Translations under genes and position numbers: made by a program | Assembly (NCBI GenBank): GCA_963787205.1 | Contig: CAWBCD010000006.1 | Location: 171,009 to 235,008 of the forward strand | Source: an uncultured bacterium | GTDB taxonomy: Bacteria > Bacteroidota > Rhodothermia > Balneolales > DATFMH01 | Length of the DNA stretch: 64,000 nucleotides | Direction of reading: 5' to 3' | Shown here: positions 1 through 64,000 of the stretch, piece after piece | How positions within the stretch are numbered: the stretch's first letter is position 1 | Layout: each line of letters opens with the position of its first letter | Notes under the pieces: model-generated | The model's input: the letters and a program-made list of their open reading frames with translations, nothing else | Database searches by the model: none | Told to the model about the DNA's origin: nothing

Positions 1-476
1 TAGTAGGCGGACCGCATGGGGATACGGGTCTAACCGGCCGGAAGATTATTGTCGATACATACGGGGGAAAAGGTGCACACGGTGGCGGAGCGTTCTCGGG
101 CAAAGATCCTTCGAAAGTTGACCGGAGCGCCGCCTATGCTGCCCGGCACATCGCTAAAAATATTGTAGCTGCCGGATTAGCTGATGAATGTCTTGTTCAA
201 CTAGCCTATGCCATCGGCGTTGCAGACCCTGTTTCAATCAATATCAACACCTATGGAACCGGGAAAGTCGATGAATACGAACTTGAAAATGCAGTCCGTG
301 AACTCTTCGATTGCACTCCGGCTGGAATTATTAAACGTTTTGATCTAAAACGACCGATCTACCGCAAAACTGCTGCTTACGGTCACTTCGGACGCGTCGA
401 CATTACCTTCCCATGGGAGGAACTTAATTATGTGGACACTCTGCGGAGTGCGTTTAACGTAGCAGCCGAAAAATAA
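1..476 (+). CDS. metK: S-adenosylmethionine synthetase, C-terminal part (5' end lies outside the window)
   Basis: Frame 3 reads [62 protein letters not shown], the conserved MetK C-terminal region. Stop TAA at 474-476. Confidence 0.93.
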
Positions 477-495
477 AATCAATCATTTTTCTGTC

Positions 496-529
496 AAAAG
501 GCCGTCTCTGTTAAGTCGGCCTTTTTTTG
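496..529 (+). terminator. Rho-independent terminator after metK
   Basis: Stem AGGCCG/CGGCCT (499-504 / 517-522) followed by a T7 run. Confidence 0.75.
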
Positions 530-922
530 TGTCTATGAACAGGAATGACACCTCAGAACAGTTCAAATCTAAACCATACATTCCGCAGATAACATCTCAT
601 TAACCAGATGCAATTTTATAGTTATTGGGTGGATTCCAGCCGATAATACCGGTACAGATCATGGTGGTTAATCATGTGATACTATTGTTACTTATAAATA
701 TAATCCTATCCGGACGAAAATCAGGAGATTTTTTGTGGTATTAGCGCTTATTCAGGGGTAAATACATTTAAAATCGAACCCAAATATGCCGATACTCTTT
801 TCAACATTAGAAAATTTTCATATATAGATAGAAGCATATATATAAAGATGCTAAATAGCGTATAAAACCAGTGTCTTTGAACAAAAGCTTCAGAATTATT
901 TTTTGATATCGGGGAGGTCCTC

Positions 923-2647
923 ATGAGACGGCATATATCAGCAATCCTCTTACTTATCAGTATCATAACATCACCTGCGTTCGCCCAGTTTGATGTTGTA
1001 TCGAGTACACCAGCTAACGCCACGGCAGGAGTCAAAGCAGGCGACATGATATCAGTTTCATTTACATTTAATCAGGCAGTTGATTTATCTCAGAAATTTG
1101 GCCAATTGGCACTGCCTGTTGATTTTCTGGACGTAACTCCGGAAGATTCTATTTCTATCCTGAATTATGAGGTGAGTTCTGACCATAAAACCATTACCCT
1201 ACAGGTATCACAAAAAGCAAATACTGATTACGTCTGGATTCTAATCGGTGCCAGGAGTCAAAGCGGGCAGAGACTCAGTTCGCCCTACATCTTGAACTAC
1301 ACGACTTCTCAAAGCTATGGCAGCGGAGTGGTATCCGGAACGGTTACTTTAAAAAGTTTGCCTGCAAAGGGTGCTTTTGTGGCATTAACCACTAAAAAGC
1401 CAAATTTTGGGACAGGCGCCCTGAACTCCTTTTACGGCGGATCGGGTTTCCCCACTTTTGGGCCTCAAAAGTTGAACCCATACACAACATCTTCAACTAC
1501 GACTTCATCCGTTCCATTTGCCGCTGTCGTTTCAGACAGCAATGGAACCTATACAATGAATGCTGTACGCGATAGCATCTATTATCCAATTGCTGTTGCG
1601 GATATGAACTTTGATGGGGAGATCAACCCAATGTCTGGTGACGCCATTGGCTTTTACGATCCTAACAATGATGGTGTCCCTGATTCAATTGTGGTTCATG
1701 GAGGTACACATGCCAATATCGACATCAAAATGATTAATTATGATCCGGTCACCGCTGAGACATATTTACCGACGGCAACCAACGTCGCAGCTGCCTATGC
1801 AAATGATCAGGTCCTTTACTATATGTTATCACTGAACCAAAAAGTCACGGCTGATGGGAAATCCCCGTTCTGGGCATATGTTTTCCACTCAAAAAAGAAG
1901 AATCTTAACACCGTGGTTATTGGTACACCTATGGACTTTGCCGCTGATACTACGCTGAGTTTCCTTGATACTAATTTTGGCAACACCACATCGTCCCTTC
2001 ATCAGGTAAACCTGGACTTATATAAAACTCAGGAATCAACGTCCAGCTTCATTTCTTCCTTCCTGTATCCTATTCCTTCCGGCAGTATAACCAGCGCCCA
2101 GGCAATGGCGATTGCAGAAGCAAACGGGGGGAGTGATTTCAGAAGCACTCACGTTTTGTACAATGTGTACCTCGCTGCCGGACAAGCAAATAAGGAATTC
2201 ACGTCTGATACGACTCAGTCCGTGTGGACTGTTGACTATCAAAGTTTCGATGGTAATTCGCCAACCTACGGGGATAAAAAACTTTATTTCCTCATTAATA
2301 TGACTGATGGCAAAATCCTGAAGGAAGAGCATATTGCTGCTTCGACGACACCTATCCAAAAAGCACCCCAACAACAGTTGCCCGATCAGGTTGAATTGAT
2401 GCAGAATTATCCGAACCCGTTTAATCCGACTACTCACATTGACTTCGTTCTGCCGCAAGCATCAAAATTAACCCTCAGAGTATACAACCTTCTTGGACAA
2501 CAGGTGAGTGAACTTGCAAATGGTAGGTTCTCAGCCGGGAGACACTCTGTAACGTTTGATGGCAACAACCTCAGCAGCGGGATCTATTTTTACAGGCTGC
2601 AAACAGCAAACAATGTGATGACCAAAAAGCTGACACTTGTAAAATAA
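923..2647 (+). CDS. Secreted protein with an Ig-like N-terminal region and a T9SS type-A C-terminal sorting domain
   Basis: N-terminal signal peptide (LLLISIITSPAFAQ). C-terminus has QNYPNPFNPTTHIDF...GIYFYRLQTANNVMTKKLTLVK, typical of a T9SS CTD. Confidence 0.8.
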   Translation: MRRHISAILLLISIITSPAFAQFDVVSSTPANATAGVKAGDMISVSFTFNQAVDLSQKFGQLALPVDFLDVTPEDSISILNYEVSSDHKTITLQVSQKANTDYVWILIGARSQSGQRLSSPYILNYTTSQSYGSGVVSGTVTLKSLPAKGAFVALTTKKPNFGTGALNSFYGGSGFPTFGPQKLNPYTTSSTTTSSVPFAAVVSDSNGTYTMNAVRDSIYYPIAVADMNFDGEINPMSGDAIGFYDPNNDGVPDSIVVHGGTHANIDIKMINYDPVTAETYLPTATNVAAAYANDQVLYYMLSLNQKVTADGKSPFWAYVFHSKKKNLNTVVIGTPMDFAADTTLSFLDTNFGNTTSSLHQVNLDLYKTQESTSSFISSFLYPIPSGSITSAQAMAIAEANGGSDFRSTHVLYNVYLAAGQANKEFTSDTTQSVWTVDYQSFDGNSPTYGDKKLYFLINMTDGKILKEEHIAASTTPIQKAPQQQLPDQVELMQNYPNPFNPTTHIDFVLPQASKLTLRVYNLLGQQVSELANGRFSAGRHSVTFDGNNLSSGIYFYRLQTANNVMTKKLTLVK

Positions 2648-2674
2648 AACTCTGACTTCCGTCAGAAGCGCTAG

Positions 2675-2715
2675 AGCCCGTTTTCCCGGCAAACCGGAGA
2701 ATGGGCTTTTTTTTG
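2675..2715 (+). terminator. Rho-independent terminator
   Basis: Stem AGCCCGTTTTCCCGG / CCGGAGAATGGGCT followed by a T8 run. Confidence 0.75.
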
Positions 2716-2834
2716 TAAAAAAACTAAACTGATAATAGTGTCGTTTTTAATGGCATATAAAAAAATATTGGCTATTATGAAGTGCAAATAACAGAGAGGC
2801 AACGTTAATACCTGCCAAACAGAGATAGTCACTT

Positions 2835-3497
2835 ATGAAAACGATCCCGTGGCATCATATGCGTGAACCGGTAAGCGGTCTTTCTCACTTACTGGGTGCC
2901 ATCCTCTCTATAGTCGCTCTCATTCTGCTATTATACCATGCCATAACTCTTGGAAACCCAACGGCTATTGTTGCTTTTTCAATCTATGGCCTTAGTCTTA
3001 TCCTACTCTATATGGCCAGTTCACTGTATCATCTTGTACCTGGTCCGCCTTCGGAAATCAGGACACTTCGCAAATTCGACCATACAATGATATACGTTTT
3101 GATTGCTGGCACGTATACCCCATTAATTTTGTTGGTGCTAAACGGGTATTGGAAATGGAGCTCTATAACCTGTATCTGGATTTTGGCTGCCATCGGTATC
3201 ATTATCAAGCTTGTTTGGTTCCGTGCACCTCGCTGGCTTTCTACCATGCTATACCTGGGCATGGGATGGCTGAGTGTAATAATTATGCCTGTTCTAATCA
3301 GAAACTTCGCAACAGCCGGACTCCTCTGGTTGCTGGCGGGTGGATTAGCCTATACGGTAGGAGCCATCATTTATGGAGCAAAGAAGCCTGATCCAATACC
3401 AAAAGTCTTTGGATTCCATGAGATATGGCACATCTTTGTATTAGTAGGCAGTTTCTGTCACTTCTGGTCAATCTACCATTATTTGCCTCCCACCTAA
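2835..3497 (+). CDS. Hemolysin III / PAQR-family membrane protein
   Basis: Seven predicted TM segments. Motifs LYHLVP..RKFDHTMIYVLIAGTYTP and FHEIWHIFVLVGSFCHF are typical of the hemolysin III (YqfA/TrhA) family. Confidence 0.85.
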   Translation: MKTIPWHHMREPVSGLSHLLGAILSIVALILLLYHAITLGNPTAIVAFSIYGLSLILLYMASSLYHLVPGPPSEIRTLRKFDHTMIYVLIAGTYTPLILLVLNGYWKWSSITCIWILAAIGIIIKLVWFRAPRWLSTMLYLGMGWLSVIIMPVLIRNFATAGLLWLLAGGLAYTVGAIIYGAKKPDPIPKVFGFHEIWHIFVLVGSFCHFWSIYHYLPPT

Positions 3498-3526
3498 TCA
3501 ACCAGGACCGTCTATATAAAAAAGTA

Positions 3527-3892
3527 TTAATCTGTTATTGCCCGTTCAAAGGCCGATACAATTTCATTCTGATTTACCAATCCCTGTAACCTGCCTACGA
3601 CTTTGCCCCTCTTGTTATAAATCAGGATTGTTGGGATTTCTTTTAACTTTAATTCCTCATCAATAGTTGAGCTTTCTGTTAGTTGAACACTGTAAATATT
3701 TATTTTCTCATGATATTCACGTGCTGCAAGTCGTAACTTAGGTTTCATCAGATTACAAGGCGGGCAATCATTCATCCAGAAATTAAAAACAACCGGTCTC
3801 TCATGAGCCTTCATTATTTCATGGACCTTATCCTCAGTTATATCGATGATATGTTCATATGCAATAGTACGGTATGCCGTCTCTGGGGTCAT
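3527..3892 (-). CDS. Thioredoxin-like protein (CPPC active site)
   Basis: 121 aa. FWMNDCPPCNLMKPKL matches the thioredoxin-fold WCxxC region. The downstream IPTILIY..G pattern also fits. Confidence 0.75.
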   Translation of the reverse strand: MTPETAYRTIAYEHIIDITEDKVHEIMKAHERPVVFNFWMNDCPPCNLMKPKLRLAAREYHEKINIYSVQLTESSTIDEELKLKEIPTILIYNKRGKVVGRLQGLVNQNEIVSAFERAITD

Positions 3893-4428
3893 GGCTATCT
3901 CCGTTAATAAGTTTGTTGTTTTCGGGCTTCATTGCCGGATCTTTCGCTCTGAAAGTACTATTGTTACATACTAACGCTGACCAATACCGATTTGTGATGC
4001 GACGAACATGATCGATATCAGACCCGGTATCCCTTTTTTATTATCAATCTACCTTTTTTACCCAGAAATGCTTTCTGAATTTTGCGTATTTATACGCGAA
4101 AAAAGGCTTTTAATGCATTTTAGCCCAACTTATTCTCCTCGAAAATACAATATGAACGTAATTAGGGGGAGACGTTGTTTGCCCGATTGTGTAAATTAAG
4201 CACATTGCTTAATGATAATTCGGGTAACTGATCGTTTAAATGACTTGTATCTGGTTATGATCAGCAGGAAATAATACCAGAAAACGCAATAAACATATGT
4301 GAGTTGATAAATTTGGTGTTGTTGTATTAAAGGATAAGAATTCCAGGAAGATTCATCGGGAAAATAACGGACGTATTCAATGATCAACTAAATACAATAG
4401 AACAAGATAATAACAGAAGAGACTCAAA

Positions 4429-5877
4429 GTGACGAAATCTCATGTAGAAGTAAAAAGAACCACCAACAATACTAAATTCGATTTCGATTTGATCATTGTT
4501 GGTGGGGGTTCTGCAGCTTTTTCTGGTGCTTTACGCGCCAGTGAACTTGGCGGAAAGGTTTTAATCATCAATGATGGTCTGCCAATCGGAGGAACCTGCG
4601 TCAATGTAGGCTGTATTCCATCAAAAACGCTTATAAGAGCCGGAGAGGCCAGTTACCATGCATCTCATACTCATTTCGAAGGAATCGAGACTCATAGCAT
4701 GGTAACAGATTTCAAACGGGTCATTCAGCAACAAAAGGAACTGGTTGCCGACATGCGCCAGGAAAAATATGTCGATGTCATCGATGACGATCCCAACATC
4801 AAGTGGGTCAGGGGACGCGGCAGGTTTACCGATGAACATTCGGTTGAGGCAGGTGGGAAAGTCTATAGGGGTCAATTTATTATGATTGCAACGGGTGCCC
4901 GACCATTCATACCCACGGTTCCGGGTCTCAGCGAAGCTGGTTATCTCACCAATGAGACTGCCTATGAACTGGAAGAAAGACCGGAACATCTTATCGTTCT
5001 TGGTGGAAGGTATGTCGGTTTGGAAAATGCGCAGTTGTTCAGGCATTTAGGTTCTGCGGTAACCCTGCTCCAGCGATCCGATCGTATTCTTCCAAATGAA
5101 TCCTCCGATCTGACGGACGATCTGCACAAATATCTTGAGGAGGAAGGAATACGCATCCTGACAGGTGTGGAGCTGGAAAAAGTTTACCCAATAGGTAACG
5201 AAGTTATTGTTCAAATACGACAGAATGATAAGACAGAGAGGATCAAGGGGAGTCATATTCTGGCAGCTACCGGTCGGCAGGGGAATACCGACAAACTGGG
5301 ACTGGATAATATTGGGGTGAAAATCCACGGACAGGGTTATGTCGCCGTTGATGAGACACTCCGAACCACCCAGCCTCACATTTTTGCTGTTGGGGACGTA
5401 AACGGTGTTGCACAGTTTGTATATACTGCTGCCTATGAAGGACAACTTGCTGCCACCAACGCTTTAACCGGCACCTATCAAAAACGGGACTTTTCGGTAA
5501 TACCGTGGGTCATTTTCACCGATCCGCAGGTTGCCGGAGTAGGAATGGATGAATTACAGGCTGAAAATGCCGGAATCGATTTTGAAATATCCAAACTGGA
5601 ACTCAGCCAGGTTCCCAGAGCACAAGTGGCACGCGATACACGTGGTTTTGTGAAGTTAATCCGTGATAAATCTAATGATCACCTGATAGGTGCAAGGATC
5701 CTTGCACCGGAAGGATCCGAGCTTCTCATGGAAATATCCCTGGCCATTCGCCACAACATCACGGTTAAAGGATTAATTGATGAATTTCACCCATACTTGA
5801 CCCTCTCCGAAGCAATCAAACTTGCCGCTCTTAAATTTACAAAAGATGTAACCAAGCTGAGCTGTTGTGCGGTCTAA
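4429..5877 (+). CDS. merA: Mercuric reductase, core enzyme without an N-terminal HMA (NmerA) domain
   Basis: FAD motif IVGGGSAAF. Redox-active GGTCVNVGCIPSK. C-terminal vicinal cysteine pair KDVTKLSCCAV, as in MerA (..LSCCAG). GTG start. Confidence 0.8.
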   Translation: MTKSHVEVKRTTNNTKFDFDLIIVGGGSAAFSGALRASELGGKVLIINDGLPIGGTCVNVGCIPSKTLIRAGEASYHASHTHFEGIETHSMVTDFKRVIQQQKELVADMRQEKYVDVIDDDPNIKWVRGRGRFTDEHSVEAGGKVYRGQFIMIATGARPFIPTVPGLSEAGYLTNETAYELEERPEHLIVLGGRYVGLENAQLFRHLGSAVTLLQRSDRILPNESSDLTDDLHKYLEEEGIRILTGVELEKVYPIGNEVIVQIRQNDKTERIKGSHILAATGRQGNTDKLGLDNIGVKIHGQGYVAVDETLRTTQPHIFAVGDVNGVAQFVYTAAYEGQLAATNALTGTYQKRDFSVIPWVIFTDPQVAGVGMDELQAENAGIDFEISKLELSQVPRAQVARDTRGFVKLIRDKSNDHLIGARILAPEGSELLMEISLAIRHNITVKGLIDEFHPYLTLSEAIKLAALKFTKDVTKLSCCAV

Positions 5878-5983
5878 ACTCAGAATCAATTCACCCATTT
5901 AGATCTAGCCGGGTATTTAAGTAAGTTTTGCCGTTTTGAATAATTGCCATGTACCCGTCAATGTTCATCTCAAATGATTTGAT

Positions 5984-8584
5984 ATGGCTAAAAAAGATTC
6001 GAATCAGAATCAATCGGTAGGGCTTAGCCGCGATCTGGGCCTCCTGGATATCACGATGATTGGAGTCGGCGCAATGATTGGCGCCGGAATATTTGTGCTC
6101 ACAGGTCTGGCTGCCGGGACAGCGGGTCCTGCTTTGATCCTGGCCTTTGCGATCAACGGTGTCATTGCCGTTTTCACAGCCATGGTGTATGCCGAGCTTG
6201 GTTCTGCCATTCCTGAAGCCGGTGGGGGGTACTTATGGGTTAAAGAGGGGTTACCAGGACCAAACGCCTTTCTGGCCGGCTGGATGAGCTGGTTTGCGCA
6301 CGCGGTGGCCGGTAGTCTTTATGCTCTCGGCTTTGGCTCCTACATGTTTTCGGTGCTGCAGGATTTTCACATGTCGGTTTTTGGTCTGCATGGCGAACTT
6401 GCCCAAAAAGTTCTGGCGGTTATTATCATCCTGATATTTGTGGCTATCAATTTCAAAGGCGTCTCCGAGACCGGTATGGCCGGTAATATTGTCACTATTT
6501 CCAAGGTGATTATCCTGATCATCTTCATCATCAGTGGATTGTTGGCGCTGTTACGGCATCCCGAATTTATGAGCCACTTTGTTCCTTTCAAACCAAAAGG
6601 ATTCGGAGGAATAGTCAGTGCTATGGGGCTGACGTTTATCGCCTTTGAAGGGTATGAGATTATCGTGCAGGCCGGTGAGGAAGTGAAGAACCCCCGGCAA
6701 ACGATCCCGAAGGCTGTCATACTGTCGATGGCCATCGTACTGCCCATCTATATCCTGATCGCTTTTACGGCTATTGGTGCCGTTGACACCGGATCCAGTC
6801 TGCCAACTTACATATGGCTTGGCAATCATCAGGAACTTGGTATTGTCGAAGCGGCAAAGCAGTTTATGCCTTTCGGATACTTCTTATTGACGCTGGGTGG
6901 TCTGCTGGCCACTATGAGTGCTTTGAATGCAACCACATTCTCATCTACACGGGTGGCGTTTGCGATGGGCCGTGATAAGAATTTGCCGGACCTCTTTTCA
7001 CACATCAGTGAAAAGACCCGCACGCCCTATAAGGCGCTCATGTTCAGCGGTGCTCTCATCCTTTTTATGGCAGTGATCATCCCTCTCAAGGAAGTGGCTT
7101 CCGCAGCTGACATCATGTTTCTGTTCCTGTTCCTCCAGGTTAACATCGCAGTCATAACCATCCGAAAGAAATATGGGGAGAGGCTGAAGTATGGATTCCT
7201 TGTACCTTTCTTTCCCGTTATTCCGATTATTGGGGTAATTGCCAATCTGGGAATCGCACTGTACATGTTCCACTTCTCACCAACGGCCTGGTACTTCACG
7301 ATTGCCTGGATTGCTGTCGGTTCCGTTATTTACTACCTGTACGCCAGACCCAGGGAAGAATCCGAGGAAAGAACCCCTGTGGTTGTCGAAGAGCGACTTC
7401 CCGATACACTCTCAGAACGATATGAAGTGTTGGTCCCCGTTGCCAATCCGACTTCACTGAATAATCTCCTGCCGCCAGCCATTGAAGCTGCAAAGAGATA
7501 TGACGGAGTTGTGATACTATTGAATGTAATATCGGTACCTGATCAGTTGAACCTTTCTGCCGGTCGCAGATATGTAGATCGATCCCGGGAAGTTCTGCAG
7601 AAAGCACGTCAGATCGTGGAAGACGCCGGTGCCGAGGCAGAAGTACTTATCCGAATTGCTCACCGCTTACCTGATGCCATCATCCAGACAGCGCTGGAAC
7701 GTGAGGTCGACCTTATGGTTATGGGCTGGCGTGGGAAATCACCAAACGTCAGAGTAACCGTTGGCAACAAGGCCGATTATATCATGGATGAAGTGAACTG
7801 CGACGTTCTTGTCGTTCAGCAGATGCAGAATCCTCCTTTTAAAAAGGTAGTCGTTCCTGTCTCCAACCCCGGTACCGTTGAACAATTGCTGCGCAAGGCT
7901 GTATTAATCAACGAAAACAGCAAAGATGCCCGAATTGACTTATTGCACATCTTTCGGGATGGAATACCGGTAGATGAAAAAGAAGCTTACAAAAGCCAGA
8001 TTAAAGGGATGATCCAAAAATTTCTCGATGAGAATGCGGACGTGGCTGACCGTGTAAATTTCGTATTTGAAAATGCGACGAATGTGGTAGGAACCATCGT
8101 TCAAAAGTCGAAGGATTACGATGCCATTGTTCTGGGTGCCACCAATCCCAACTGGACTCAGCGCCGTTTCCTTGTGGATAAGCCGGTGACTATCGGGCAA
8201 AAAACCAACAAACCCGTCATGCTCGTCAGGACCCGAAGCAGTCAGGTTGAATTTGGCATGCAACGCTTCATGAATTACATGCAGGGTGGATATAAACGCA
8301 TCAAACCATCGTCGGAACAAAAACTTGAGAAAGAAGGCATTCTTGCGCCAAAAGGAGAACAGCAAACGGCTGATCTGCATACGCGTGTAAATAAAATTCC
8401 GCTCTTACTATGCGGTATCCTTGCCATTGGTTCTTGTGTTCTTATGCTAATCGGAGGTGGTCATTTGTTGACCTGGATTGGAATGGTTGCATTTTTAGTG
8501 GGACTGGGATGGTTTACCCGGATTTCCATCAAGGGAACCATCACAAAAAAAAGGCGAGAGCCACAGATGCAGGGACACGATTAG
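5984..8584 (+). CDS. APC-family amino acid/polyamine permease fused to tandem universal stress protein (USP) domains and a C-terminal TM hairpin
   Basis: N-terminal ~460 aa is a 12-TM APC-like region (ITMIGVGAMIGAGIFVLTG, FEGYE). Two USP-like repeats follow (VLVPVANP..DLMVMGWRG and VVVPVSNP..DAIVLGATN). The C-terminus is hydrophobic. Confidence 0.8.
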   Translation: MAKKDSNQNQSVGLSRDLGLLDITMIGVGAMIGAGIFVLTGLAAGTAGPALILAFAINGVIAVFTAMVYAELGSAIPEAGGGYLWVKEGLPGPNAFLAGWMSWFAHAVAGSLYALGFGSYMFSVLQDFHMSVFGLHGELAQKVLAVIIILIFVAINFKGVSETGMAGNIVTISKVIILIIFIISGLLALLRHPEFMSHFVPFKPKGFGGIVSAMGLTFIAFEGYEIIVQAGEEVKNPRQTIPKAVILSMAIVLPIYILIAFTAIGAVDTGSSLPTYIWLGNHQELGIVEAAKQFMPFGYFLLTLGGLLATMSALNATTFSSTRVAFAMGRDKNLPDLFSHISEKTRTPYKALMFSGALILFMAVIIPLKEVASAADIMFLFLFLQVNIAVITIRKKYGERLKYGFLVPFFPVIPIIGVIANLGIALYMFHFSPTAWYFTIAWIAVGSVIYYLYARPREESEERTPVVVEERLPDTLSERYEVLVPVANPTSLNNLLPPAIEAAKRYDGVVILLNVISVPDQLNLSAGRRYVDRSREVLQKARQIVEDAGAEAEVLIRIAHRLPDAIIQTALEREVDLMVMGWRGKSPNVRVTVGNKADYIMDEVNCDVLVVQQMQNPPFKKVVVPVSNPGTVEQLLRKAVLINENSKDARIDLLHIFRDGIPVDEKEAYKSQIKGMIQKFLDENADVADRVNFVFENATNVVGTIVQKSKDYDAIVLGATNPNWTQRRFLVDKPVTIGQKTNKPVMLVRTRSSQVEFGMQRFMNYMQGGYKRIKPSSEQKLEKEGILAPKGEQQTADLHTRVNKIPLLLCGILAIGSCVLMLIGGGHLLTWIGMVAFLVGLGWFTRISIKGTITKKRREPQMQGHD

Positions 8585-8676
8585 GGGATTTAGGAGTAAA
8601 AGCCCGAACTGTAGCATTTGCCCGGGCTTATACTCCTTCAATTCAAAAAGTTGCAGTCAGAATTGACCTGAAGACT

Positions 8677-11208
8677 TTAACTTGCATGGCTGTGAAGGGT
8701 CTTCCTTGCTATCCACATGTAATGAAGATATCGTTTCCCCGTAAAGATGGTACTGTCATAAACGGCTTTCTTGGCCCAGTCTTCTATAAAGATCCAGACA
8801 ATGCAATACAACCATATATAGCCGATGTACGACCACGGTATTGCCGTCACAAAAATGCCCAGACCAGCAACCAAAGCTGCGATCGCTTGCGTTGTGATGA
8901 TCGCTGTCAGCAGAATCGGCGCGGGGAACGGGCGCCTGAAGAACGACTCTTTGGTACGCGCCACAAACAGGGTAAGGTGCCCGGCAACCACCAGTTTCAG
9001 AAATATAATCGTCTGTATCTGTGCAAGGCCTATATGAAAAACGTCACGAATCAGATATAGCAGGAAAAAGGTCTCAATAACGCCCACCGTACCCAAAACT
9101 GTAGCAACAGTAAGAACCCGTTTCATTTGCCAGCGTACAGGCTTCGGATCCAGCCAGGTGTGATCTTCTGCTATCGTCATGATGGGCAGATCGTTAAGTA
9201 ATGCAAGCAGGATGATCATAACGGCCGTAATCGGATAGAAATTGAAGACCATCATCGCAAGTACCATAAAGAGCATGATTCGTATCGTTTCGGTAATACG
9301 ATAAATGGCATAACTATTCATCCGTTCGAATATCCGGCGCGCCTCTTCGACCGCCATAATTATGACGGATAAACCGGGTGCTGTCAGAACCAGATCGGCG
9401 GCACTTCGGGCAGCATCAGCGGCGCCACTCACGGCAATACCGACGTCGGCCTGTTTTAAGGCCGGAGCGTCATTGACGCCATCACCGGTCATCCCAACAA
9501 TGTCACCCCGGTCTTGCAATGCCTTGACAATCTGATACTTGTGTTCCGGGAATACACGGGCGAACCCATCTTTATTCTCCAATTCCTCTTCGGCACTTGC
9601 AGGCAGGTTTTTCTGATCACTGAATATATCCGTTGAAGCCGCGATATTGGTACCCAGTCCTAACTGGCTTGATATCTCTTTGGCGATAGCCACATCATCC
9701 CCTGTAATCATTTTGATGTCGATGCCGTGCTCTCTCGCACGCTTGATCGTATCGGCGGAATCCTCACGTGGCGGATCAGATAGCGGGATAAGTCCAAGGA
9801 ACTCCCAGTTATTCTTTGAGTTACCCCTGGCGACGCCTAATGTCCGGTAACCGCGCCTTGCCAGTTCATCTATCTTGTCAAAGGCTTTGGTTTTCAACTC
9901 ATCATCAGGATTGCACAAATCCAGAATCACCTGTGGCGCTCCTTTTGTCGCCAGAAAAATTCCATTCTTTCCATTGGTTACTGTGGCTTCTGTACGTTTT
10001 ATGACCGGATCAAAAGGAGTAAATTTCTCGATTTTGTAAGCTTTCAATACTGATCTATCATCAATACCATTCAAAACGGCCTCATCTATGGGATCCTGGT
10101 TCTCTTCCCGGGAAGCCAAACCGGCTGTAAGCAGAAGATCACCAGATGATGCATCTCCAAATACAACCGGCTCATCCATTGTCAGTCTGTTTTGGGTGAG
10201 TGTACCGGTCTTATCAGAACAAAGAACATTCATCCCGGCCATCTCTTCTACAGACTCAAGACGAGAAACAATTGCTTTCATCTTTGAAAGCTGCCTGGCA
10301 CCGATAGCCATCGTCACAGAGAGAACTGCCGGTAGCGCCACAGGTATTGACGCCACAGCCAAGATCAGGGCAAACTGGATAAGTGTCAGGAAGTGATCTC
10401 CGCGATAGAGTTGTACAAGTATCAGGATAGCAATCAGGAACAGACTCAGCTTAATCAGATAATCACCGATATTGATTACTGCCTGCTGGAAGTGGGAAGC
10501 CTGCTTTTCGCCCGAAACCAGGCGTGCCGTCTTGCCAAAGAACGTATTTTCCCCCGTTCCCGTTACTAAAGCCGTCATTTCACCCTGCTTGCAGATAGAG
10601 CCGGAATAGGCACTATCTCCCTTCTCTTTCGATACCGGCAGGGATTCGCCAGTCAATGCCGATTGATCCACACTCAGATAATCTCCATCAGTCAGTATGG
10701 CGTCAGCCGGAATAATATCACCCATTCTCAGCTTGATGATGTCGCCGGGAACAAGTAGACGTGCCTCGATCTTCTTCCACGTCTGATCCCGTAACACCCG
10801 GGCCTGCAGGGCTAACTGCTTCTTCAGAGCTTCAATGGCATTGTTGGCCTGGTATTCCTGGAAAAACTCGACGAGGCCGTTAAACAGGAGCAGAACGACT
10901 ATAATCGTAAGATCTGTCCAGTGATGAACCAATGCACTTAGTATACCTGCTATTTCAATCATCCAGGGAATGGGTCCCCAGAAATAGCCCAGGAAATGAA
11001 GGAATGCATTCTCTTTTTGTTCGGTCAGTTCGTTTGGCCCATATTTCTCAAGGCGTTTTTGCGCATCCGCCTCATTTAGTCCGTCAGGAGTAGATTTAAG
11101 TTCTCCTAACCAATCTTCAATAGTCTTTTTATTGCTGGAATCTTCTTTCTCTGAATGTTCGGGAGGTTCCGTCTTTGTTTCAGATTGTATCATAACATAA
11201 AAAAGCAA
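8677..11208 (-). CDS. P-type ATPase, plasma-membrane proton-pump type (P3A)
   Basis: TGESLPVSK, CSDKTGTLTQNRL, MITGDD and GDGVNDAPALKQADVGIAV. The TM6 segment LALLNDLPIMTIAEDHTWLDPKPVRWQM parallels plant/fungal AHA/PMA1 ..ILNDGTIMTISKDRVKPSP.. Confidence 0.8.
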   Translation of the reverse strand: MLFYVMIQSETKTEPPEHSEKEDSSNKKTIEDWLGELKSTPDGLNEADAQKRLEKYGPNELTEQKENAFLHFLGYFWGPIPWMIEIAGILSALVHHWTDLTIIVVLLLFNGLVEFFQEYQANNAIEALKKQLALQARVLRDQTWKKIEARLLVPGDIIKLRMGDIIPADAILTDGDYLSVDQSALTGESLPVSKEKGDSAYSGSICKQGEMTALVTGTGENTFFGKTARLVSGEKQASHFQQAVINIGDYLIKLSLFLIAILILVQLYRGDHFLTLIQFALILAVASIPVALPAVLSVTMAIGARQLSKMKAIVSRLESVEEMAGMNVLCSDKTGTLTQNRLTMDEPVVFGDASSGDLLLTAGLASREENQDPIDEAVLNGIDDRSVLKAYKIEKFTPFDPVIKRTEATVTNGKNGIFLATKGAPQVILDLCNPDDELKTKAFDKIDELARRGYRTLGVARGNSKNNWEFLGLIPLSDPPREDSADTIKRAREHGIDIKMITGDDVAIAKEISSQLGLGTNIAASTDIFSDQKNLPASAEEELENKDGFARVFPEHKYQIVKALQDRGDIVGMTGDGVNDAPALKQADVGIAVSGAADAARSAADLVLTAPGLSVIIMAVEEARRIFERMNSYAIYRITETIRIMLFMVLAMMVFNFYPITAVMIILLALLNDLPIMTIAEDHTWLDPKPVRWQMKRVLTVATVLGTVGVIETFFLLYLIRDVFHIGLAQIQTIIFLKLVVAGHLTLFVARTKESFFRRPFPAPILLTAIITTQAIAALVAGLGIFVTAIPWSYIGYIWLYCIVWIFIEDWAKKAVYDSTIFTGKRYLHYMWIARKTLHSHAS

Positions 11209-11532
11209 ATTAATATTAAAAATTCATGGCTTAAGAACCATTACCGACATTACAAAACAAATAGAAGACTCTTGTGGTTCATTATTACGGACAAATATAT
11301 TCAATTTTATAAAATACATAAATTATTAATATTATATATACTTATAGTTTTTTCAAACAACATATCATACTGTCACAACATTTTATTAAAGATATAATTG
11401 ACCGAAATAATAAGACATATCACTCCCATTACATTTAGAATAATGGACTATTACTTCTGGTGGGATTTTAATAAAAAAATGGTGGGATCGAATCTAAAGA
11501 CAAGAAACAGAGAGCGGGTAGTTAAATAATAT

Positions 11533-12486
11533 TTAAGAGGTCTCAGCCGCTACACTGGAAGATGGCTCATGGCAGGGCTGATCATTTGGATCTGAGCAGG
11601 GATTTAATTCAAATTCGAGCGTGGAGTGGGAAATACCAAATTTTTCGAGCAGTAGATTTTTGATCCGGTTTTTTATTTCTTCAAGATCTTTGAGTTTATC
11701 GGGTGGAATCAGGATATGCCCTTCCATGTTGATCTGATTTTCATCGAGTCTCCATATATGGATATGATGGATGTCAAGCACCTCCGGAAGTTTGGTAACC
11801 TCTCCAATCATCTCATCGATATTGATATCACCGGGTGTACTTTCCATGAGTATGTTGATGGTCTCCCTCAACATGTGGTAACTGTGTCCTAAAATATAGA
11901 CCGCAATTAGAATCGTGAGGATCGTATCCACGATATACAGGTGATATTTTAGAATCAGAAAACCACCAATGATCACACCCACGGAAGAAAGGCCGTCAGA
12001 AAGGATGTGTATGAATGTACTTTTTATGTTCAGGTTGCCCTTTGAACTTTTATAAAGCAGCCCAACTGTGCCAAAATTCCCAATCAGGCCAATAACAGCT
12101 ACCACCAACATCACCAACCCATTAACAGGTTCGGGGTGTAGAAAACGCATAATGCCTTCGTAAATCAGGTAGAGCCCGACAAGGACCAGTGTTACCAGAT
12201 TAATGAATGCACCCACAATTTCGGCCCTGTTATAGCCAAACGTTTTGTCCTGATCAGGACTCCAACGGGAGATTTTGCGAGCTCCGAGACTGATGCCGAG
12301 TGAAGCTGTGTCACTGAGATTATGCAGAGCGTCGGAAAGCAACGATAGTGAGTTAGACAGGATTCCACCTACGACCTCCGCCAGAGTGATCAACAGGTTG
12401 AGACCGATAGAAAGCCAGAGTCGCCCAATTGTTTGGTCGCTGCCTTCGGTAAGATGATGGTGGTTATGGTTATGCGAATGAGCCAT
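11533..12486 (-). CDS. Cation diffusion facilitator (CzcD/ZitB-like metal exporter)
   Basis: His-rich N-terminus MAHSHNHNHHH. Six TM segments with LLSDALHNLSD and HILSD motifs. C-terminal cytoplasmic domain (HHIHIWRL). Confidence 0.88.
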   Translation of the reverse strand: MAHSHNHNHHHLTEGSDQTIGRLWLSIGLNLLITLAEVVGGILSNSLSLLSDALHNLSDTASLGISLGARKISRWSPDQDKTFGYNRAEIVGAFINLVTLVLVGLYLIYEGIMRFLHPEPVNGLVMLVVAVIGLIGNFGTVGLLYKSSKGNLNIKSTFIHILSDGLSSVGVIIGGFLILKYHLYIVDTILTILIAVYILGHSYHMLRETINILMESTPGDINIDEMIGEVTKLPEVLDIHHIHIWRLDENQINMEGHILIPPDKLKDLEEIKNRIKNLLLEKFGISHSTLEFELNPCSDPNDQPCHEPSSSVAAETS

Positions 12487-12684
12487 GAAATAATTTGAAT
12501 TTAGCCTATGTTACAAGACTTTCACCGAACCTTCAACGGTTTGGGTATCAATTTATGGCCTTTGTACAAATTCCTTAAGTATTTTATAAACAGAAGGTAA
12601 CTTTTAACAGAGTATCATGTCTGGCAAAGAGAGCGCCGAGAGCGCAAAGGAAATATGTATCCATCTTAAAATCTCGTGTCCAGT

Positions 12685-13491
12685 TTATTCTATTGCCCGA
12701 ATGTATCTTTCCGCAGACTCCTTCACCGCTTGCTTTGCCCCGGTAAGGATATTTCGATTCCACCATGCGCCATAAATCCGGTCAAAGGTTAATGGTTCCA
12801 CGGAATTGACTATTCGTTGTACTTTCTCTGCAGACAACGGTATTGCGTTGGGATAGCTGTACATGAAGGTTACATGTTTCAGGTCTGGAACCACCTGTAT
12901 AATATCTCCGGTAAGCAAAACACCATTCCCCTCTGCTCCTTCCGGCCAGTGCACCACCGTTCCGCCGTCGAAATGTCCACCGCAACGTATCAACGTTATA
13001 TCGTCGAAGAGCGGCTTTGTTTCGCCATCCCAGAATTGAATGCGTTCATCATGTCGCATGACCCATTCCCGGTCATTCCCATGCAGATAGACCGGAATAT
13101 CCCCGAAAGCTTTGCTCCACTCGACCATGGTTGTGTAATAATGGGGATGAGAGATTGCGATCGCCTTCAATCCCCCAATCCCTTTTATGAGCTCTGCTGT
13201 GGCATCGTCAATAAGAGGTATGCAATCCCACAAGATATTCCCCGATTTGGACTGTATGATTAATGCACGCTGACCAATCGCAAAAGATGGCTCCATACCG
13301 ATGGCCATCAGTCCATCTTCTTTCTTTCGGAAACTGTTTCGGTGTGTCTGTTCCAGTTTATCGAGCGTCGTCCAATGCTGTCCGCCCAAACCGACATACT
13401 GGCGTTCATCTTCACAGACAGGACAATGCTCTGGTGGTTCATCAGTTGCTGCAAACTGACTGCCACAAGTAACGCATATATAGTTTTTCAT
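12685..13491 (-). CDS. MBL-fold metallo-hydrolase with an N-terminal zinc-ribbon
   Basis: CVTCGSQF..CPVCEDERQY zinc-ribbon. HPHYYT and later CGGH motifs are compatible with a beta-lactamase fold. Confidence 0.65.
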   Translation of the reverse strand: MKNYICVTCGSQFAATDEPPEHCPVCEDERQYVGLGGQHWTTLDKLEQTHRNSFRKKEDGLMAIGMEPSFAIGQRALIIQSKSGNILWDCIPLIDDATAELIKGIGGLKAIAISHPHYYTTMVEWSKAFGDIPVYLHGNDREWVMRHDERIQFWDGETKPLFDDITLIRCGGHFDGGTVVHWPEGAEGNGVLLTGDIIQVVPDLKHVTFMYSYPNAIPLSAEKVQRIVNSVEPLTFDRIYGAWWNRNILTGAKQAVKESAERYIRAIE

Positions 13492-13509
13492 GAAATGATT
13501 CTATTGTGA

Positions 13510-14412
13510 TCAGAATTGATTTGCCGCTTTCCACGCATGGAAAAATGTTTCAGCTTCATCTACGAATCCACCAAATTTAGGTTGCCAACCCAGCAAGCGA
13601 CCCGCCTTTTTCGCGTCAACATGCTGATCCAGTGCCAGGGCTTCTGCAACGGGTCCCATTTCTTTCGCTGCTATATCAACCGGTTGATACTCGATCTCTC
13701 CCTTGTAAGAAATGGCTCGTGCAACGGCTTCCACCATCTCTTTAACAGTGTAACGTGACCGGTCGCTTACGTTAAATATCTCACCACTTAATCCACTTTC
13801 CACAACGCGCACATAAGCATCTGCGAGATCATCGACATGAATCATCGTCCATCGATTCGACCCATCACCTACAACAGATAACGTGCCATTGACTGCTCCG
13901 TTAAACCACATACCCGTGAGTCCTCCGCGTTCACCGTAAACACATCCTGGCCGAATAACGAGTCCTTTAACCGACTCTGACTGCAACACCTTTTGTTCGA
14001 TTTCCGGACGCCAGGTTACCGACGGGGCGGGTTTCAGAGGCGTCGTTTCATCCGCCGCTTTCCAGCCAGTATTACCAACAACCCAACATCCGCTGGTATA
14101 GATAAATGTTTTAGGTGTTGCACCTTTTTCACCCAGTTTAAGCATGGTTTGTACCGTTTGTTTATCCAGATCCACCGTATCGTTTTGATAATCAGCCGCA
14201 GCATGAATCAAAACTCCACACGATTCAGCCGTTTTCATATAGGATTCCGGTTCTTGCATACTCCCTGTTACCGGATGAATTTCATTGGCTTCCAGCATAG
14301 TGGCTTTTTCCTTACTCCGGGTCAATCCGAACACATCATGACCAGCCCGTCTCAAAGCTTTCGAAACAGCAAGGCCGATGTATCCTGTTGCACCCGTGAT
14401 AAATACGTTCAT
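13510..14412 (-). CDS. NAD-dependent epimerase/dehydratase (extended SDR)
   Basis: MNVFITGATGYIGLAV Rossmann motif. The ORF track starts at 14472, but the internal ATG at 14412 gives the usual N-terminus. Confidence 0.8.
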   Translation of the reverse strand: MNVFITGATGYIGLAVSKALRRAGHDVFGLTRSKEKATMLEANEIHPVTGSMQEPESYMKTAESCGVLIHAAADYQNDTVDLDKQTVQTMLKLGEKGATPKTFIYTSGCWVVGNTGWKAADETTPLKPAPSVTWRPEIEQKVLQSESVKGLVIRPGCVYGERGGLTGMWFNGAVNGTLSVVGDGSNRWTMIHVDDLADAYVRVVESGLSGEIFNVSDRSRYTVKEMVEAVARAISYKGEIEYQPVDIAAKEMGPVAEALALDQHVDAKKAGRLLGWQPKFGGFVDEAETFFHAWKAANQF

Positions 14413-14496
14413 AACTAATCCCTGTCTTTCAGTTTTGAAACTTCTATAAATATTGCGTGTTGGTAACACCAACTACGTTATAAAAAGTTCTCCTGG

Positions 14497-14988
14497 TTAC
14501 TCAGACGTTGGATTTTTTTCGTTGATATATGGTTCATACAATCGGGAGCAGATGTCTGACAGTCTTTTCATCTCTTTTTTAGGGATATGCTTTGAGAACT
14601 CCTTCACCATCTTTTTTAATTTGGGATCCATTTCGTCCAATAAATTGATCCCTTCCTGAGTGATTTTGGCTACGGACAGCCGTTTGTCCGTTTCCGATTT
14701 TACGCGTTCCACTAATCCCCTTCTGACCAACCGGTCAAGCAGTCGGGTTACATCGGGTGTCCGTTCAATCATTCTGCTGATTATCTCAAAACGGGGATAC
14801 CCCCCCGGATATGCACCATGAAGTATTCTCATGATATTATATTGATCATGAGTGACTCCGTAGCTTCCGCACAGTTCATTCAGCAATTGACGGTAGTGTC
14901 CGGCAGCTACCAGTAGATTGATCATCGCCTCTTGGCGCGAGCTTTCATAAGCCTTCTGTTTTACCCGGTCATAAAGTGCATTTGCCAT
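14497..14988 (-). CDS. MarR-family transcriptional regulator
   Basis: 163 aa. The winged-helix core QYNIMRILHG...TPDVTRLLDRLVRRGLVERVKSETDKRL is typical of MarR. Confidence 0.85.
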   Translation of the reverse strand: MANALYDRVKQKAYESSRQEAMINLLVAAGHYRQLLNELCGSYGVTHDQYNIMRILHGAYPGGYPRFEIISRMIERTPDVTRLLDRLVRRGLVERVKSETDKRLSVAKITQEGINLLDEMDPKLKKMVKEFSKHIPKKEMKRLSDICSRLYEPYINEKNPTSE

Positions 14989-15107
14989 AATCTATGATTT
15001 ATATGTTTGGGACTAATATCACTTTAATTAAAATAATTTGTGTTATCAACATGTAATTTTAAGCTGATGGGGTGCTTCTACTTGTAGTCCGGCTCACCCG
15101 GCTCCTG

Positions 15108-16484
15108 TCACATGTACCCAAACACTGGAGGGAAGATGATGACAACTATCGCCGCCCACACGGCATACACTGGCAGGTAATTTGTCTGCCACCGTTCGAG
15201 TTCCGTGAACGATCCGCGACCTCTAAGAAAACGTATGTAGAGCACAGTCGACCAAGACAGATTGACCAGAAGGATCACGTTTTCGCCAAGGGCGGCCACG
15301 CGGTTCGGACTGAAGCCAAACTCAGAGATTCGCGTAGCAATAGCCCATAGTGCGACTACGTCGGCAAACAAAGCACTGATCACCAATACGACCTGTATCA
15401 CATCAAAAACACCAGGTGCCGAATTTGGGTCACCGGCGGAGATGGAATAGAGCAGAAGGCCAAGTACAACCACAAGGAGCAGATCAAACGCAATTAAGAC
15501 GTTCCTTTCGATGCCTACGCCATGACCCGTCCACAGCATGGTCCCCAGAAACGTGACCAGCATGGCAGCGAAAAGGGGCGTGAATAGACGCGTCAACACG
15601 GGTGCCATATTCTCGATCACGCTTTGCTTTGCTTCTACCAGCCATGAGGCAACAATGACGGCCCCGGACGCTCCACAAGGCAACAGCCACAGTTGGAAGA
15701 AGTGTTCGACGTTGATCCCTATAGCTTTGAAAATCATTGACATGAACGCCATGAAAACGCCGCCGCCGAGTGCAATCAGCACATAGTAGATGAAGAGTTC
15801 ACCCGAGAATCGAATGAAGTCCATGCGGCTTCCGACCCGATTCCAGCGGCCACCAGCATATGCGATACCCACGGCCAGCCAGAGCGCGATCGGCACATGC
15901 AATACCGTGAGCACCCCGGTGGAGCCCTGCCGAGCAAATGGATAGACGTTGACGAAGATGGCTGCTGTGATAAACGCCACTGCCAGCCAGCTTATCGTGC
16001 GGATGTCGAGACGCCGTTTCCAGGCGAAATAGCCGGCAAGCAGGGGCAGGACGAAGAAACTCATATTTCGGGCGTACCAGGGGGAGATGACATCCTTCTG
16101 TATCAGCGGGGTCCCCAAAAGTGCCGGGATCTTGATGGCCACCGCTGCTGCCATCACAAGACAGAAGGCGACGATGGCATCTGTACGGCTCTTCGTTTGT
16201 AGCTCACCGGAATCGGAGGGAACTGTGACGAGTTGCTTCCACACGCGATCCGAGTGCTCTCGCGCGAACTCCCGTGAGAGAGCATCAAGATTGCCCATAC
16301 GCTTGACCGCTACCAGAAATGCCTCATCGGTGGCCAGCCCCGCCTCAATCAGTGCCACCACCTGCTCACGCAGACGCGCTTCCAGCTTTGCTATGTCTAC
16401 AGAGCGAATTGCCTGCCGACGGAGGTAGCTCCGCCATTGGTTGATCTGCTCCTCAAGCGATATTTTGTTACCTGAAGTTGACAT
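15108..16484 (-). CDS. Multi-pass membrane protein with a soluble helical N-terminal prefix domain (DUF4153-like, tentative)
   Basis: About 100 aa of charged helical N-terminus (SLEEQINQWRSYLRRQ...) followed by about 10 TM segments. The gene is visibly GC-richer than its neighbours. Confidence 0.55.
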   Translation of the reverse strand: MSTSGNKISLEEQINQWRSYLRRQAIRSVDIAKLEARLREQVVALIEAGLATDEAFLVAVKRMGNLDALSREFAREHSDRVWKQLVTVPSDSGELQTKSRTDAIVAFCLVMAAAVAIKIPALLGTPLIQKDVISPWYARNMSFFVLPLLAGYFAWKRRLDIRTISWLAVAFITAAIFVNVYPFARQGSTGVLTVLHVPIALWLAVGIAYAGGRWNRVGSRMDFIRFSGELFIYYVLIALGGGVFMAFMSMIFKAIGINVEHFFQLWLLPCGASGAVIVASWLVEAKQSVIENMAPVLTRLFTPLFAAMLVTFLGTMLWTGHGVGIERNVLIAFDLLLVVVLGLLLYSISAGDPNSAPGVFDVIQVVLVISALFADVVALWAIATRISEFGFSPNRVAALGENVILLVNLSWSTVLYIRFLRGRGSFTELERWQTNYLPVYAVWAAIVVIIFPPVFGYM

Positions 16485-16692
16485 CGTTTAGGCCTCCTTT
16501 TGATACAGAACGCCAGGCGCCGGGTAACTGTCCGGGACAGAGATGTGGAATGTTACATTTTTCATTATTCGAACAACAATCGGATAGTTTTTGTGGATGT
16601 TGACAATTGATAGTTTCATTTTATCTGTATTTGTAAGAATTGGAGTGTGCGGTGATGATTTTTCATGCTATTTAATCTCAATTTTCAAAAAG

Positions 16693-16711
16693 CACTTTGT
16701 ATTACAAAGTG
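16693..16711. promoter_or_regulatory. Perfect palindrome CACTTTGTA-T-TACAAAGTG, candidate operator
   Basis: 9-bp inverted arms with a 1-nt spacer. The TACAAAGT core recurs twice at 17677-17702. Confidence 0.5.
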
Positions 16712-16744
16712 AATAAGCAAAAAAATATTCGGACTATCCGCTAT

Positions 16745-17047
16745 CTATTTCTGTGATTTTATTATTTGTTCCAACACTTTGAGGTGTCCCTCAAACGCTT
16801 TTTTACCCTTTTTGGTCATGTAATATCTGGTATTGGGTTTTCTGTCAATAAATGACTTTTTTACACCAATAAACTCTTCTTTTTCCAGTGCTTTAATATG
16901 TGTTGCCAAATTACCATCGGTCACATCGAGATATTCCTTTAGGGCATTGAAATCGAGCATTTCATTAACAGCTAAAGCCGACATAATGCCGAGCCTTACG
17001 CGGCTCTCAAATGCCTTATGTAAACCATCGATAGATACTTTCACCAC
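16745..17047 (-). CDS. Winged-helix transcriptional regulator (HTH_34-like)
   Basis: 100 aa. RVRLGIMSAL...DFNALKEYLDVTDGNLATHIKALEKEEFIGVKKSF..KPNTRYYMTKKGKKAF fits the small wHTH regulator pattern. Confidence 0.75.
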   Translation of the reverse strand: MVKVSIDGLHKAFESRVRLGIMSALAVNEMLDFNALKEYLDVTDGNLATHIKALEKEEFIGVKKSFIDRKPNTRYYMTKKGKKAFEGHLKVLEQIIKSQK

Positions 17048-17050
17048 TTT

Positions 17051-17677
17051 TCACCGTTCGTACCTTAGATGCATGTAAATACCATAGATAATGTGGACCA
17101 CTCCGAAACCAATAGCCCAAAAGAGCAGGCCATATTCAATACAGCAGGTGCTAATCAATCCCAATCCCACCTGAATCATACCCAGAAACTTTACATCATC
17201 ATAGGTAAATTTGCCGGCATTATATAATGCAAGACCATAAAACACCAGGGTTAAAGGCACAATTAATCCAATAAAACCTTTAGCCAATAAAACTAATATT
17301 AAAATTCCACCGGTTATTAAAGGTACGGCCATATTGACCAAAAGCCGTCTTGACGTGGCATTCCATACTTTTTCATCCCTTTTTCGGGCCTTTTTATATG
17401 AGAGAAAAATGGCGGTGCCTACAGCCAGTAGCAGTATCAAAATGGCCAGGATGACGATTTTTGGTAAATCAGAAGAAAAAGGGACGGATTGATCGGTGGT
17501 GTAAACTATTTGGTCGGGATTAAAATGAAAAAAGTGATAGGCTATATAGGCCCCCAACAATGCATAAATACCAGCCATTACCCCTGCCAAACCGGAAAGC
17601 GACAAAAACCTGGAAGAACGCTCCATCATTGAGCGTATTTCTGAGAGATCGCGAATATAGTCCCGTTCTTTTTTCAT
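17051..17677 (-). CDS. Membrane protein of unknown function, 3-nt gap to the downstream regulator
   Basis: 208 aa with about 5 TM segments. It ends 3 nt before the wHTH gene start, which suggests an operon. Confidence 0.6.
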   Translation of the reverse strand: MKKERDYIRDLSEIRSMMERSSRFLSLSGLAGVMAGIYALLGAYIAYHFFHFNPDQIVYTTDQSVPFSSDLPKIVILAILILLLAVGTAIFLSYKKARKRDEKVWNATSRRLLVNMAVPLITGGILILVLLAKGFIGLIVPLTLVFYGLALYNAGKFTYDDVKFLGMIQVGLGLISTCCIEYGLLFWAIGFGVVHIIYGIYMHLRYER

Positions 17678-17702
17678 ACAAAGTACTTTTTATTACAAAG
17701 TA
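17677..17702. promoter_or_regulatory. Two direct TACAAAGTA boxes at the start of the membrane protein/wHTH operon
   Basis: TACAAAGTA at 17677-17685 and 17694-17702. Same core as the 16693-16711 palindrome. Confidence 0.45.
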
Positions 17703-18030
17703 AAATAATAATGGCAATTGCACAATAACTGCAGGAATTAATTATGATTTACAGGTTTGCCATTCAAACTGTCGTTTCCGGATGTAAACGAGGTCCTTCG
17801 GCCTCAGCATGACATCTTTATGTTTAAAGCATTGGATGGATGAATGGCCGGATGGCGCGACTATCAACCACACAATACAATCATACAACCATTCAACCAT
17901 TCATTTTTTTTTATGTCCGTGCTGATCCGCATCGTCCGTGTTCTATTCTTTAGAAGTCCAGATTAGGCGGATAACTCTACAGCCTGTATCTTTCGTTGCG
18001 AATGTAACCAGTGAAAGGAAAAATCATTTT

Positions 18031-19227
18031 ATGAACGCTGATGCAAAAATTGTACTCAAACCGGGACGCGAAAAAGCCTTAAAAAGACGCCATCCGTGGA
18101 TTTTTTCGGGAGCTGTGCAAAAAGTCGAAGGCAAACCAGAGCTGGGGTCCACTGTTGCCGTGACAGACTCCAGCGGAGTTATGCTTGCCTGGGCAGCCTG
18201 GTCTCCTCATTCTCAGATTCGAGCGAGAATATGGAGTTTCAACCCGGATGAAAAGATTGACAAGTCATTTTTCGAGCGGCGAATTCAAAGAGCAATAGAC
18301 CATCGCAAAAAGATGGGATTGTTTGAGTACACCAATGCCTGGCGTATGGTAAATGCTGAATCCGACGGACTCCCGGGACTCATTGTTGACAGGTATGCAG
18401 ATGTAGTGATTATCCAGCTGCTCTCTGCCGGAGCCGAATATTGGAAAGATGCGATTGTTGATGCCTTGTTACGCCTGTTTCCGGGCTGTTCCATTGGTGA
18501 ACGATCCGATTCCGACAGTCGCTCCCGGGAGGGGTTAAAGCTTGCTGCCGGTATTGTTGAGGGGAAGGAACCGGAAGAACTTATCCTGATCAACGAGTAT
18601 GATGCCAGGTTTTATGTTGATGTCCGGCAGGGTCACAAAACGGGCTTTTACCTCGATCAGCGGGAAAACAGGCAGTCGGTTGCCAGGTATTCCGATAAGA
18701 AGCGTGTTTTAAACGCATTTTCATATACCGGAGGATTCGGAATTACAGCTTCCTCAAAGGGGGCAGCATCGGTAACCCACATCGATTCGTCGGAATATGC
18801 TCTGGGTATGGCACAAAAAAATGTCGATTTGAATGATTTGGATCAGAAAACACATGAATTTGTGCAGGGAAATGTATTTGAAGTCCTAAGAAAATACCGT
18901 GAAGAGAAACATACGTATGATCTGGTCATTCTCGATCCGCCTAAGTTTGTTGAGTCAAAAGCGCAACTGGCACACGGCACAAGGGGATACAAAGACATCA
19001 ACATGCTGGCCTGCCAGTTGCTGGAACCCGGAGGAGTGCTGGCTACCTTCTCATGCTCAGGACAAGTCGACCGGGAGCTGTTTCAAAAGATTGTCGCCGA
19101 TGCCGCCCTGGACGCCGGCCGCGAAATTCAGGTCATGGAATGGCTCAGCCAGGCCCCGGATCATGGCGTAGATTTAGCCTTTCCGGAGGGGTTATACCTG
19201 AAAGGATTAATCGGTCGCGTGTGGTAA
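18031..19227 (+). CDS. rlmI: 23S rRNA (cytosine-C5) methyltransferase RlmI-like, class I SAM-dependent
   Basis: KPGREKALKRRHPWIFSGAV, a PUA-like N-terminus, GFYLDQRENR and the SAM-binding region VLNAFSYTGGFG..ILDPPKF. ATG at 18031 preferred over the 17938 ORF start. Confidence 0.85.
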   Translation: MNADAKIVLKPGREKALKRRHPWIFSGAVQKVEGKPELGSTVAVTDSSGVMLAWAAWSPHSQIRARIWSFNPDEKIDKSFFERRIQRAIDHRKKMGLFEYTNAWRMVNAESDGLPGLIVDRYADVVIIQLLSAGAEYWKDAIVDALLRLFPGCSIGERSDSDSRSREGLKLAAGIVEGKEPEELILINEYDARFYVDVRQGHKTGFYLDQRENRQSVARYSDKKRVLNAFSYTGGFGITASSKGAASVTHIDSSEYALGMAQKNVDLNDLDQKTHEFVQGNVFEVLRKYREEKHTYDLVILDPPKFVESKAQLAHGTRGYKDINMLACQLLEPGGVLATFSCSGQVDRELFQKIVADAALDAGREIQVMEWLSQAPDHGVDLAFPEGLYLKGLIGRVW

Positions 19228-19313
19228 ACATATAAAGTGCACGTCGAGAGTCGTTGCGTTAGTACTAATAAGCCCACATCATTAAAGGAAAAGGACTGAT
19301 TTTTTTCGTTTAT

Positions 19314-19793
19314 TTGTCTGAGTTATTTCCAATATCATCAGTGACTATGACCCGTGCCGTAACTTTTTATATAGCCCTGATACTACGCTGCCTGATAGGT
19401 CTTGTTTTCGTGGTATCAGCCGTCGGTAAACTCCTGAATCCCTATCTGACGATTCAGTTCCTCATGGTATTATTTCCGGCTTTCTCAGTAACCGTTATAA
19501 AGGGTTTTGTCTTTTTCTTCATAGGCTTCGAGTTTCTACTCGCACTTTTTCTTTTCATTGGATGGAAGAAAAGACTGTTTCTGTGGATTTCCCTGGTCCT
19601 GATGGTCGCATTCTGCCTGGTGATAGGCTGGCAGCTCATATACAATCCAACCGTCGGCGACTGCGGCTGCTTTGGAGCGTTTGATCCTCATACCACTCTG
19701 ATAACCAGCCTTTGGAGAGATATCGGACTGTGTGCCGTTATCGTAATAATCCTCTTCCTGGATAAGTTCAACCTGTCCAGACAGTTGGCATGA
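19314..19793 (+). CDS. MauE/DoxX-like membrane protein
   Basis: Four TM segments, SAVGKLLNP and the GDCGCFGAF motif. Paralogous to the N-terminal half of 51868..52797. Confidence 0.65.
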   Translation: MSELFPISSVTMTRAVTFYIALILRCLIGLVFVVSAVGKLLNPYLTIQFLMVLFPAFSVTVIKGFVFFFIGFEFLLALFLFIGWKKRLFLWISLVLMVAFCLVIGWQLIYNPTVGDCGCFGAFDPHTTLITSLWRDIGLCAVIVIILFLDKFNLSRQLA

Positions 19794-19912
19794 AACGTCA
19801 ATCGCTGGTATAGAGACTGTGAAATTTGTCAGACCAACAGACAAACCTTAAATTATTTGATAATTGATGTTTGTATCCAATCCAGACCTTAACGTTGAGG
19901 TCATATTTGGTT

Positions 19913-19946
19913 ACAGACATTAAAAAAAGTGTTTTTTAATGTCTGT
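19913..19946. repeat. Perfect 15-bp inverted repeat ACAGACATTAAAAAA-agtg-TTTTTTAATGTCTGT upstream of fic
   Basis: Read directly from the sequence. The right arm recurs as a direct copy at 20004-20017, overlapping the fic ATG (20011). Confidence 0.7.
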
Positions 19947-20010
19947 ATGAATATTATGTGGTATATTTAAGGTTAGGATCGCCATAAGACCTCAAAAACG
20001 TGGTTTTTTA

Positions 20011-21147
20011 ATGTCTGATAAGTTGCTATACCCCATTAATCCCGATCGCAACGAACCGTGGAATAACCTCCCTCCTCTGCCTATTGATGAGCGTTTGTAT
20101 AAAAAAGTAGAGATCTACGAACAATTGGGCCGAGCCAAGGAAGCATTGGCGTTATTGGCAGGCAGAAGTATCGCGATTCCTAATCCATCCTTACTGATCA
20201 ATAGCATCACGCTTCAGGAAGCCAAGGATTCCAGCGCCATCGAAAATGTTTTCACTACCGATGATGAGCTGTATAAGGCATTCAGTGAGGATAAAGAAGA
20301 TGAACGGGTATCGGGAGCCACAAAAGAGGTCTTACGCTACAGGGAAGCATTATGGGAGGGATATACCTATCTGAAAAAGACCGGAAAATTTGACACCGGA
20401 TATTTTATACGTCTCTATCAACAAATCAAGCAGACAAACGACGAAATTCGTCCGCCTGTAGCCCGGATATATATCCGGCAGGGTGGCAGCGGACCGAATG
20501 CCGGCAAACCTGTGTATACTCCGCCCAGGGGAAAAGGAGTCATCCGGGAAAAACTGGAGAATCTCGTTGCCTTTCTGAATGATGAAAACATCACACCCGG
20601 CGAACCGCTGCTGAAAATGACAATAGCCCATTTCCAGTTCGAGGCGATACACCCCTTCAGAGATGGCAATGGAAGGGCAGGACGGATTATGAACATCCAT
20701 TTTATAACCAAGTCCGGTTTACTTGAATATCCGGTTCTTTATTTGAGCCGTTACATCATCGAGCACAAAGATGAATATTATGACGTGTTGGCGGGAGTCT
20801 CCCAGCGGGGTGACTGGGATAACTGGATTATGTATATGTTACGAGCTGTTGAGTCGACTTCCAGGCTGACCTATCAAAAAGTTAACGAGATCCTCGCAAC
20901 TCAAAAGGATATTCTGGAAGCAGTCGAGTCAGATACGGATATTCGGAGGCCTGATCGTTTGGTCGAAGCGATCTTTTTTCAACCCTACACCAAAGTCAGT
21001 CACCTGGTAGAACGTGGAATTTATGCTGAGAATACAGCAAGAAAGTATCTGAACAAGCTTGCTGATCTTCAGATTCTTGAAAAAAAAGAAATTCAGGGAC
21101 ATCATTACTATCTGAATCTTGAACTGGAGCAGATCCTGTCCTGGTGA
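20011..21147 (+). CDS. Fic-family protein (AMPylase-type) with an N-terminal inhibitory motif
   Basis: Fic core HPFRDGNGRAGR. Candidate inhibitory SxxxEN motif in KDSSAIENV. C-terminal wHTH-like region. Confidence 0.88.
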   Translation: MSDKLLYPINPDRNEPWNNLPPLPIDERLYKKVEIYEQLGRAKEALALLAGRSIAIPNPSLLINSITLQEAKDSSAIENVFTTDDELYKAFSEDKEDERVSGATKEVLRYREALWEGYTYLKKTGKFDTGYFIRLYQQIKQTNDEIRPPVARIYIRQGGSGPNAGKPVYTPPRGKGVIREKLENLVAFLNDENITPGEPLLKMTIAHFQFEAIHPFRDGNGRAGRIMNIHFITKSGLLEYPVLYLSRYIIEHKDEYYDVLAGVSQRGDWDNWIMYMLRAVESTSRLTYQKVNEILATQKDILEAVESDTDIRRPDRLVEAIFFQPYTKVSHLVERGIYAENTARKYLNKLADLQILEKKEIQGHHYYLNLELEQILSW

Positions 21148-21150
21148 TTT

Positions 21151-21473
21151 CTTTGTTGTTTGATTTGCGATGAACCGCTTGAAGGGATAGACCCTGTTTC
21201 CGTCAGGCAAATCAAAGACAACTTGCACTTTATGGCTGAGAAGGGGATTACAGTGTTGCTTAGCTCGCATAATATGGATGCCTTGAAAAATTATGCGACC
21301 AGGTGGCCATCATCAATAATGGACAATTGGTCTTTCGGTCCAAGACGGAAGACATCGGGAAAAAGATTAAAGACGAGGTAAGCAGGGAGACCTATCGGTC
21401 CCTGGAAGAAATATTTGTGGATCTTGTATCGGACAGGGAGGATGGTAATCCCAAAAGACTTTCCTGGTTATAG
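21151..21473 (+). pseudogene. 3' remnant of an ABC-transporter ATP-binding gene (5'-truncated and frameshifted)
   Basis: Starts at the Walker B/D-loop region (..LICDEPLEGIDPVSVRQIKD..ITVLLSSHNMDALKNYA). A frame change follows, then QVAIINNGQLVFRSKTEDIGKKIKDE...LSWL*. No Walker A or signature motif lies upstream. Confidence 0.7.
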
Positions 21474-21523
21474 ATTTGAGTCTAATTGTACATGATAATG
21501 AGACCCTCTCAGCCAATATCCCT

Positions 21524-21563
21524 AAAAAAAGAGGAGAGGCATCATTTCAGAAATGCCCCTCCT
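21524..21563 (-). terminator. Rho-independent terminator after leucine dehydrogenase
   Basis: Stem AGGAGAGGCAT / ATGCCCCTCCT. On the minus strand it is followed by T7 (A7 at 21524-21530). Confidence 0.7.
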
Positions 21564-21597
21564 GAATTAACGAACAATTTAAAACAACTGTCCTCTC

Positions 21598-22782
21598 TCA
21601 GCAGCTCCTGTTAAACTCCCCCAAACGGCCGGAGAACTTGCTTTTAGAAGCATAAATCTCTTTGATACGTCCAATCTGCTGCAGCCGATGTTCGGCCAGC
21701 TCATTCGAAGCGGCATAGGTCGGGATTCCCCGCTTCTCAGCATGGTCCAGGATGCCGATGATTACATCATAAATCCGGGAAGCTTGTTCATGAGCACGAT
21801 TCGAGTTATATCCTTCCAGCTCATTAGCTACGTTGATCAGTCCACCGGCATTGATCACATAATCCGGCGCGTACATGATGCCCCGGTCGATCAACATGGG
21901 ACCGTGTATTTCCTCGGTGTCAAGCTGATTATTGGCGCTGCCGGCGATAATGGAGGCTTTGAGCCGCGGAATCGTATCCGAATTAACGGTACCGCCTAAG
22001 GCACACGGACTGTAGATATCCACATCCAGATCGTAGATATCTTCCGAATCTACTCCAATTGCACCTGTCTTCTCCACGACCTTTTTCACCTTCTCAGGGA
22101 AAATATCACAGATGTAGATTTTAGCCCCTTCCTTGGCCAACATCTCTGCCAGGTAGGCACTCACATGTCCGGCCCCCTGGATCGATACTTTTTTACCATT
22201 CAACGAATCACTTCCGAACTGTTTGTGGGCACAGGCTTTCATTCCCATGTACACACCCAACGCCGTAACAGTCGAAGGATCACCACTTCCGCCGAGGGCT
22301 CTCGAAATACCTGTGACATATTTGGTTTCCATGCGAACCCATTCCATATCGGAAATCGATGTTCCTACATCTTCTGCCGTGATATAACGACCGGCCAATC
22401 CTTCAATGAAACGCCCGTAAGCCCTGAAGAGCGCTTCAGTCTTATCCTTTTGGGGATCACCGATGATCACTGCTTTTCCACCGCCAAGATTTAGTCCGGC
22501 GACAGCCGCCTTGTAGGTCATGCCGCGTGATAACCGAAGCGCATCGCGTAAAGCTTCCTGATCGGATTTATAGGTCCACATCCTGGTTCCTCCAAGAGCC
22601 GGTCCGAGCGTGGTATTGTGAATGGCAATGATCGCGCGCAGTCCCACTTTAGGTTCAGAACATATGATAACCTGTTCATGCTCTTTTTGTTCCAGTTGGT
22701 TAAAGATCGAAAAGCTCGTCTCTACTTCTTGTTGTGTTAATGTCTCTACTGTCATGTCTTTAATAATTTCGCGCAGAAACAA
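21598..22782 (-). CDS. Leucine (branched-chain amino acid) dehydrogenase
   Basis: AIIAIHNTTLGPALGGTRMW, GGGKAVIIGDP and GAGHV Rossmann motifs. An alternative start is at 22755. Confidence 0.88.
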   Translation of the reverse strand: MFLREIIKDMTVETLTQQEVETSFSIFNQLEQKEHEQVIICSEPKVGLRAIIAIHNTTLGPALGGTRMWTYKSDQEALRDALRLSRGMTYKAAVAGLNLGGGKAVIIGDPQKDKTEALFRAYGRFIEGLAGRYITAEDVGTSISDMEWVRMETKYVTGISRALGGSGDPSTVTALGVYMGMKACAHKQFGSDSLNGKKVSIQGAGHVSAYLAEMLAKEGAKIYICDIFPEKVKKVVEKTGAIGVDSEDIYDLDVDIYSPCALGGTVNSDTIPRLKASIIAGSANNQLDTEEIHGPMLIDRGIMYAPDYVINAGGLINVANELEGYNSNRAHEQASRIYDVIIGILDHAEKRGIPTYAASNELAEHRLQQIGRIKEIYASKSKFSGRLGEFNRSC

Positions 22783-22979
22783 AACACGTTGGTTTCATTC
22801 CTGCAATTTTTAAGTATCAGTTTATAAATAACGTAAATAACGCTTTTTGTGCGCCAAAAAAGCGCTTTTAACACCTGTATGTTACGGCATCTGAAAGCAA
22901 AATCAAACTGTATTTGAAGGATTAAATTCTGCTGTTTTTGTAAACCTGCCTCAGAATGGAAATTTTACGCCATTAACTA

Positions 22980-23845
22980 TCAGGGACGCTCAATTGGCAT
23001 CCGGACCATATTCCCCCACTCGGTCCATGAACCGTCATAATTCCGGACCTTGCGTAAGCCGAGCAGATATTTCAGGACAAACCAGGTATGACTTGAGCGC
23101 TCCCCAATACGGCAATAGGTAATGACTTCCTCTTCCGGGTCGATGCCCGTATCATTCAGATATATTTCCTCCAGTTCCTCCCGTGTTTTAAAGGTCCCGT
23201 CGTCATTGACTGCTTTCGACCATGGGATATTGTTTGCCCCCTGTATATGACCACCTCGTAACACTCCCTCTTGTGGATATTCGGCCATATGCAAAAGCTC
23301 TCCACTGAATTCCTGGGGTGAGCGTACATCAATTAGAGAAAGGCCATTCTCCAGATGATGCATCACATCAAGCAAAAACGCTCTTTCCTTCTTATCATCA
23401 CGTTTCGTCATTGGATAATCACCCGGTTCGAACTCGGGAATATCCTTTGTGAATTTCCGACCTTCTTCCTCCCATTTCTTGCGGCCTCCATCCATTATCT
23501 TCACATTTTCATGATTATACAGCCGAAAAACCCACAGAGCGTAACAAGCCCACCAATTGTTTTTGTCCCCGTAAAAGATCACTTCTGTATCTTGTGATAT
23601 TCCCTTACGCTCCATCAGCTTACGAAAAGCATGCTTATTTACATAATCGCGAATAACCGGGTCATTAAGTTCGGTATGCCAATCGATATTAATCGCATTT
23701 GGAATATGTCCGGTATCGTACAAGAAGCGGATCCTCATTGCTTTCAATAATTCGTATATTTTCATCCTCAGATGTAATCGGCAACCCAGTCTGTCGTAAC
23801 CAGTACTTCGGGATTTGCGTATTATTCAATCTTTTCTGTAGTCAT
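22980..23845 (-). pseudogene. sseA: Thiosulfate/3-mercaptopyruvate sulfurtransferase (two rhodanese domains) with a damaged 5' end
   Basis: Active site [13 protein letters not shown]. The expected N-terminus, [24 protein letters not shown] / [16 protein letters not shown] / YDTGHIP, is spread over three frames and has an in-frame TAA at 23822-23824. The intact ORF is only 22980..23765. Confidence 0.7.
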
Positions 23846-24096
23846 GGATTCAGCTCTTAATTTTTTGGGCGATTTGTGTTAATATGAGACAATCTACAAC
23901 GGATGCTCTTTGAAAACCCTCAGGTCGTACAAAAGAATTCCACCGAAGAAGTTCCTTCGGAACAATTTTTTATTGTTATGATTTTTTGCATGCCCGAACC
24001 TGGCAAGTCGATAAACTGGAGTGGATCGGGCTCTTGAACCGGCGAGTGTGATAGCCCCGGCTCTATTCAAATAAAAAAAAATAAACAGAAAAGAAA

Positions 24097-25847
24097 ATGA
24101 TGACGTACCGATGGGTAGTAACTCCTGTACAAGATGAAACAACCGTAAAACGATTACAAGAAGAGCTGGGCGTGCACCCAACGATTGCCCGCCTGCTTGC
24201 GTTACGCGGCATCAACACATTTGAACTGGCCCGATCTTACTTCAGGCCTAACATATCCAAACTTCATGATCCATACCTGATGAAGGACATGGAGAAGGCT
24301 GCACCGCGTCTTGCCGATGCTATCCGTCATGGTGAGAAGGTCGTTGTCTATGGGGATTATGATGTCGATGGGACAACTGCCACCTCGATCATGTACAATT
24401 TCCTAAAGAATTTTGGAAGAGATGTTCAGTATTATATTCCCCATCGTTTTAAGGAAGGATATGGAATCTCACTCGAGGGAGTCGATTTTGCGGTTAATAC
24501 ATCGGCAAAACTCATTTTATCGGTCGATTGCGGAATAACAGCTCATGAAGAGGCAGAATATGCCCGCGAACATGGGATAGACATGGTCATCTGTGATCAT
24601 CATACGGTGGGAGATACGATCCCAAATGCTTTTGCTGTGCTCGACCCCAAAAGACCGGATTGCCCGTATCCTTTTAAAGGATTGTCTGGCGCTGGAGTAG
24701 CTTTTAAACTCATCCAGGCTATCCTGCATGAATTGGGACTACCACCGGAAAAGGCACATCCGTATCTGGATCTGTTGGCTATTTCCATTGCTTCCGATAT
24801 CGTTCCGATTACCGGGGAAAACCGGATATTGATGCGGGAAGGTCTAAAAAAACTAAATGAAGACCCCAGACCAGGTATTCGCGCCCTCATGGATGTGATT
24901 AACCTGAAGCCGGGGACTATAACCACTACTCAGATCGTCTTTTCCATCGGCCCCAGAATCAATGCTGCTGGACGCATGGGTGATGCCGAACAGCAGTGGA
25001 ACTGATGATCGCCGATACCTATGAGGAATGCAATCGGCTATGCACATGAACTGGAAGGCATGAATCTGAAACGACGCCGCATCGACTCAGACACAATGGA
25101 CCGCGCTATGGCCATGCTGGATGAAACATTTCGATCCGGAAAAATATTCTTCACTGGTTCTTCACGATCCCGAGTGGCACCTGGGTGTTATCGGAATCGT
25201 TGCATCCCGATCTGGTCGACAAATATTGCCGGCCGAACAATCATGCTGAGTTCGGTGGATGGCCAGATCAAGGGTTCAGCCAGGAGCATAAAGGGTTTCA
25301 ATATTTATGAGGCACTAAAGGAATGTGAGGATCTGTTGGTTCAGTTCGGCGGGCACGAGTACGCTGCCGGATTGACACTGAATGAAGAAGATCTGGAGGC
25401 ATTCCGTGAACGCTTCAACAAACTTGCAGTCAGGAATCTCTCTGAAGATGACTTAGTCCCGGAACTTGAAATCGATAGTGAACTTGAACCTTTCACGATC
25501 TTGACAGCCGGTTCTGGAAAATATTGCGACAATTTGAACCCTATGGTCCGTTGAATTTACGACCGGTATTTGTCTCTAACGGATTGCGCGTGATTGGAAA
25601 CCCAACAATTGTCGGAAACGGACACCTTAAATTGCGTTTAACACAAAATGGATCATCGACATACGATGCGATTGGTTTCAACATGCACGAATACCTTCCG
25701 ATGGTCAGAAGTGCAAAAAATGGCTCACTCAGCATGGTTTATGTGCTGGAAGAAAATACATGGAACAACAAGACGACCATCCAACTCCGTTTGAAGGATA
25801 TTCGCAATGAAAATGGGAAAGATATGGCAATAGGGGAAGATAAATGA
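24097..25847 (+). pseudogene. recJ: Single-stranded-DNA exonuclease RecJ, split over three ORFs by about 6 frame changes between 24990 and 25495
   Basis: DHH motifs (VYGDYDVDGTT, DCG, ICDHH) and GPRINAAGRMGDA. Downstream conserved segments AVELMIAD / AIGYAHELE / LVLHDPEWHLGVIGIVASR / LVDKYCRP / TIMLSSVDGQIKGSARS / FWKILRQFEPYGPLNLRPVF lie in alternating frames. Confidence 0.75.
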
Positions 25848-26000
25848 GGAGTGAAATGCGTAAGTTTGCCCGGTTTACTATAAGACCATTGTTAAACCAC
25901 TACTCCCATTATTCCCTAATCCCCTTTCCATATTTCCCAATTTACGCCAGTACAACTTTGAATAAGTTTGAAAACCCATTATATTTGATGCCTCTCAAAT

Positions 26001-26073
<73 letters not shown>

Positions 26074-26300
26074 CTTTTTAGTAAGTCTATGTGAAGCAAT
26101 ACATAACAACTTCGCATAGACTTTTTTCGTTGTAGTTATTTTTCAACAACTTTTATTTGGTTACAAGAGAGTTACAAGGGAAATATTTTTACCCACTCGT
26201 TTTCTGCCCTTTTTTATGGTGTTCGATTCGTTCGATTTTTGTAAGGAATCTTCACTTTGCGTGACTTATAGATAGGTGTGAATAAAACAAGGGGTATAAA

Positions 26301-26468
26301 ATGAAAGAGAGATGTTTTATTGATATGGCCTTTAGATATGCTGCAGGAACATTGACGACTAATCAAATTGAGGAGTTGTGGGTTCGGGTGCTTATGAGGC
26401 CTGAGCTCCTCGACTTGCTGCTTATCATTGTTGGGGTTAAAATGTTATGTGACAAGGGGTGGAATTAA
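26301..26468 (+). CDS. Small hypothetical protein (55 aa), paralog of 27779..27934
   Basis: MKERCFIDMAFRYAAGTLTTNQIEELWVRVLMRPELLDLL... About half of its residues are shared with the second copy, which suggests protein-level conservation. Confidence 0.45.
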   Translation: MKERCFIDMAFRYAAGTLTTNQIEELWVRVLMRPELLDLLLIIVGVKMLCDKGWN

Positions 26469-26482
26469 ATGGAGTATGAACC

Positions 26483-26848
26483 ATGAAGGGATTGCCAATA
26501 GTTTTTATAGTTCTTCTTTTTAGTAGCGTTCTTTCTGTTTATGCACAATCTAATACTAATACCGATTCTGTTAGAATAAAGAAAATGGTTTTGCAAAGTG
26601 TGAACAAATTCAAAAAGGTCGGCTTTATAAAGAAGATTGATGGAGAAGACCAGAAAATATATTTAGATGATACTTTGTGGTATATGGAAAACGGTCCCCA
26701 AAAAGAGAACATAGTAAAAATATTAGCCTATTATATGGGCATTACTTTTTATCACGAAACACAGCCTATGCCATTTGGTGGGGTTTTTTTATACATTCAT
26801 CTGATTGTCTGTCAATGGCTTATACTATTTGTACGCTTTAATGAGTAG
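26483..26848 (+). CDS. Hypothetical secreted protein
   Basis: Signal peptide MKGLPIVFIVLLFSSVLSVYAQ. No recognisable domain. The C-terminal part after a T-run may be out of frame. Confidence 0.4.
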   Translation: MKGLPIVFIVLLFSSVLSVYAQSNTNTDSVRIKKMVLQSVNKFKKVGFIKKIDGEDQKIYLDDTLWYMENGPQKENIVKILAYYMGITFYHETQPMPFGGVFLYIHLIVCQWLILFVRFNE

Positions 26849-27357
26849 GCACAAACTGACAGATTAGGCAGGATACAATATTCGCTGACAGCGAACATTT
26901 GTAAAGTGAAACAGAGGGGGTACCCTTCCAAATTTTGATTGAAATCTGTGGATGGTAACAACCCCTCGCCTACGAGACCAAATTACGTAAAACAGGTACC
27001 ACACCATCTTATACGGCTTAATTGACAGATCGGCGCTCTCAGGGCAAATTTGAGGCATAGTGTAGGATAAATGTAGCTATCGGGATATGGCACTGGTTAT
27101 CAAATTACTTCCATCAATTGTATGGGATGAATAGGTGAAAAGAGCATATATAATCCAATATAATCAATGCGTTATGAAATAACAGCTCTAGCAAAGGTAC
27201 GTTGTGGAAGTACGGTGTAGTGATGGCAGGGGGTTCGTTGCCATCTTGTCAATGAGGGACGTATCGAAATTTTAGCGATTTATCGACACGTTATTCGCTT
27301 TTTACTGGAAGCAATTTTAATGTCCCAATCCGCCCGGTATCGCGTCTCTTTGTCTGA

Positions 27358-27621
27358 TTATTTCTTAAAAAGGGTCTTATTTTCATTATAAATGCCCAGG
27401 AACATTCTTTTTAACTTTTTATCAGATTCATTTCTGATATCGTCTCCTTTCATCCACACTAATGTGCTAAATGGATAAGATGCGACCGAAACTTTCCATT
27501 CATCAACATCTCGTTTAGCAGTTACCCTTACCGTGACTCCTGTGTTAATATTCCACGACTTATTAGAAAACTCGTCCTTATACTCTATTCGTGATTCGGG
27601 TTTATATAGATTTGATGGCAT
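27358..27621 (-). CDS. Hypothetical protein (87 aa)
   Basis: ORF only; no motif recognised. Confidence 0.35.
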   Translation of the reverse strand: MPSNLYKPESRIEYKDEFSNKSWNINTGVTVRVTAKRDVDEWKVSVASYPFSTLVWMKGDDIRNESDKKLKRMFLGIYNENKTLFKK

Positions 27622-27778
27622 GTATATATTTAGATGTTTTTTTATTCTGTTAGAAGGTAAGCATTTGCTTTACCGGATATTGTTTTTTCTGTAAGGTTTC
27701 CCATTCCCGCGTGTCAAATAAGCAAACTAATTAACAAAACAAGAGAGGTAACGTATAGAAGAAAGACGCTTTATTGAT

Positions 27779-27934
27779 ATGGCTTGCCGATTTGCTGCGG
27801 GGACACTCCCGGCAGATATGGTCGACACGTTGTGGGTCCAGGTGCTTAATAGGCCGGATCGTTTAAATTTAATATTTACACTCAAAGCGATTACAATGTA
27901 TAATAAGAGAGTTAGCAAAAGTGTAAAGCCATGA
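27779..27934 (+). CDS. Small hypothetical protein (51 aa), paralog of 26301..26468; the upstream ATG is replaced by ATA
   Basis: MACRFAAGTLPADMVDTLWVQVLNRPDRLNL... In-frame homology continues upstream (..EERRFID), but the start equivalent to copy 1 is lost. Confidence 0.4.
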   Translation: MACRFAAGTLPADMVDTLWVQVLNRPDRLNLIFTLKAITMYNKRVSKSVKP

Positions 27935-28046
27935 AGGCATTTTCTATTTATCGGGCATGAATCGGCATCTGGCTTGTGCTCAGGTTCTTAGCTAAATTGA
28001 CAACCGTTATTTGTATCTTAGCCCCTTATGGGCAGGGTCGTTAGGC
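27928..28046 (+). repeat. attC-like intergenic repeat, copy 1 (3' half conserved, ends in GTTAGGC)
   Basis: Shares ..CGGGCATGAA..GCATCTGGCTTGTGC..CTTAGCTAAATTGACAA..TATCTTAGCCCCTTATGGGCAGGGTCGTTAGGC with copies 2 and 3. It ends 18 nt before the next ATG. Confidence 0.6.
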
Positions 28047-28064
28047 TGCTTAAAATAAATTTTC

Positions 28065-28442
28065 ATGAATGCTAAACGCGTTATAGACTCTTTTAATGAC
28101 GAATTTAAAACACTCCAAAACAAATTTGATATAATTGAATTAACGGGAGCTACAATTAGGAATAATTCTGATTCCCGTATTATCAATCCGGGGGTCTATT
28201 TTTTTATCAAGGATGATGAAGTGTGGAGAGTGGGAAGAAGTCTGAAAAATGCCCGTTGGAGAGCTATCCAACATTTTCGAGATAATACTGCGGGGAAAAT
28301 GCAAAAATTAGATGGTGACGCAAATGCAACAATACTTCTTTTTACAATACCAGATCCTAAGAATAGACATTGGATTTTAGCTTTAGAGAAGTTCTTTGAG
28401 GACAAATTAAACCCTGATATTCCTCCTGGTCGAAATGGTTGA
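28065..28442 (+). CDS. Small GIY-YIG-like protein (tentative)
   Basis: 125 aa. GVYFFIKDDEVWRVGRS resembles the GIY...YIG element. AT-rich cassette bounded by the repeats. Confidence 0.45.
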   Translation: MNAKRVIDSFNDEFKTLQNKFDIIELTGATIRNNSDSRIINPGVYFFIKDDEVWRVGRSLKNARWRAIQHFRDNTAGKMQKLDGDANATILLFTIPDPKNRHWILALEKFFEDKLNPDIPPGRNG

Positions 28443-28450
28443 AGTCAGCA

Positions 28451-28577
28451 GCCTAACAAGGCATTAAGGGGACTAAGCCGGTCGGGCATGAAATCCGCAT
28501 CTGGCTTGTGCATAAGGTCTTAGCTAAATTGACAAGCGTTGCTCGTATCTTAGCCCCTCACATAGGGATCGTTTAAG
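28451..28577 (+). repeat. attC-like intergenic repeat, copy 2 (the most complete copy)
   Basis: Starts with GCCTAAC (RYYYAAC) 9 nt after the stop of the preceding gene. AAGGGGACTAAG (28466-28477) can pair with CTTAGCCCCT (28549-28558), leaving one bulged A. Ends GTTTAAG. Confidence 0.6.
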
Positions 28578-28837
28578 GGTTATGAACAGGGTTCTTAACA
28601 TAACTTTATTTCGAAAGTACGAAAGGAGTAAAATATTATAAAAGAGCAAAAGAAAAACGATATAAGTTTTGTCCCGGTTCTTGCCAACTTGTATGGGAAG
28701 ATATTGGGAAACAAAAAGCGTAAACCTGTGGTCAAAGGCAACAGAGGGCATTTCGATGAGATTGCTTTTGCCAATACTAAGATGAAAACCGGATCAGGTA
28801 CGTCAACACACCCTGCGGCGTGTCTGGAGCCAGAGCC

Positions 28838-29410
28838 ATGACCCAGTTCGATTACATCGTGGTGCTCGTCTCGGTTATTGTTGGGCTCGGCGTCGTTCAC
28901 CTGCTTGCCGGGGTAGCTCGATTCCTTACCCGTCGAGACGAGTGGAAGCCATACTGGGTGCATCTGCTTTGGACGTGGAATGTCTTCAACTACCTGGTCT
29001 TCTTCTGGTGGTTTGTCTACCGTTGGAAAACGGTCCCGCAATGGTCACTCGGGCTCTTCCTTTTCGTACTCCTGTACTCGGTCGTGATATACCTGCTTTG
29101 CGCGGTCCTTTACCCGGAGAAAGAAGACCGCAGAGCCTTTCGAGAAATATACTTTGAGAACAAGAGCGTCTTCTTCGGTTTGTGGATCATCCTTATAGTT
29201 TTTGATTTCGTTGACACCCATCTCAAGGAGCATTACGGACTCAGCGGCTTCGGTGTATTTCAGATTGTGAACTATTTGGTGATCGTTGTTGGCTCGGCAA
29301 TCGCCGCACGTTCAAAGAGTCACCGGGTACACGCAATATGGGCCATTCTATTCTTCGTGATCATTTCCACGTTCGAGTATATCAACTTCCGCATTCTCAG
29401 GACCAACTAG
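28838..29410 (+). CDS. Membrane protein of unknown function (about 6 TM)
   Basis: MTQFDYIVVLVSVIVGLGVVHLL... Hydrophobic throughout and GC-richer than the flanking cassettes. Confidence 0.55.
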   Translation: MTQFDYIVVLVSVIVGLGVVHLLAGVARFLTRRDEWKPYWVHLLWTWNVFNYLVFFWWFVYRWKTVPQWSLGLFLFVLLYSVVIYLLCAVLYPEKEDRRAFREIYFENKSVFFGLWIILIVFDFVDTHLKEHYGLSGFGVFQIVNYLVIVVGSAIAARSKSHRVHAIWAILFFVIISTFEYINFRILRTN

Positions 29411-29417
29411 ACTTCGA

Positions 29418-29515
29418 TCGGCTGTATGTCAGAGCTGATCACTTGTGTTCACAGTTTTAACTACATTGACAATCGTTGCTCGTATCTTAGCCCCTTATGC
29501 GCAGGGTCGTTAGGC
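29418..29515 (+). repeat. attC-like intergenic repeat, copy 3 (ends in GTTAGGC)
   Basis: ..CACTTGTGTTCACAGTTTTAACTACATTGACAATCGTTGCTCGTATCTTAGCCCCTTATGCGCAGGGTCGTTAGGC. It ends 19 nt before the next ATG. Confidence 0.6.
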
Positions 29516-29534
29516 AAACATCAAATATTGAGAG

Positions 29535-30158
29535 ATGACCGAAAAATTATCAAAATATAAATTTAGAAGAATTGCAACAGAATCGTTTAAAAATGGATTG
29601 AGATTGCATTTTGATTCAATCAAACTTTTCAAAACTGATTCATATCCATCTTCTTTAATGTTGGCAATTATCGCTTTAGAGGAATTTTCAAAATCTAACT
29701 GGGTTGAACATTACTATTGGTCGTCGATTACTGGTTCCTTTCCTGATGTTGAATTTGAACAAGAATGGTTAAAATTATTATATAAGCATCCCAAAAAACA
29801 GAAAGCATTTTTGGGCTGGGGAGATGCCTTTGAATATTCACCAAGGTTTATCAAATCAATTGAGAATAATGAATTGGAGATACTAAAACAAAAAGCCACG
29901 TACGTAGGTTTAAATAGAATAAAAGGCAAGGTAGATGTAAAGAGTAGAATATCTATACCCCAAAAAACTAATCAATCAGAACCAAAGAAAATAATATCCC
30001 TTAACAATAATTATCTATTGGAAATTTGCGAGAGAAAAAAAATTCAAGAAATTTATTTTGATATTGAAGAGAAAGATGATTTGATAACAGATGAATTGTA
30101 TGAAAAATTAAAAAAATGGAAATATAAAAGTGGGTTGCGATCTAATAAATTTTATTAA
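29535..30158 (+). CDS. AbiV-like (HEPN-type) abortive-infection protein, tentative
   Basis: 207 aa. N-terminal ESFKNGLRLHFDSIKLFKTDSYPSSLMLAIIALEEFSKS matches the AbiV-family pattern as I recall it (..Na..L..Da..L...gsy..A..LailAiEElgK). Confidence 0.55.
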   Translation: MTEKLSKYKFRRIATESFKNGLRLHFDSIKLFKTDSYPSSLMLAIIALEEFSKSNWVEHYYWSSITGSFPDVEFEQEWLKLLYKHPKKQKAFLGWGDAFEYSPRFIKSIENNELEILKQKATYVGLNRIKGKVDVKSRISIPQKTNQSEPKKIISLNNNYLLEICERKKIQEIYFDIEEKDDLITDELYEKLKKWKYKSGLRSNKFY

Positions 30159-30547
30159 GATTGGAAACAAATATTAAATAAATATGGAAAATAAATTTGA
30201 TTGTACAACTTCCAAACAAAGGTCTGTACGGTGAAATTGACAACTTGGTCATTAAGTTATTGGTACAGAATATTTAATTAGTGCCATTGTTTAGTGAAAA
30301 CAGTTATTTATGAAATGCTATATAAAGGAGTTGAATTGAAATCAAAAGATCATCAAAAACTGGTTACAGCTATCATGTCATGGAATGATGGTCATTCCGG
30401 CCCAAACTGACCCCCAAAATCCGGTGAACCTGCCCCTGGGTCAGTATCTGCCATTCCGGCATAGTGACCCCCTCTCCGGATAAAAAAAGGTTTTGGTTGA
30501 TAGCTTGGTGAGTAATCGATCATCTACTCACTAATCTTGATTTCTCA

Positions 30548-32121
30548 ATGGCAGCTAAACCAAAACCTATGTCACAAATTAAGCAAATATTACGCCTGCA
30601 CCAGCAGGGCAAATCCATTAAGTTTATGGTCCGGAATCTGTCGGTCTCCCGCAATACGGTCCCGAAAGCTTTCGGGATCTGGCTTTGGGGAAGGCCAGTG
30701 GACGCGGTATCGAGGAACTGCTGAGTCTGGAAGAGACCGAACTGGAACAGATTCTGAGCCCGGCAGGCGGAGCCGAACAAACCGACCGCTATGGGGACCT
30801 GGCCGGTCAATATGATTATTTCTGCAAGGAACTCGCCCGCACCGGCGTCACTCGTTGGCTCTTGTGGAGTGAGTACCGGCAGAGTCATCCGGACGGGTAC
30901 AGCTACAGCCAGTTTTGCTGGCATCTGGCTCGGATGGGAGAGGCTCGTAAGACTACCATGGGAAACCTGCCTCATCCGGCGGGCGAGCAAACCTACATCG
31001 ATTTTGCCGGCAAGTATGGCGAGTATGTGGATCGGGATAGCGGAGAGATCCGACGGGTACCCCTGCTGGTGATGACCCTGGGTTATAGTCAATATAGTTA
31101 TGTGGAAGCTCTGCCTTCCGGGAACAGCGAAGATCTTATCGAAGGATTGAGCCGGGGGTTCATCTGGTTTGGCGGGGTCACCCAAGCGCTGATCCCCGAC
31201 AACATGAAGACCGCCGTGGTCAAGGCCGACCGCTATGAGCCGGGGATCAACAAGGTGTTGGAAGACCTGGCTAACCACTATCAGACGGTCATCCTGCCGG
31301 CCCGTCCAGGCCACCCCAGGGACAAGCCCCTGGTTGAGATGAGCGTGCGGGAGGTCTACCGTCAGATAGTGGCTCCTCTTCGAAACCGGACCTTCTTCAG
31401 CCTGAACGAACTCAACGGGGCGATTTGCCAGCAGTTGCAGGCTTGGGGGGAGCGGGCTTTTCAGGGTCGGGAAGAGACCCGTCGCGGGCGATTTGAGGCC
31501 GAACGGCAGGCCCTGGGTCCGCTGCCCACCGAACCCTTCCTGATCAAAAAACAGGTGAGCCTGACCGTGCGAAACAACTCGCACATCCAGATCCGGGAAG
31601 ACAAGCACTACTACAGCGTGCCCCACACGTACATCAGGGGGAAGGTAAAGATCATCTATACCAGCCGGCTGGTTCAGATCTTCTGCCGGGGCAGCCTGAT
31701 CGCCTCTCATCCCCGCGATCGCACGCCCTGGGGTTACACAACGGTTAAAGACCATCTACCTTCCCAGCATCAGTACTGGAGCGAGCGGGGAGCGGACTGG
31801 TACCGGCAGCGCGGGCGTGGGATCTCGGCGGAAGTGGGTCAGCTAGTCGAGCGGATCCTGACCTGCCGGACCTACCCCGAACAAGCCTTTCGCAGTCTGG
31901 ACGGGGTGCTCGGACTCCACCGCAAGGTGGGGACCGAGCAACTCACCGAAGCCGCCCGCATCGCTCTGAGCCTGGATCAGTGTAATTATAGCTTCCTGGC
32001 CCGGCTGATCAAAAACGGAATGGCAGGCGGGGAGGCTGCTCCGCCTGGTCCACCAGCCAGACTCCCTGACCACGAGAATATCCGTGGCAAAGAATATTTC
32101 CAACAATCCCTTAACCTCTAA
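30548..32121 (+). CDS. istA: IS21 transposase IstA (apparent frame break near 30660-30690)
   Basis: The N-terminal HTH MSQIKQILRLHQQGKSIKFMVRNLSVSRNTV is in one frame. The body (ORF 30685..32121), with the DDE region (..YIDFAG..LVMTLGYSQYSYVEA..IPDNMKTAV..), is in another. Confidence 0.8.
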
Positions 32122-32132
32122 TCAACCCTTCT

Positions 32133-32868
32133 ATGAATACCTCTAAGAACGAAGAACTCATGCATGAACTCCGACTCCACGGCATGCTGGTCCCGAAGGC
32201 ATTCGGGACAGGCTCTCTTGGAAACCCGCTCTCACACGAACCTGTCTCTGCCGGAAGGCCTGCAGCATCTGCTCCAGGCCGAATGGCTCCAGCGGGGCCA
32301 GCGTCGGGTGAGCAGGCTACGCAAAGCCGCCGGCTTCCGCTATCAGGCCAGCCTGGAAGAACTCGCATGGACTCCGGACCGCGGACTTGACAAAAACACC
32401 ATTGCTCTGCTTGCCGACGGACAATATATCCAGGGCGGACAGGCGGTCTTGATTACCGGTCCGACCGGCAGCGGAAAGAGTTTTCTGGCCTCGGCTCTGG
32501 GTCAGCAGGCCTGTGAGTTGGGTTACCGGACCGGTTATTTTAACATGCAAAAAATCCTCCATGCCTTCCTTCTGGCTCGGGCTGACGGAACGATTCTGAA
32601 GCTGCTGGACAAGATTGCCCGCACGCACCTGCTCATCCTCGATGATTTTGGACTCCGGCCTCTTGATGCCCAACAGCGGCTGGATCTGTTAGATATGGTG
32701 GAAGACCGTCACGGAAAGATGGCTACGATCATTGTCAGTCAGCTTCCCCTGGCCAACTGGTATGATGTGATTGGAGAGGGCACGATTGCCGATGCCATTC
32801 TGGACCGGCTTATTCACACCTCCTACCGCATTGAATTACACGGAGAAAGTATGAGAAAAAAACAGTAA
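32133..32868 (+). CDS. istB: IS21 helper ATPase IstB (apparent frame break near 32190-32215)
   Basis: Walker A ITGPTGSGKSFLA and Walker B LLILDDFG. The IstB-like N-terminus MNTSKNEELMHELRLHGM is in the frame starting at 32133; the body is in the frame of ORF 32164..32868. Confidence 0.8.
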
Positions 32869-33018
32869 TATTGTCATAGCCAAAAAGGAACCCAACCAAG
32901 CCCGATGGGGGGTCACTTTCACCGGAATGAGGGGTCAGCTTCTCCGGAATAACCAAATGATGAGTCTGTGGATGTGACTCGAGGTAAGCAGAATTTGGTA
33001 AGAACGTATGTTGCTGTT

Positions 33019-33645
33019 TCAGGAAGTGACTGAACGTCTGAAATTTTTCACGAGCATCTTTTGAGCCTCATCCGAACCAAGTCGTGCGGCTCTCTTTAAA
33101 TCATCTTCTGCATAATTGAGATTTCCGTACTTCCAGTAAGCATAACCTCTTTGGAATAAAGCATCCTTGTTATTAGGATTCAAACGCAATGACAGATTGT
33201 AATCCTGAATAGCGTCGATATTTTTTCGAAATATGTATAGGTTAATCATACCCCGAATGAGGTAAGTTTCCGAATCGTTTCCCGCCAGTCTGATCGCAAG
33301 GTTAATATCAGTAAGAGCTCTTTTCCCATTGCCCAGGTTCATTTCCACCAATGCCTTTCTTTTTATGGCTTCGACATCACGTGGATGAGAACTGGTCAGT
33401 TCATCATAATAAAACAAGGCTGATTTTAAATTCCCCCCTGTCTCGCTTACATAACCCATAACTAATAAAGCAATCGGATTATCAGGCTCTTTTTCTAAAA
33501 TATCAGATGCAATTTGATTGGCGTGCTTATAGTCCTCAATCTGCAGATAAAATTTACAAAGCTCGTTCTCGAAAATATTTATAGGCGCTCTTTTATTATC
33601 AGAATTCATTTTTATATCCCAAATATCATCATTAGTAATAGACAT
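33019..33645 (-). CDS. TPR-repeat protein
   Basis: Repeating 34-aa helical pattern (A..Y.....P.N..AL...G..Y...G....A...Y..AL.L.P.N). Confidence 0.75.
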   Translation of the reverse strand: MSITNDDIWDIKMNSDNKRAPINIFENELCKFYLQIEDYKHANQIASDILEKEPDNPIALLVMGYVSETGGNLKSALFYYDELTSSHPRDVEAIKRKALVEMNLGNGKRALTDINLAIRLAGNDSETYLIRGMINLYIFRKNIDAIQDYNLSLRLNPNNKDALFQRGYAYWKYGNLNYAEDDLKRAARLGSDEAQKMLVKNFRRSVTS

Positions 33646-34572
33646 TGTCTATTTACTAACCTAACGTTTTCAATAGCACCATAATTCCAATCTTTATTAT
33701 AGATACAGAGTAAAAAAGATTCTTTTATTTTACTTATATAATAATATTTAAACCATTAAAAGAGTTTTAATACCTTAATTTATTGATCTTAATTCTTTCA
33801 ATACTTATTTAAAATATATTCAGGTTAAATGACTGTTTAGCAGCAGAATATATTATCAAAAAGCCGATCATTCGTGTTCCATTTATTATTTGGATAGTTT
33901 TCTACATTGATCATATTTTAACGTGAGTTCAACAAAAGAGCACCTCACACAAAACGCACAACCTCAATTTCATTTCGAGCGAAGTGAAATCCCGACACAT
34001 CTGGATCGGAATGACAGTGGGGGTTCGTAGTTGGTTTTGCTTAATTCATCTGTTATTATTCCACGCAACCGATAAGATTTCACTTCTGAAATTCCAACCA
34101 ATCCAATCGCACTGACTTAGCATATAAAGGATATAACAACGATTTTGTAACCACAGACTTGTCGGGCTGAAGCTTAATCGGTCATCACACCTTGAAGAAT
34201 CAATTTGAAATCACAACTGAAGCGTATAATTATAGCAAGGATACGCCGGCTACCATTATCATCATTACCTGTAATCTCTCCGGACATCTCCTCAAGCCAG
34301 GTTTCAATGCTGTTCTTGAAAAGCTTGAAAAATAATCAGTGGAAGACCATTTGTATGCAATATACTATTGTTAACATATCACTTACGGATACTCTAAATT
34401 TAATTTTCATTTATTTCTGGAAAATTGTTTTAAAATCTGAAAACTTCAGTAATTATATGCATATTTACTTTACTTTTGAGACGAAAAGTCGATCATCATC
34501 AGAGATAATGGCTTTTTCTGATACCGGCAAAGACAATAAAATTTGTCCTTATTCAGTAACCTGTTACAGACT

Positions 34573-34947
34573 ATGAGTGATCCCAAAGGAATAATGATCG
34601 TTGAAGACGAGATGCTGCTTTCCCTCGTCTACGATAACTATATTAAGAAACTAGGCTGGAAAACGTTAGGAAAATTTGTTGACGGTAACTCCGCCGTCCA
34701 GGGTGTAAAGGACCTGAACCCTGATCTTATCCTGATGGATATTTTTCTCAAGGGCGATATGGATGGCATCGATACAATGAAGCAGATCAGAGAGTTTTCT
34801 GATGCACCTGTAATTTATATTACGGGTAATTCAGATCTGCATCATGCCGAGCGCGCAAAAGACACTGGATATGTTGATTATCTGATCAAACCTATCACAC
34901 TCGATGATCTTAAGACAGCCGTGGTGAAGCTGGAGCAGGAATTGTAA
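34573..34947 (+). CDS. Stand-alone response-regulator receiver (CheY-like)
   Basis: IMIVEDE, DLILMDIFL (phospho-acceptor Asp) and the T/K positions (YITGNS, LIKP). ATG at 34573 preferred over 34543. Confidence 0.85.
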   Translation: MSDPKGIMIVEDEMLLSLVYDNYIKKLGWKTLGKFVDGNSAVQGVKDLNPDLILMDIFLKGDMDGIDTMKQIREFSDAPVIYITGNSDLHHAERAKDTGYVDYLIKPITLDDLKTAVVKLEQEL

Positions 34948-34969
34948 TCCTGACTGATTATTTCAATAA

Positions 34970-35008
34970 CAAAGGCTGATACCGTTTCTGGCACCAGCCT
35001 TTGTTTTA
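34970..35008. terminator. Bidirectional terminator between convergent genes
   Basis: Stem CAAAGGCTG / CAGCCTTTG, flanked by A/T runs on both sides. Confidence 0.7.
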
Positions 35009-35019
35009 AAATGCCATCA

Positions 35020-36546
35020 TTAGCGTATCAGCAGCATTTTCCGTATCTGGCTGAATTCATCTGTTTGTAACCGATAGAAGTAAATTCCACTTGCCAGCTG
35101 CGCAGCATTAAAACGGACGAGATAGGAACCCGCGCCCTGTGTTTGGTTGACTAGCATGCCAACCTGACGTCCGGTCAAGTCGTAAACAGTTAATCGAACC
35201 ATCCCTGTTTTTGCCAATTTATACTGGATGACGGTACTCGGATTAAACGGATTGGGATAGTTTTGGAGCAATTCAAACCTGTCGGGTATGCTGGCGGTCT
35301 GAGTTTGTTCAATAGGAGTGGGCACTTCGGTTGGTCTGTTTTGTGTAAATGTATTTGTCTGGGACAGGAAACTTGACCAGCTTACCCCCAACCAATAATC
35401 AGTTGTCATTCTTACCATATTTCCATTGCTGTCGAATGTTGAACGAATACGAAAATTGTTCATCCAATCCGTACCGGTCCACATCTGGGTTAAATATTCG
35501 GTCACCTGGTTGCTGGCATTATATGTATAAACTATTCGATACTGATCGATCCAATTCGCCCCGTCCCAGGCTTGCTCAACCATCGTGGCAAAATCCAGTG
35601 TTGTCGACGACGAGTGGTAGGTAAACAGGGTCTTTGTAGTATCAATCCAGTTACTCCCCCTGTATATCTGTTCAATCATTTGGTTTGGCCTGTTATACGA
35701 ATCATAGCTGTAGATATCTTTTGTACTGTCGGCCCATTGACCGTTTGTCCAAACCTGATACAGTTCGGTACTGATATTATTGTTATCAATGGTATAAACA
35801 TATTGATCCACGTTTACCCAGTTGCTTCCATCCCAGTTTTGGTACAGCTCGAGTGTTGGCTGCATAGCTTGTCCGTAACTGTATGAAGTCCGATCGTAAT
35901 TCACCCAGTCGCTCGTGCCCCAGTCCTGGTTGATAATCTCGGTCTCTCTGTTCTGACCGTCATAGTTCGTAATCATTTTATAACTGTTGACCCAGCCGTT
36001 ATTCATCCAAAACTGAGAATAATGCTCCGTCTCCAGATTAGATGCGTTGTAGCTATACAGGATCTGGTTCAGGTTATCAAATTGTCCGCTCGTTTTATTC
36101 CAGCTGGTCGTCAGGTCCTTGGTAACATTATTATTGGTGTCGTACGTGTACTCGTCCAGCAACGAATTTTCGAATTTACCGGTAGTATCATTGTATATCT
36201 TATACAGGGCCTTCGTGCTGTCGTCATTTGTGTTGTAGGCGTAAAAAATTTGGCTGACAGAGATCTTGGATCCCGGGAATAGCGGAAACAGAGTATCCTG
36301 CGACGATTCAAGATACCAGGTTGCGTTGATTGTCCGAAGCTGATCCTGACCGTTAATACTATTCACCAAATTGCGCAGTCCATTCGCGGGTATAGATTTA
36401 GCTTTGGGCACATGAATTTTCGATGAAATGCGTTTCATGGGAGATAGTTTACCAGAAAACTGCTGAGACTGTGCATTTACTGTTCCAAATGCAAGTAAAA
36501 TCACAATGATCGACGTTGTAAGCCTGATCTTATTAGCAAGGTACAT
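35020..36546 (-). CDS. Secreted repeat protein with a T9SS C-terminal sorting domain
   Basis: Signal peptide. Many W.N..(K/R)..Y.YD..N-type repeats. C-terminus QNYPNPFNPSTVIQY..GIYFYRLQTDEFSQIRKMLLIR. Confidence 0.8.
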   Translation of the reverse strand: MYLANKIRLTTSIIVILLAFGTVNAQSQQFSGKLSPMKRISSKIHVPKAKSIPANGLRNLVNSINGQDQLRTINATWYLESSQDTLFPLFPGSKISVSQIFYAYNTNDDSTKALYKIYNDTTGKFENSLLDEYTYDTNNNVTKDLTTSWNKTSGQFDNLNQILYSYNASNLETEHYSQFWMNNGWVNSYKMITNYDGQNRETEIINQDWGTSDWVNYDRTSYSYGQAMQPTLELYQNWDGSNWVNVDQYVYTIDNNNISTELYQVWTNGQWADSTKDIYSYDSYNRPNQMIEQIYRGSNWIDTTKTLFTYHSSSTTLDFATMVEQAWDGANWIDQYRIVYTYNASNQVTEYLTQMWTGTDWMNNFRIRSTFDSNGNMVRMTTDYWLGVSWSSFLSQTNTFTQNRPTEVPTPIEQTQTASIPDRFELLQNYPNPFNPSTVIQYKLAKTGMVRLTVYDLTGRQVGMLVNQTQGAGSYLVRFNAAQLASGIYFYRLQTDEFSQIRKMLLIR

Positions 36547-36867
36547 AGTGAATCCTCCACTTTAATCTTGATAGAATTGTTATAACAAAATGTCTAAGAG
36601 AAATGCAGATTTTAAATGATAGTAAAAACAGTGGTCTACAGATATATAATGTTTTCTAATAATTGACAATGTGTATTTGCACAGTAAAGGCACTCATTTT
36701 TATTAAGCCTCACATGATGCTATCTTCCTGCGTTCTTTCGATATTATCCTATGGAAAGTCGCCTTTTCGTCTACGATTTCGCATTTCCATGTTTCCGCCA
36801 GCGTGAGAACGGGAAAAATATCCAGCAGCTGTTTTTCATATAACCAATCCTCCAAATATCTAACTCC

Positions 36868-37641
36868 ATGTACCGGGTTCAGCTACAAAATTTTGAAGGA
36901 CCTCTCGATTTGTTGCTCTTTTTTATAAAGCGTGATGAATTGGATATCTATGATATTCCTATCTCATATATCACGGAACAATTTCTCAAATACATTCACT
37001 TCCTTGAAGAATTAGATCTAAACGTTGCCAGTGAATTTATCCTGATGGCCAGTACCTTAATGGCAATAAAGGCTAAAATGATGCTCCCACGCGATCAAGA
37101 TGCCTTTGAAGAGGATCCGGAGGCAGACCCACGCTACGAGCTGGTACAGGCATTGCTGGAATACAAGCGGTATCGCGAAATGGCAGAAGAATTGCACGTA
37201 ATGGATGTTCAAAACCGTCAGCTCTATTACCGCGGCAACCGGAAAGCAGATGTCCTAGAACCGGAAGTAGACAGCGGTGAGGTCCTCCGTAATATCACAC
37301 TCTACGATTTAATGGCCGCCTTTAAAAAAGTGATGACCGAATCGGTCCGGGAAGAAGTGTATCATAATGTGGAACGCGTACCTACCAATATCGAGGAACA
37401 AAGCATTTATGTCATTGAGCATCTGAGTAAAACGGGGAGACAATCATTTAAAGAACTTTGCTCCGGACTCGCCCATCGTATCAAAATCGTAGTTACTTTT
37501 CTGGCCATCCTGGAATTAATCAAAGAGCGAACATTACAGTTGCTTTTAGGGGAGAATCCAACCGATTTCCATATTGAATTATATCCTGATGTCAACCCTG
37601 ATGCGGCCATCCAGGAACACAAAAATAAAATGCCCCGGTAA
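36868..37641 (+). CDS. scpA: Segregation and condensation protein A
   Basis: VQLQNFEGPLDLLLFFIKRDELDIYDIPISYITEQF is the canonical ScpA N-terminus. Confidence 0.9.
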   Translation: MYRVQLQNFEGPLDLLLFFIKRDELDIYDIPISYITEQFLKYIHFLEELDLNVASEFILMASTLMAIKAKMMLPRDQDAFEEDPEADPRYELVQALLEYKRYREMAEELHVMDVQNRQLYYRGNRKADVLEPEVDSGEVLRNITLYDLMAAFKKVMTESVREEVYHNVERVPTNIEEQSIYVIEHLSKTGRQSFKELCSGLAHRIKIVVTFLAILELIKERTLQLLLGENPTDFHIELYPDVNPDAAIQEHKNKMPR

Positions 37642-37882
37642 TCCAGCCCCTCTATTTTATTTCGACCTCCCGGATCAGCATGTCCAGCTCGGATTTTTGA
37701 AGTCATAATCAACTGGCTTAACAAATAGCAAATCTGATGCTTAAATAACGCAATTCGGAACAGCCGGAGGATACGGTCGATCAACGATGGATGCGTAATC
37801 ATCCAAAGGTAATCGATAATTGGATTCCCAAGAACGATGAAACGGCAATGAAGTAAAAAAGGACTTGTTATTAGTTTATCGC

Positions 37883-37917
37883 CCTGTCATAGAGTTAAAC
37901 TGTGACAGGTTTTTTTG
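37883..37917 (+). terminator. Rho-independent terminator-like hairpin about 240 nt past scpA
   Basis: Stem CCTGTCA / TGACAGG followed by T7. I could find no ORF between 37642 and 37883. Confidence 0.6.
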
Positions 37918-38054
37918 TTGCTGTTTCCTATTTGCTAATCACTGTTAACTGTTGGCCTATATTGGTACTTTATGCTGCCAAACGATATACAGTAATTTTC
38001 ATGTTGGATAGACAAAAGTCCTCTTAAGAGACCATTAGAAAAATTGGAGATTTC

Positions 38055-39686
38055 ATGTCACAGGCATATTTCAAAATTGAAGAACCCAGTAATGAATCAT
38101 ATCTGTCTTACGCTCCGGGTACTCCCGAACGAAAGGCTTTAAAAGAAAAACTGAAAGAATTACAGTCGAAGGTCATCGACATTCCTGCTATAATCGGCGG
38201 CAAAGAAGTTAAAACCGACCGGACCTTCGATGTTGTGATGCCCCACAACCATAAGCACAAACTTGCGACAGCTTACTACTGTGGCGAAAAAGAAGTTAAA
38301 ATGGCCATTGAGGCCGCACTTGAAGCACGCAAAAAGTGGGCTGCCATGCCCTGGGAAGAGCGGGTTGCCATTTTCCGCAAGGCGGCCGATCTGCTGACCG
38401 GCCCATGGCGTTTCACCATGAATGCAGCGACGATGCTGGGTCAATCGAAGACACCCCATCAGTCTGAAATTGAGGCTGTAGGTGAGTTTTCTGATTTCCT
38501 GCGTTTCAATTCGTGGTACCTGGCCAAGGTTATGGCAGAACAACCTTTTTCGCCGGACAATACGTGGAATCGCACGGAATATCGCCCCCTTGAAGGATTC
38601 ATATTTGCGGTAACTCCATTCAACTTCGTAGCCATCGGGGGGAATCTTCCGGCGGCTCCTGCCATGGCGGGAAATGTTGCTCTTTGGAAACCGGCTCCCG
38701 GATCACTTTATGCCAACTATTTCGTAATGAAGCTCTTTCAGGAAGCCGGTCTGCCAGATGGTGTGATTAACTTCTTGCCGGGAGAAGGGGCCGATGTAGG
38801 TGATCCGGTCCTCAACAGTCCTGACCTTAGCGGACTGCATTTTACCGGTTCGGTTCCTACATTCCAGCATCTCTGGAAACAGATTGGCCAGAATATCGAT
38901 AAATACAAATATTTCCCTCGAATTGTTGGGGAAACAGGTGGAAAAGACTTCATCTTTGTGCACAACTCAGCAGACGTGGACGCCCTGGTTGTTGCGGCCT
39001 TACGTGGTGCTTACGAATACCAGGGACAAAAATGTTCTGCTGCCTCCCGGATGTATATCCCAAAATCACTGTGGGATGAGTTCAAAAGCAAATTCATTCC
39101 CGAAGTTGAGAAGATCAAGACCGGAGACATTGAGGATTTCAGCACGTTCATGGGCGCTCTCATCGACAGAAAGGCTTTTGACAAAGTCACTTCATATATC
39201 GATTACGCCCAAAAATCCGATAAGGCTGAGATCCTTACCGGAGGCACTTATGATGACTCAAAAGGCTATTTCGTTGATCCGACCGTGGTCCTCACCACCG
39301 ATCCTCATTTCAAACTGATTCAAGAAGAGATCTTTGGTCCTGTCTTCACTATCTATGTTTATGATGACAAGGATTTCGAGAAAACGCTACAGCTTTGCGA
39401 GTCGACCTCACCGTACGCTTTGACAGGGGCCATTTTTGCCCGTGATCGTTATGCGCTAAAACATATGAGCGATTTCTTGACAAACGCAGCCGGTAACTTC
39501 TACATCAATGATAAACCGACGGCGGCCATCGTCAATCAACAACCATTTGGCGGAGCCCGTAAATCCGGTACCAATGACAAGGCCGGAAGCATGCCTCACA
39601 TGTTACGCTGGCTCTCCATGCGCTCAATCAAGGAAACGATGAGTCCCACCAAGGACTGGACGTATCCGTATATGAAAGCTGAATAG
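38055..39686 (+). CDS. pruA: L-glutamate gamma-semialdehyde (1-pyrroline-5-carboxylate) dehydrogenase
   Basis: 543 aa aldehyde dehydrogenase with VGETGGKDF and catalytic GQKCSAASR. The N-terminal region is typical of the PruA/RocA type. Confidence 0.88.
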   Translation: MSQAYFKIEEPSNESYLSYAPGTPERKALKEKLKELQSKVIDIPAIIGGKEVKTDRTFDVVMPHNHKHKLATAYYCGEKEVKMAIEAALEARKKWAAMPWEERVAIFRKAADLLTGPWRFTMNAATMLGQSKTPHQSEIEAVGEFSDFLRFNSWYLAKVMAEQPFSPDNTWNRTEYRPLEGFIFAVTPFNFVAIGGNLPAAPAMAGNVALWKPAPGSLYANYFVMKLFQEAGLPDGVINFLPGEGADVGDPVLNSPDLSGLHFTGSVPTFQHLWKQIGQNIDKYKYFPRIVGETGGKDFIFVHNSADVDALVVAALRGAYEYQGQKCSAASRMYIPKSLWDEFKSKFIPEVEKIKTGDIEDFSTFMGALIDRKAFDKVTSYIDYAQKSDKAEILTGGTYDDSKGYFVDPTVVLTTDPHFKLIQEEIFGPVFTIYVYDDKDFEKTLQLCESTSPYALTGAIFARDRYALKHMSDFLTNAAGNFYINDKPTAAIVNQQPFGGARKSGTNDKAGSMPHMLRWLSMRSIKETMSPTKDWTYPYMKAE

Positions 39687-39700
39687 TTCCTACCTACGTA

Positions 39701-39731
39701 GACCTCCAAGGTTTTAAAAACCTTGGAGGTC
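39701..39731. terminator. Bidirectional terminator (perfect palindrome GACCTCCAAGG-TTTTAAAAA-CCTTGGAGGTC)
   Basis: 11-bp perfect stem between the convergent pruA and the surface-protein gene. Confidence 0.8.
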
Positions 39732-39750
39732 TTGTGTAACAAAGATTGAC

Positions 39751-42700
39751 CTACTTAATCAGCATCATCTTCCTGGTCTGGGTAAAGTTGCCAGCCTTCA
39801 GCCGATAGATGTACAACCCGCTGGGCAAGTTGTGGGCATCAAAACGTACCGAGTACGCTCCGGCGGCCTGAGTTCGATCTACCAGCCTGGCGACCATCTG
39901 TCCCAGCACATTGTATACGGTCAGACGCACATGCCTGCTGCCGGAGAGGGTGTAGCGGATCGTGGTCGTGGGGTTGAAGGGGTTGGGATAGTTCTGTCCC
40001 AGGTGATACCCGTTGGGCCGGGTCTGGATATTGCCCTGAATGCCCGTGGCAGCCAGTCCGGTGTTCTGCTACATAGTAGGTGTCCGTGGTGGGCAGCACC
40101 TTGGCATTGTCCGAACTCAGGTCGATGGTGTAACTGCCCATAGACGTGGTATCGGTGCGGGTCAGGGTCCAGCTAATGACTTTCTTTGCTCCCACGCCCA
40201 GACTGGGGATCGTAACCTGTTTCTGAGAGCCGGTCGTGGTGGCCGAATCGGTCTGCAGGGTTACCGTCACATTCGTGGCCGGGGAAGTGCCCAGGTTGGT
40301 CACTACCGCCGAGAGGGTAAAGGGCTGGCTGCTTTTGGGTTGGCTTCGTGGAGAGCGAATCCCGGCTGATGATCACATAGGGGGGAGCGGCTACCGAGGA
40401 GACCTCACCGGTCACGGTAGTGGTCTGGTTCTCCAGATCGCCCAGGTGCTTGCTTACCGAATCAGCCGAGGCGGTTAAATCCTGCAGGCTCACCGACTGT
40501 CCCAGGGCATACCCAAGCAGGTTGGCATACAGCCCGGCCCGTGCCGCCGCCCCGCCCACGTTTGCCTGGGCCAGGGACAGGTAGTGGGCCAGGAAGGTCG
40601 AATCGGAGGGAGCCAGCTGATCGGCCACCGCATCGACCGGGGCCTGGCTGAGCTGCAGCTGCTGGTCCAGGGACTGGTCCGCCTGCATCAGATCGCTGAG
40701 CTTTCCCAGGGCCTGGGATTTTTGATTGTTCCCGATCAGGGCAAGGATCTGCTGAACCAACTGGTTGTACTGGTCCACCGAGGTAGTCAGATCCTTCTGA
40801 CTTGTTTGCAGGGTCTGAGCGGTATAGCGGATATACCGCCTGCCCGACTGTTCGGGGACAATCTTCTGGAAAGTGCTCTGTTGGTCCGGGTGATACGCCA
40901 CATCGATCCCGTTGTTGGCCTCCACGGCGATCTGAGCCAGGCGCAGCCCGGGGGCGATCGCCGAGGTCAGGTAGGAGGCCAGGGACGTGCCTTTTAAAAC
41001 GCCTGTCATGGTTTCTGCCCCCCCGGCGACAACCGCTCCCACCCCGGTCTCGGAGGTCGGTGCGGCAATCTCGGCGATGAGCTGGGTGATGTTCGCGCCG
41101 GTTTCGGTAAGGTCTCCGCCGTCTTCGCCGCTCATCGGCTATCTTCTTGACCAGTTTGGTCGCTGCATTGGACTGCTCCAGCACCGAAGAGGTGGTCGTG
41201 TCGACCAGGTCGTGGCAGGCCTGGGCGGTAGCTGCCGCTGTAGTCAAAGGCATCGAGCCAGCTTCGCCGAGCGATCCAGCCCGGTCTGGGTCGCCGGCAC
41301 ATACCCGTAGGAGAGCAGGATCTCGTCGGAGGCGGTGCTGGCCAGCGCCTGGGTCTGGTCCTTGAGGATATCGCTCAGAAAATCCTTCTTCGAATCGCTC
41401 TGGAAGAAGTCCAGGGTCTTACCCACGGCCAGGGGCACATACTTGTTGTAGGGGGCTGGCAGGGCATTGGCCACCTTGTTGATGACCGGGTTCAGAAAGG
41501 CGCTGCGGACCTGACCCCGGATGCCCGTGACCAGACTGTTCACCTCATTGGCCAGTTGTTCGTCGGTATACTTCTTTGGAGGTCTTCTCCTCGGTTTTGT
41601 TCGCCAGTTTGCCGGCCAGGACATAATTGGTGATCAGCTGGGTGGTGGCCGTGCTCAGGCTGTGGCTCATCGTCGCCGCGTTGGTAAACTCGCCCTGGTA
41701 GAGGGACTGGACCATCAGGTGGCGGGCCAGGGCCTTGATGCGTTGGTGGTACACACTGTTGGTATCCGAGGCGCTCACCGCTGTGGCTCCCGTGCGCCAG
41801 TCCTGCAGCAGGGCGCCGGTGGCGGCGGGATCATAGCTGTTGACCAGGGGCTGGGGCGGGAGCAGGCCGAAGAGCACGTCCGAGGAGATGGTCAGATGGT
41901 CCAGGCCGTAGGCCCCGGTATAGGTCTGGTTGTACAGGCCCACCGGCAACCGAATGGAATAGTAGGTGGGTTTTACGGTATACTTCCAGGACAGGTGGGT
42001 GGCCTGGTTGGTCAGCTCATTGACCGCGTTGGCCCCGACCTGCAGGGTGTAGGAGGAGTCGGTCTGGTTGGGAAACTGGAAGCCCCCGTCCGCCCCGGTC
42101 GTCGCCTGGGTGTCCAGGGTTGCACCGCTGTACAGGGAAACCCCGGCCCCGGAGAGGGCGGAGGCCGGCAGGGTGCCCTTGCCCAGGGTTACATCCTCAA
42201 CGGTGCCGGTGACCTCGTTGGATAAGGCAGCCTTCAGGATATAAAACCCACTATTCTGTTCAGTCATGTAGATATATCCGCCGTTTGCGTAAACTACATT
42301 TGCAGCTCCACTATCCTCATATGTACCCACAGTAAACGGATGGGCCGGATCACTCACATCGAGGACTTGAAGGCCATCCATACCATTTTGATCCGCGTCT
42401 ATTGTGTAGGCGTATCCTCCTCTGGCAAACACTCCGTTCATGTAACCATTGGGACCTGAAAACTTAGGTATATATGAGTCCACTACCTTCGGATGGGCAG
42501 GATCGCTGACATCAATGATAGTAAGGGCACTATCTCTGGTTACATAGGCATCATTACCCGAAACCGATATAAAACTATCACCAGCAAAAGTTGGACCAAC
42601 ATTATATGAACCTATTTGCTTTGGATTCGCAGGGTCACTAACATCAATAATATGAAGTGTAACCCCTTGAAAGCCATAACCAGTACTGGCATATGTGGCG

Positions 42701-43533
42701 GTAATCACATATGCGTACCCATTTTTTACACAATAATCAGTCAGGAAATTACTACTCCCGAATCCTATCGAACCCACCTGGTGAGGATGGGCCGGATCAC
42801 TCACGTCGATCACATCGAGGGTATCACGATAAGAACCACCGCCTAAACCACCGCCTACATAGGCATCATTGCCTGAGACCGATATATCCCCGTATGAATC
42901 CCCGTAATAAGTTGAGTCTTTGTTGCTATATGAGCTAACCAGTTTCGGATTCGTGGGGTCACTCACATCCAGTACTTCAAGGTCACCTGAGTCTGAGCCC
43001 ACAACAGTCAGATACGCATAATGACCGACAACATCTATCCCATTTACTTGTTTATCAGTTTTATAACGGCAAACTTCCTTCGGGACCGCCGGATCACTCA
43101 TATCGATCACATAAATATGATAACCCTGGTCGGGTAGATAGGCATAGTTCCCAGATACAGAAAGATTCAACCACGTGACAGAGGTATTTCCATTCCAGTG
43201 CCCGACCACGTGTATGCCCATGCCGCCCTGAATGGACCGGCCGGTATTTCCCGATCGGGCCATGCCCATACTCACCGGTGTCAAGCCCGCCCGCCGCCGC
43301 AGGTGAGCCCGGAAGGGCAGCCCCTGCCGGGTCTGGGCCCGGACCGGCAGGGCCAGGCCGGTAATGCTCAGGATAACGATCAGTATGCCACAGAGGGGTA
43401 ACTTTTCTTTAATAACGTTTTTTAAAATAGTATTGAAACAAGAACGCTTGATATCTGCTGTATCCGTCTGCTTTGTCATGATTCCGCCTTTCCTTTTACC
43501 TGATGGGGTATGAATTACTAAGTAATGAACCAC
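39751..43533 (-). pseudogene. Large surface protein (signal peptide, LVIVD beta-propeller repeats, CarboxypepD_reg-like, helical region, CARDB-like, T9SS CTD), interrupted by at least 5 frame changes
   Basis: ORF 41545..43533 carries repeated ..YAY....L.V(I/L)DVSDPA.P.. LVIVD units. The continuation is spread over ORFs 41244..41624, 40462..41253 (first ~40 aa), 40173..41135 and 39839..40303, plus an unlisted frame ending ..QNYPNPFNPTTTIRYTL..GLYIYRLKAGNFTQTRKMMLIK* (stop at 39751-39753). Confidence 0.7.
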
Positions 43534-43590
43534 CCTTCTATACTTTCCGGAAAACCGTTGTCAACTCAGAGGCGTGATCCTCTTAGAAGG

Positions 43591-43761
43591 TTATTTGTAT
43601 GGAAATGGGTGGATATCCACAGGCAGCGGCAGATCGGAGTTGGATGATACAGTGACCAAGGGAAAGGCATAATTCTGTTGAGCATAGGACAGCATGCATA
43701 TGATTCCTGCGACAAGGCACAACAAACCCCTAGCAATAGCCAGTCGACTGATCCTTTTCAT
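43591..43761 (-). CDS. Possible small secreted protein (56 aa)
   Basis: MKRISRLAIARGLLCLVAGIICMLSYAQQ.. signal-peptide-like. Below the ORF-track length cutoff; no other support. Confidence 0.3.
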   Translation of the reverse strand: MKRISRLAIARGLLCLVAGIICMLSYAQQNYAFPLVTVSSNSDLPLPVDIHPFPYK

Positions 43762-44237
43762 TAATCAACCTACCTACTTCTATAAATAATTATCAATCAA
43801 TAGAACCAACACCCAACGATTTTGTAATTTAACCCCCCAAAACTTAGACGCAAATTAAATGAGTATAACAGTTTTAAAATACGTACTTCTACTGATATGC
43901 CATTGCCTTGCAGTGTTGTGGGGGGTTTGTTCATATTTTTTTTGGCTTGCCATTCGGAAAACACTCGGTTTCCAGCACAAAATTCATATCCCAATACCTG
44001 GAGCTTTACTCTTGTAACCTAAGATCCGGATAAGACATTCTATTGGACAGATGACAGACAGCCCGGTTCATAGCACTAACAAGGCCTTCTGTGTTGTTTT
44101 CCCAGGATATCCTGCCAACCTGATTGGGTTCCACCTTAGCTTCACCATGTCGGATCTTGTCCCGACCTTACCTTATTGTAAGGTTCAACCTGTTGAGGTG
44201 TCTTTTAAGATAAAGAGAGATTCATAAGATCGATACC

Positions 44238-44792
44238 ATGAGTAACTTCAAGAGAAAATTCTTTTTCTGGACCGAAAAGCTCAATATAACGCGCGGTGAA
44301 CGGCGATTCGTCGTTACAGCCATCGTCGTTTTCCTTATTACATGGTTTGCTGATATCATGATAACTCCTATTCACATAGTCGATTCAGATGATTACAAGT
44401 CCATCGACTCAGTGTATCAGCATTATGTTGAGCGCATCACCAAAAGAGATTCATTAATACACCGTTACTATTACACCGCCGTCGACGACTCAGAAAATAT
44501 TGCATCCGGGGTACCGTTTGCTATACCAGGAGATGTACGTATTTCCCGGAGCAAGACGAAGACGCTACATACCCGTCCCGATAGTCAAAGCATTGATGTA
44601 AATCATGCCGACTCGACCGCTTTGGTTAGTCTGCCGGGTATTGGTCCCATCATTGCTGGGAAAATCATAGATTACAGAAACAAATACGGTTCGTTTCCCA
44701 ACTTGAAATCATTGCGAAAAGTGAAAGGAATTGGAGAAAAAAAGTTTGCAAGAATTTTGCCTTATCTGACACTAAAAAATCAGTCTCATTGA
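44238..44792 (+). CDS. comEA: ComEA-like helix-hairpin-helix DNA-binding protein
   Basis: N-terminal TM segment. C-terminal VNHADSTALVSLPGIGPIIAGKIIDYRNKYGSFPNLKSLRKVKGIGEKKF (tandem HhH). Confidence 0.85.
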   Translation: MSNFKRKFFFWTEKLNITRGERRFVVTAIVVFLITWFADIMITPIHIVDSDDYKSIDSVYQHYVERITKRDSLIHRYYYTAVDDSENIASGVPFAIPGDVRISRSKTKTLHTRPDSQSIDVNHADSTALVSLPGIGPIIAGKIIDYRNKYGSFPNLKSLRKVKGIGEKKFARILPYLTLKNQSH

Positions 44793-44955
44793 TGACATTG
44801 AGATTGGAATGATGGATGAATGATATTTTACACGACCCCTCAGAAGATATAGGTTTCTAGCTGCTTCCGTTGCAAATATCCATTGTAAATTCCATTATTC
44901 CTTTTTATCACACTAATAATAACATTTACTTAAATATCGGATTAATTAAACGCTT

Positions 44956-46506
44956 ATGGCAACCAACATCCTTTGGGCAGATGACGAGATAGACCAGTTG
45001 CGTCCGCATATCATCTTCCTGGAACAACGCGGATTTGACGTAACTCCGGTTACCAACGGTGAAGATGCCATTTCGATGGTGCGGGATGCCAAATTTGATC
45101 TTGTTTTTCTTGATGAGCAAATGCCTGGCATGGATGGCTTGCAGACCCTCGAAGAGCTGAAGAAGATTCAACCTACTCTTCCAGTTATCATGATCACGAA
45201 GAGTGAAGAGGAGTCGATCATGGATGATGCCATAGGTGGACAAATTTCTGACTACCTCATCAAACCGGTAAATCCAAATCAAATCATACTTGCTATCAAG
45301 AAAATTCTGGATCATCGCCGTCTGCGGGATGAGCGTTCTGCCCAAAGTTACCTTAGCAGCTTTAACACGATCTCACAACGCATGGTAGGACCGGTGGAAT
45401 GGCACGACTGGATTGAGATCTACCAGCAACTGACACGATGGGATATCGAGCTGGAACGGGGTGAGGAAGCGTTGCGACAGGTACTTACTGATCAGATCCA
45501 GCAGGCGAACCGGGAATTCGGAATATTCATCGAAAAAGAATATCCCTACTGGCTCCGTGCTGATTTCCCGGAACGCCCCAAACTCTCTCCGGATGTCGTA
45601 AACACCTACGTTAAACCCCATCTTGCCAAGAAAAAAAATCCAGTCATTTTTATCATCGTAGATTGTATGAGATACGATCAATGGCTGGTTTTTGAAAGGC
45701 TTTTGCATCCTTACTATGACATTGACTTAGATTTTTATTTCTCAATTCTTCCAACAGCAACCCCCTATGCACGCAATGCCATTTTTGCGGGAATGTTCCC
45801 GTACGATATCGAAAAAAGACACCCGGATCTATGGCAAAGCTCTGACGAGAATGAAAACTCGTTGAATAAATACGAAGAGGAATTCCTTGCGTACCAAGTT
45901 CAACAACTTGGTTATTCTTTCAAACCAAAATATGAAAAGATACTCCAGTCGGATGAAGGCAAGCGTCTGGCAGAACGGATTCAGAACTACCTGCAGACAC
46001 CCCTGAGTGCTTTTGTTTTTAATTTCGTCGATACATTAGTTCACTCGCGTTCGGATTCGGATGTTTTGCGTGAAATCGCACCCGACGTCCCTGCATTCAG
46101 GAGTCTTACCCGAACATGGTTTGAACATTCGGCGCTGTTGCAGTTGCTGCTGAACGTGGCCAAAAAAGATGTGACGATTGTCATTACCACAGATCACGGT
46201 TCGGTTCGTGCCCTGCGGGATACCAAAGTACTCGGCGATCGATATGCCTCCACAAGCCTGCGGTACAAATTCGGACGCAACCTGAAATGCGACCGCGATA
46301 CGGCCATCTATGTCGAAAAACCGCAGGATTACAGACTACCCAGAGGCAGTGTTTCCACGAACTACATATTTGCGCGGGAAGATTACTATTTCGTTTACCC
46401 AACAAATTATCATCATTTCCAGAACAAGTATCATGATACCTTTCAACATGGGGGAGCTTCCATGGAAGAAATGATTCTTCCGGTTGCTACGTTGACACCC
46501 AAATAA
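44956..46506 (+). CDS. porX: PorX-like response regulator (receiver domain + PglZ/alkaline-phosphatase-superfamily domain)
   Basis: REC: [25 protein letters not shown]. The C-terminal ~380 aa is PglZ-like ([12 protein letters not shown]...TTDHGS). Same size and architecture as T9SS regulator PorX. Confidence 0.7.
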
Positions 46507-46628
46507 CGATTCCCGATTCTGGATACTCGATGCTGGATGTTACCCACAAACAGGTAACTCAAATTTCTTAATTTGCCAAATTCGAAACTGCATTTTAGAG
46601 ATCGATACCGTGGGTTGTAAAATTTATT

Positions 46629-47123
46629 ATGGACCCGACTAATTCAGAATTCAAAATTCAAAATTCAAAATTCCGGACCTGGCTTGGCACTGAACACCTG
46701 TGTGAATCTGTAGAGGACACCTACAAGATTGCCGCCAGGCTTGCCGCTGATTTGCAGGAAGGGGATATCTTGTGCCTCGACGGACCTCTTGGTGCAGGAA
46801 AAACACATTTTGTTAAGGGACTGGCTGCCGCACTGGACATCGATCCCGCTACCGTGCATTCACCTACTTTTACTCTCATTCACGAGTATACATCCGGCAA
46901 GTTACCTCTTTATCATTTCGATTTTTATCGTATTAAAGACTGGCGTGAAGCCCTCGATATAGGTGTAGAAGAATATTTTTACGGCGATGGCATCAGTTGC
47001 ATCGAATGGCCGGATCGAATTACACGAATCTTACCGGAGAGTGCGTTATGGCTACACATTGAACCCGTTTCGTCTTCATCCCGTAAGATCTTCATACAGA
47101 AAGCATTCGGGAAGGAAAGTTGA
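46629..47123 (+). CDS. tsaE: tRNA t6A biosynthesis ATPase TsaE
   Basis: LDGPLGAGKTHFVKGLA, SPTFTLIHEY and HFDFYR motifs. The start is uncertain, because the N-terminal extension contains an aattcaaa x3 repeat. Confidence 0.85.
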   Translation: MDPTNSEFKIQNSKFRTWLGTEHLCESVEDTYKIAARLAADLQEGDILCLDGPLGAGKTHFVKGLAAALDIDPATVHSPTFTLIHEYTSGKLPLYHFDFYRIKDWREALDIGVEEYFYGDGISCIEWPDRITRILPESALWLHIEPVSSSSRKIFIQKAFGKES

Positions 47124-47139
47124 ATAAATAGTATATTCT

Positions 47140-47430
47140 TTGATCATGAAGCAGATGAGAAAGAAATTACCATATCGACTCGATCGTCTCCCGGTGATTT
47201 ACCCCTATCATCGCAGAGCATCAAACGATCTCGGACTCGGCGATCTCGTTTATTACGGTCCGTGTCCGGAATTTTATGGCGTGGGCGAGATCGTCAGTAT
47301 GGTCGAATCTTATTGTATCGTTGATTTTCGCGGGACCGGGATACTGGGTATCCACAAAGATGCTTTCGATTCGAGATATCTGATTCCTATTCACAAGCTT
47401 AATCTCTCTCACATTCTCAAGGATCGTTGA
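47140..47430 (+). CDS. Hypothetical small protein
   Basis: 96-aa ORF; no motif recognised. Confidence 0.4.
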   Translation: MIMKQMRKKLPYRLDRLPVIYPYHRRASNDLGLGDLVYYGPCPEFYGVGEIVSMVESYCIVDFRGTGILGIHKDAFDSRYLIPIHKLNLSHILKDR

Positions 47431-48856
47431 TCTCCCTGAGTTTCTCAAATACAGATTGTTTCACCTCCCGGTCACGACCGATCAGCCAGAAAATAATGCT
47501 CAGTATCGTCCCCGGATAAAAGGGTTCAATCCCCAGATAAGATTCCGAATACGTTCCAGAATGTATGGTCCCCAGCACCAGCCACGCCAACGAAATACCA
47601 GTAGACAAGGCCATAAGTGGAACGATATATGGTTTTTTTAAACGAAATATCGGCAAATATATTCCTAAAACCGGAATCAGCAATCCTGGTATCATAACAG
47701 AACCAATGACATACCACAACGAAATAACGCTGGGATAGAAATATATAAGGGCGATGCTCAGAACCGCTGCGGCGATCACGCTAATGCGTGTCAGCAATAC
47801 GCGTTTATCTTTAGGAAAAAGATTGGGAAACAGATCGCGACCCAGGCTCAAACCCGCAATAAAGAGGTAACTATCCAGTGTAGACATGATTGTTGCCAAT
47901 AGTGCCACGTAGAACAGACCTCGAAAGCCCATGGGCAGCAATTTGTCGGCGAGATATGGATAAACCATAGCCGGCTTGTCTATGTGACCTAGAATCAGAA
48001 AACCGTACATCGCACAAGAAACCGTAAGGAAATCGAACACCATCCAGAAGCATACGGATATAAGGATCCCATTTCGGGCCGTTTCCGGAGTCTTTGCGGC
48101 AGCGGCGCGCTGATGAAAACTTGGAGCTACAAAGGTCCAAAGTGCGATGAAGAACCAAACCAGAACATATGGAATCGAATTCCCACCCGTAATATCGCGG
48201 TAACGAGGAGGGACATTATGCCACATATGCGGAAGGCTGCCGTAATGAAATATTGAAAATGCCAAAAGGACTATAAAACCGCCGTACATCAAGACCATTT
48301 GCAGTATGTCTGTACGAACGACAGCTTCGAATCCGCCGGTGGATACGTACCCTACAGAGAACAGACTGATAAGAACGGCATAGAGCATAACACTTCCATG
48401 GCCCCCAAACATGAATTGAAACAACAAACCAAGCATCAGAATGTATGGAGCCGGGCTAACCAAAATAAACACTCCAATAGCCGATAAATTGGCAGCCCCG
48501 TCGCCATATTCAACGCGGATAGCATCAGGTATCGTCAGGGCCGGATTATTGCGAATTTTTTTAGCCAGCAACAATGCAAACAGGATGGAAAAAACATAAT
48601 ACGGAAAACCAAAAATGAACCATTGTGAAACACCAAATTGATAACCATACTCCCCAACACCCAGAATGCCGCCATAAAAAGTGGAGACAAGAGTAGCTAC
48701 AAAAGCAGGTAGCGTCATCCGCCTTCCGGATAGCAAGAATTCCTCCTCCCCGACTTTGAACTCATCCTTGCGGTAACTCAGCCAAATCACAAGAATGAAG
48801 TAGATAATGACTATGATCCAGTCGAGTATATTGAAATTAATATGCACTTGGGTCAC
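47417..48856 (-). CDS. Sodium:solute symporter family transporter
   Basis: About 13 TM segments. FLLSGRRMTLPAFVATLVSTFYGGILGVGEYGY is typical of SSF N-termini. Confidence 0.75.
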   Translation of the reverse strand: MTQVHINFNILDWIIVIIYFILVIWLSYRKDEFKVGEEEFLLSGRRMTLPAFVATLVSTFYGGILGVGEYGYQFGVSQWFIFGFPYYVFSILFALLLAKKIRNNPALTIPDAIRVEYGDGAANLSAIGVFILVSPAPYILMLGLLFQFMFGGHGSVMLYAVLISLFSVGYVSTGGFEAVVRTDILQMVLMYGGFIVLLAFSIFHYGSLPHMWHNVPPRYRDITGGNSIPYVLVWFFIALWTFVAPSFHQRAAAAKTPETARNGILISVCFWMVFDFLTVSCAMYGFLILGHIDKPAMVYPYLADKLLPMGFRGLFYVALLATIMSTLDSYLFIAGLSLGRDLFPNLFPKDKRVLLTRISVIAAAVLSIALIYFYPSVISLWYVIGSVMIPGLLIPVLGIYLPIFRLKKPYIVPLMALSTGISLAWLVLGTIHSGTYSESYLGIEPFYPGTILSIIFWLIGRDREVKQSVFEKLREINDP

Positions 48857-48907
48857 ATCTGCACTCGCTTTTTAAGATTTAAGATCGGCCGGTATCGGAC
48901 AATTCTC

Positions 48908-49537
48908 TTACATCGAATCGCCGACGAAGATAAGCAAATCGCCACTTTTATAACTTATATGTGCGGGTTGTTCACAGATTTCATTGGATGAGCCATCGCG
49001 AATACCGTTTTCAAGTGGTTCATCATGTAGTGGATATTTGAGCCCTTTCGTGCGGATACCCTCAACCCGGCCGGATAGGGGAAAGAGAGAAACCGGCGTA
49101 CCAACCGGCAAATCAATTGTATGTTCACGCGGCATGAGATAGGTGACTCCGTAAACATCACGAAACCTGAGAGACGTGAACTTATCGCTGAATTGCTTTA
49201 GCACCGACAGGTTTTTCAGGGTGTGATCGATCCGTTTTCCCGTGCCGCCAATCACGGTAACTTGTTCCACATCCGTTGTCATAATATAGTTTAAAGCTTT
49301 TTCGAGATCATTCGTCTCCTGGTCCTCATCTTTGATGAGCCTGAGTCCCGAATCATTTGGGTTCTTAAAACTATCCAGATCACCTATTACGACGTCCGGT
49401 TTGATGCCATACTCCAGAGCCGTATTCCCCGCCCCGTCTGTAGCAACAAACAATGTCGATTGTGATTTCAGACTTTTAATAAATGCCGGTGGTGGTGCTT
49501 CTCCATTGCAAAGCACCAGAGCGTGTTTCATTGACAT
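48908..49537 (-). CDS. Thiamine pyrophosphokinase
   Basis: ALVLCNGEAP, VATDGAGN, VIGDLDS, DQETNDLEKA, GGTGKRIDH. Confidence 0.85.
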   Translation of the reverse strand: MSMKHALVLCNGEAPPPAFIKSLKSQSTLFVATDGAGNTALEYGIKPDVVIGDLDSFKNPNDSGLRLIKDEDQETNDLEKALNYIMTTDVEQVTVIGGTGKRIDHTLKNLSVLKQFSDKFTSLRFRDVYGVTYLMPREHTIDLPVGTPVSLFPLSGRVEGIRTKGLKYPLHDEPLENGIRDGSSNEICEQPAHISYKSGDLLIFVGDSM

Positions 49538-49767
49538 TTTTGTCAGTTTTGGGTGATCAGTAGTCCGTCGCTGTCGGATTGTCAGTTATTTTCTTTTCTC
49601 TGGTTCTTTCCCGATGGGGATCCCTTAGGGAGAGTTACTTTTGATTCTCATTGTCCCCCAAAAGATTACACAGGGAGATCTCTGAGATTTCACTGAGAAC
49701 TTAAAAGAGAATTTACGATTTTCAAATCACAGGAAACTGAGATGCATCTCTGTTCTTATGCTTAAGA

Positions 49768-50946
49768 CTATTTACTGTTTACTGCTAACTGATTACTGAT
49801 CCCGGTTCCCCTGCTGATTAACTCTAAAGTCAGCCGATCTGCCATACGCAAACCTTCATCTGTACAAACCAGCGGTGTTGTTTCTTTCAGGTAACCCTGT
49901 GACTGCATCTGCCTCACAAAGATCTTCTGCTCGTCATTCAGGGAATATCTATAACGTGTTCGGAGTTCTTCCGGACTTACTCCTTTTCGTGTTCGCAACC
50001 CCAGCATGATACGTTCCTCAGCGAGTGTATTCAAATCGAGGGTTTCATGTTGAATATGAATGGATTTTTCAGATTTGACGTACAATTTGAAGTCGGCAGC
50101 ATTGAACCATCTCCGGGCAGACCGTTGATCCTCATCCCACCAGAACGAGTGAGCCGAGGGTCCGAAACCCAGGTAGTTTACATGTTCCCAGTAGTTACTA
50201 TTGTGAAGAGATTCGTGACCCGGTTTTCCGTAATTGCTGACTTCATAATGTTCCAGTCCGGCAACCTCCAATCGTTGAGCTATGCGATCAAATTGACTCG
50301 CCACATCGTCGTCATCCATTGGCTCGAACCGACCTAATCTTGCAAGTTTACCCAGCCGGGTTTGGGGTTCTATCGTCAGTGAGTAAGCAGACACATGAGG
50401 GGGGGGATATCGCAACAACATATCAAGGTCACTGTCCAGGTCCGACAACCTCTCATCAGGATTGCCATAGATAAGATCGACCGTGTATGTGTCGAATCCG
50501 GCCTGCCGCAGATATTCCATGCATAATATGGACTCGTTTGCCGTATGCGCGCGATGCATAAATTTCAACAATCGCGGCTGAAACGACTGAACACCCATAC
50601 TAGCCCGATTCACCCCCATCTGTCTCAGATCACGCAGAAAAGAAGGGGATACATCATCGGGATTCATTTCAACCGTTACTTCTTTGAGATCAGCAAGCTC
50701 AAAATTATCCTGTAACTCTTTAAAGATTCGCTCGAAATCTTGCAGGGCGAGCCTGGAGGGAGTCCCTCCTCCAAAGTAGATGGTTTCGATTGGTTCCTGG
50801 TTATACCGGCTATCTTTACACGCCCGAATTTCATGGATCAATGCATCCACAAAAGCAGTACGATATTCCTGCCGGGTGATGAAATAAAAATCACAGTAGG
50901 AGCACGCCTGCTTGCAAAAAGGAATGTGAATGTAGATGCCAGCCAT
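49768..50946 (-). CDS. hemW: Radical SAM heme chaperone HemW (HemN-like)
   Basis: YIHIPFCKQACSYCDFYF (CxxxCxxC), YFGGGTPS and a HemN_C-like tail. Confidence 0.88.
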   Translation of the reverse strand: MAGIYIHIPFCKQACSYCDFYFITRQEYRTAFVDALIHEIRACKDSRYNQEPIETIYFGGGTPSRLALQDFERIFKELQDNFELADLKEVTVEMNPDDVSPSFLRDLRQMGVNRASMGVQSFQPRLLKFMHRAHTANESILCMEYLRQAGFDTYTVDLIYGNPDERLSDLDSDLDMLLRYPPPHVSAYSLTIEPQTRLGKLARLGRFEPMDDDDVASQFDRIAQRLEVAGLEHYEVSNYGKPGHESLHNSNYWEHVNYLGFGPSAHSFWWDEDQRSARRWFNAADFKLYVKSEKSIHIQHETLDLNTLAEERIMLGLRTRKGVSPEELRTRYRYSLNDEQKIFVRQMQSQGYLKETTPLVCTDEGLRMADRLTLELISRGTGISNQLAVNSK

Positions 50947-50951
50947 TAAGG

Positions 50952-51743
50952 TTATCCCTTATAAAAGGCCTCTGCTATTCGCTGAAACTGGTACGGTTGA
51001 TCCAGAAAAGCATAGTGACCGGCCTCCTTGATCGTTACTAAGGCGCTGTTGCGCAGACCTCCGTTCATACGTTCTGCCTGATATAACGGAGTGGTGTCAT
51101 CGTTCGTACCCCATATGAGCAATATCTCATGATTGATTTCAGGCAGGCAGGGTTCCAGATATTCGCTAACAACCTTGACAAACGTTTCTCTCATTACCCC
51201 CTGAAGCTGCTGGTAGTCGGAAGAGCCCAGGCTTTTCCATAAAGGCGTCTTACGCAAGAGATCAATTTGCCGGGTCTTCGCCGGTTCAGGCAGAATCGAA
51301 AATGGCATTTTCAGCAGTTTGGCAAAGTATTTTTTGAAATAGAATTTGGCACTACGACGCGGTTTCATACCTGCCCCACCCGTTATAAGAACCTTGTCGA
51401 AGCGATCCGCAATCTGTTGCCGGGCACACAATTTGAGCATGATTCGTCCGCCGAGAGAGTGGGCCAGGATGTCGACCGTCTGAAAACCAAGCTCATCAAT
51501 CAGCGCAAGAACGCAGTCCGCATAATCGTCAACAGACCATGATTGGAATGGCTCTTCAGACTCGCCAAAACCCGGCAAATCCGGTACAATACATTTTCGC
51601 ACCGGACTCATCGATTGTGCCAAGGGCAACATAAGCTTACCGCTTGCTCCCCAGCCATGTAGAACAATAAGTGGTTTTCCTTCACCAAGTACGTAATAGT
51701 GAAGTTTCCGGTCTCTGTACGTCGTGCTATATTCTGTCGCCAT
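50952..51743 (-). CDS. Alpha/beta-fold hydrolase
   Basis: HGWGASG oxyanion region, nucleophile elbow AHSLGG, C-terminal GHYAF. Confidence 0.8.
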   Translation of the reverse strand: MATEYSTTYRDRKLHYYVLGEGKPLIVLHGWGASGKLMLPLAQSMSPVRKCIVPDLPGFGESEEPFQSWSVDDYADCVLALIDELGFQTVDILAHSLGGRIMLKLCARQQIADRFDKVLITGGAGMKPRRSAKFYFKKYFAKLLKMPFSILPEPAKTRQIDLLRKTPLWKSLGSSDYQQLQGVMRETFVKVVSEYLEPCLPEINHEILLIWGTNDDTTPLYQAERMNGGLRNSALVTIKEAGHYAFLDQPYQFQRIAEAFYKG

Positions 51744-51867
51744 TTGATTGATTGTATTACTCAGGGCGAACAGAAAATACGTATATCGATGAACAATTAT
51801 CAGTAACGGTTTTTTATAAAATACTCTCCGTGAATAGATTTTTTTATAATCATGGAAATTTCACCTA

Positions 51868-52797
51868 TCAATATGTTTTCGGCATACCAGAAGGTCTCAT
51901 GTCCGGATGTGAACGCCAATAAACATACGGCCCGGTAACAGGAAAGTATAAAACATCAGTAACGATATTTTTTCGTACGATGAAAACCCTTGGTACAGAA
52001 GGTGCAAATTTTTCAAAATCTCCTTTGGAAATTATAATGCTTGAAAAATTTGGGATGGTCACTTTTTCAAAATTCTCAAAGTCCTTTTTTGATCCAATTG
52101 TAATCCCAATAACCCTATCTACGGTATGAGTTCGGACGTAAGCTTTCACATTTTCAACCGTATTTAAACAATATGGGCAGGTCGTGTGGTAAGCATAAAC
52201 AATGTATGTAGAATCCGGGCTGGTATGGACATACGGTCCGAAAGGAGTCTCCGACACTTTTTTCCCTACAAAATTATTACTCTGATGAACAAAAGGCTTA
52301 ATTGAGGAAATGCCTGAAAGTACCAGTGTGATTGTCAACATCGCCCCGACAGAGTAATAGGGCCACCGCTTATTTTGAAGCCTGGGCTTAGGTACCGGTT
52401 TAAAAAAAACATATCCGGATAAAAACAGAAAAATTGCGTTTCGAACTACGATCATTGCCGGAGGCATTTTCGATAATGCAAGGCTTCCGAAGCAACCACA
52501 ATCTGTCAAACCGCTTGTGAAATATGCGAACAGGTAGACAAATGTAAAAATTAACAAGCTGATGACAGATGCCAGTGCTGTTTTACGCGAATGAAGAAAA
52601 AGAATAAAAAAGATGCCGAGGGCAATCTCAAACGGTGGGATTAATAACCCTACAAAGAAAAACTTATCAAAAATCCGGATACTTGTGATATAGCCGATAA
52701 AATTTTGAACATTTAGTAGCTTACTAAAACCGGACACAATAAAAATTACTCCCATAATCAGGGAGAATATCCTGGATAATATTGTCTGCAGCCTCAT
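51868..52797 (-). CDS. MauE/DoxX-like membrane domain fused to a thioredoxin-fold domain (CPYC)
   Basis: N-terminal 4-TM region with GFSKLLN and DCGCFGS. C-terminal domain with YAYHTTCPYCLNTVENV. Resembles a MauE-MauD type fusion. Confidence 0.7.
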   Translation of the reverse strand: MRLQTILSRIFSLIMGVIFIVSGFSKLLNVQNFIGYITSIRIFDKFFFVGLLIPPFEIALGIFFILFLHSRKTALASVISLLIFTFVYLFAYFTSGLTDCGCFGSLALSKMPPAMIVVRNAIFLFLSGYVFFKPVPKPRLQNKRWPYYSVGAMLTITLVLSGISSIKPFVHQSNNFVGKKVSETPFGPYVHTSPDSTYIVYAYHTTCPYCLNTVENVKAYVRTHTVDRVIGITIGSKKDFENFEKVTIPNFSSIIISKGDFEKFAPSVPRVFIVRKNIVTDVLYFPVTGPYVYWRSHPDMRPSGMPKTY

Positions 52798-52849
52798 TAT
52801 CTTGATGCTAAAGTTAAATATGAACGATATGCAATGGTCTTATAAAAGA

Positions 52850-52883
52850 CAAGCCATTCTATCATTATGACAGAAATGGCTTG
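52850..52883 (-). terminator. Terminator after peptide gene C
   Basis: Stem CAAGCCATT / AATGGCTTG. On the minus strand it is followed by TCTTTTAT. Confidence 0.6.
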
Positions 52884-52912
52884 CGTCTAAAATATACCCA
52901 ACCCCAAAAAGA

Positions 52913-53089
52913 TCAGCTTGGTAATGGGCCGCCACCGCATCCATTATTGCTGGATACGTAGCTTGCAGCTTTGTCGCAGAAGGCCTTGAATTTGGTTATA
53001 AACGTTTGAACTTCACATGAATGAAATTCTATTCGTTCTTCAAGCTCTTCCATCTCGAAAGCTTCTACAAGTTTTTCGTATTTGTCCAT
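52913..53089 (-). CDS. Small peptide C (58 aa) with shared leader motif; candidate precursor
   Basis: Hand translation: MDKYEKLVEAFEMEELEERIEFHSCEVQTFITKFKAFCDKAASYVSSNNGCGGGPLPS. Below the ORF-track cutoff. Lies 20 nt downstream of the protease gene. Confidence 0.6.
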   Translation of the reverse strand: MDKYEKLVEAFEMEELEERIEFHSCEVQTFITKFKAFCDKAASYVSSNNGCGGGPLPS

Positions 53090-53109
53090 GTTTTATTCCC
53101 CCCTTCGGA

Positions 53110-54313
53110 TCAAATTTTAGTTGAATCTAGATTAAATAACTGAAAGCCCCTGACTCGTATATACTTATTAATCCATTCATATGATTTTTTTATTAGTATA
53201 TAGTAAAACAGAGTGACCATCAGATAATTCACAATTAGCTCAGAACCTGCTAGGTGTCCATTTATCAAACCTGTAATCAACTTCCACGTCACTGCTGGAT
53301 AATTTATCACAATCGCGCCGTGTTTTGTTACTATGAAAAGTATATAGAAAATCGTTAAGAACGTATTAGAAAATGCATATATAATAAGATACCAATCTTT
53401 CCGGCTTTTCTTTCTTTTTTCCTTCATTCCAAACCACTCAAGGGATAAATCTCTGATCTGATTTGCAGAGACGCTCATCAGGTTTGGTGTCTCCAGTGCA
53501 TCGCTCAGAATCCAGTATCCGTCATACCTCATGAATGGCCACAGCTGGAACAAGGATGAAAATACGATTAGCTCGGCAGCAAGAAGCAAAAATGGTTTTC
53601 CGGTAATAAAATAAGCCGCTATGATGAAGAAATTAACAAAGAACTGGATATGTATTCCTGCAAGATTTGTAATCACCCGTTCTTTACGGGGAAGCATCCA
53701 TAGCCCAGTCACATCGGCCCAGGAAACGGGGAAAACCAAATAAAAACCAATACCGATACCGCCATGTCTTGATTTAAATTTTCTGCATGCGGAAATATGT
53801 CCCACCTCATGCAAAATAACTGAAAGGAAATAGATAAGAATGACCCATAAATAGGACCAGTCGTTGGGCGCCAACTTTACTGAGTCAGTCAGAAAAAAGG
53901 CAAAAAATACATTGGCAATTAAAAAGAGAAAGAATGCAAAGAAAAATGATCTCTTTATGGTACAGAAATTTAAATATATCCCCTAGTAATCCGGCAATAT
54001 CCTTTTTAAAAATGGTCAGACGCAATCTTAAATATGATTTTCTGGTATGTGACTCCTCTTTTGTACTAATATGGAGAACCGAACAGACAAATTGGATGAA
54101 TCCATCCAATGTGAGATCTTCACTTTCCTCATCCGTAAACTGTATGTATGCTTCCTTCCAGCTTTGTGAATTTTTGAGTATTACAACCAGCCTCTGTGTT
54201 TTATCATTAATCAAAAAATATTTCCCTTCTCCATTATGTAGAACACGGCGACTGGAATCATATTGACTTATATGAATAGAGTCCCGAAATGGTATGTAAT
54301 CCGAAGGGGTCAT
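53110..54313 (-). pseudogene. PqqD-like domain + M50-type membrane metalloprotease, copy C (one frame change near 53930-53950)
   Basis: ORF 53885..54313 carries the PqqD-like part (VLHNGEGKYFLINDKTQRLVVILKNSQSWKEAY). ORF 53110..53874 carries HEVGH and LWPFMRYDGYW. The TM segment FAFFLFLIANVFFAFFLTDSVKLAPNDW is readable in the downstream frame upstream of its start. Confidence 0.65.
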
Positions 54314-55227
54314 GAGATAAATGTACCGACTTTGTTAGCGGCCTTTTCCAGCAATTGATCGATTGTCAGAATAATTTGGCCGATTTGTTTGATATCCTGT
54401 TGTGGAAACTTTGCCAAATTATCAGATGGCAGCATATCCCAGCAATTCACGCTCTTCTCAAAATATTTTATGGCATCCCCATAAAGTTCGGTCGCAACTC
54501 CGCTGACAAAGAAATACTTAACTTTTTTCTTTGCATCCATCTGATCGATTGCAATACCCTCCCTTTTCATCCTTTTATTGAAGGAATATTGAACATGATT
54601 CCAGGAATCCCCCGCTACATCATATTTAAAATCGATGATATCAGATATTAACTTTTTCCCAAGAAAATAATTTTCTAATCCTGCCGTCAAATTCCCTTTT
54701 TCTATACCCTCGTCAGAAATCGACGAGAAAACTTCTACAGGCAGATTGAATACAACGGAAAATGGTTTTACCAGCTCTTCATATAGCTCCTTATCTATCT
54801 CTACTTTTAAGGAGCATGCTGTTTCGTAATTATCGATGTGATCATTCAAAAATGTATATGAATCTGCCAGCAGTCTATCAACAACCGATCGTTTGGCAGT
54901 AAAATAGGATGCAATTTCTTTCGTCTTTTCCTCGATTGACCATAACACTTTCCTGGCTTCAGTAGTATTATTTATGGTCATTGGCAGAGCTTTGTAATTC
55001 ACCATGAAGTACAAATACTGAAATTGCAAAAAATGAATCATGGCAATCGATTCGACTACTGCCGGATCCATATTGTCGTACAATTCGGCTATCAGATAGA
55101 TAAGCTTGCGGTGATACAGAAACTGCTTCTGAGCCTCATGAGATGTAAGTAGTTTTTGAATCCTTCGCTCAAGTATTGCCCCGGTAATCGTCTGCTGATA
55201 ATTCTGCCATGTTTTGCTAACAAGCAT
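54310..55227 (-). CDS. Unknown, predicted all-helical protein (305 aa), start/stop overlap (ATGA) with protease copy C
   Basis: No signal peptide or TM segment and no motif I can name. Has an Asp-rich stretch SDIIDFKYDVAGD. Confidence 0.6.
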   Translation of the reverse strand: MLVSKTWQNYQQTITGAILERRIQKLLTSHEAQKQFLYHRKLIYLIAELYDNMDPAVVESIAMIHFLQFQYLYFMVNYKALPMTINNTTEARKVLWSIEEKTKEIASYFTAKRSVVDRLLADSYTFLNDHIDNYETACSLKVEIDKELYEELVKPFSVVFNLPVEVFSSISDEGIEKGNLTAGLENYFLGKKLISDIIDFKYDVAGDSWNHVQYSFNKRMKREGIAIDQMDAKKKVKYFFVSGVATELYGDAIKYFEKSVNCWDMLPSDNLAKFPQQDIKQIGQIILTIDQLLEKAANKVGTFIS

Positions 55228-55447
55228 AGCTGGATATATATTAGATAATAATTACTAGTCCATAGTATCTACATCCGCGGAACCATAAGCAAATTAAAAG
55301 CATATAATAGAGTATGTTTTTGACGTTATGGCAAGACAATAGTCTTCAAATAATCGAGAGCTTCATGAGAAATTGAACAACAGGTTATTCCAGTAAAGCG
55401 GTAAATCTTATCAGATCAATCCTCGATTTTTTGAAATGGCGTATCAT

Positions 55448-55486
55448 ATAAAAAGAGCCAATCCCTTGTACAGAAATTGGCTCTTT
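55448..55486 (-). terminator. Terminator after peptide gene B
   Basis: Stem AGAGCCAAT / ATTGGCTCT. On the minus strand it is followed by TTTTTAT. Confidence 0.7.
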
Positions 55487-55509
55487 TAAAAATGCTGCTC
55501 TATATACAA

Positions 55510-55734
55510 TCAACAGCTACCCGAGCTAAAATAACTTTTCATGTTATTTATAGCATCTTTGCACCAATGATAGACCATGGAGTAGTTTGTTTTAATGTAG
55601 GTTACAAATTCCTGAAATCCACCAGAGAAATGATCAGCTACTGTTTTTAACCAGTCCTCTATCCCCCAAAAAAAGAACTCTACTCTTTCATCAAGCTCTT
55701 CTATGTAATAATTTCGACTTTTTGAATCCTCCAT
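55510..55734 (-). CDS. Small peptide B (74 aa) with shared leader motif; candidate precursor
   Basis: MEDSKSRNYYIEELDERVEFFFWGIEDWL...HWCKDAINNMKSYFSSGSC. Confidence 0.6.
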   Translation of the reverse strand: MEDSKSRNYYIEELDERVEFFFWGIEDWLKTVADHFSGGFQEFVTYIKTNYSMVYHWCKDAINNMKSYFSSGSC

Positions 55735-55847
55735 AACTCTCCTTTAAGTATATAATCTAGTATTTCATGTATAATATTTACTCTTACAATTTTTTACAGT
55801 TAGATTTTTAAAATTATCCTAAACCCGGATTTGAAAGGTTTAAAATC

Positions 55848-56858
55848 CTACAGTAGAAATACTATCAGACCAATTATAATTAGAAAAAAGGATGCGGAAT
55901 ATCCGATCAAAACCATCCTTTCTAAGGTTAAGGAATGCCAATAATCAGCTCTTTTTTTTGACACCATTTTTATGAGGAATAGCTTTAATTCACCCATGGA
56001 TGTTTTGGTAAGTTTGGGCGTATTTGTCAGATCACTTAGGCACCAGTAACCATCCAGCCTTATAAATGGCCACAACTGAAATAATGCAGCGGAACTGATC
56101 AGATAAGCACTATACAGTAGATATATAGATCTGTTCAATAGGTAAAGGCCAATTAGCAGGAAACTCATTATCAACTGCATGTAAATTCCAGCCAGGTTTG
56201 CAATAACGCGTTCTTTCTTCGGCAGCATCCAGATGCCATGGATATCAGCCCAGAATACCGGGAGTATGAGATATAGACCAATACCAACTCCGCCATATTT
56301 TCCCCCAAATTTCTTACAGGCACTGATATGCCCTAATTCATGTAAAAGAGCTGATAACACAAAAAGAATAAAAACATACAGTAATTCACGACTGCTAACC
56401 GAACTCTCAAGAATCGGATTTATCAGATATCGATAAAAAAATAATGATCCCAATCAGAGAAAGAGCAAAGATTGTGAAAAAACTCGATGGGTTATAAAGT
56501 GGTTCAAGTAACGCTGAAATCGCACCGGCTATGTTCGATGGGATCAAGGTAATTCGAAGATGAATAGATTTATGACGCTTCCTGATCTTATCGTTCGCTG
56601 CAAGTCATCACTTGTCAGGATATCCTTACCTTTTAGTGACTCCTCAACATTATTACGAAAATCGGCAAAAGTTTGGGAAATGCCTCCTCTTGTGTAAATG
56701 TAAGCTTCATATGCCTCATCCAGCGAATTTGCTTCTTTCAACACTCCCACTAACTGATAAAGTTCCTCATTAATGACAAAATATCTCTTCTTTCCATTAT
56801 GAAGGATATATTTATCATCACCATACTTGGAAATTTCAATATTGGGTGAGAGAAGCAT
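55848..56858 (-). pseudogene. PqqD-like domain + M50-type membrane metalloprotease, copy B (two frame changes: near 56590 and at a T7/A7 run at 56435-56441)
   Basis: ORF 56544..56858 is PqqD-like (YILHNGKKRYFVINEELYQLVGVLKEANSLDEAY). The middle segment KRHKSIHLRITLIPSNIAGAISALLEPLYNP.. is in a third frame. ORF 55848..56453 carries HELGH and LWPFIRLDGYW. Confidence 0.65.
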
Positions 56859-57023
56859 ACCTCAGAAATCCCATCCATAAAAGATTGGAGCATACGATGT
56901 AAATTTTCTTATATCCTCGACTCTCTAATATCTGTCTTGGCAGTAGTATTCTACTTGTTCAATCCTATTTTGCTCCTTAATACAGAAAAATTGTTACTCG
57001 TACATTTTAACGAAAGGCCAATT

Positions 57024-57058
57024 AACAAAAAAGCCATCCCTAAACTTGAGATGGCTAT
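57024..57058 (-). terminator. Terminator after peptide gene A
   Basis: Stem AGCCATC / GATGGCT. On the minus strand it is followed by T6. Confidence 0.7.
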
Positions 57059-57087
57059 AAAAATCAGATAACTAAAAGTTTATCTTT

Positions 57088-57321
57088 CTACCAGTCACCA
57101 AATCCCCAAAAACGTGTACCACTGCTATAGCTGGCACTGCTACCACACGCAGTCTTTGGCGGTTGACAACTATTTAAGAAATTATCTCCATATGACCCCC
57201 CATGATGATATGGTGTTGCACCAACAATTTGGTTAATCACTCCACTGAGAAAGAAAAACTCAACTCTATTCTCAACTTCCTCAATCTCGAATTTCGTAGC
57301 TATTTTTTTGTGTTTATTCAT
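57088..57321 (-). CDS. Small peptide A (77 aa) with shared leader motif; candidate precursor
   Basis: MNKHKKIATKFEIEEVENRVEFFFLSGVINQIVGATPYHHGGSYGDNFLNSCQPPKTACGSSASYSSGTRFWGFGDW. Confidence 0.6.
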   Translation of the reverse strand: MNKHKKIATKFEIEEVENRVEFFFLSGVINQIVGATPYHHGGSYGDNFLNSCQPPKTACGSSASYSSGTRFWGFGDW

Positions 57322-57387
57322 TGCCTTAATCTTTAATTCTAATTTTAACCCCGATAGGATAATAAGTTTTTTTTGACTGTCGTATCG

Positions 57388-58446
57388 TTAAATTTTTATA
57401 AACGTCTGTCGTTGCTCAACATATCTTAAAAAATGAATCGATATACAATTACAACCAAATAAAAAGCAAACAACAAGCAAAAGGGCATAGTTAAAACAAG
57501 CATAGATCAGTAGCATTAGATCCTTTTTTGAAAAACCCATCTTCTCATTTGTGTCCGATTCGGAAAGATAATATTTGAATATCTTCCTTATTGCGGCCGT
57601 GGACGTCTTGTTTAAGTTTGGAGTATCCAGCCAATCACTCATCAGCCAATATCCATCCAGATATACAAAGGGCCATAGTTGAAATAGTGCCGCGGAGCAG
57701 ATCACAAAACAACTTTCGAGAAACATAAGATTCTTTGTTCCCAGATATATCGCCGCAAGGAAAAGCCCTATAAGTAATTGGATGTAAATACCCGCCATAT
57801 TAATGTAGAGCCGTTCTTTTTTGGGAAGCATCCAAATTCCATGAATATCAGCCCAAAAGACTGGAAAGATCAGGTACATACCAAAACCGACCCCACCATG
57901 TCTGCCACCATATCGTTTGCAGGCGCTGATATGCCCTAATTCGTGTGCCACGACCGAGAACATAAAAAACCCGATCATATACCAGAATTGGCTTGGAGTC
58001 AGAGCGTAAGCCAGGTCAATGTACCCATAGTGAAAAAATATATAGCACGAACTCACTATGGCTAATAAAAAGACAACGGGAAACAGTTTCCTGTTATACA
58101 GGGGGGATATGAGTCGCGACAGACTACCAGCTAATCTTTCTGGTATTAAAGTAAGCCGCAAACGCACATGCTTTTTTTGCTTATGGACTAAGTCATCTCC
58201 ATCCAGCAATATTTGCTTGCCATTGAAAATTTCCCGTACATGCTCCTCAAACTCACTTGCTGATTCAATATCAGCATTTGAAACATTATACAGACGAAAA
58301 GCCTCTTCAAAGTCCTTTGATTTTTTCAAGATGTTTATCAGCGCATACGAATCCTCGTTGATAACAAAGTACCTGTTGCTTCCATTATGGAGCATATAAC
58401 TCTCTTTACCATATTTTGATAATTCAATCTGCTGCGAAACTAACAT
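57388..58446 (-). CDS. PqqD-like (RRE-like) domain fused to an M50/site-2-type membrane metalloprotease, intact copy A
   Basis: N-terminus YMLHNGSNRYFVINEDSYALINILKKSKDFEEAF.. fits the PqqD-family pattern. The membrane part has a TM-embedded HELGH and a later FQLWPFVYLDGYW (the LDG motif of M50/S2P). Confidence 0.7.
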   Translation of the reverse strand: MLVSQQIELSKYGKESYMLHNGSNRYFVINEDSYALINILKKSKDFEEAFRLYNVSNADIESASEFEEHVREIFNGKQILLDGDDLVHKQKKHVRLRLTLIPERLAGSLSRLISPLYNRKLFPVVFLLAIVSSCYIFFHYGYIDLAYALTPSQFWYMIGFFMFSVVAHELGHISACKRYGGRHGGVGFGMYLIFPVFWADIHGIWMLPKKERLYINMAGIYIQLLIGLFLAAIYLGTKNLMFLESCFVICSAALFQLWPFVYLDGYWLMSDWLDTPNLNKTSTAAIRKIFKYYLSESDTNEKMGFSKKDLMLLIYACFNYALLLVVCFLFGCNCISIHFLRYVEQRQTFIKI

Positions 58447-58497
58447 AATATCTGTACCTGGTTTTGAGCTTAAGCAAAAATAATTACCAGTTTATCC

Positions 58498-61023
58498 CTA
58501 TTTTATCAATAACATTTTTCTTGTTTGCACAAACACATGTCCGTCGGATGAATGTGCAATGATTCGATATAAATAAGTCCCGCTTGAATAAGACGCTGCA
58601 CTCCACTCATAATGATAGGTTCCTGCAGCTTGTTCAGAATTAACCAACTGAGCCACTCTCTGTCCCAAAATGTTATAAATTTCAAGTGTTACTTTGGACC
58701 TGCTGCTTAAGCTGTAATTAATATTTGTAGTTGGATTAAAAGGATTGGGATAGTTTGCCGAAAGTTCCGTTTTATCTGGTATGTTTAAAACCGGCTTCTC
58801 TATTGCCACCGTAGTTTTTGGCATAATGTGATAATTGAGAGAATTCACCGAAATCCTGCCTGAATATTCGTCAAGACTAACACCGGCAACCGAGATAACG
58901 ACATCGGCTTCTTTAGAAGCACTAATATGCAGCGTTCCCAACGTACCGGTCGAAAAGCTATCTGCTTCGGCAATTGCCAGACTAAAAACGTTCTGATCAT
59001 AATAGGTCTGATATTGTGCATTATGCCAAACACTACCCGTCGTGTCGAAGGTGACAGAGTTAATTACCCCCGCAGGCAATGCAAGCCGGACAACAAAGGA
59101 CGAGAAATGGTGTCCGCTCTGGTTATTGAGCTTCAAAACCAGGGGATTGTCACCCGAAGCAGTGGTATCACCCTTGTCTAGTTGCAGATCAACCGGGTCT
59201 GCCGGGCTGGTTGCAGGATTTCCTGTTACACTCTTAGCTGCCGAATAAACATCCGTTTCCGGACCATAATTATCGTGATTACTGTCTTTCGCAAAATATT
59301 TATCCGATCCGTCCAAATGCCTCATGATCAATGAAGCATCATAAGTCGATATCGTGCCGTCGCCTGACAGATCGGACCCGACGAGTTGATCAATATATGT
59401 ATCACCGTTTATGGCAATATTTGAAAGGATATTATTTACATCTGTCTTATCTAAGAAACCATCCTCATTGTAATCTCCATAAAGAACATCATTGTCACCA
59501 ACCAACAGGCGACTGGTTGCGGTGGTTGACGAGGATACATTAGCTGTCACAATGCCAAGGTCTGAAAGGTTCTCCCAACTCCACGGTGTCTGTATATGTA
59601 TCTGACCTGTTTCCGGGTGAGTTGTTTGAATGATCTCCTTTGTTGAACCATCTTTAAATGTTGCCAGCAAACCGACATCCATCTGATTTGATGATGAGTA
59701 CAGGCTAACCATAACGGGTCCGGTACTCGATCCTGGAACTATTTCCTGATAATTGGCCGAGAGTCTGTTGGAATAAAGCCGTAAACTGAACCCGGATGGA
59801 GGTTGATCATATTCATGAATCACTCGGGAGGTCGGATAATTCATCCGTTCCTGAAAACCATAATCAGCCGGTGACCGATGCCCCGATGCATAATGCCACA
59901 ACTCAGATTCTACAAAAGTCTTTGGAAACGTTGCGTTATAATCGTTTTCCAGCACATATGTCATGCTGTTGATATAGCTGTCATTCGTCCGGGAGATATA
60001 TGCCCATACCTTTCGCCAGAAACCAATGCCGTACTTCTGTAAATAGTATAACGCAAACGTGACCTGGTAATAACTGCCCGGATAAATCGAGTACTGTGGA
60101 TTATTAAATATCGAACTCGGGCTCTTGAGGTAGTTGTAATAATCGTTCACCGTGTCAAAGACGGCCTCTTCCATCATGACGGCATCCATTTCAAGCCAAC
60201 GGGCACTCTCTCCGGACCATCCATCATCAATATATTGGATGGCATGTTTGAACTCATGGGCAATTGTGACTTTCAGATCACCCTTTACCTTACCATCAGG
60301 ATCGGTATTCGGAGGAAAGCCGCTGAGCGCAAAATCACAGTGAACCTTCATCTCAGGGTTTCCCTGGCTGTTAATATAGGTATAGCCGTAGGTGGGGCTA
60401 TTATCATTTCCGAGTCTGGCAAAACGGATTACAAATGCCGTTGTATCCGGTATCGGATCGCTAAAGCCCATGATCTTCACTTCCGTGTCGTAGACTGAGT
60501 CGGCATACTGCCCCGCCCATTCAACGTAATCGGGAATACCATCGTTATTGGCATCAGCTGTCGGGACTGCGTCCGGACTACTCGGGTCAGTTGTATAATA
60601 CAACTTGAATTTCCCGGAAGGTGACATATATATTTGGTTATCCCCGGATCCGGCAGAAGTAAGGTAATGATTAATGATATTTTGTGTACTTTTAGAGAGT
60701 GTTTTGCGGGACAACTCGTATTCTACAACTGCTGGAGTAAAACACTTTACAGGTTGCGACTGTGAACTCTCCACCTTTAGATAGCGCGCCGGTAATTTTG
60801 AAGGGTCGAATTCACTATAAAACTGATATAACAACGCATCTTGATGACTAATTTTATTCTGCTGAAAATCCTGATCGATCCGGATAGCGACGGATGAATA
60901 CGGTTGTGGAGCATAATCAGATTGAGCCGTCACCTGAGCATGGGTAGCTAAAGGGACAACAGCGCCAATGATTAGTAGAATGATAATTTTAATATGATTA
61001 TTACGTAGGCTCATATAATTCAC
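58498..61023 (-). CDS. Secreted HExxH zinc metalloprotease with dockerin-like and cohesin-like modules and a T9SS CTD
   Basis: Signal peptide. VTIAHEFKHAIQY. Dockerin repeats DYNEDGFLDKTDVNNIL and DLSGDGTISTYDASLIMRHL. CTD NYPNPFNPTTNINYSL..GTYLYRIIA..KMLLIK. Confidence 0.75.
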   Translation of the reverse strand: MNYMSLRNNHIKIIILLIIGAVVPLATHAQVTAQSDYAPQPYSSVAIRIDQDFQQNKISHQDALLYQFYSEFDPSKLPARYLKVESSQSQPVKCFTPAVVEYELSRKTLSKSTQNIINHYLTSAGSGDNQIYMSPSGKFKLYYTTDPSSPDAVPTADANNDGIPDYVEWAGQYADSVYDTEVKIMGFSDPIPDTTAFVIRFARLGNDNSPTYGYTYINSQGNPEMKVHCDFALSGFPPNTDPDGKVKGDLKVTIAHEFKHAIQYIDDGWSGESARWLEMDAVMMEEAVFDTVNDYYNYLKSPSSIFNNPQYSIYPGSYYQVTFALYYLQKYGIGFWRKVWAYISRTNDSYINSMTYVLENDYNATFPKTFVESELWHYASGHRSPADYGFQERMNYPTSRVIHEYDQPPSGFSLRLYSNRLSANYQEIVPGSSTGPVMVSLYSSSNQMDVGLLATFKDGSTKEIIQTTHPETGQIHIQTPWSWENLSDLGIVTANVSSSTTATSRLLVGDNDVLYGDYNEDGFLDKTDVNNILSNIAINGDTYIDQLVGSDLSGDGTISTYDASLIMRHLDGSDKYFAKDSNHDNYGPETDVYSAAKSVTGNPATSPADPVDLQLDKGDTTASGDNPLVLKLNNQSGHHFSSFVVRLALPAGVINSVTFDTTGSVWHNAQYQTYYDQNVFSLAIAEADSFSTGTLGTLHISASKEADVVISVAGVSLDEYSGRISVNSLNYHIMPKTTVAIEKPVLNIPDKTELSANYPNPFNPTTNINYSLSSRSKVTLEIYNILGQRVAQLVNSEQAAGTYHYEWSAASYSSGTYLYRIIAHSSDGHVFVQTRKMLLIK

Positions 61024-61037
61024 CTGTATCCAAACCC

Positions 61038-61078
61038 CAGAGACTGTCTTTTTACCCCTGGAAACTTGACAGTCTCTG
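61038..61078. promoter_or_regulatory. 11-bp perfect inverted repeat CAGAGACTGTC-N19-GACAGTCTCTG just upstream of the metalloprotease start
   Basis: Read directly from the sequence. It lies 15-55 nt upstream of the start codon at 61023 (minus strand). Confidence 0.4.
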
Positions 61079-61191
61079 TTTAACTGAAAACAATTTAACG
61101 TAAATTGAACTCTATATGCAATCTAAGTCCAGTAACGTTAGAGAGTTACAAGATTATAATTTGTTAATATCGCATTTAAAGTTAGAAGTCC

Positions 61192-62148
61192 ATGTATAGC
61201 AGTATCTTGTATTATAAATTCACTCATATAGAAGACCCTCAAGCATTTAGAGAAAAGCATATAGCACTTTGCCGGGAATTGGGAATCCTGGGCCGTATCT
61301 ATATTTCGCACGAGGGGTTGAATGGAACAGCGGCAGCCGATGAAACACAGATAGAGCTTTATAAGACAGAATTACGGCAGGAACCAGGCTTCGAAGACAT
61401 CGCTTTTAAGCAGGAAAAAACAGAAAGCATCCCTTTTGACAAACTTAAAGTGAAGATTCGCCAGGAAATTGTAGCACTGAAATCTGACCTCCCAATTGAT
61501 CCATCTGAAGATGGCAAAGGCTATATGAACCCGCACGAATGGCGTAAAATGATGGAATCAGATGAGGATTTCGTCATGATTGATGTACGCAATAATTATG
61601 AATCGCGGGTTGGCCATTTTGAAGGAGCTCTAACACCTGATCTAGATAATTTCTATGATTTTCCAAAATGGATTGATGATGCAGACATTGATAAAAATAA
61701 AAAGATACTGATGTACTGCACAGGTGGCATTCGTTGCGAAAAATTTTCTATCCTGATGCGCAACAAAGGCTATGATGATGTGTACCAGTTACACGGTGGA
61801 ATTTTAAATTATAAACATGAACAGAATGGAGCCCATTTCAAGGGAAAATGTTTTGTATTTGACGACCGGTTAACGGTGCCTGTAAATCCGGAAGACAATG
61901 ATCCTCTTACCCAATGTGAAATAACCGGAACGCCTTGTGATACTTATATCAACTGCGCCAATATGGAGTGCAACAGACTATTTATTTGTTCGGAAGAGGG
62001 TGCCAGACTAATGGAGGGTTGTTGCAGTGAAGAATGTAAAAACAGTCCATATAAACGACCATTTAATCCCGATGATGTCTATTCACCATTTCGTAAATGG
62101 TATCACTACTTTGGGCAGGAATTTAAAGAAAGGCATGTCGATTCGTGA
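61192..62148 (+). CDS. trhO: Rhodanese-domain tRNA uridine(34) hydroxylase TrhO (UPF0176/YceA)
   Basis: LYYKFT..GRIYISHEGLNG and the rhodanese active loop YCTGGIRCEK. Confidence 0.85.
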   Translation: MYSSILYYKFTHIEDPQAFREKHIALCRELGILGRIYISHEGLNGTAAADETQIELYKTELRQEPGFEDIAFKQEKTESIPFDKLKVKIRQEIVALKSDLPIDPSEDGKGYMNPHEWRKMMESDEDFVMIDVRNNYESRVGHFEGALTPDLDNFYDFPKWIDDADIDKNKKILMYCTGGIRCEKFSILMRNKGYDDVYQLHGGILNYKHEQNGAHFKGKCFVFDDRLTVPVNPEDNDPLTQCEITGTPCDTYINCANMECNRLFICSEEGARLMEGCCSEECKNSPYKRPFNPDDVYSPFRKWYHYFGQEFKERHVDS

Positions 62149-63074
62149 CCGGATCATCCATCCCCATTCATATAGTTGCTCCCTATACCAGTCAGCATAC
62201 TGTCAGGATCTCTGACAAAGAATCCGGATATTTGTTATTGGCGTGGCTGGTAAAGCGATTTCCATTTCGGGACCATCCACAATGGGTCGAACGAATAGCT
62301 GCCGGGTTGATCCATATCAACGGATCGACAGGACATCATAATCAGATATTGCATCGGGGAGATAACGTCACCTTAACCAATCCACATGTTGTTGAGCCGG
62401 CCGTCCCAGATGAGATCAGGGTAGTTGATAACCAAACCGAATATCTCGTTGTGGATAAACCCGCTCCCATGCCCGTTCATCCAGGAGGCCGATACAACAA
62501 AAATTCACTCATTCGGCTTCTTGAGGATCGGGGATATTGCTCTCTTAAAATCGTACACCGTTTGGATGCTGTTACTTCTGGAATTCTTTTACTGGCCAAA
62601 ACACCTGATTTTGCCCGGCATGTTACCTATTTATTCTCACAAGGAAACATCCAAAAAAAATATATTGCCATCGTACGCGGCGTTCCTGCTGATGATGAAG
62701 TAGAAATCAACCAACCAATCAGAAGGAAATCGGGGCATGTGTTTGAATGGCATCATGATCATCAGACAGGGAAAAAGGCTATAAGCAGGTTCAGGGTCAT
62801 TAAAAGATTACATGACAGAACCATCGTATCATGCACGCCTGTAACGGGACGAACTCATCAGCTTCGCCTTCATCTGCAGTTCTGGGGGCACCCCGTCATT
62901 GATGACCCATTGTATTCACGCGACTTCACCGAGCCGCATCATGCGCCACAACGCGCTGCCATAAGTCTCAGACATGTAAGCCTGAGCATTCCGGACCTGG
63001 GTCTTGACTATCAATTAAATCCGTACTTTACTATAGAATCTGGTCTATCTGAATCGGAACCGACCCTGACATAA
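62145..63074 (+). CDS. RluA-family pseudouridine synthase
   Basis: VVDKPAPMPVHPGG and the catalytic HRLDAVTSGILLLAK. Overlaps trhO by 4 nt. Confidence 0.85.
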   Translation: MTGSSIPIHIVAPYTSQHTVRISDKESGYLLLAWLVKRFPFRDHPQWVERIAAGLIHINGSTGHHNQILHRGDNVTLTNPHVVEPAVPDEIRVVDNQTEYLVVDKPAPMPVHPGGRYNKNSLIRLLEDRGYCSLKIVHRLDAVTSGILLLAKTPDFARHVTYLFSQGNIQKKYIAIVRGVPADDEVEINQPIRRKSGHVFEWHHDHQTGKKAISRFRVIKRLHDRTIVSCTPVTGRTHQLRLHLQFWGHPVIDDPLYSRDFTEPHHAPQRAAISLRHVSLSIPDLGLDYQLNPYFTIESGLSESEPTLT

Positions 63075-63679
63075 TGCCACGCACCTCGCTTCATACTATC
63101 AAAACCCTGGGATTCTTGTCCCTGTTGACGATTTTATTCGTCCAGGCTTGTGGTGTGTTTGAAACGAGGAAGGCTCAGCCACCACAGGCCGGCGATGGGT
63201 CGACCTTTATCCAACCAGATCAGCCTGATATTGTTATCACCAATCTGCAGAATGCCATAAAGTCTATGAACACGCAAAACTATCTGCGTTGTTTCTCGGA
63301 CAGTACGTTCACTTTTGATGCCACAACAGCTTCGAAGCAGTCGAATCCTGGGCTTTGGGACAATTGGAATAAAGCTTCTGAACAAATTTATTTTAATAAC
63401 CTGAGTGCTGCTGCTCAAAACCTTACAGGCGATCAGCTGCAATTGAGCAATCAAAGCAGTGTTCAGTCGTCTGCCATGGATCAATTCAGCGCCGATTATA
63501 CTTTAACGGTAATCCACAACAGGAGCAGCAGCGGAATACCGACCGTTGCAAGCGGCAGGTTGATTTTCATTATCAAGGCGGATTCTTACGGATTATGGTA
63601 CATCACATCATGGACTGATATCGGGACTGGCAGCACTTTTACTTGGAGTGATCTGAAGGTTGCATTTATAAAGGGTTAA
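63074..63679 (+). CDS. Hypothetical lipoprotein
   Basis: Lipobox LFVQAC at the end of a signal peptide. No further motif. Confidence 0.55.
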   Translation: MPRTSLHTIKTLGFLSLLTILFVQACGVFETRKAQPPQAGDGSTFIQPDQPDIVITNLQNAIKSMNTQNYLRCFSDSTFTFDATTASKQSNPGLWDNWNKASEQIYFNNLSAAAQNLTGDQLQLSNQSSVQSSAMDQFSADYTLTVIHNRSSSGIPTVASGRLIFIIKADSYGLWYITSWTDIGTGSTFTWSDLKVAFIKG

Positions 63680-63734
63680 GCTCCATTTATGATGTCTCGA
63701 TAACATTTACAAGAAACGACGATTAATTATTGCT

Positions 63735-64000
63735 ATGAAAAAAAATATTATTTGTGATCTCGATGGCGTAATCATGCGGGACAATGAGCTGATCAAAGGT
63801 GCCGACCGGTTTGTTGATCAGGTTCTCAATAATGGTTACAAGCTTTTATTCCTGACGAATTATTCATCACAAACCCCGATTGATCTCAAGAGCCGTCTCT
63901 CAATAGCTGGTCTCGATGTTCCCAAAGAGCTCTTTTATACTTCTGCCATGGCAACCGCAGCATTCCTTGAAAAACAGGAAGGCCGGCGCGCCTATGTAAT
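63735..64000 (+). CDS. HAD-IIA family hydrolase (NagD-like), N-terminal part; continues beyond the window
   Basis: MKKNIICDLDGVIMRDNELIKGA..LLFLTNYSSQTP. Confidence 0.75.
   Translation, partial: MKKNIICDLDGVIMRDNELIKGADRFVDQVLNNGYKLLFLTNYSSQTPIDLKSRLSIAGLDVPKELFYTSAMATAAFLEKQEGRRAYV

Follow-up and report, generated by a model that had tools for sequence, protein, structure and literature searches.

The window, that is, the whole 64-kb stretch of DNA analysed here, contains a tRNA-Phe gene followed by an island with three small genes, a repeat associated with each of them and an insertion sequence of the IS21 family (Table 1). Against the closest relative (L003), blastn finds synteny at 21597-26076 and 34421-36424 and none in the interval between; instead of the island the relative has 1.16 kb with a gene judged by eye from its sequence to encode an SGNH/GDSL-type hydrolase. 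The syntenic loci of the relatives L003-L082, located via RecJ, contain neither the repeat nor any of the island genes. The IS21 element is positioned just 3' of the array. It has a split istA (30548-30724 / 30685-32121), with Pfam rve and Mu-transposase C-terminal domains in IstA, and an istB (32164-32868) named from position and sequence. Short-read contigs with 100% identity match 26047-28490 and 29492-30467 and independently confirm the sequence there.

Table 1. Features of the tRNA-Phe-adjacent island in window coordinates.
Feature	Position	Strand	Basis and remarks
tRNA-Phe(GAA)	26001-26074	+	ARAGORN; Rfam 74.9 bits; left edge of island
Variable island, 8.3 kb, strain-specific	26076-34420	.	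blastn against closest relative L003
Candidate sigma-70-like promoter	27875-27904	+	TTTACA-18-TATAAT, 11/12 consensus matches, reads into array
attC copy 1	27951-28046	+	family HMM 27951-28044, model 33-127, E 2e-25
Cassette A	28041-28571	+	ORF 28065-28442, 125 aa
attC copy 2	28447-28578	+	family HMM 28452-28563, model 2-114, E 4e-34
Orphan attC 3' end (24-nt stub)	28580-28603	+	GTTATGAACAGGGTTCTTAAC; ~15/20 bases equal to consensus 3' end, counted by eye
Cassette B	28597-29509	+	leader with decayed upstream small ORF, then ORF 28838-29410
attC copy 3	29380-29515	+	family HMM 29426-29513, model 39-127, E 6e-22
Cassette C	29510-30262 (3' boundary putative)	+	ORF 29535-30158, AbiV-family HEPN abortive-infection (anti-phage) protein
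Possible internally deleted remnant of cassette C attC	30215-30262	+	AAGGTCT..AAATTGACAAC..GGTCATTAAG
IS21-family insertion sequence	30389-32955	+	terminal repeats, 5-bp target duplication AATGA

The product of cassette A matches no family in Pfam, NCBIfam or PADLOC. Cassette B is predicted from its hydrophobic sequence to encode a 190-aa multi-pass membrane protein; 47 homologues were found, and an exact sequence look-up with both possible starts returned no record. The product of cassette C matches Pfam HEPN_AbiV (5.5e-16), TIGR04498 (9.6e-14) and PADLOC AbiV (1.2e-6), and a search for AbiV homologues gave none closer than 70% identity. The GC contents of cassettes A, B and C (~0.37, 0.50 and 0.30) bear out the contrast noticed in the sequence-only reading. 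Transcription of all three cassettes probably starts at the promoter-like site in front of the array, which is recognised by its consensus hexamers.

The ~120-nt repeats which that reading described between the cassettes are confirmed as three real, non-random direct repeats in the same orientation (27951-28046, 28447-28578 and 29426-29515). Pairwise blastn gives 87% identity for 27951-28026 and 28482-28558 (E 1e-16), 84% for 27973-28046 and 29442-29515 (E 2e-14) and 79% for 28505-28573 and 29442-29511 (E 6e-9), and all three are recovered by a family HMM built from copies outside the window. The 22-mer and 17-mer cores of the repeat occur at just three sites in the 64 kb versus 0-0.19 expected, and neither the core k-mers nor the family HMM detected further copies elsewhere in the window.

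Copy 1 retains the variable centre, L' (CTTAGCCCCTT, 28017-28027) and R' (GTTAGGC, 28040-28046), its 5' arm (R''/L'') being degenerate in the alignment (27908-27950). In the alignment, copy 3 has R' (GTTAGGC) at 29509-29515 and L' at 29486-29496; its 5' arm has diverged and extends into the final codons of cassette B, with an R''-like TATCAAC at 29380-29386. As previously read, the two GTTAGGC ends lie 18 and 19 nt upstream of the ATGs at 28065 and 29535. Copy 2 is the sole window copy keeping both arms, in agreement with the earlier caveat on the 5' halves. It starts 9 nt after the preceding stop codon with R'' GCCTAAC (28451-28457), continues with L'' (28466-28477) and L' (28549-28558) and has a degenerate R' end (CGTTTAAGG, 28570-28578). 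The inner stem proposed for this copy holds, with AAGGGGACTAAG in L'' opposite CTTAGCCCCT in L' and one bulged A. Copy 2 reaches 93% identity with copies on JGI contigs. Its R'' had also been described as complementary to the GTTAGGC at 28040; this complementarity is present but longer than claimed, as cassette A is flanked by 11-bp inverted R boxes (28040-28050 GTTAGGCTGCT versus 28447-28457 AGCAGCCTAAC) that match in 11/11 positions. A peptide encoded by the repeat was considered and rejected, the same frame having stops in copies 1 and 2; the copies are similar because of conservation at the nucleotide level and not because of a shared peptide.

Two shorter segments resemble parts of the repeat. 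The position equivalent to the 24-nt stub on contig L091 is the end of the attC that precedes cassette B there, and homology between window and L091 starts at 28580. Judged by this alignment, the stub gives the real 5' limit of cassette B and points to a neighbour that was deleted. The weak fourth copy proposed at 30222-30280 gives no HMM match and no hairpin. It shares with copy 1 the exact 11-mer AAATTGACAAC, which is found in the window at 27994 and 30234 only (0.08 expected); hence the segment is plausible as an internally deleted attC remnant and not an established copy.

A functional integron relies on the bottom strand of attC, which forms an imperfect hairpin: R'' pairs with R' and L'' with L', leaving extrahelical bases. 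The tyrosine recombinase IntI binds this structure and cleaves inside the conserved AAC/GTT triplet, and the cassettes are excised as circles and then re-inserted. The fold check suggested along with the sequence-only reading went against it, showing no attC hairpin in the window copies (z -0.5 to +1.2, both strands), and none of them folded better than shuffled sequence on either strand (z -0.6 to +2.2). No hairpin was obtained for copy 1 (z +0.3 and +1.0) or copy 3 (z +1.2 and +2.2), and the fold of copy 2 is weak (z -0.4 to -0.6). Because the local copies do not fold, the window alone did not settle the attC reading; its relatives did, and the family data reversed the non-attC conclusion to which the failed folding had pointed.

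The same repeat accompanies close homologues of cassette genes A and B on further metagenome contigs. A first search pattern (TTGACAA-N10-GTATCTTAGCCCC) was too strict, with zero matches in genome, metagenome or viral contigs. Redesigned from the copies adjoining cassette B homologues, the pattern scan reached 23 JGI contigs, which hold most of the copies found. An HMM of three and then of 34 copies raised the family to at least 57 copies on the 23 JGI contigs and on ENA contigs. All 57 stand in co-oriented arrays directly 3' of ORFs, contig L109 alone having seven co-oriented copies in 6.2 kb. The family consensus had no blastn match in plasmids.

The consensus of ~128 nt reads nnn(C/A)TAAC-AAGCGCATT-AAGGGGACTAAG ... 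CTTAGCCCCTT-ATGCGCAGGGTC-GTTAnnn and has the full attC layout with conserved R''/L''/L'/R' boxes and one extrahelical base. Given back its own R', a typical member from L109 forms a hairpin over its full length (-29.7 kcal/mol; z -4.35 for the top and -5.25 for the bottom strand), whose bottom-strand form has single-base bulges along the R''/L'' arm; this attC hairpin is thus a property of the consensus-type member and not of the three window copies. Across the family 92.6% of the stem cells can pair, versus 31-44% with partners slid. Helix 1 (TAAC...GTTA), i.e. the AAC/GTT core, pairs in ~91% of cells, window copies 1 and 3 lacking a good R''. The inner stem (AAGGGG-A-CTAAG / CTTAG-CCCCTT) pairs in 93%, and with its extrahelical base is found in the window in copy 2 only. 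Changes on both sides occur at four pairs (seven cells in total), a level reached by 0/500 shuffles, and include in the inner stem UA>CG in three sequences, CG>UA in two, and CG>AU. Support from covariation is modest because the family is highly conserved. Moreover, when the 10 nt that follow GTT are set against the reverse-complemented 10 nt preceding the next AAC, 7.1/10 positions agree, compared with 4.0/10 in mismatched pairs; scores of at least 8 are seen in 8/14 true neighbours versus 1.1% of controls.

The family arms were compared with the VCRd oligo, the sequence of an experimentally studied V. cholerae attC site (PMC2095811 Table 3), and agree in 23/27 and 26/31 bases, at most 1/2000 shuffles being as good. 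The VCRs (V. cholerae repeats) serve as attC in the superintegron of that species. Family and VCR share a length of ~123-128 nt, high conservation within arrays, the order R''-spacer-L''...L'-spacer-R', near-identical arms (TAACAA(A/G)CGC.T.AAG.GGGACT and AGCCCCTTA.GCG..GTTA) and an extrahelical T on the bottom-strand L'' arm. They differ in the central ~70 nt, which are unrelated to VCR, in a longer 3'-arm spacer of the family (AGGGTC, a 6-nt asymmetric loop) and in GCGCAT/ATGCGC, which can pair in the family whereas the VCR spacer is unpaired there. The host is Balneolales-like here (Bacteroidota/Chlorobi, FCB group) and a gammaproteobacterium in the case of VCR, and the family is without an identified cognate integrase.

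The cassette variability expected for such an array is seen with cassette B, which has different neighbours on different contigs. Together with its 3' attC it aligns to L091 (28580-29511, 84%) and to L089 (28781-29513, 88%), and in copy 3 homology breaks at ..CGTT with L091 and at ..CGTTAG with L089. Its 3' neighbour is AbiV in the window; on L091 it is a 111-aa ORF with attC, and on L089 a kinase gene. On L092 cassette B lies inside a GC-rich array with another attC-like repeat. The 5' arm of its attC is poor in all three contexts. Crossover within GTT and complementarity of R'' to the 5' end of its own cassette are thus found, cassette A on contig L083 excepted. There, a homologue of cassette A (89% identical) stands in another context, the DNA homology comprising exactly 28039-28457: it starts at CGTTAGG and stops right after the inverse core GCCTAAC, so that the whole attC is not carried along. 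This break at R'' is not predicted by the canonical cassette pathway and is an exception to the GTT junction rule.

The window takes in ~28 kb on the left of the array and ~34 kb on its right, and, in line with the sequence-only reading, it holds no integrase. The search for an IntI-like gene covered the window and 34 related contigs and gave none (tblastn with an IntI1 query, nothing below E 0.26; Pfam on candidate ORFs, none). Since no IntI-like gene was found, we infer the recombinase. The combination of intI, attI and Pc at the array head that marks a complete integron is not found: no attI is recognisable there, and a promoter-like site is present (27875-27904). The three family copies lie within 1.6 kb, i.e. 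at least two clustered attC sites with no integrase nearby. CALIN elements are described with IntegronFinder as at least two attC without intI, have fewer cassettes than complete integrons and are interpreted as degraded integrons (PMC9024848). On sequence grounds the window array is a degenerate CALIN, its sites being called by family HMM and VCR arm similarity; it shares with this category at least two attC sites with cassettes and no intI nearby, and differs in that decay of its sites has gone further than the category demands, only one having both arms.

Could the repeat be a dispersed element of the MITE/REP kind with terminal inverted repeats (GCCTAAC..AAGGGGACTAAG / CTTAGCCCCTT..GTTAGGC) that inserted here three times by chance? 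Copy 2 and the consensus do have ~27-nt imperfect terminal inverted repeats and the length is fixed at ~128 nt, and short-read contigs are interrupted within the copies, which is usual for multi-copy repeats. However, instead of the solitary scattered copies with target duplications typical of such elements, there is no copy elsewhere in the 64 kb, all 57 copies follow ORFs in co-oriented arrays and no target-site duplications are seen. Moreover, the bases just outside are cassette-specific and complementary across the cassette, not across the repeat, which a transposing MITE would not yield, and the arms match VCR. We regard this origin as very improbable, and give just as little credence to a promoter or 5'-UTR element shared by the downstream genes and duplicated with their regulatory region. 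The latter would account for the 18-19 nt between copies 1 and 3 and the start codons and for the 3' half being the conserved part in the window, and a separate upstream duplication of 210 nt (26281-26493 matching 27733-27941) does exist. The repeat, however, moves with the upstream gene (cassette B and copy 3, with the break at CGTT), the consensus hairpin covers the whole unit, and Rfam at gathering and permissive thresholds reports the tRNA only and nothing at the repeats. Nor is there sigma-70-like spacing within the repeat: a candidate TTGACA..TATCTT was rejected with a spacer of just 11 nt.

The array lies in a strain-specific island at a distance of 1.9 kb downstream from tRNA-Phe, and IntI was not found; both are what one would expect if the repeats were att sites left by tandem integrase-less islets at the tRNA gene and served in trans by a non-integron tyrosine recombinase. 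This is slightly less remote than the two preceding explanations and still highly unlikely, as the repeats show no similarity to the tRNA 3' end, 0/17 array-bearing and related contigs carry a tRNA, and the sites agree with attC/VCR in architecture as well as in the sequence of their arms. An att repeat derived from the tRNA was rejected as well, with no similarity whatever to it.

Taken together, the locus is very probably a short, decaying integron cassette array without integrase (CALIN) with a ~128-nt VCR-like attC family. The proposal of attC-like sites in an integrase-less array is thereby upheld by the family boxes, the hairpin, compensatory changes, GTT junctions, R-box complementarity and VCR similarity; the window repeats belong to the attC family, the cassette junctions are at GTT and cassette B has differing neighbours elsewhere. 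Each unit would comprise a gene that has no promoter of its own and, 3' of it, an attC site. We infer that the three cassettes (125-aa protein, 190-aa membrane protein and AbiV) were captured by an integron, and they are now probably frozen in the tRNA-Phe-adjacent island. During decay copy 1 would have lost its 5' arm, that of copy 3 would have diverged and copy 2 would have been damaged at its 3' end, while one attC may have been cut down to the 24-nt stub and that of cassette C have essentially disappeared.

Integrons have been described in the Bacteroidetes/Chlorobi group (Salinibacter ruber M1, Chlorobi, Ignavibacteriae), where they are rare (PMC9024848). The window host belongs to the same broad group; those integrons are complete, with intI. 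Our literature search found no paper naming integrons together with Balneol*. The present data add a Balneolales-like host and a defined ~128-nt VCR-like attC family of at least 57 copies to the few known Bacteroidota/Chlorobi integron systems. They illustrate decay of an array in place, with lost arms, an attC stub and an adjoining IS, the cargo including the AbiV anti-phage gene being kept. This is a known kind of gene-capture system, and nothing is changed in the understanding of integron function. With regard to method, folding of the window and local inspection alone would reject the correct reading; the intact family was seen only by following the cassette genes into other metagenomes.

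A more far-reaching combination is rather doubtful: that Balneolales-like bacteria of saline soils and sediments harbour large sedentary chromosomal integrons with near-VCR arms, and that in addition the break on L083 is a non-canonical event. If so, the near-VCR arms would mean that the code by which IntI recognises attC is deeply conserved across phyla, or else that the platform was transferred between phyla, and the L083 break at the inverse core would record e.g. top-strand or secondary-site recombination that moved an ORF without its attC.

Reading of positions 27000-31500 together with a self-comparison of the window bore out three co-oriented repeats (copies 1-3) separating small ORFs (cassettes A-C). 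The identities are 87% between 27951-28026 and 28482-28558, 84% between 27973-28046 and 29442-29515 and 79% between 28505-28573 and 29442-29511 (E 1e-9 to 1e-16 across the three pairs). Their conserved cores occur at no other site in the 64 kb, the expected number being essentially zero. The sequence-only reading correctly placed GTTAGGC 18 and 19 nt upstream of the ATGs at 28065 and 29535, the inverse core GCCTAAC beginning 9 nt past the stop of the first ORF, and the inner pair AAGGGGACTAAG opposite CTTAGCCCCT in copy 2. The strong differences in GC and predicted function that it noted among the three ORFs are likewise found. Its weak fourth copy gave no profile match; what stands is an 11-mer, AAATTGACAAC, that occurs elsewhere only in copy 1. 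A weak match of the repeat profile at 51167-51214 (E 0.024-0.13), within an alpha/beta-hydrolase ORF, was judged to be chance. Short-read contigs of ERR11523667 reproduce 26047-28490 and 29492-30467 at 100% identity, which excludes an assembly artefact for this sequence.

Features of the array and its surroundings
Feature	Position	Description
recJ	24097-25847	three overlapping/adjacent ORFs: 24097-25005, 25021-25554, 25524-25847
tRNA-Phe	26001-26074	sole tRNA found in the window
Duplicated segment, first	26281-26493	~210 nt; 63% identity to the second, E 3e-13
Duplicated segment, second	27733-27941	
Copy 1	27951-28046	attC repeat
Cassette A ORF	28065-28442	125 aa, no family; GC about 0.37
Copy 2	28447-28578	attC repeat
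Stub	28580-28603	24 nt of another attC 3' end
Cassette B ORF	28838-29410	190-aa membrane protein; GC about 0.50
Copy 3	29426-29515	attC repeat
Cassette C ORF	29535-30158	AbiV/HEPN abortive-infection protein; GC about 0.30
IS21-family element	30389-32955	multiple terminal repeats CATTCCGG..TGACCCCC; 5-bp target duplication AATGA
istA of IS21	30548-30724, 30685-32121	two ORFs

From the window alone the attC reading looked weak. The expected hairpins failed to appear, as the energies of either strand of each copy did not beat those of shuffled sequences (z -0.5 to +1.2), and a 5' half able to pair with the conserved 3' half is confined, as had been remarked, to copy 2. A search pattern was redesigned from the repeat copies beside cassette B homologues and retrieved 23 JGI metagenome contigs; a profile search yielded 57 copies. 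These form co-oriented arrays with a spacing of 450-2400 nt, with seven copies in 6.2 kb on contig L109. Alignment of 49 distinct copies, with 34 full-length copies in a second alignment, gave a ~128-nt consensus, nnn(C/A)TAAC-AAGCGCATT-AAGGGGACTAAG-(~70 nt)-CTTAGCCCCTT-ATGCGCAGGGTC-GTTAnnn. Since it includes both arms, the 5' arm (boxes R''/L'') is present in most members; in the window it is kept by copy 2 only, which covers profile positions 2-114 and reaches 93% identity with JGI members (copy 1, 33-127; copy 3, 39-127).

With its own R' put back, a typical family member forms a hairpin over its full length at -29.7 kcal/mol (z -4.35 for the top and -5.25 for the bottom strand). The long R stem and the L stems are accompanied by an asymmetric internal loop and, on the R''/L'' arm, by single-base bulges. 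Pairing is found in 92.6% of stem cells, compared with 31-44% when the partners are slid by 1-3 columns. Double-sided changes occur in four pairs (7 cells in total, equalled by 0/500 shuffles); the strong conservation of the family keeps the covariation evidence modest. The JGI arrays (L099 577-5547; L109 1660-2802; L114 153-1049; L103 1152-2308) are full of IS transposase-like ORFs, named IS3-, IS110- and IS630-like by eye from N-terminal sequences only. Two arrays on L099 diverge from an IS3-like ORF between them, suggesting that an IS mediated an inversion.

In classical cassettes the crossover lies in G|TT and R' is completed by the cassette's own 5' end. For 14 adjacent copy pairs we set the 10 nt past GTT of one copy against the 10 nt preceding the AAC of the next, read as reverse complement. 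True neighbours matched at 7.1/10 positions and mismatched pairs at 4.0/10; 8/14 true pairs scored >=8, as did 1.1% of controls (e.g. GTTAGCCAAAGTG / CACTTTGGCTAAC and GTTAGCCGTATTT / AAATACGGCTAAC). In the window, GTTAGGCTGCT (28040-28050) and AGCAGCCTAAC (28447-28457) stand on either side of cassette A. This neighbour complementarity is the classical cassette hallmark. Moreover, the family arms share 23/27 and 26/31 identities with the VCRd oligonucleotide of the Vibrio cholerae attC (VCR; PMC2095811 Table 3), with <=1/2000 shuffles as good. Fold, pairing, crossover signature and VCR similarity thus support attC-like repeats separating cassettes. A MITE or REP element would be consistent with the terminal inverted repeats and with contigs breaking inside the copies; however, the copies lie exclusively in arrays, no solitary copies or target duplications were seen, and the complementarity spans cassettes, not repeats. 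That the repeats are tRNA-island att sites of another recombinase is contradicted by their VCR-like anatomy and by the lack of tRNA similarity and of tRNA linkage in the contigs scanned.

A single close homologue of cassette A (89% aa) came up on six Logan contigs, where its neighbours are a type I restriction-modification system, GmrSD and Fic genes. Its DNA is homologous to the window over exactly 28039-28457, a stretch bounded by the CGTTAGG that closes copy 1 and the GCCTAAC that opens copy 2. On L083 (1-10733, Logan SRR28998479) homology is lost directly past this inverse core, and the sequence beyond is not a family attC. There the homologue heads a defence island (hsdM, hsdS, AAA_21 ATPase, GmrSD, two Fic genes).

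Cassette B has 47 homologues, and those on contigs L089/L090 and L091 (88-89% aa) are flanked by copies of the window's repeat family. Identity is 84% between window 28580-29511 and L091 and 88% between 28781-29513 and L089, with homology ending at ...CGTT or ...CGTTAG. Cassette variability is evident here: the gene 3' of cassette B is AbiV in the window; on L091 it is a 111-aa ORF accompanied by a further repeat, and L089 has a kinase gene there. In each of these three contexts the 5' arm of cassette B's attC is poor despite the differing neighbours. The cassette B ORF and its downstream repeat travel together; that the repeat moves with the ORF upstream of it contradicts a role as promoter or 5'-UTR element for the gene that follows. 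A distant homologue (74%) lies on L092 (1-13875, JGI 3300039631) in a GC-rich, 13.9-kb co-oriented array of ~20 small genes (a DUF433/DUF5615 toxin-antitoxin pair, methyltransferase, GrpB, Arr-ms, HTH/AHSA1 pairs). Its repeat differs from the window's (GC-rich, ~90 nt, ACG.C.CATAACA.G.CGGCTGCCGC...), and the whole resembles an integron array from a different host that has this cassette in common. The cassette B leader is conserved at 28612-28841 (CGAAAG.ACGAAAGGAGTAAAA.ATTAT) and holds a small upstream ORF overlapping the main start (ATGA), intact on L089 (34 aa, ATG start) and with ATA as start codon in the window and on L091.

R''/L'' are missing from copy 1, which on its 5' side runs into the second duplicated segment. 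Copy 2 has both arms and a damaged 3' end (CACATAGGGATCGTTTAAGG), and its fold stays weak when R' is put back (z about -0.5). The stub directly past it corresponds to the attC preceding cassette B on L091. In copy 3 the 5' arm has diverged and overlaps cassette B's last codons, and folding gave no hairpin (z +1.2 and +2.2); cassette C has at most a deleted attC remnant. From this decay we infer that the array is frozen. The cassettes would probably be read from a near-consensus promoter-like site at 27875-27904. The duplicated segments, one upstream of a 121-aa secreted protein and the other adjoining the degenerate 5' arm of copy 1, hold paralogous ORFs of 55 and 51 aa (M.(F/C)R(Y/F)AAGTL...LWV.VL.RP) without family match, and may be older, fully decayed cassettes.

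Syntenic loci retrieved via RecJ place the organism near Balneolales MAGs (92-93% RecJ identity). In the closest relative (84% nt), synteny runs to 26076 and resumes at 34421, the interval there being only 1.16 kb with a hydrolase gene; hence the array lies within an 8.3-kb strain-specific island, which also contains a TPR gene and the IS21 element. No integrase-like ORF was found among the window ORFs and the related contigs searched, in keeping with the earlier caveat that no integron integrase is visible. The array is thus a CALIN (attC cluster without integron integrase) in kind, by the IntegronFinder authors' definition (PMC9024848). The same authors find integrons to be uncommon across the Bacteroidetes/Chlorobi group (Salinibacter ruber M1, Chlorobi, Ignavibacteriae; PMC9024848), and the literature searched contained no paper linking integrons to Balneol*. 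The kind of system is already known; one mildly notable trait is the closeness of the attC arms to Vibrio VCRs. RecJ and IstA appear frameshifted: recJ, a single gene in relatives, is split either as a pseudogene or by indel errors typical of long-read assemblies, and istA is split likewise. The IS21 element is inserted 230 nt past the AbiV gene, and one short-read contig (L001) stops 78 nt into it.

Follow-up and report, generated by a model that had tools for sequence, protein, structure and literature searches.

An inherited G+C mosaic in a surface-protein gene family of a Balneolales bacterium, and the frame breaks in one of its copies

How does one gene come to alternate between AT-rich and GC-rich DNA along a single reading unit, and why is its frame broken in the GC-rich 3' part alone? 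Both questions are raised by a locus within a 64,000-nt stretch of contig CAWBCD010000006.1 (hereafter, the window) in a Balneolales metagenome-assembled genome (G000). The gene, here called W, belongs to a secreted surface-protein gene family with four copies in this genome, and an orthologue of the family (M) is present in another organism, on an independent short-read SPAdes contig (L021). The initial annotation of W had listed three possible explanations: decay after domain-level recombination with a high-GC donor, a chimeric assembly, and GC-dependent sequencing error.

The gene family, its domains and its locus

The family is lineage-specific, with four members, each encoding a protein of ~1,230-1,260 aa. 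The features of W and its surroundings in the window, and the three paralogues on contig C3, are as follows.

39751..43533, minus strand: whole gene, copy W (from ORFs and three-frame reading)
42223..43479, minus strand: AT-rich variable head, comprising a putative Sec-type signal peptide, the Arg-rich linker and an LVIVD beta-propeller
43200..43400, minus strand: GC-rich Arg/Gly/Pro-rich linker, 3' of the signal peptide
39751..42222, minus strand: GC-rich constant tail (821 codons long where intact); three further genomic copies
42007..42213, minus strand: CarboxypepD_reg-like beta-sandwich (PF13620, residues 441-509 of the 662-aa ORF)
40373..42006, minus strand: all-alpha stalk of ~480-540 aa, without a Pfam family
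40106..40300, minus strand: CARDB-like beta-sandwich (PF07705, E=8e-4 in W)
39754..40068, minus strand: T9SS type A C-terminal sorting domain, CTD (PF18962, 32.8 bits, cut-off 27)
40068..41567, minus strand: W-specific indel patch of 1.5 kb with all seven events (from the alignment to A, B, C and M)
39700..39732, no strand: 33-bp self-complementary palindrome between W and the convergent P5C-dehydrogenase gene
39740..44170, no strand: lineage-specific insertion of ~4.4 kb, comprising W and ~640 nt of upstream DNA
C3:8434..4742: paralogue A, 1231 aa, intact
C3:12288..8457: paralogue B, with a single break, in the head
C3:55929..52138: paralogue C, 1264 aa, intact

The ATG at 43479 is likely the true start of W, and the 644-aa product that begins there is present in the protein collection. 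By exact-sequence look-up the truncated ORF is held by this assembly only, and scans of JGI metagenomes (with a W-specific and a family-conserved pattern) and of GTDB genomes returned no match. The N-terminus of W (MTKQ…KEKLPLCGILIVILSITGLALPVRAQ) has, by inspection only, a hydrophobic core and an A-x-A-like site, both kept in the paralogues. The GC-rich linker also aligns with the paralogues (…QTRKAVPYM..HRRRRQN..PV.MGM..SG…), with a G+C of 0.75 in W versus 0.50-0.58 in the other copies. The head matches PF08309 (LVIVD) in six stretches (E=9e-37, 124.5 bits, cut-off 20.2), as well as Pfam Beta_propel and DUF5074. In the tail, the PF13620 match of W scores 20.1 bits, below the curated cut-off, and recurs in four distant homologues, again below the cut-off (27-31 bits vs 32.3). 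The stalk has no sequence match in Pfam, NCBIfam or PDB, and it is conserved in ~40 distant homologues. An AlphaFold model, poor overall (mean pLDDT 53), has long stalk helices that are confident only at tail residues 467-606, and a confidently predicted beta-sandwich at tail residues 614-715; the CARDB match is above the cut-off in the homologue P0004. Searching copy A against NCBIfam gave nothing besides the CTD (TIGR04183, 47 bits, cut-off 23) and a weak match to choice-of-anchor B proteins (TIGR04312), whose 45.6 bits are far under the cut-off of 100.

The predicted order of parts would be an LVIVD propeller head, a CarboxypepD_reg-like sandwich, an alpha-helical stalk, a CARDB sandwich and the CTD, and the proteins would be exported in two stages, through Sec followed by the type IX secretion system. 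The SprA/Sov translocon is encoded in the same genome, as for known cargos of this system, with SprA intact (SprA_N, PF14349, 344.6 bits, in an uninterrupted 2463-aa frame, C23:71405-72949). Because the CTD is of type A, the family proteins are probably fixed to the cell surface, where the variable propeller head would be the likely ligand-binding part. As outlined in PMC9143113, gingipain-type T9SS cargos of Bacteroidota with a type A CTD are linked to anionic LPS. The family shares with T9SS type A cargos (TIGR04183/PF18962) a putative Sec signal peptide, a modular passenger and an above-cut-off type A CTD. Unlike in the known cargos, the passenger of W is an LVIVD propeller, having the six LVIVD repeats of PF08309 proteins, on an uncharacterised helical stalk of ~500 aa. 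A same-genus comparator genome (G003, MFD05684.bin.1.137) encodes an LVIVD propeller followed immediately by a CTD of 66% identity, whereas in W a GC-rich CarboxypepD_reg-stalk-CARDB module separates the two. This comparator genome is also a metagenome-assembled genome.

In the two nearest relatives, SMAG_U9247 and G003, the sequence past the P5C-dehydrogenase terminator is unrelated to W. In SMAG_U9247, comEA lies within ~0.3 kb of that terminator, and homology to the window restarts at ~44170. The 33-bp palindrome is kept beside the P5C-dehydrogenase gene in relatives, has copies at C3:461229 and C12:193622, and is likely a bidirectional terminator hairpin. Scans for sigma-70-type promoters and terminators gave results at chance level. 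B, C and M have tyrosine recombinases upstream, which is why phase variation was considered; the insertion containing W has no recombinase, and no inverted-repeat pair is conserved across the four upstream regions, so that phase variation via an invertible promoter was rejected.

The composition step and the origin of the GC-rich tail

The alternation of G+C along the gene reported in the initial annotation is borne out, with windowed values of 0.55-0.685 at 39800-42200, 0.41-0.49 at 42200-43200, 0.685 at 43200-43399 and 0.37 at 43400-43599, the main step being one from ~41-49% to 58-68%. Its hand counts on either side of the main step at ~42235 are exact (44/60, or 0.733, for 42121-42180; 22/60, or 0.367, for 42241-42300), this step does fall on a domain junction, where the Pfam LVIVD/beta-propeller matches stop and the CarboxypepD_reg match starts, and the ORF 43533..41545 is open through the three upstream switches, as it had been read. 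The tail stands ~+3.7 sd from the 1-kb windows of the genome (mean 0.454, sd 0.043), and its third-position G+C (GC3) of 0.80 lies +4.4 sd from that of long ORFs (mean 0.50, sd 0.068). GC1 and GC2 of the tail are likewise raised. The GC3 of the paralogue heads is 0.36-0.43, and the step is very sharp, from ~0.35 to 0.85 within ~40 codons. The synonymous codon usage (RSCU) of the tail correlates at 0.55 with the genome and at -0.12 with its own head.

The same sharp step is found in all four paralogues and in the orthologue M. Since all four copies join an AT-rich head to a GC-rich tail, the composition jump is real, and the mosaic is an inherited property of the whole family. An assembly chimera, in which reads from a high-GC organism were joined to a Balneolales contig, finds some encouragement in contigs C24 and C25, whose end blocks of 69-70% G+C carry only fragmentary ORFs and are possibly chimeric joins. 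For the gene itself, however, its probability is negligible: the junction falls at the same codon at four genomic loci, two of them with uninterrupted ORFs (1231 and 1264 aa), and again in the independently assembled contig of another organism, while domain order and reading frame run on through it. This recurrence of the step in paralogues and orthologue excludes the chimera that had been proposed.

The heads are old, divergent and AT-rich: the head of W shares 53-71% nucleotide identity with the other heads, and dS is 0.55-2.2 among heads, which are saturated at synonymous sites, versus 0.12-0.22 among tails. Tail identity is 0.914-0.957 among the G000 copies versus 0.879-0.894 to M, and runs of shared sites are significant for the pairs W-A, A-B, A-C and B-C (permutation p<=0.0005). 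To judge from these comparisons, conversion between the copies is what keeps the tails 91-96% alike. In concerted evolution, gene conversion homogenises the constant region of paralogues, as in tufA/tufB duplicates. With paralogous families that have a converted constant region, this family shares tails more similar to one another within the genome than to the sister orthologue, significant conversion tracts and divergent heads; unlike in the usual families of this kind, the constant block exceeds both the variable block and the genome by 30-40 points of GC3.

Where the tail came from is a separate matter. Recombination with a high-GC donor, as first suggested, holds up in so far as the junction is concerned. 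In other organisms, homologous tails follow LVIVD, FG-GAP, M23+Laminin_B, IgGFc-binding and PKD heads, and because the same tail bears such unrelated heads there, sequence comparison supports the head/tail junction, with its shared GC step, as a point of domain shuffling. A high-GC donor, however, was not found. A full HMMER search of 1.8 billion representative proteins gave a best outside match of 33% identity, a word-based search returned family members only, and no close tail homologue was found in a high-GC genome, the single high-GC carrier found (G148) being 25% identical. Among 40 relatives, including the same genus, only the CTD was matched; the tail was not found in the same-genus and same-family genomes searched, and a scan of 400 genomes of the class yielded it in three, at 25-29% identity. 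Of the marks of a foreign donor, the tail has atypical composition and codon usage, but the closest relatives found do not belong to a compositionally matching lineage.

We lean towards a history in which the tail would have entered the lineage from a GC-richer, T9SS-bearing bacterium and, once imported, would have stayed GC-rich inside the converted block. The alternative, in which the tail became GC-rich in place through GC-biased gene conversion or selection for GC-ending codons on the exchanged block, we consider possible but unlikely. It gains from the coincidence of the converted block with the GC-rich block, and from the 15 AT>GC and 27 GC>AT changes among polarised synonymous third-position changes in the tails: these imply an equilibrium GC3 of ~0.69 rather than 0.50, and their GC>AT bias is weaker than amelioration of a foreign tail predicts (P=0.013 against a 1:4 expectation), although the counts are small and the parsimony polarisation is confounded by conversion. 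Tail homologues elsewhere are host-like in composition (G+C 0.42-0.52, or 0.61 in a 61% locus), the closest outside homologues appear AT-rich, and the native duplicated tuf genes reach a GC3 of 0.76. A GC3 excess of 30-40 points produced by conversion among only four copies would, however, be extreme, GC1 and GC2 are elevated too, the codon usage of the tail is closest to that of a GC-rich IS21 element (r=0.83 vs 0.69 for tuf), and the whole family is lineage-specific and adjoins recombinases. The narrower proposition that GC-biased conversion or another exchange-tied force keeps the tail at a GC3 of ~0.8 in a 45% G+C genome while the heads drift AT-rich appears improbable to us; if true, the family would provide a natural experiment on bacterial biased gene conversion, set within single genes and unusually clean. 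Translational selection alone was rejected as an explanation of the high GC3, given that tuf reaches 0.76 and yet the head of the same gene remains at 0.36-0.43.

The frame breaks in copy W

The frame changes noted in the GC-rich part, at least five in the initial annotation, are real with respect to the three paralogues, but their number is six, arising from seven indel events: +1 at 41567, +1 at 41254, +1 at 41230, +2/-1 at 41131/41119, +1 at 40344 and +1 at 40068. The events at 41254 and 41230 had been merged into a single break at ~41250. Since the net change is +6 nt, the CTD regains the starting frame. The first break is not at the edge of the GC-rich block but ~670 nt inside it. Six of the seven events are insertions and one is a deletion, none in a homopolymer; apart from the +2/-1 event, the five clean single-base insertions never duplicate a neighbouring base. 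We set aside a reading of the inserted bases as both alleles in tandem, which fits any insertion beside a matching base and hence is no test. The tails of A, B and C (~7.4 kb, GC-rich) have no frameshifts.

Similar events occur elsewhere in the assembly. The conserved gene recJ (24989-25497, ~46% G+C) has six insertions and one deletion within 500 bp, while outside the shifted stretches its protein is ~97% identical to the same-genus orthologue. Across six other genes, all 13 frameshifting events lie in DNA of 43-49% G+C; 10 of the 13 are single-base insertions, eight of which do not duplicate a neighbour. In a GC-rich IS21 element (30384-32960), istA and istB each contain a frame break. Conserved ORFs are split in 11 of 241 cases (~4.6%) in G000 versus 4 of 239 in G003, an excess that is not significant (p=0.11). 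Repeats of 1-3 kb are resolved within contigs, near-identical repeats differ by many 1-bp gaps, and contig ends have identical overlaps of 0.85-1.4 kb.

Long-read metagenome assemblies can carry indel-rich consensus patches, and the present assembly shares with them the clustered single-base indels in highly conserved genes and the resolved 1-3 kb repeats; it differs from the classic homopolymer-deletion pattern of long-read errors in that non-homopolymer insertions dominate. We infer that the breaks in W are quite likely patchy long-read consensus errors, in which case the native gene is probably intact. Sequencing error, as proposed earlier, is retained as the most likely cause, but not its dependence on GC. 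Errors due specifically to high G+C might be read from the breaks in the GC-rich IS21 and the fragmented high-GC blocks of C24 and C25, yet this seems very unlikely, as the equally GC-rich tails of A, B and C and the first 670 GC-rich nucleotides of W itself are clean, and the events in the six other genes all lie in DNA of ordinary composition.

Real breaks would make W a recently inactivated, decaying paralogue, redundant beside A and C, which could make at most a 644-aa propeller fragment without a CTD, not secretable by the T9SS. Frameshifts also occur in the head of B, the tail of M and a related LVIVD-CTD gene in G003, and the break in M sits in an independent short-read assembly; such frequent breaks among family members make real pseudogenisation plausible for the family. 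W is also alone in its separate, recombinase-free insertion, its tail is the most divergent, and its private changes (45 synonymous, 43 nonsynonymous) are nonsynonymous more often than in A, B and C (Fisher p=0.015), which would fit some relaxation. Downstream of the first frameshift, however, constraint is not relaxed: the private changes are 36 synonymous and 30 nonsynonymous downstream of 41567 versus 9 and 13 upstream (Fisher p=0.33), which speaks against the decay first suggested. In bacterial pseudogenes deletions and slippage dominate the mutation spectrum, and six insertion events with one deletion off homopolymers do not match it; in addition, the same signature marks recJ and other highly conserved genes. 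Overall, decay of W has perhaps a one-in-four standing, and an inherited family mosaic combined with frame breaks from consensus errors of a long-read-type metagenome assembly appears moderately likely as the joint explanation of the locus.

Implications for the family

About 1 in 20 conserved genes of this assembly is split by the same kind of insertions, and for this reason pseudogene calls on W, recJ, sseA, IS21 and others here should not be taken as biology until the reads have been checked. The GC3 step within the gene has outlasted the separation of two species and coincides with a block of gene conversion; in this family the question of foreign origin versus biased gene conversion in bacteria becomes a tractable one. 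The stalk-CARDB-CTD tail of the family is, in addition, an uncharacterised module for T9SS cargo that is reusable with interchangeable heads.

Composition of the LVIVD gene and its copies

Sliding G+C values along the gene (W; minus strand, 43533..39751) reproduced the alternation described in the initial annotation, with 0.37 at 43400-43599, 0.685 at 43200-43399, 0.41-0.49 across 42200-43200 and 0.55-0.685 across 39800-42200, and both of its hand counts (44/60 and 22/60) were exact. Because 1-kb windows of the genome (G000; 5.0 Mb, 48 contigs) average 45.4% G+C (sd 4.3%), the 3' block lies ~3.7 sd above the mean. The main ORF (43533..41545, minus strand, 662 aa) contains LVIVD/beta-propeller matches followed by a CarboxypepD_reg-like match beginning at residue 441 (window 42213), where the composition changes, as had been proposed. 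Past this ORF, the recognisable protein jumps between frames, and its pieces bear a CARDB-like domain and a T9SS C-terminal sorting domain (CTD). We refer to the AT-rich propeller part as the head and to the GC-rich part beyond ~42235 as the tail.

The GC-rich 2.5 kb has three further copies in the genome (identity 91-93%), all on contig C3:

Copy A, C3:8434..4742: uninterrupted ORF, 1231 aa
Copy B, C3:12288..8457: single break, in the AT-rich head
Copy C, C3:55929..52138: uninterrupted ORF, 1264 aa

In the alignment of the four genes, heads show 45-84% identity per 100-column block and 27-55% G+C, while tails, from the column of window 42241 on, show 77-100% identity and 51-72% G+C in all copies. 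The profile of third-codon-position G+C (GC3) is a step, with head windows at 0.20-0.53, except 0.68 in one early linker window of A, and tail windows at 0.68-0.95 right up to the stop codon. Overall GC3 is 0.80 in the tail and 0.36-0.43 in the head (mean of long ORFs in the genome 0.50, sd 0.068), and the G+C shift is therefore mainly synonymous rather than an amino-acid effect. The same step occurs in M, an orthologue on an ENA SPAdes contig (L021) from a related organism (head ~0.38-0.46, tail 0.56-0.67, flanks 0.35-0.40 G+C), whose flanks share 79-92% identity with the DNA upstream of copy B. With five such head/tail junctions across two assemblies made independently, a chimeric join, an option initially offered, is excluded for W. 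The composition mosaic is real, inherited and family-wide, and marks a variable-head/constant-tail architecture.

Protein architecture and genomic setting

Intact copies encode a putative Sec-type signal peptide and an Arg-rich linker, the LVIVD propeller, a small beta-sandwich, an all-alpha stretch of ~500 aa, a CARDB sandwich and a type A CTD (TIGR04183, 47 bits vs. a cut-off of 23); the genome also encodes an intact SprA translocon. The all-alpha stretch, which matched no family and no PDB entry, was modelled as long helices, with confidence only for residues 467-606 of the tail, which form a bundle. When 1.8 billion representative proteins were searched in full with HMMER, 112 tail relatives emerged, the best of them outside the family being 33% identical. 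Heads preceding the same tail in relatives are LVIVD+Laminin_G, FG-GAP, M23+Laminin_B, IgGFc-binding and PKD. This would make the tail a stalk-and-anchor module that is reused behind different heads, with shuffling at the head/tail junction.

The tail is rare: among 40 relatives, including three same-genus genomes, the CTD was its only part with a match. Within the class, 3 of 400 genomes carry the tail (identity 25-29%), one locus being ~61% G+C throughout and two 0.37-0.56. In the same-genus MAG G003, an LVIVD propeller of ordinary composition lacks the stalk module and runs straight into a 66%-identical CTD; this gene (G003:C2:327625-329996) is itself spread over three frames. The surroundings of the family genes are lineage-specific and look mobile:

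Tyrosine recombinase genes, ~1-1.3 kb upstream and divergent: C3:13248-14380 (B), C3:57267-58325 (C) and L021:4056-5189 (M)
Segmental duplication with A and C, C3:278-8434 and C3:47784-55929: GH3 glycosidase (610/611 aa), 387-aa gene without a Pfam match, and LVIVD gene
Insertion, window 39740-44170: 4.4 kb, W plus ~640 nt of upstream DNA, from the P5C-dehydrogenase terminator to comEA
Palindrome, window 39700-39732: 33 bp, at convergent gene ends; near-identical copies at C3:461229 and C12:193622

The insertion was judged against a Balneolales MAG with a 95%-identical P5C dehydrogenase, and G003 has no W-type gene after this terminator either. The recombinase gene upstream of B is divided into two ORFs, and no inverted repeats are conserved upstream of the family genes.

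Frame breaks in W and lesions elsewhere in the assembly

Alignment to A, B, C and M bore out the frame changes noted earlier in the GC-rich 3' part, with single extra bases at 41567 (A), 41254 (G), 41230 (T), 40344 (G) and 40068 (C) and a +2/-1 change at 41131/41119, together adding 6 nt. All these indels fall outside homopolymers, and in the five clean insertions the extra base never repeats an adjacent one. The first 670 GC-rich nt of W are free of breaks, as are the equally GC-rich tails of A, B and C (~7.4 kb); the breaks are copy-specific, not composition-specific. Further features of the assembly are as follows:

recJ, window 24106-25844: one deletion and six single-base insertions within 24989-25497, compared with the same-genus orthologue
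sseA (sulfurtransferase, adjoining recJ), window 22983-23845: two insertions, at 23770 and 23721
IS21-family element, window 30384-32960: single copy, ~55-60% G+C; frame change needed in istA (near 30640-30690) and istB (near 32200)
Contig-end blocks of 62-72% G+C joined to ~45% G+C: C24:1-12500, C25:1-11500, C1:1-3500, C41:38001-39500 and C48:1-2500

Outside the shifted stretches, the RecJ protein is near-identical to its orthologue (97% over the C-terminal 115 residues; DNA 89%), and the recJ and sseA lesions are probably consensus-error patches. A survey took the intact ORFs of G003 that have an orthologue in G000 at 75% identity or more; of these 241, 11 have an orthologue divided over frames. 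The first six split genes hold 13 frameshifting events (10 single-base insertions, eight of them not duplicating a neighbour, and three deletions), all at 43-49% G+C. Six events in 1.5 kb would have P ~3e-8 at the survey's average rate, so the events come in patches. The excess of split genes is not significant alone (p = 0.11), because G003, itself a MAG, also has 4 of 239 ORFs split. The assembly looks long-read-derived; repeats of 1-3 kb (99-100% identity) are resolved within contigs, the ends of contigs share overlaps of 0.85-1.4 kb that are 100% identical, and near-identical repeats differ through many 1-bp gaps. The contig-end blocks of C24 and C25 (64-70% G+C), in which all coding segments are fragmentary and lack the normal codon-position periodicity, may result from chimeric joining or consist of poorly resolved DNA of foreign or contaminant origin.

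The breaks in W are most likely neither biological nor GC-dependent. The unbroken tails of A, B and C and the same lesions at 43-49% G+C contradict the GC-dependent sequencing error suggested initially, and patchy consensus error of the assembly would probably account for the breaks. That W is a real, very recent pseudogene seems rather unlikely. In its favour, a single-base deletion in M lies in a short-read contig, the head of B is broken and the nonsynonymous share of W is somewhat higher (p = 0.015); against it, the breaks are specific to one copy of four and the same lesion type occurs elsewhere in DNA of ordinary composition. Of the codon changes private to W, 45 are synonymous and 43 nonsynonymous; many W states are common to M, which suggests that they are ancestral. 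The synonymous:nonsynonymous ratio is 36:30 downstream of the first break vs. 9:13 upstream (p = 0.33), and is thus no worse downstream, contrary to the decay envisaged earlier. The substitutions look selected, and many neutral substitutions should have accompanied five further neutral indels; this, too, argues against decay. Besides consensus error and a pseudogene, a small remainder is left to other causes.

Concerted evolution and origin of the tail

Tail pairs have dS of 0.12-0.22 and head pairs 0.55-2.2. Tail identity is 0.914-0.957 within the genome vs. 0.879-0.894 to M, and the W head groups with the A head (0.71), whereas the A tail groups with the B and C tails. For W-A (40705-40348), A-B, A-C and B-C, shared polymorphic sites form longer runs than in all or nearly all permutations (p <= 0.0005). 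Therefore, the tails evolve in concert by gene conversion.

As to why the tail is GC-rich, we lean towards foreign origin, tentatively by import from a GC-richer T9SS-bearing bacterium, over the less probable enrichment in place by a force that favours GC, for example biased gene conversion. Import is consistent with the patchy tail distribution and mobile contexts, with raised GC1 and GC2, and with a codon usage nearest that of the GC-rich IS21 element (r = 0.83; tuf 0.69, genome 0.55, own head -0.12). However, polarised synonymous third-position singletons (15 AT>GC, 27 GC>AT) show a weaker GC>AT bias than the 1:4 ratio predicted for a segment that relaxes from a GC3 of 0.8 towards 0.5 (p = 0.013). 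This weaker bias fits enrichment in place, as does the fact that the GC-rich and converted blocks coincide, although counts are small and polarisation is confounded by conversion. Of the domain-level recombination with a high-GC donor proposed in the initial annotation, use of the junction for shuffling stands, given the varied heads, but a close tail homologue was found in no high-GC genome. The tuf (EF-Tu) pair (C9:178194-179383 and C34:82298-83487) is 100% identical with GC3 of 0.76; therefore, highly expressed native genes of this 45% G+C genome favour G/C-ending codons.

Among known kinds, the W family fits modular T9SS cargo and a paralogue family under concerted evolution, here with an unusually sharp intragenic GC3 step.

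What the first reader, a model, noticed from the sequence alone, without database searches (positions are those of the whole stretch)
52913..58446. Three tandem modules of a PqqD-like/M50 protease fusion plus a small leader-bearing peptide gene: candidate undescribed peptide maturation/export system
On the minus strand the same two-gene unit occurs three times: 58446->57088, 56858->55510 and 54313->52913. The first gene of each unit has an N-terminal ~90-aa domain whose sequence (Y.LHNG...YF.IN...Y.L...LK...S..EA) fits the PqqD-family RiPP-recognition-element pattern. It continues into a polytopic membrane domain with a TM-embedded HE[LV]GH and a later LWPF..[LY]DGYW, which are the two signature motifs of M50/site-2 intramembrane metalloproteases. 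The second gene is a 58-77 aa ORF with a conserved N-terminal motif and a divergent C-terminal region. Each unit ends in its own hairpin/T-run terminator. An RRE fused directly to an S2P-type protease suggests leader recognition and cleavage by one polypeptide. I do not know a described RiPP or bacteriocin class with this arrangement. No ABC/C39 exporter, LanB/C, YcaO, or cluster-specific radical SAM enzyme is present.
Basis: partly seen in the sequence, partly recalled or inferred. Interest (0 to 1): 0.9.

Follow-up and report, generated by a model that had tools for sequence, protein, structure and literature searches.

The report
Leader-peptide protease cluster, partly broken
This is a small gene cluster for secreted, cysteine-containing peptides whose leaders are probably removed by a membrane protease carrying its own peptide-recognition domain; that protease design is already known from the daptides, the rest of the cluster appears undescribed, and two of the three protease genes are broken in this genome.

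Summary
On the minus strand there are three paralogous units, each a protease gene, a 58-77 aa peptide gene and a hairpin/U-run terminator.

Only protease A (58446-57388) reads through. Protease B has two frameshifts and protease C has one, relative to intact orthologues. A has a 1-nt insertion that rewrites its last ~18 residues.

The N-terminal domain models as an RRE fold, with Foldseek hits to TbiB1, TfuB1, SkfB and LynD. The membrane part is site-2-protease-like (SpoIVFB hit, HExxH, LDG motif).

The peptides share the leader FE[IM]EE[LV][ED]xR[VI]EF. I found the same leader beside homologous proteases in at least 12 independent loci, and nowhere else in six-frame scans.

The claim that the arrangement is undescribed does not hold. 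RRE fused to an intramembrane site-2 protease is the handle by which the daptides were discovered in 2023 (leader ELExMEAP). NCBIfam places these proteins nearest the daptide and epipeptide proteases, but below cut-off.

It is not a daptide cluster: there is no C-terminal Thr and no DapB/C/D/M.

Some relatives have MauE fused to the protease itself.

Verdict: a new variant of a known kind, and a plausible uncharacterised RiPP or bacteriocin family.

The parts
57388..58446 (-). Protease A, 352 aa. N-terminal RRE-like domain (residues ~1-95, nt 58446-58162) fused to an S2P/M50-like membrane metalloprotease. HELGH is at nt 57945-57931 and the LDGYW aspartate D264 at nt 57657-57655. A +1 nt insertion near 57470 rewrites the last ~18 residues.
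   Evidence: ORF. NCBIfam daptide_HExxH 117 bits and YydH/LiaK 76 bits. AF2 model, pLDDT 74. Foldseek hits to SpoIVFB and the RRE proteins TbiB1, TfuB1, SkfB and LynD. Tail indel against L004.
57088..57321 (-). Precursor peptide A, 77 aa. Leader ...FEIEEVENRVEF; Gly/Ser-rich core with 2 Cys and a C-terminal Trp.
   Evidence: The orthologue in L004 has the same leader.
57032..57056 (-). Intrinsic-terminator-like hairpin plus T-run after peptide A.
   Evidence: -16.3 kcal/mol, z = -2.9.
55848..56858 (-). Protease B. Same architecture, but disrupted by two frameshifting insertions (+2 nt near 56594, +1 nt near 56417). Probably a pseudogene in this sequence.
   Evidence: Three-frame translation. 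tblastn with the intact 337-aa orthologue P0008. DNA alignment to L004.
55510..55734 (-). Precursor peptide B, 74 aa. Leader ...YYIEELDERVEF; core of about 52 aa ending in Cys.
   Evidence: Orthologues in L002/L003 and L004.
55452..55487 (-). Hairpin with a 16-bp stem plus U-run after peptide B.
   Evidence: -23.6 kcal/mol, z = -5.2, 0 of 200 shuffles as stable.
54310..55227 (-). 305-aa all-helical protein with a trans-polyprenyl-diphosphate-synthase fold. The second Asp-rich motif is kept (D196, D199, D203) and the first is lost. Its stop overlaps the start of protease C. Conserved in every related cluster.
   Evidence: AF2 pLDDT 88, pTM 0.88. Foldseek: 27 PDB hits at E<=1e-3, all polyprenyl, FPP or GGPP synthases, TM 0.56-0.66. 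Alignment with the fused homologues. Synteny.
53110..54313 (-). Protease C, the long form (orthologues are 388-401 aa with extra C-terminal helices). Disrupted by a +1 nt insertion at about 53950.
   Evidence: DNA alignment to the intact L025 gene, 85% identity, a single 1-nt gap.
52913..53089 (-). Precursor peptide C, 58 aa. Leader MDKYEKLVEAFEMEELEERIEF; core has three conserved Cys (SC..., ...C..., ...NGC...).
   Evidence: Orthologues in L001, L002, L005, L007/L025 and L017. Only 6 called homologues in 5.8 billion proteins.
52849..52884 (-). Hairpin plus U-run after peptide C.
   Evidence: -21.1 kcal/mol, z = -3.6.
51868..52797 (-). MauE/DoxX membrane domain (CGCFG motif) fused to a thioredoxin-like domain with CPYC. 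Candidate thiol-disulfide oxidoreductase for the Cys-containing peptides.
   Evidence: Pfam MauE 67.9 bits. Conserved position in L001, L002, L008, L017 and L025. Relatives P0116, P0117 and P0120 have the protease fused to MauE.

Best explanation
This is a peptide-maturation cluster built around a leader peptidase with its own substrate-recognition domain.

Proposed mechanism:
1. Each small gene encodes a precursor with an N-terminal leader of about 22 residues (...FE[IM]EE[LV][ED]xR[VI]EF) and a core of 36-55 residues that usually contains Cys.
2. The cytoplasmic RRE-like domain of the protease binds the leader motif.
3. The fused site-2-type zinc protease cuts at or just after ...R-x-E-F at the membrane, as proposed for the homologous daptide peptidase MpaP.
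4. The released core reaches the periplasm. The MauE-thioredoxin (CxxC) fusion then forms or isomerises its disulfides.
5. The 305-aa polyprenyl-synthase-fold protein is a conserved accessory. Its role is unknown: a possible ComQ/PalQ-like peptide modifier, or a degenerate non-catalytic partner.

The ancestral core of the system is the fold-protein, protease C, peptide C and MauE-Trx. Units A and B are extra protease-peptide pairs.

In this genome only protease A is plausibly active. Because the three leaders share the motif, A could serve all three peptides.

What is shown: the domain folds, the motifs, the homology to RiPP proteases, the co-occurrence with leader-bearing peptides, the MauE fusion, and the frameshifts.
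What is inferred: leader binding, the cleavage site, export, disulfide formation, and any bioactivity.
For: - NCBIfam: nearest families are the daptide intramembrane metalloprotease (117 bits, aligned over residues 15-327, so including the N-terminal domain) and the YydH/LiaK epipeptide protease.
- AF2 model with beta3-alpha3 N-terminal domain, and Foldseek hits to the leader-binding RREs TbiB1, TfuB1, SkfB and LynD and to SpoIVFB.
- Invariant H168, E169, H172 and D264.
- Published precedent: RRE-S2P fusion, ELExMEAP leader, RRE-dependent intramembrane peptidase. The M50 protease EpeP matures the epipeptide.
- Leader-bearing small ORFs sit next to homologues that share only ~30% identity, in different lineages: L008, L010, L012, L030.
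- The motif is absent elsewhere in about 200 kb scanned in six frames.
- Protease-MauE fusion proteins P0116, P0117 and P0120 exist. MauE-Trx is syntenic in L001, L002, L008, L017 and L025.
- CxxC is conserved between the window protein and the L008 protein.
- The cores of peptide C carry three conserved Cys.
- Each peptide gene has its own terminator.
Against: - No biochemical data exist for any member of this subfamily.
- The Pfam M50 score is below the gathering threshold (19.7 against 27.2) and Pfam PqqD does not hit.
- Foldseek E-values for the protease model are weak (0.06-1), even though the probabilities are high.
- No exporter gene lies in the cluster.
- Proteases B and C are frameshifted and A has an altered tail, so the system may be inactive here.
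- The 305-aa protein lacks the first Asp-rich motif, so catalysis is doubtful.
- The number and position of Cys are not conserved across peptide types. The L004 type B peptide has a single Cys.
- The fused protease-MauE locus L009 shows no motif-bearing ORF.
Confidence: 0.62

Rival explanations
1. The locus is a decaying relic in this genome. The protease genes are pseudogenes and the cluster makes nothing, whatever its ancestral function was.
For: There are four frame-changing insertions in about 3.3 kb of protease coding sequence, and none in the 13 neighbouring genes that could be compared with relatives. None of the four insertions lies in a long homopolymer run, so typical sequencing slippage is a less likely cause.
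Against: The three peptide genes, the 305-aa gene and the MauE-Trx gene are intact and conserved. Protease A keeps all catalytic motifs and a hydrophobic tail. The indels could be assembly errors, and I could not inspect the reads. This rival concerns activity in this organism. It does not change what the system is.
Confidence: 0.35
2. It is a divergent daptide cluster: peptides whose C-terminal Thr is converted to an amine, with MpaP-type leader removal.
For: The best NCBIfam hit is daptide_HExxH. The architecture is the same, the leader motif also starts with acidic residues and E-L-E, and several precursors occur per cluster.
Against: The score of 117 bits is far below the 300-bit equivalog cut-off, as it is for all 26 sampled relatives. 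None of the 15 peptides ends in Thr. No aminotransferase, alcohol dehydrogenase, methyltransferase or DUF-RRE (DapB) gene lies in or beside the cluster. The cores are longer and contain Cys.
Confidence: 0.03
3. It is a regulated-intramembrane-proteolysis signalling device. The S2P-like proteases would cleave small regulatory or membrane proteins (of the anti-sigma or pro-sigma kind) rather than mature secreted peptides.
For: S2P family members such as SpoIVFB and RseP do this, and SpoIVFB is the top structural hit.
Against: No sigma or anti-sigma gene is adjacent. The small proteins have no predicted transmembrane anchor or DNA-binding features. They have hypervariable cores behind a conserved leader, which is the RiPP or bacteriocin pattern. 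The RRE fold and the MauE-Trx and polyprenyl-synthase-fold partners point to peptide maturation.
Confidence: 0.05
4. The peptides are ComX-like prenylated pheromones. The polyprenyl-synthase-fold protein would prenylate a Trp or Cys before leader removal.
For: ComQ and PalQ are isoprene-synthase-fold peptide prenyltransferases. The 305-aa protein has that fold and keeps one Asp-rich motif. Distant relatives fuse this domain to a prenyltransferase/SQHop-cyclase alpha/alpha toroid. Peptide A and its L004 orthologue end in Trp.
Against: The first Asp-rich motif, which ComQ retains for binding the prenyl donor, is lost in the window subfamily. Trp is not conserved in type C peptides, which are the ones always linked to this gene. 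No ComP/ComA-like two-component pair is adjacent.
Confidence: 0.12

Closest known systems
Daptide leader peptidase MpaP/DapP (RRE fused to an intramembrane site-2 protease; Ren et al. 2023, doi 10.1101/2023.03.08.531785)
   Same: An N-terminal RRE is fused to an HExxH intramembrane metalloprotease. Several short precursor genes occur per cluster. The leader has a conserved acidic E-L-E-type motif (ELExMEAP there, EELExRxEF here). It is the best NCBIfam hit, and the alignment covers both domains.
   Different: The score is 117 bits against a 300-bit cut-off. There is no C-terminal Thr and no DapB/C/D/M or ABC transporter genes. The cores are 36-55 aa and contain Cys, rather than being aliphatic helices. 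The partners are a polyprenyl-synthase-fold protein and MauE-Trx. The lineage is Balneolales or Bacteroidota-like rather than Actinomycetota or Bacillota.
EpeP/YydH (LiaK family) M50 protease of the epipeptide pathway
   Same: A membrane M50-type protease dedicated to maturing, and possibly exporting, a ribosomal peptide. It is the second NCBIfam hit at 76 bits.
   Different: The match covers only residues 89-280, so there is no RRE counterpart. No radical SAM epimerase belongs to this cluster, and the score is below the 225-bit cut-off.
SpoIVFB / RseP / MjS2P (site-2 proteases, MEROPS M50)
   Same: HExxH in a transmembrane helix, a membrane-reentrant beta-hairpin, and the third zinc ligand Asp in an (N/W)PxxxxDG-type motif. 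SpoIVFB 8vjl is the top Foldseek hit.
   Different: There are no PDZ or CBS domains. The N-terminal RRE is in their place. The substrates are small leader-bearing peptides, not membrane-anchored regulators. Pfam M50 scores below threshold.
Discrete lasso-peptide RRE proteins (TbiB1, TfuB1) / PqqD family
   Same: The beta3-alpha3 winged-helix fold, which binds a leader peptide as an added strand. TM 0.61-0.67 normalised to the target.
   Different: There is no detectable sequence match to Pfam PqqD. Here the domain is fused to a membrane protease rather than working with a cysteine-protease B2 and a cyclase.
ComQ / PalQ isoprene-synthase-fold peptide prenyltransferases, and trans-polyprenyl diphosphate synthases
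   Same: The 305-aa protein has this fold (TM 0.60-0.66, prob 1.0) and is encoded next to precursor peptides.
   Different: The first Asp-rich motif is lost and only the second is kept. That is the reverse of ComQ, which has FARM but lacks SARM. No activity is known.
MauE/MauD-type thiol-disulfide systems; mauE-containing candidate RiPP clusters noted by decRiPPter
   Same: A MauE membrane domain with a Cys pair, next to Cys-containing peptide genes. MauE has been proposed to have a disulfide-forming role.
   Different: Here MauE is fused to a CxxC thioredoxin-like domain and linked to an RRE-S2P protease, sometimes fused to it.

Membership tests
Daptide biosynthetic cluster | The protease scores above the NCBIfam NF041824 equivalog cut-off (300 bits). 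| tested here: not met
   117.4 bits for A, 96.8 and 90 bits for the B and C fragments. The 26 sampled relatives are also below the cut-off.
Daptide biosynthetic cluster | The precursor has an invariant C-terminal Thr. | tested here: not met
   The window peptides end in W, C and S. None of the 15 related peptides ends in T.
Daptide biosynthetic cluster | Genes for the DUF-RRE protein (DapB), the oxidative decarboxylase (ADH), the PLP aminotransferase and the methyltransferase. | tested here: not met
   Pfam and NCBIfam scans of the cluster ORFs give none of these. The flanks are housekeeping genes shared with relatives.
Daptide biosynthetic cluster | [quoted passage not shown] | tested here: met
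Site-2 protease / MEROPS M50 | HExxH within a transmembrane helix, plus a downstream Asp ligand in an NPxxxxDG-like motif. | tested here: met
   H168, E169, H172 and D264 are invariant in subfamily and superfamily alignments. The window subfamily has WPFxxLDG and the superfamily consensus is NPFxRxDG.
Site-2 protease / MEROPS M50 | Pfam PF02163 above the gathering score. | tested here: not met
   19.7 bits against 27.2. Some relatives do pass (P0116 at 28.0).
Site-2 protease / MEROPS M50 | Structural similarity to a solved S2P. | tested here: inconclusive
   SpoIVFB 8vjl_A is the top hit with prob 0.99, but E = 0.06 and TM is about 0.3. The sequence profile against PDB gives MjS2P 3b4r at only E = 0.47.
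RiPP recognition element (PqqD-like) | A three-stranded sheet followed by three helices, similar to solved RREs. | tested here: met
   E8-12, E16-20, E26-29, H31-42, H46-54, H63-73. TbiB1, TfuB1, SkfB and LynD hits with TM 0.61-0.67 normalised to the target.
RiPP recognition element (PqqD-like) | Sequence match to Pfam PqqD (PF05402). | tested here: not met
   No hit at E <= 1.
RiPP recognition element (PqqD-like) | Binds the leader of the cognate precursor. | not testable with these tools
   Only co-occurrence of a conserved leader motif with the domain can be shown. No multimer prediction or binding assay was available.
trans-Polyprenyl diphosphate synthase / ComQ-like prenyltransferase (the 305-aa protein) | The isoprenoid synthase alpha-fold. 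| tested here: met
   Foldseek prob 1.0, E as low as 3e-5, TM 0.60-0.66.
trans-Polyprenyl diphosphate synthase / ComQ-like prenyltransferase (the 305-aa protein) | Two Asp-rich motifs (FARM and SARM), or at least FARM as in ComQ. | tested here: not met
   Only the second motif is kept (D196, D199, D203). The first reads VNYKAL, where the fused homologues have FDxxxD. Pfam polyprenyl_synt does not hit the window protein.
MauE/DoxX redox membrane protein | Pfam PF07291 above the gathering score. | tested here: met
   67.9 bits against 27. The CGCFG motif and a C-terminal CPYC are visible in the sequence.

The most novel reading that the evidence does not exclude
The EELExRxEF-leader peptides, their RRE-S2P peptidases, the polyprenyl-synthase-fold protein (fused to a prenyltransferase/terpene-cyclase-like alpha/alpha toroid in Bacteroidota-like relatives) and the MauE-thioredoxin protein together define an uncharacterised RiPP class. 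That class would have its own chemistry, for example Cys or Trp prenylation or another toroid-catalysed modification, plus disulfides. It would be one of many unexplored branches of a superfamily of more than 12,000 members, of which only the daptide branch has been studied.
Probability: 0.35. Interest if true: 0.75.

Novelty: new variant of a known kind. Interest (0 to 1): 0.55.

Why it matters
RRE-fused intramembrane peptidases gave rise to one new RiPP class, the daptides. My profile search found 12,338 cluster representatives with this architecture, against 483 known daptide clusters. Most of the family is therefore unassigned.

This locus and its relatives give a concrete second context for the family:
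- a distinct, highly specific leader motif;
- Cys-containing cores;
- a MauE-thioredoxin partner, sometimes fused to the protease;
- an isoprenoid-synthase-fold partner.

That set gives genome miners a searchable signature. It also gives a testable case of leader recognition and cleavage by a single polypeptide outside the daptides.

For this particular genome the value is lower, because two of the three proteases are frameshifted. The intact orthologous loci L002, L004/L025 and L005 are the ones to test.

Tried and rejected
- Pfam scans found no PqqD match and only sub-threshold M50 matches. Domain assignment had to rest on NCBIfam, AF2 and Foldseek.
- A sequence profile searched against the PDB gave nothing significant. 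MjS2P came up at E = 0.47.
- Daptide membership was considered and rejected, because four of five defining features fail.
- Programmed frameshifting in B and C was rejected. The orthologues are uninterrupted at the same places.
- A generally poor assembly as the cause of the frameshifts was judged unlikely. The 13 neighbouring genes that could be compared are intact and the insertions are not in long homopolymers. Without the reads this cannot be excluded.
Related loci are labelled Balneolales, 'Chitinophagales' and uncultured MAGs.
- Literature searches for a described cluster combining an RRE-S2P protease with MauE or a polyprenyl-synthase or SQHop-cyclase-like protein found none. Absence from the open-access library is not proof of absence.
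I repeated them with alignment A2.
- The exact-leader DNA scan of metagenomes also returned chance matches such as UvrB-like EELEERIEF. These were discarded.

Full report
**1. What is in the sequence**

On the minus strand between 58446 and 52913 there are three paralogous units.

- Unit A is a 352-aa ORF (58446-57388) followed by a 77-aa ORF (57321-57088).
- Unit B spans 56858-55848 and is followed by a 74-aa ORF (55734-55510).
- Unit C spans 54313-53110 and is followed by a 58-aa ORF (53089-52913).

All three large genes contain HE(L/V)GH and LWPFxx(L/Y)DGYW.

Each small ORF is followed by a stable hairpin and a U-run. The free energies are -16.3, -23.6 and -21.1 kcal/mol, with z-scores of -2.9, -5.2 and -3.6 against shuffles.

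The paralogues are old. A shares about 40% identity with the B orthologue and about 35% with the C orthologue.

**2. Two of the three protease genes are broken**

- B is split over three reading frames, and C is split over two.
- The relative L004 (about 77-90% DNA identity) has an intact 337-aa B gene (P0008). Against it, the window has a +2 nt insertion near 56594 and a +1 nt insertion near 56417.
- The relative L025 (85% DNA identity) has an intact C gene. Against it, the window has a single extra base at about 53950.
- Unit A has an extra base near 57470. It replaces the conserved tail ...LLLFA(L/F)YLVVIVYRFIF with an unrelated 31-residue tail.
- All 13 flanking genes that could be compared with relatives are intact and in a single frame.

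The indels are therefore specific to the protease genes. Either these genes are decaying in this genome or there are local assembly errors. I could not inspect the reads. Programmed frameshifting is excluded, because the orthologues are uninterrupted at those places.

**3. What the large protein is**

- Pfam gives only a sub-threshold M50 hit and no PqqD hit.
- NCBIfam is informative. The best match is NF041824, 'daptide biosynthesis intramembrane metalloprotease' (117 bits, residues 15-327 against profile positions 17-337). The next is NF058609, 'YydH/LiaK family epipeptide maturation metalloprotease' (76 bits, protease domain only). Both are well below their equivalog cut-offs.
- An AlphaFold2 model built on 11 homologues (pLDDT 74) shows an N-terminal beta-beta-beta-alpha-alpha-alpha domain. 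This is followed by a helical membrane domain with a beta-hairpin after the HExxH helix.
- Foldseek against the PDB returns SpoIVFB (8vjl, prob 0.99). It also returns a series of leader-binding RRE proteins: TbiB1 (5v1u and 5v1v, prob 1.0, TM 0.64-0.67 normalised to the target, rmsd about 3.3 A over 84-89 columns), TfuB1 (6jx3), the RRE region of SkfB (6efn) and LynD (4v1u).
- H168, E169, H172 and D264 are invariant in the subfamily and in a sample of the superfamily.

The support comes from fold and family evidence, not from a PqqD sequence match.

**4. The small ORFs are real genes with a conserved leader**

Relatives keep the same neighbourhood: rhodanese-like gene, T9SS protein, cluster, MauE, hydrolase, HemW.

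Every protease gene in these relatives is accompanied by a small ORF with the motif (F/Y)(E/Y)(I/M)EE(L/V)(E/D)xR(V/I/L)EF, followed by a divergent core. Each type (A, B, C) has recognisable orthologues.

Type C cores keep three Cys (..SC.., ..C.., ..(N/D)GC..). Type B cores end in Cys.

The motif persists next to proteases that share only about 30% identity with A:
- L008: ...FEVEELEGRFE...
- L010: ...FEVEELEERVEF...
- L012, a high-GC locus with a radical SAM enzyme and glycosyltransferases: ...DIEELEQRLE...
- L030...FELEELEERIEF....

A regex for the motif, run on all six frames of the window and 12 loci, hit only these ORFs. A metagenome scan for the exact type C leader added L017, L025, L028 and L030. 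It also returned unrelated chance matches, which I discarded.

That criterion is not met, so the peptide-substrate idea survives.

In L002 a motif-bearing peptide also lies upstream of the protease, so two peptides share one protease. Peptide and protease numbers therefore need not match. The shared leader could let protease A serve all three peptides in the window; this is inference.

**5.

(a) The 305-aa ORF at 55227-54310.
- Its stop overlaps the start of protease C, and it is present in every related cluster.
- Its model is confident (pLDDT 88, pTM 0.88).
- It matches only trans-polyprenyl, FPP and GGPP synthases (27 hits at E <= 1e-3, prob 1.0, TM 0.56-0.66).
- In L008, L010 and L028 the homologous domain forms the N-terminal half of 647-685 aa proteins. 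Their C-terminal half is a prenyltransferase/squalene-hopene-cyclase-type alpha/alpha toroid.
- The second Asp-rich motif is invariant (D196, D199, D203). The first (FDxxxD in the fused forms) is lost in the window subfamily.
- ComQ and PalQ show that proteins of this fold can prenylate ribosomal peptides. ComQ, however, keeps the first motif, so activity here is uncertain.

(b) The gene at 52797-51868.
- It encodes a MauE domain (67.9 bits, with CGCFG) fused to a thioredoxin-like domain with CPYC.
- It is syntenic in L001, L002, L008, L017 and L025, and the CxxC is conserved in L008.
- Superfamily members P0116, P0117 and P0120 are single polypeptides containing the RRE, the protease and MauE. 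This domain fusion ties MauE functionally to the protease.

The minimal conserved cluster is seen alone in L001: the fold-protein, protease C, peptide C and MauE-Trx. Units A and B are additions.

**6. Mechanism proposed**

By homology with the daptide peptidase, the cytoplasmic RRE binds the leader motif, and the fused zinc protease removes the leader at the membrane, probably just after R-x-E-F. The core then reaches the periplasm, where the MauE-Trx protein handles its cysteines. The fold-protein is an accessory of unknown role.

Shown: the folds, the motifs, the homology, the co-occurrence and the fusion. Inferred: binding, the cleavage site, export and redox chemistry. No exporter gene is present. 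For the related M50 protease EpeP, a dual role in cleavage and export has been suggested.

**7. Comparison with what is known**

That is not correct.
- Ren et al. [quoted passage not shown] Their precursors carry an ELExMEAP leader, and they describe MpaP as an RRE-dependent intramembrane peptidase.
- Epipeptides use the M50 protease EpeP/YydH.
- The architecture is widespread. A profile search of 1.84 billion cluster representatives gave 12,338 hits at E <= 1e-3 and 2,188 at E <= 1e-30, mostly full length. All 26 sampled members fall below the daptide cut-off.

This is nevertheless not a daptide cluster:
- no peptide ends in Thr;
- there are no DapB/C/D/M genes;
- the scores are far below the cut-off.

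The narrow subfamily is rare:
- 11 word-indexed homologues;
- 4 representatives above 350 bits;
- 3 GTDB species, labelled Balneolales, 'Chitinophagales' and an unnamed MAG;
- 6 called homologues of peptide C.

I found no paper describing the combination of an RRE-S2P protease, an EELExRxEF leader, a polyprenyl-synthase-fold or toroid protein, and MauE-Trx. decRiPPter did note mauE in candidate RiPP clusters.

**8. Verdict**

- The feature is real.
- The novelty claim is overstated.
- The description of three intact modules is wrong for this sequence.

The cluster is best classed as a new variant of a known kind. It uses a daptide-type RRE-S2P leader peptidase in a different, apparently uncharacterised peptide family with its own leader signature and partner proteins.

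Interest is moderate (0.55). It gives a searchable second context for a very large, mostly unexplored protease superfamily. The mechanism rests on homology, however, and this particular locus may be inactive.

Noticed in passing
window 53950, 56417, 56594, 57470: All four frame-changing differences from close relatives are insertions, and all lie in the three protease genes. The peptide, fold-protein, MauE and 13 flanking genes are intact. Either the proteases are being selectively lost or there are local assembly errors.
   Followed up: partly
window 58498-61023 (-): An 841-aa protein lies immediately upstream of unit A. It has an HEFKH motif in a DUF6055-like region, a dockerin-type repeat pair and a T9SS C-terminal sorting domain. 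It holds the same position in L002 and L004 (838 aa). L001 has a 469-aa DUF6055-like gene there instead. Three other T9SS-tail paralogues lie elsewhere in the window (about 2330-2644, 35023-35316 and 39754-40044). I did not establish whether it belongs to the peptide cluster.
   Followed up: partly
window 52000-58000: G+C falls to 0.355-0.380 across the cluster, against 0.42-0.46 in the flanks. G+C rises to 0.61 at 40001-42000, a region I did not examine.
   Followed up: no
L002 9413-9751: A 112-aa motif-bearing peptide (FYIEELDERLEFFFFG..., rich in His, Gly, Trp and Cys) lies upstream of the B-type protease with no protease of its own. This looks like a unit A that has lost its protease.
   Followed up: partly
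L012 1469-6877: A high-GC relative places the same protease family and a DIEELEQRLE-leader peptide (51 aa, 2 Cys) beside a radical SAM enzyme, an SQHop-cyclase-like protein and two glycosyltransferases. The leader and protease pair appears to be reused with different tailoring enzymes.
   Followed up: no
L009 6001-7791: A 596-aa single polypeptide combines the RRE, the M50 protease and MauE. It sits next to an HMA-domain gene and a copper or heavy-metal ATPase. I found no motif-bearing small ORF there, so its substrate is unclear.
   Followed up: partly
window 49768-50946 (-): A HemN/HemW-type radical SAM gene lies close to the cluster. It is syntenic housekeeping in all relatives, together with the hydrolase at 50952-51743. 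I therefore did not count it as a tailoring enzyme.
   Followed up: partly

What the first reader, a model, noticed from the sequence alone, without database searches (positions are those of the whole stretch)
52913..57321. Three small ORFs share a leader-like motif [FY]-x-[IM]-E-E-[LV]-[ED]-[EN]-R-[VI]-E-F and have divergent Cys-containing C-termini
The aligned leader regions are A: KFEIEEVENRVEFFFL, B: YYIEELDERVEFFFW and C: AFEMEELEERIEFHSC. Downstream, the sequences are unrelated. All contain 2-3 cysteines (A: ..NSCQPPKTACGSS.., B: ..HWCKDA...SSGSC, C: ..HSC..FC..NGCGGG..), and two end in Gly/Ser-rich tails. A conserved N-terminus with a hypervariable C-terminus is the classic precursor-peptide signature. 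Peptide C is shorter than 60 aa and is absent from the supplied ORF track.
Basis: seen in the sequence. Interest (0 to 1): 0.75.

Follow-up and report, generated by a model that had tools for sequence, protein, structure and literature searches.

The report
Precursor peptides with dedicated membrane proteases
The three small ORFs are real genes for leader-bearing precursor peptides, each encoded beside its own membrane protease that carries a leader-binding domain. The locus is a stripped-down relative of bacterial clusters that attach cyclised terpene groups to peptides.

Summary
Three minus-strand ORFs (77, 74 and 58 aa) share x-[IM]-E-E-[LV]-[ED]-[EN]-R-[VI]-E-F; about 1e-8 such matches are expected per window by chance.

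They are real genes. Orthologues in related metagenomes show dN/dS of 0.01-0.25 in the leader and 0-0.45 in the core.

Each peptide lies directly downstream of a paralogous membrane protein. That protein has an N-terminal RiPP-recognition-element (RRE)-like domain fused to a site-2-type zinc protease, as in the daptide leader peptidase.

The motif recurs beside homologous proteases in more than 20 independent contigs. These include distant Bacteroidota-like clusters where the neighbour is a ~640-aa prenyltransferase-terpene-cyclase fusion (ChrPC type) and the peptide reads ...EELEER[VIM]EF-x-x-W.

In the window's Balneolales-like lineage the maturase is only a 305-aa prenyltransferase-fold protein. 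It lacks the cyclase domain and the key catalytic and Trp-binding residues. Its cognate peptide C has an invariant Cys where the others have Trp.

A MauE-thioredoxin membrane protein follows peptide C. All three protease genes carry indels of uncertain origin.

Verdict: RiPP-type precursors, interpretation supported; a new variant of a known kind. The final chemistry is unknown; leader removal plus disulfides is the most likely outcome.

The parts
57388..58446 (-). Protease 1: N-terminal RRE-like domain fused to an intramembrane site-2-type zinc metalloprotease (HELGH ... LDG). A +1 indel near 57480 changes the last ~13 residues relative to the orthologue P0001.
   Evidence: NCBIfam daptide_HExxH E 8e-34 over residues 15-327 (117 bits, cut-off 300) and YydH/LiaK E 4e-21. 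Pfam Peptidase_M50 sub-threshold. AF2 model shows beta3-alpha3 then TM helices. Foldseek hits SpoIVFB and the TbiB1/leader complex. The profile hits mjS2P 3b4r at E 9e-5. C-terminal frame checked.
57088..57321 (-). Peptide A (77 aa): leader ...KFEIEEVENRVEF, then a 55-aa core with a conserved C-x6-C loop and a Trp/Gly-rich tail ending in Trp.
   Evidence: Orthologues in L001 and L005 give dN/dS 0.17-0.25 (leader) and 0.21-0.45 (core). An identical protein, P0019, is on record from NCBI/ENA.
57032..57056 (-). Intrinsic-terminator-like hairpin plus T-run after peptide A.
   Evidence: 9 pairs, 5 G-C, TTTTTT tail.
55848..56858 (-). Protease 2: paralogue of protease 1, interrupted by a +2 indel (~56601) and a +1 indel (~56415). 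Together these restore the frame but leave a stop codon in between. Removing them gives an uninterrupted 334-aa protein.
   Evidence: All three segments show omega 0.10-0.33 against the intact L005 orthologue.
55510..55734 (-). Peptide B (74 aa): leader ...YYIEELDERVEF, then a core FFW... predicted to be amphipathic, with Cys as the last residue. An AAGGAG sequence lies 5 nt upstream of the ATG.
   Evidence: 100% aa identity to L005 pepB with 5 synonymous changes.
55448..55483 (-). Hairpin (9-bp stem, 12-nt loop) plus T-run after peptide B.
   Evidence: Read directly from the sequence. Its loop is too long for the scanner used.
54310..55227 (-). 305-aa 'P-like' protein with a trans-isoprenyl-diphosphate-synthase fold, homologous to the prenyltransferase domain of ~640-aa P-C fusion maturases. 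It lacks the cyclase domain, the FARM aspartates, the GKS lysine, the Gln before SARM and the first SARM Asp.
   Evidence: AF2 pLDDT 88. Foldseek hits polyprenyl synthases at TM 0.60-0.66, E 3e-5. Profile search and domain content of relatives. Motif comparison. Omega 0.16 against L001.
53110..54313 (-). Protease 3: the 400-aa type that accompanies the P-like gene and peptide C in all related genomes. Interrupted here by a +1 indel near 53925, which splits it into 142-aa and 254-aa ORFs.
   Evidence: Omega 0.05-0.22 against intact orthologues in L085 and L002.
52913..53089 (-). Peptide C (58 aa): leader MDKYEKLVEAFEMEELEERIEF, then a 36-aa core with three invariant cysteines. The first Cys lies 3 residues after EF, where PC-type peptides have Trp.
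   Evidence: Leader dN/dS is 0.01-0.03 while synonymous sites are saturated.
52844..52883 (-). Hairpin (9-bp stem, 16-nt loop) plus T-rich tail after peptide C.
   Evidence: Read directly from the sequence. Not reported by the scanner.
51868..52797 (-). MauE-domain membrane protein fused to a thioredoxin-like domain with a C-P-Y-C motif. It is the candidate disulfide-forming partner; its membership in the system is inferred only.
   Evidence: Pfam MauE E 1e-18. CxxC seen in the translation. Adjacent to a type-C peptide in 7 loci of the lineage and absent from PC-type loci.
58498..61023 (-). 841-aa secreted protein with a HEFKH zincin motif and a T9SS sorting tail, directly upstream. It is a syntenic neighbour whose membership is uncertain.

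Best explanation
The three ORFs are genuine precursor peptides of a RiPP-type system built from three tandem paralogous cassettes, each consisting of a protease gene followed by a peptide gene.

Shown: each protease has an N-terminal winged-helix domain of the RRE (PqqD-like) type fused to a site-2-protease-type intramembrane zinc metalloprotease. This is the architecture of the daptide leader peptidase.

Inferred: the shared acidic motif ...[FY]-x-[IM]-E-E-[LV]-x-x-R-[VI]-E-F is the leader recognition sequence. The cytoplasmic RRE binds it and presents the peptide to the membrane-embedded active site. The peptide is then cut at or just after the R-x-E-F boundary, releasing cores of 36-55 residues rich in aromatic residues, Gly and Cys.

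Inferred, more weakly: the cores reach the periplasm, where their conserved cysteines are oxidised, plausibly by the MauE-thioredoxin membrane protein encoded next to peptide C. The products would act as secreted or envelope peptides in competition or signalling.

Shown: cassette 3 (P-like gene, 400-aa protease, peptide C) is the ancestral-type module. It is homologous to Bacteroidota-like clusters in which a ~640-aa prenyltransferase-terpene-cyclase fusion (ChrPC type) sits with the same protease and with peptides reading ...EELEER[VIM]EF-x-x-W.

Inferred: in the window's lineage the maturase has lost the cyclase domain and the residues that bind prenyl diphosphate and recognise Trp, and the acceptor Trp has become Cys. 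Canonical Trp prenylation and cyclisation therefore probably no longer occur, and the 305-aa protein is a repurposed enzyme or a peptide-binding pseudoenzyme.
For: Motif far beyond chance.

Coding constraint with the leader evolving 5-15 times more slowly than the core.

Protease family assignment: daptide_HExxH at E 8e-34 covering the N-domain, and YydH/LiaK at E 4e-21. HExxH and the LDG aspartate are invariant in 11 homologues. The profile hits mjS2P.

The AF2 N-domain has beta3-alpha3 topology. It matches lasso RRE/leader complexes 5v1u and 6jx3 at target-TM 0.61-0.67 and probability 0.9-1.0, and also SkfB and LynD RREs. The N-domain of the distant homologue P0011 hits Pfam PqqD at E 8e-4.

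The daptide paper describes RRE-S2P fusions, several precursors per cluster and an acidic leader motif next to the cleavage site.

Co-occurrence of motif and protease across lineages and GC contents, with Fisher p = 2e-8.

The peptide genes each have an SD-like site and their own terminator hairpin.

The P-like protein has a trans-IDS fold. Its relatives are P+C fusions whose C half matches MstE/prenylcyclase at E 1e-23. The review PMC13290415 describes ChrPC as a trans-IDS-like P domain plus a cyclase domain that modifies an internal Trp.

Loss of D76, D84, K156, Q192 and D195 in the window's clade. Cys in 11/11 type-C peptides versus Trp in 13/13 PC-type peptides at position +3.

MauE-Trx lies next to a type-C peptide in 7 loci. 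An S2P-clan leader peptidase working with a dedicated disulfide oxidoreductase has precedent in TMcin.
Against: There is no experimental evidence of cleavage, export or modification, and the cleavage site is only an analogy with daptides.

The window's own N-domains do not reach Pfam PqqD. The whole-protein Foldseek E-values are weak (0.06-1), and the model has pLDDT 66-85 in that region.

All three protease genes carry indels in this assembly, and two are split by them. The locus could therefore be partly inactive.

No transporter gene lies in the cluster.

The MauE-Trx link rests on synteny within one lineage, and a hairpin separates that gene from peptide C.

One locus, L026, has a motif peptide with no protease in the 13 kb held.

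The primary ChrPC paper could not be read. Identity of the ~640-aa family with ChrPC is therefore inferred from the review's description of the domains.
Confidence: 0.72

Rival explanations
1. The peptides are still lipidated. The 305-aa P-like protein would remain an active prenyltransferase acting on Trp (the +3 Trp of peptide B, or the C-terminal Trp of peptide A) or, in a new reaction, on the +3 Cys of peptide C. The products would then be prenylated lipopeptides.
For: The protein has the trans-IDS fold, and its family is strongly conserved, with omega 0.16. D196, D199 and D203 of the SARM region are retained. ComQ works with only one of the two Asp-rich motifs, and PalQ is specific for a C-terminal Trp; peptide A ends in ...GDW. 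Peptide B has Trp at +3, like the PC-type peptides. The clade-specific invariant residues H39, H65 and C138 could form a new site.
Against: The motif lost here is FARM, which binds the prenyl donor, together with the GKS lysine. The Gln and the first SARM Asp that recognise the indole are also lost. The cognate peptide C in the window has no Trp at all. All characterised trans-IDS-like peptide prenyltransferases target Trp.
Confidence: 0.17
2. The locus is a decaying remnant. The protease genes are pseudogenes, and the peptides are no longer processed or no longer useful in this strain.
For: There are four indels in about 3.2 kb of protease coding sequence and none in about 6.6 kb of neighbouring genes; chance concentration gives p of about 0.01. 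Two of the indels are not in homopolymers. In L005 one protease is also called as two genes of 95 and 244 aa.
Against: Every segment, read in its proper frame, shows omega 0.05-0.33 against intact orthologues, so any inactivation is very recent. The peptides, the P-like gene and the MauE-Trx gene are intact and constrained. A related long-read MAG, L004, shows similar breaks in another gene, which is typical of assembly indel errors. Split RRE and protease genes are functional in lasso-peptide systems (B1/B2; established knowledge; structures 5v1u and 6jx3).
Confidence: 0.12
3. The small proteins are substrates of regulated intramembrane proteolysis, comparable to anti-sigma factors or other signalling substrates, rather than natural-product precursors.
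For: Site-2 proteases classically cleave regulatory membrane proteins, and the top structural hit is the SpoIVFB/pro-sigmaK complex.
Against: The peptides have no transmembrane segment or DNA-binding or sigma-binding domain. No sigma factor gene lies in the cluster. The closest protease families are RiPP maturation proteases. The same leader occurs in clusters with a prenyltransferase-cyclase, or with a radical-SAM enzyme and glycosyltransferases.
Confidence: 0.04
4. The similarity is chance or non-coding repetition, and the ORFs are not genes.
For: The ORFs are short, and peptide C is below common gene-calling thresholds.
Against: Expected chance matches are 9e-9 against 3 observed. dN/dS is far below 1 while synonymous sites are saturated. 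About 20 homologous peptide clusters are on record.
Confidence: 0.01

Closest known systems
ChrPC-type RiPPs with polycyclic isoprenoid moieties (Hubrich et al., Chem 2024, as summarised in PMC13290415)
   Same: The window's 305-aa protein is homologous to the P domain of ~640-aa P-C fusions. Those fusions sit next to homologues of the same RRE-S2P protease and next to peptides with the same leader, F-x-[IV]-E-E-L-E-E-R-[VIM]-E-F.
   Different: The window has no cyclase domain and no FARM aspartates, GKS lysine, pre-SARM Gln or first SARM Asp. The acceptor Trp is replaced by Cys in the cognate peptide. There are two extra protease-peptide cassettes with long, unrelated cores, and a MauE-thioredoxin neighbour. 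I could not read the primary paper, so I do not know whether it already reports the leader motif and the protease.
Daptides (MpaA/MpaP, DapA/DapP; Ren et al. 2023)
   Same: An RRE is fused N-terminally to an intramembrane site-2 protease that removes the leader. There are several precursor genes per cluster and a short acidic leader motif.
   Different: The protease scores 117 bits against a cut-off of 300. The leader motif differs (ELExMEAP in daptides). There is no invariant C-terminal Thr, no MpaB/C/D/M homologues and no ABC transporter.
ComQ/ComX and PalQ/PalX (trans-IDS-like peptide Trp prenyltransferases)
   Same: A protein of about 300 aa with the isoprenoid-synthase fold is encoded next to a small precursor peptide, and one of the two Asp-rich motifs is degenerate.
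   Different: ComQ keeps FARM and loses SARM, whereas here FARM is lost and SARM is only partly kept. The Trp-recognising Gln is absent, and the cognate peptide has no Trp in the window.
TMcins (TmcA/TmcP/TmcD; bioRxiv 2026, PMC13252029)
   Same: The leader is removed by an S2P-clan intramembrane metalloprotease, and universally conserved cysteines are oxidised by a dedicated, cluster-encoded thiol oxidoreductase.
   Different: TmcP belongs to DUF3267/PF11667 and has no RRE. The precursor contains a transmembrane helix. The oxidoreductase is DsbA-like rather than MauE-Trx. An ABC transporter is present. The hosts are Gram-positive.
Epipeptides (YydF/EpeX with YydH/LiaK protease)
   Same: It is the second-best NCBIfam match of the proteases (E 4e-21). 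A YydFGHIJ-like cluster, L011, was pulled in by the protease profile.
   Different: The score is below the cut-off (76 against 225). There is no radical-SAM epimerase and no ABC transporter next to the peptides.
Lasso-peptide B1/B2 (RRE plus leader protease)
   Same: The N-domain model superposes on B1 RRE proteins solved with their leader peptides. An RRE paired with a leader protease, fused or split, is the same logic.
   Different: The lasso protease is a soluble cysteine protease. There is no lasso cyclase here.

Membership tests
RiPP precursor peptide (generic) | Small ribosomal ORF with a conserved N-terminal leader and a more variable core | tested here: met
   E14, E15, R19 and E21 are invariant in 14 peptides. 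Leader dN is 5-15 times lower than core dN.
RiPP precursor peptide (generic) | Encoded next to a leader-binding (RRE) protein and/or a leader peptidase | tested here: met
   Each peptide lies directly downstream of an RRE-S2P gene. Co-occurrence holds across more than 20 contigs.
RiPP precursor peptide (generic) | Core carries an enzymatic post-translational modification | not testable with these tools
   This needs mass spectrometry. The only candidate enzymes are a degenerate P-like protein and a MauE-Trx protein.
Daptide | RRE-fused intramembrane metalloprotease of the daptide_HExxH family (NF041824) | tested here: not met
   Related at E 8e-34, but 117 bits against a curated cut-off of 300.
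Daptide | Leader motif ELExMEAP and invariant C-terminal Thr | tested here: not met
   The peptides end in W, C and S, and the motif is different.
Daptide | MpaB/C/D/M tailoring enzymes (oxidative decarboxylase pair, aminotransferase, methyltransferase) | tested here: not met
   No such Pfam or NCBIfam hits among the ten cluster proteins.
ChrPC-type polycyclic-isoprenoid RiPP | Fused prenyltransferase-terpene cyclase maturase | tested here: not met
   The window protein is 305 aa with the P fold only. Relatives of ~640 aa carry the MstE-like C domain.
ChrPC-type polycyclic-isoprenoid RiPP | Intact FARM, and Gln plus SARM, in the P domain | tested here: not met
   V76, T84, F156, K192 and S195 stand in place of D, D, K, Q and D, which are 85-90% conserved in the wider family.
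ChrPC-type polycyclic-isoprenoid RiPP | Internal acceptor Trp in the core | tested here: inconclusive
   Position +3 is Trp in 13/13 PC-type peptides. It is Cys in peptide C, Trp in peptide B and Leu in peptide A.
ChrPC-type polycyclic-isoprenoid RiPP | Homology of leader and protease with PC-type clusters | tested here: met
   L012-L015, L017, L022, L041, L052 and L072 carry the same leader and protease homologues at E 1e-55 to 1e-83.
ChrPC-type polycyclic-isoprenoid RiPP | Sequence identity of the ~640-aa family with the published ChrPC | not tested
ComQ-type Trp prenyltransferase | FARM retained for prenyl-diphosphate binding | tested here: not met
   No acidic residue lies in the FARM helix of the window protein. 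The ComQ features are taken from PMC10853753.
Epipeptide (YydF) system | YydH/LiaK protease above cut-off, plus a radical-SAM epimerase | tested here: not met
   76 bits against a cut-off of 225. The only radical-SAM gene nearby is a HemW-like housekeeping gene, syntenic outside the cluster.
TMcin | DUF3267 (PF11667) protease and a transmembrane helix in the precursor | tested here: not met
   No PF11667 hit. The peptides have no hydrophobic stretch long enough for a TMH.
Site-2 protease (MEROPS clan MM) | HExxH in a TM helix plus a distal Asp in an xDG motif preceded by Pro | tested here: met
   H168, E169, H172, P259 and D264-G265 are invariant in 11 homologues. The profile hits mjS2P 3b4r, and the structure matches SpoIVFB.
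RRE (PqqD-like) domain | Three-stranded sheet followed by three helices (winged helix) that binds leaders | tested here: inconclusive
   Topology is met. The model superposes on TbiB1 at target-TM 0.64-0.67. Pfam PqqD is reached only by the distant homologue P0011, at E 8e-4. Binding was not tested.

The most novel reading that the evidence does not exclude
In this Balneolales-type lineage, a trans-IDS-fold peptide prenyltransferase may have been rebuilt into an enzyme that acts on cysteine. The Trp-recognising Gln/Asp pair and the FARM site were replaced, clade-specific invariant His/His/Cys residues appeared, and the acceptor residue of the cognate peptide switched from invariant Trp to invariant Cys. 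The 305-aa protein would then install a new modification on Cys(+3) of peptide C, for example S-prenylation by a non-canonical mechanism or another thiol chemistry. That would be the first bacterial RiPP cysteine modification by an isoprenoid-synthase-fold enzyme.
Probability: 0.12. Interest if true: 0.8.

Novelty: new variant of a known kind. Interest (0 to 1): 0.5.

Why it matters
The finding gives a defined recognition motif, F-x-[IV]-E-E-L-E-E-R-[VIM]-E-F, for a family of RRE-fused intramembrane leader peptidases outside the daptides. That motif can be used directly for genome mining and for leader-guided peptide engineering.

It links three things that are usually treated apart: the site-2-type RiPP proteases, the recently described prenyltransferase-cyclase maturases, and a set of long Cys-rich and aromatic-rich peptides from uncultured Balneolota.

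The window's lineage is a natural experiment. The maturase lost its catalytic and substrate-recognition residues at the same time as the acceptor Trp became Cys. This either marks the birth of a pseudoenzyme or chaperone from a RiPP maturase, or points to new cysteine chemistry.

The protease-plus-peptide cassettes, which duplicate and appear to be exchanged between strains, suggest a modular way of diversifying secreted peptides.

Tried and rejected
- **Source contig:** exact look-ups of the window's protease 1, and of the identical 305-aa protein P0012, found no contig on record. The source assembly could not be inspected for read support of the indels.
- **Pfam PqqD on the window's N-domains:** no hit, only noise. 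The RRE assignment therefore rests on structure and on homology to the daptide protease.
- **L006 ORF 1-1059 as a P-domain homologue:** rejected. hhalign probability was 0.1%, and the ORF is a sigma-54-type regulator.
- **PDB sequence search with the 305-aa protein:** nothing significant. Only the fold search was informative.
- **MauE-Trx outside the lineage:** no homologue in any PC-type or other motif-bearing locus. This leaves no independent co-occurrence support.
- **Daptide, epipeptide and TMcin membership:** considered and rejected on defining features (see the membership table).
- **Primary ChrPC paper (PMC11484575, PMID 39429465):** not held. Searches for 'ChrPC' and 'steromaze' returned only citing papers.
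- **Rfam scan of the window:** only one tRNA, and nothing in the cluster.
- **Long-standing pseudogenes:** rejected on dN/dS.
- **Model coordinates:** not available in the sandbox. Spatial clustering of H39, H65 and C138 could not be checked.

Full report
**Observation.** The minus strand of window 52913-57321 carries three small ORFs exactly as described: A 57088-57321 (77 aa), B 55510-55734 (74 aa) and C 52913-53089 (58 aa). All three contain x-[IM]-E-E-[LV]-[ED]-[EN]-R-[VI]-E-F. The strict pattern is expected 9e-9 times per six-frame translation of the window and occurs 3 times. A loose version is expected 0.02 times, occurs 3 times, and hits nothing else in the 64 kb. Each ORF has an SD-like sequence upstream and is followed by a hairpin plus T-run. 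One part of the description is overstated. The C-terminal halves are not unrelated, because B and C (and weakly A) share a C-terminal S-Y-x-S-G-x-x-C motif.

**Anatomy of the locus.** Reading 5' to 3' on the minus strand, the order is as follows:
- a T9SS-tailed 841-aa zincin-motif protein;
- protease 1 (352 aa), then peptide A;
- protease 2, then peptide B;
- a 305-aa protein;
- protease 3, then peptide C;
- a MauE-thioredoxin fusion membrane protein;
- housekeeping genes (a hydrolase and a HemW-like radical-SAM gene).

DNA repeats confirm a threefold paralogous cassette. The region has 36-38% GC against 42-48% in its flanks.

**The proteases.** The three proteases match NCBIfam 'daptide biosynthesis intramembrane metalloprotease' (E 8e-34 to 2e-25) and 'YydH/LiaK epipeptide maturation metalloprotease'. 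Both matches fall well below the curated cut-offs, so these proteins are relatives and not members. HExxH, a Pro and an LDG aspartate are invariant in 11 homologues. The profile hits the M. jannaschii site-2 protease at E 9e-5. An AF2 model of protease 1 (pLDDT 74) starts with three strands and three helices, followed by TM helices. Foldseek matches SpoIVFB for the membrane part. For the N-domain it matches lasso-peptide RRE proteins solved with their leader peptides (TbiB1, target-TM 0.64-0.67, probability 1.0), and also the SkfB and LynD RREs. This is the architecture used to discover daptides: an RRE fused N-terminally to an intramembrane site-2 protease, several short precursors per cluster, and an acidic leader motif next to the cleavage site.

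**Are the ORFs genes?** Homologues of protease 1 are rare, with 11 found in 5.8e9 proteins. Their contigs are syntenic with the window and carry orthologous peptides. Between orthologues, the type-C leader has dN/dS of 0.01-0.03 while synonymous sites are saturated. Cores have dN/dS of 0-0.45. Window pepB differs from L005 pepB by 5 synonymous and 0 non-synonymous changes. A profile search with the peptides finds about 20 clusters, all carrying the motif. The subtypes are:
- A: a C-x6-C loop with Trp/Gly-rich or His-rich tails;
- B: Cys as the last residue;
- C: 51-65 aa with three invariant Cys;
- D and E: longer forms.

The leader is therefore strongly constrained. The cores diverge between paralogues but are constrained within each type.

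**Wider family.** The 305-aa protein has no Pfam or NCBIfam hit but gives a confident AF2 model (pLDDT 88). The model has the trans-isoprenyl diphosphate synthase fold (TM 0.60-0.66, E 3e-5). A profile search of 1.8e9 representatives finds 82 relatives. Most are about 640 aa, with this domain at the N-terminus. Their C-terminal alpha/alpha toroid hits SQHop_cyclase and Prenyltrans in Pfam and matches the monodomain terpene cyclases MstE and 'prenylcyclase' at E 1e-23.

The genomic contexts of four such proteins are the same. Each has the P-C fusion, a ~400-aa RRE-S2P protease, and one or two peptides of about 55 aa with the leader F-x-[IV]-E-E-L-E-E-R-V-E-F. A 2026 review describes ChrPC as a fusion of a trans-IDS-like prenyltransferase domain, which modifies an internal Trp with C10-C20 donors, and a cyclase domain that cyclises the prenyl group. 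It describes MstE as the model for such cyclase domains (citing Hubrich et al. 2024). I infer that the ~640-aa family is of this type. The primary paper was not available.

**Unbiased test.** I scanned metagenome contigs for the back-translated motif. Among the hits, 12 loci carry it near the N-terminus of a small ORF. Ten of these have an RRE-S2P homologue on the same contig, and seven also have a P or P-C homologue. One of the two exceptions is a 1-kb contig. None of the 33 loci with the motif inside a large protein has either gene (Fisher p = 2e-8). A high-GC cluster, L006, uses the same leader (DIEELEQRLEL) and a 26%-identical protease together with a radical-SAM/SPASM enzyme and glycosyltransferases. 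L039 is a bare protease-plus-peptide cassette, like window cassettes 1 and 2. The motif therefore travels with the protease and not with any one tailoring enzyme. This is what is expected of an RRE recognition sequence.

**What is special here.** In the wider family the P domain keeps FARM-like aspartates (positions 76 and 84), a GKS lysine, and Q-x-x-D-D-x-x-D-F-x-x-D. According to the review, the Gln and the first SARM Asp recognise the Trp indole. The window's clade has V76, T84, F156, K192 and S195, and it has no cyclase domain. In parallel, the residue three positions after ...R-x-E-F is Trp in 13/13 PC-type peptides and Cys in 11/11 type-C peptides. Type-C peptides are the ones always encoded with the P-like gene. 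Protease 3, the 400-aa type, is slightly closer to PC-cluster proteases than proteases 1 and 2 are. Cassette 3 therefore looks ancestral, and cassettes 1 and 2 look like lineage-specific duplications. MauE-thioredoxin homologues occur only in this lineage and always next to a type-C peptide. MauE and MauD are needed for disulfide-rich methylamine dehydrogenase maturation (established knowledge). TMcins give a precedent for an S2P-clan leader peptidase working with a dedicated disulfide oxidoreductase.

**Integrity.** All three protease genes carry indels relative to their orthologues:
- protease 1: +1 near 57480, which alters the C-terminus;
- protease 2: +2 near 56601 and +1 near 56415;
- protease 3: +1 near 53925.

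Removing the indels restores full-length proteins. Every segment shows omega 0.05-0.33 against intact orthologues. The breaks are therefore either assembly errors or very recent events. Their concentration in the protease genes is unexplained.

**Conclusion.** These are leader-bearing precursor peptides, each paired with an RRE-fused intramembrane leader peptidase. The organism is Balneolales-like, judging from the MAG titles and the lineage. The system is not a daptide, epipeptide or TMcin. It is a reduced derivative of the prenyltransferase-cyclase RiPP family, and canonical Trp prenylation is probably lost. The most likely products are leader-cleaved, disulfide-containing peptides. The role of the conserved P-like protein and the export route are open questions.

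Noticed in passing
window 40001-42000: A segment with 61% GC lies in a window that is otherwise 38-51% GC. It has long overlapping ORFs on both strands.
   Followed up: no
window 58498-61023 (-): An 841-aa protein with a HEFKH zincin motif, dockerin-like repeats and a T9SS sorting tail lies directly upstream of the cluster in all syntenic loci. It could be an extracellular processing protease of the system or only a neighbour.
   Followed up: partly
window 55510-58446 compared with L001 and L005: The relationships are mosaic. Cassette 1 is closest to L001 (protease 94% aa identity). Peptide B is identical in protein sequence to that of L005, with 5 synonymous changes, while L001's peptide B is only about 55% identical. 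This suggests that cassettes are exchanged between strains.
   Followed up: partly
P0032, P0036 (type-A homologues): Two type-A peptides end in natural runs of six or seven histidines, which may bind metal.
   Followed up: no
L006 1-6877: A high-GC cluster contains a sigma-54-type regulator, a squalene-hopene-cyclase-like (alpha/alpha toroid) protein, a radical-SAM/SPASM enzyme, a 51-aa peptide (…DIEELEQRLEL…CWDFSC…), a glycosyltransferase and an RRE-S2P protease. This is a different candidate RiPP class that uses the same leader/protease pair.
   Followed up: partly
L039 3427-4580: A stand-alone protease-plus-peptide cassette encodes a 90-aa peptide with seven Trp. No P or P-C gene lies in the 3.4 kb upstream.
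   Followed up: partly
L026 2678-2815 (-): A peptide with the leader and EFGSW lies beside CarboxypepD_reg, M1-peptidase and ABC genes. No protease or P-C gene is present in the 13 kb held. It is the only real exception to the co-occurrence.
   Followed up: partly
L004 6359-9000: The orthologue of the T9SS-tailed protein is broken into several frames in this 2.4-Mb MAG contig. This is typical of long-read indel errors and is relevant to how the window's own indels are judged.
   Followed up: no
L011 2049-5176: A YydFGHIJ-like cluster (ABC transporter, radical-SAM enzyme, M50-like protease) was pulled in by the protease profile. It shows how close the family is to epipeptide proteases.
   Followed up: no
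window 26001-26073 (+): A tRNA gene is the only Rfam hit in the window.
   Followed up: no
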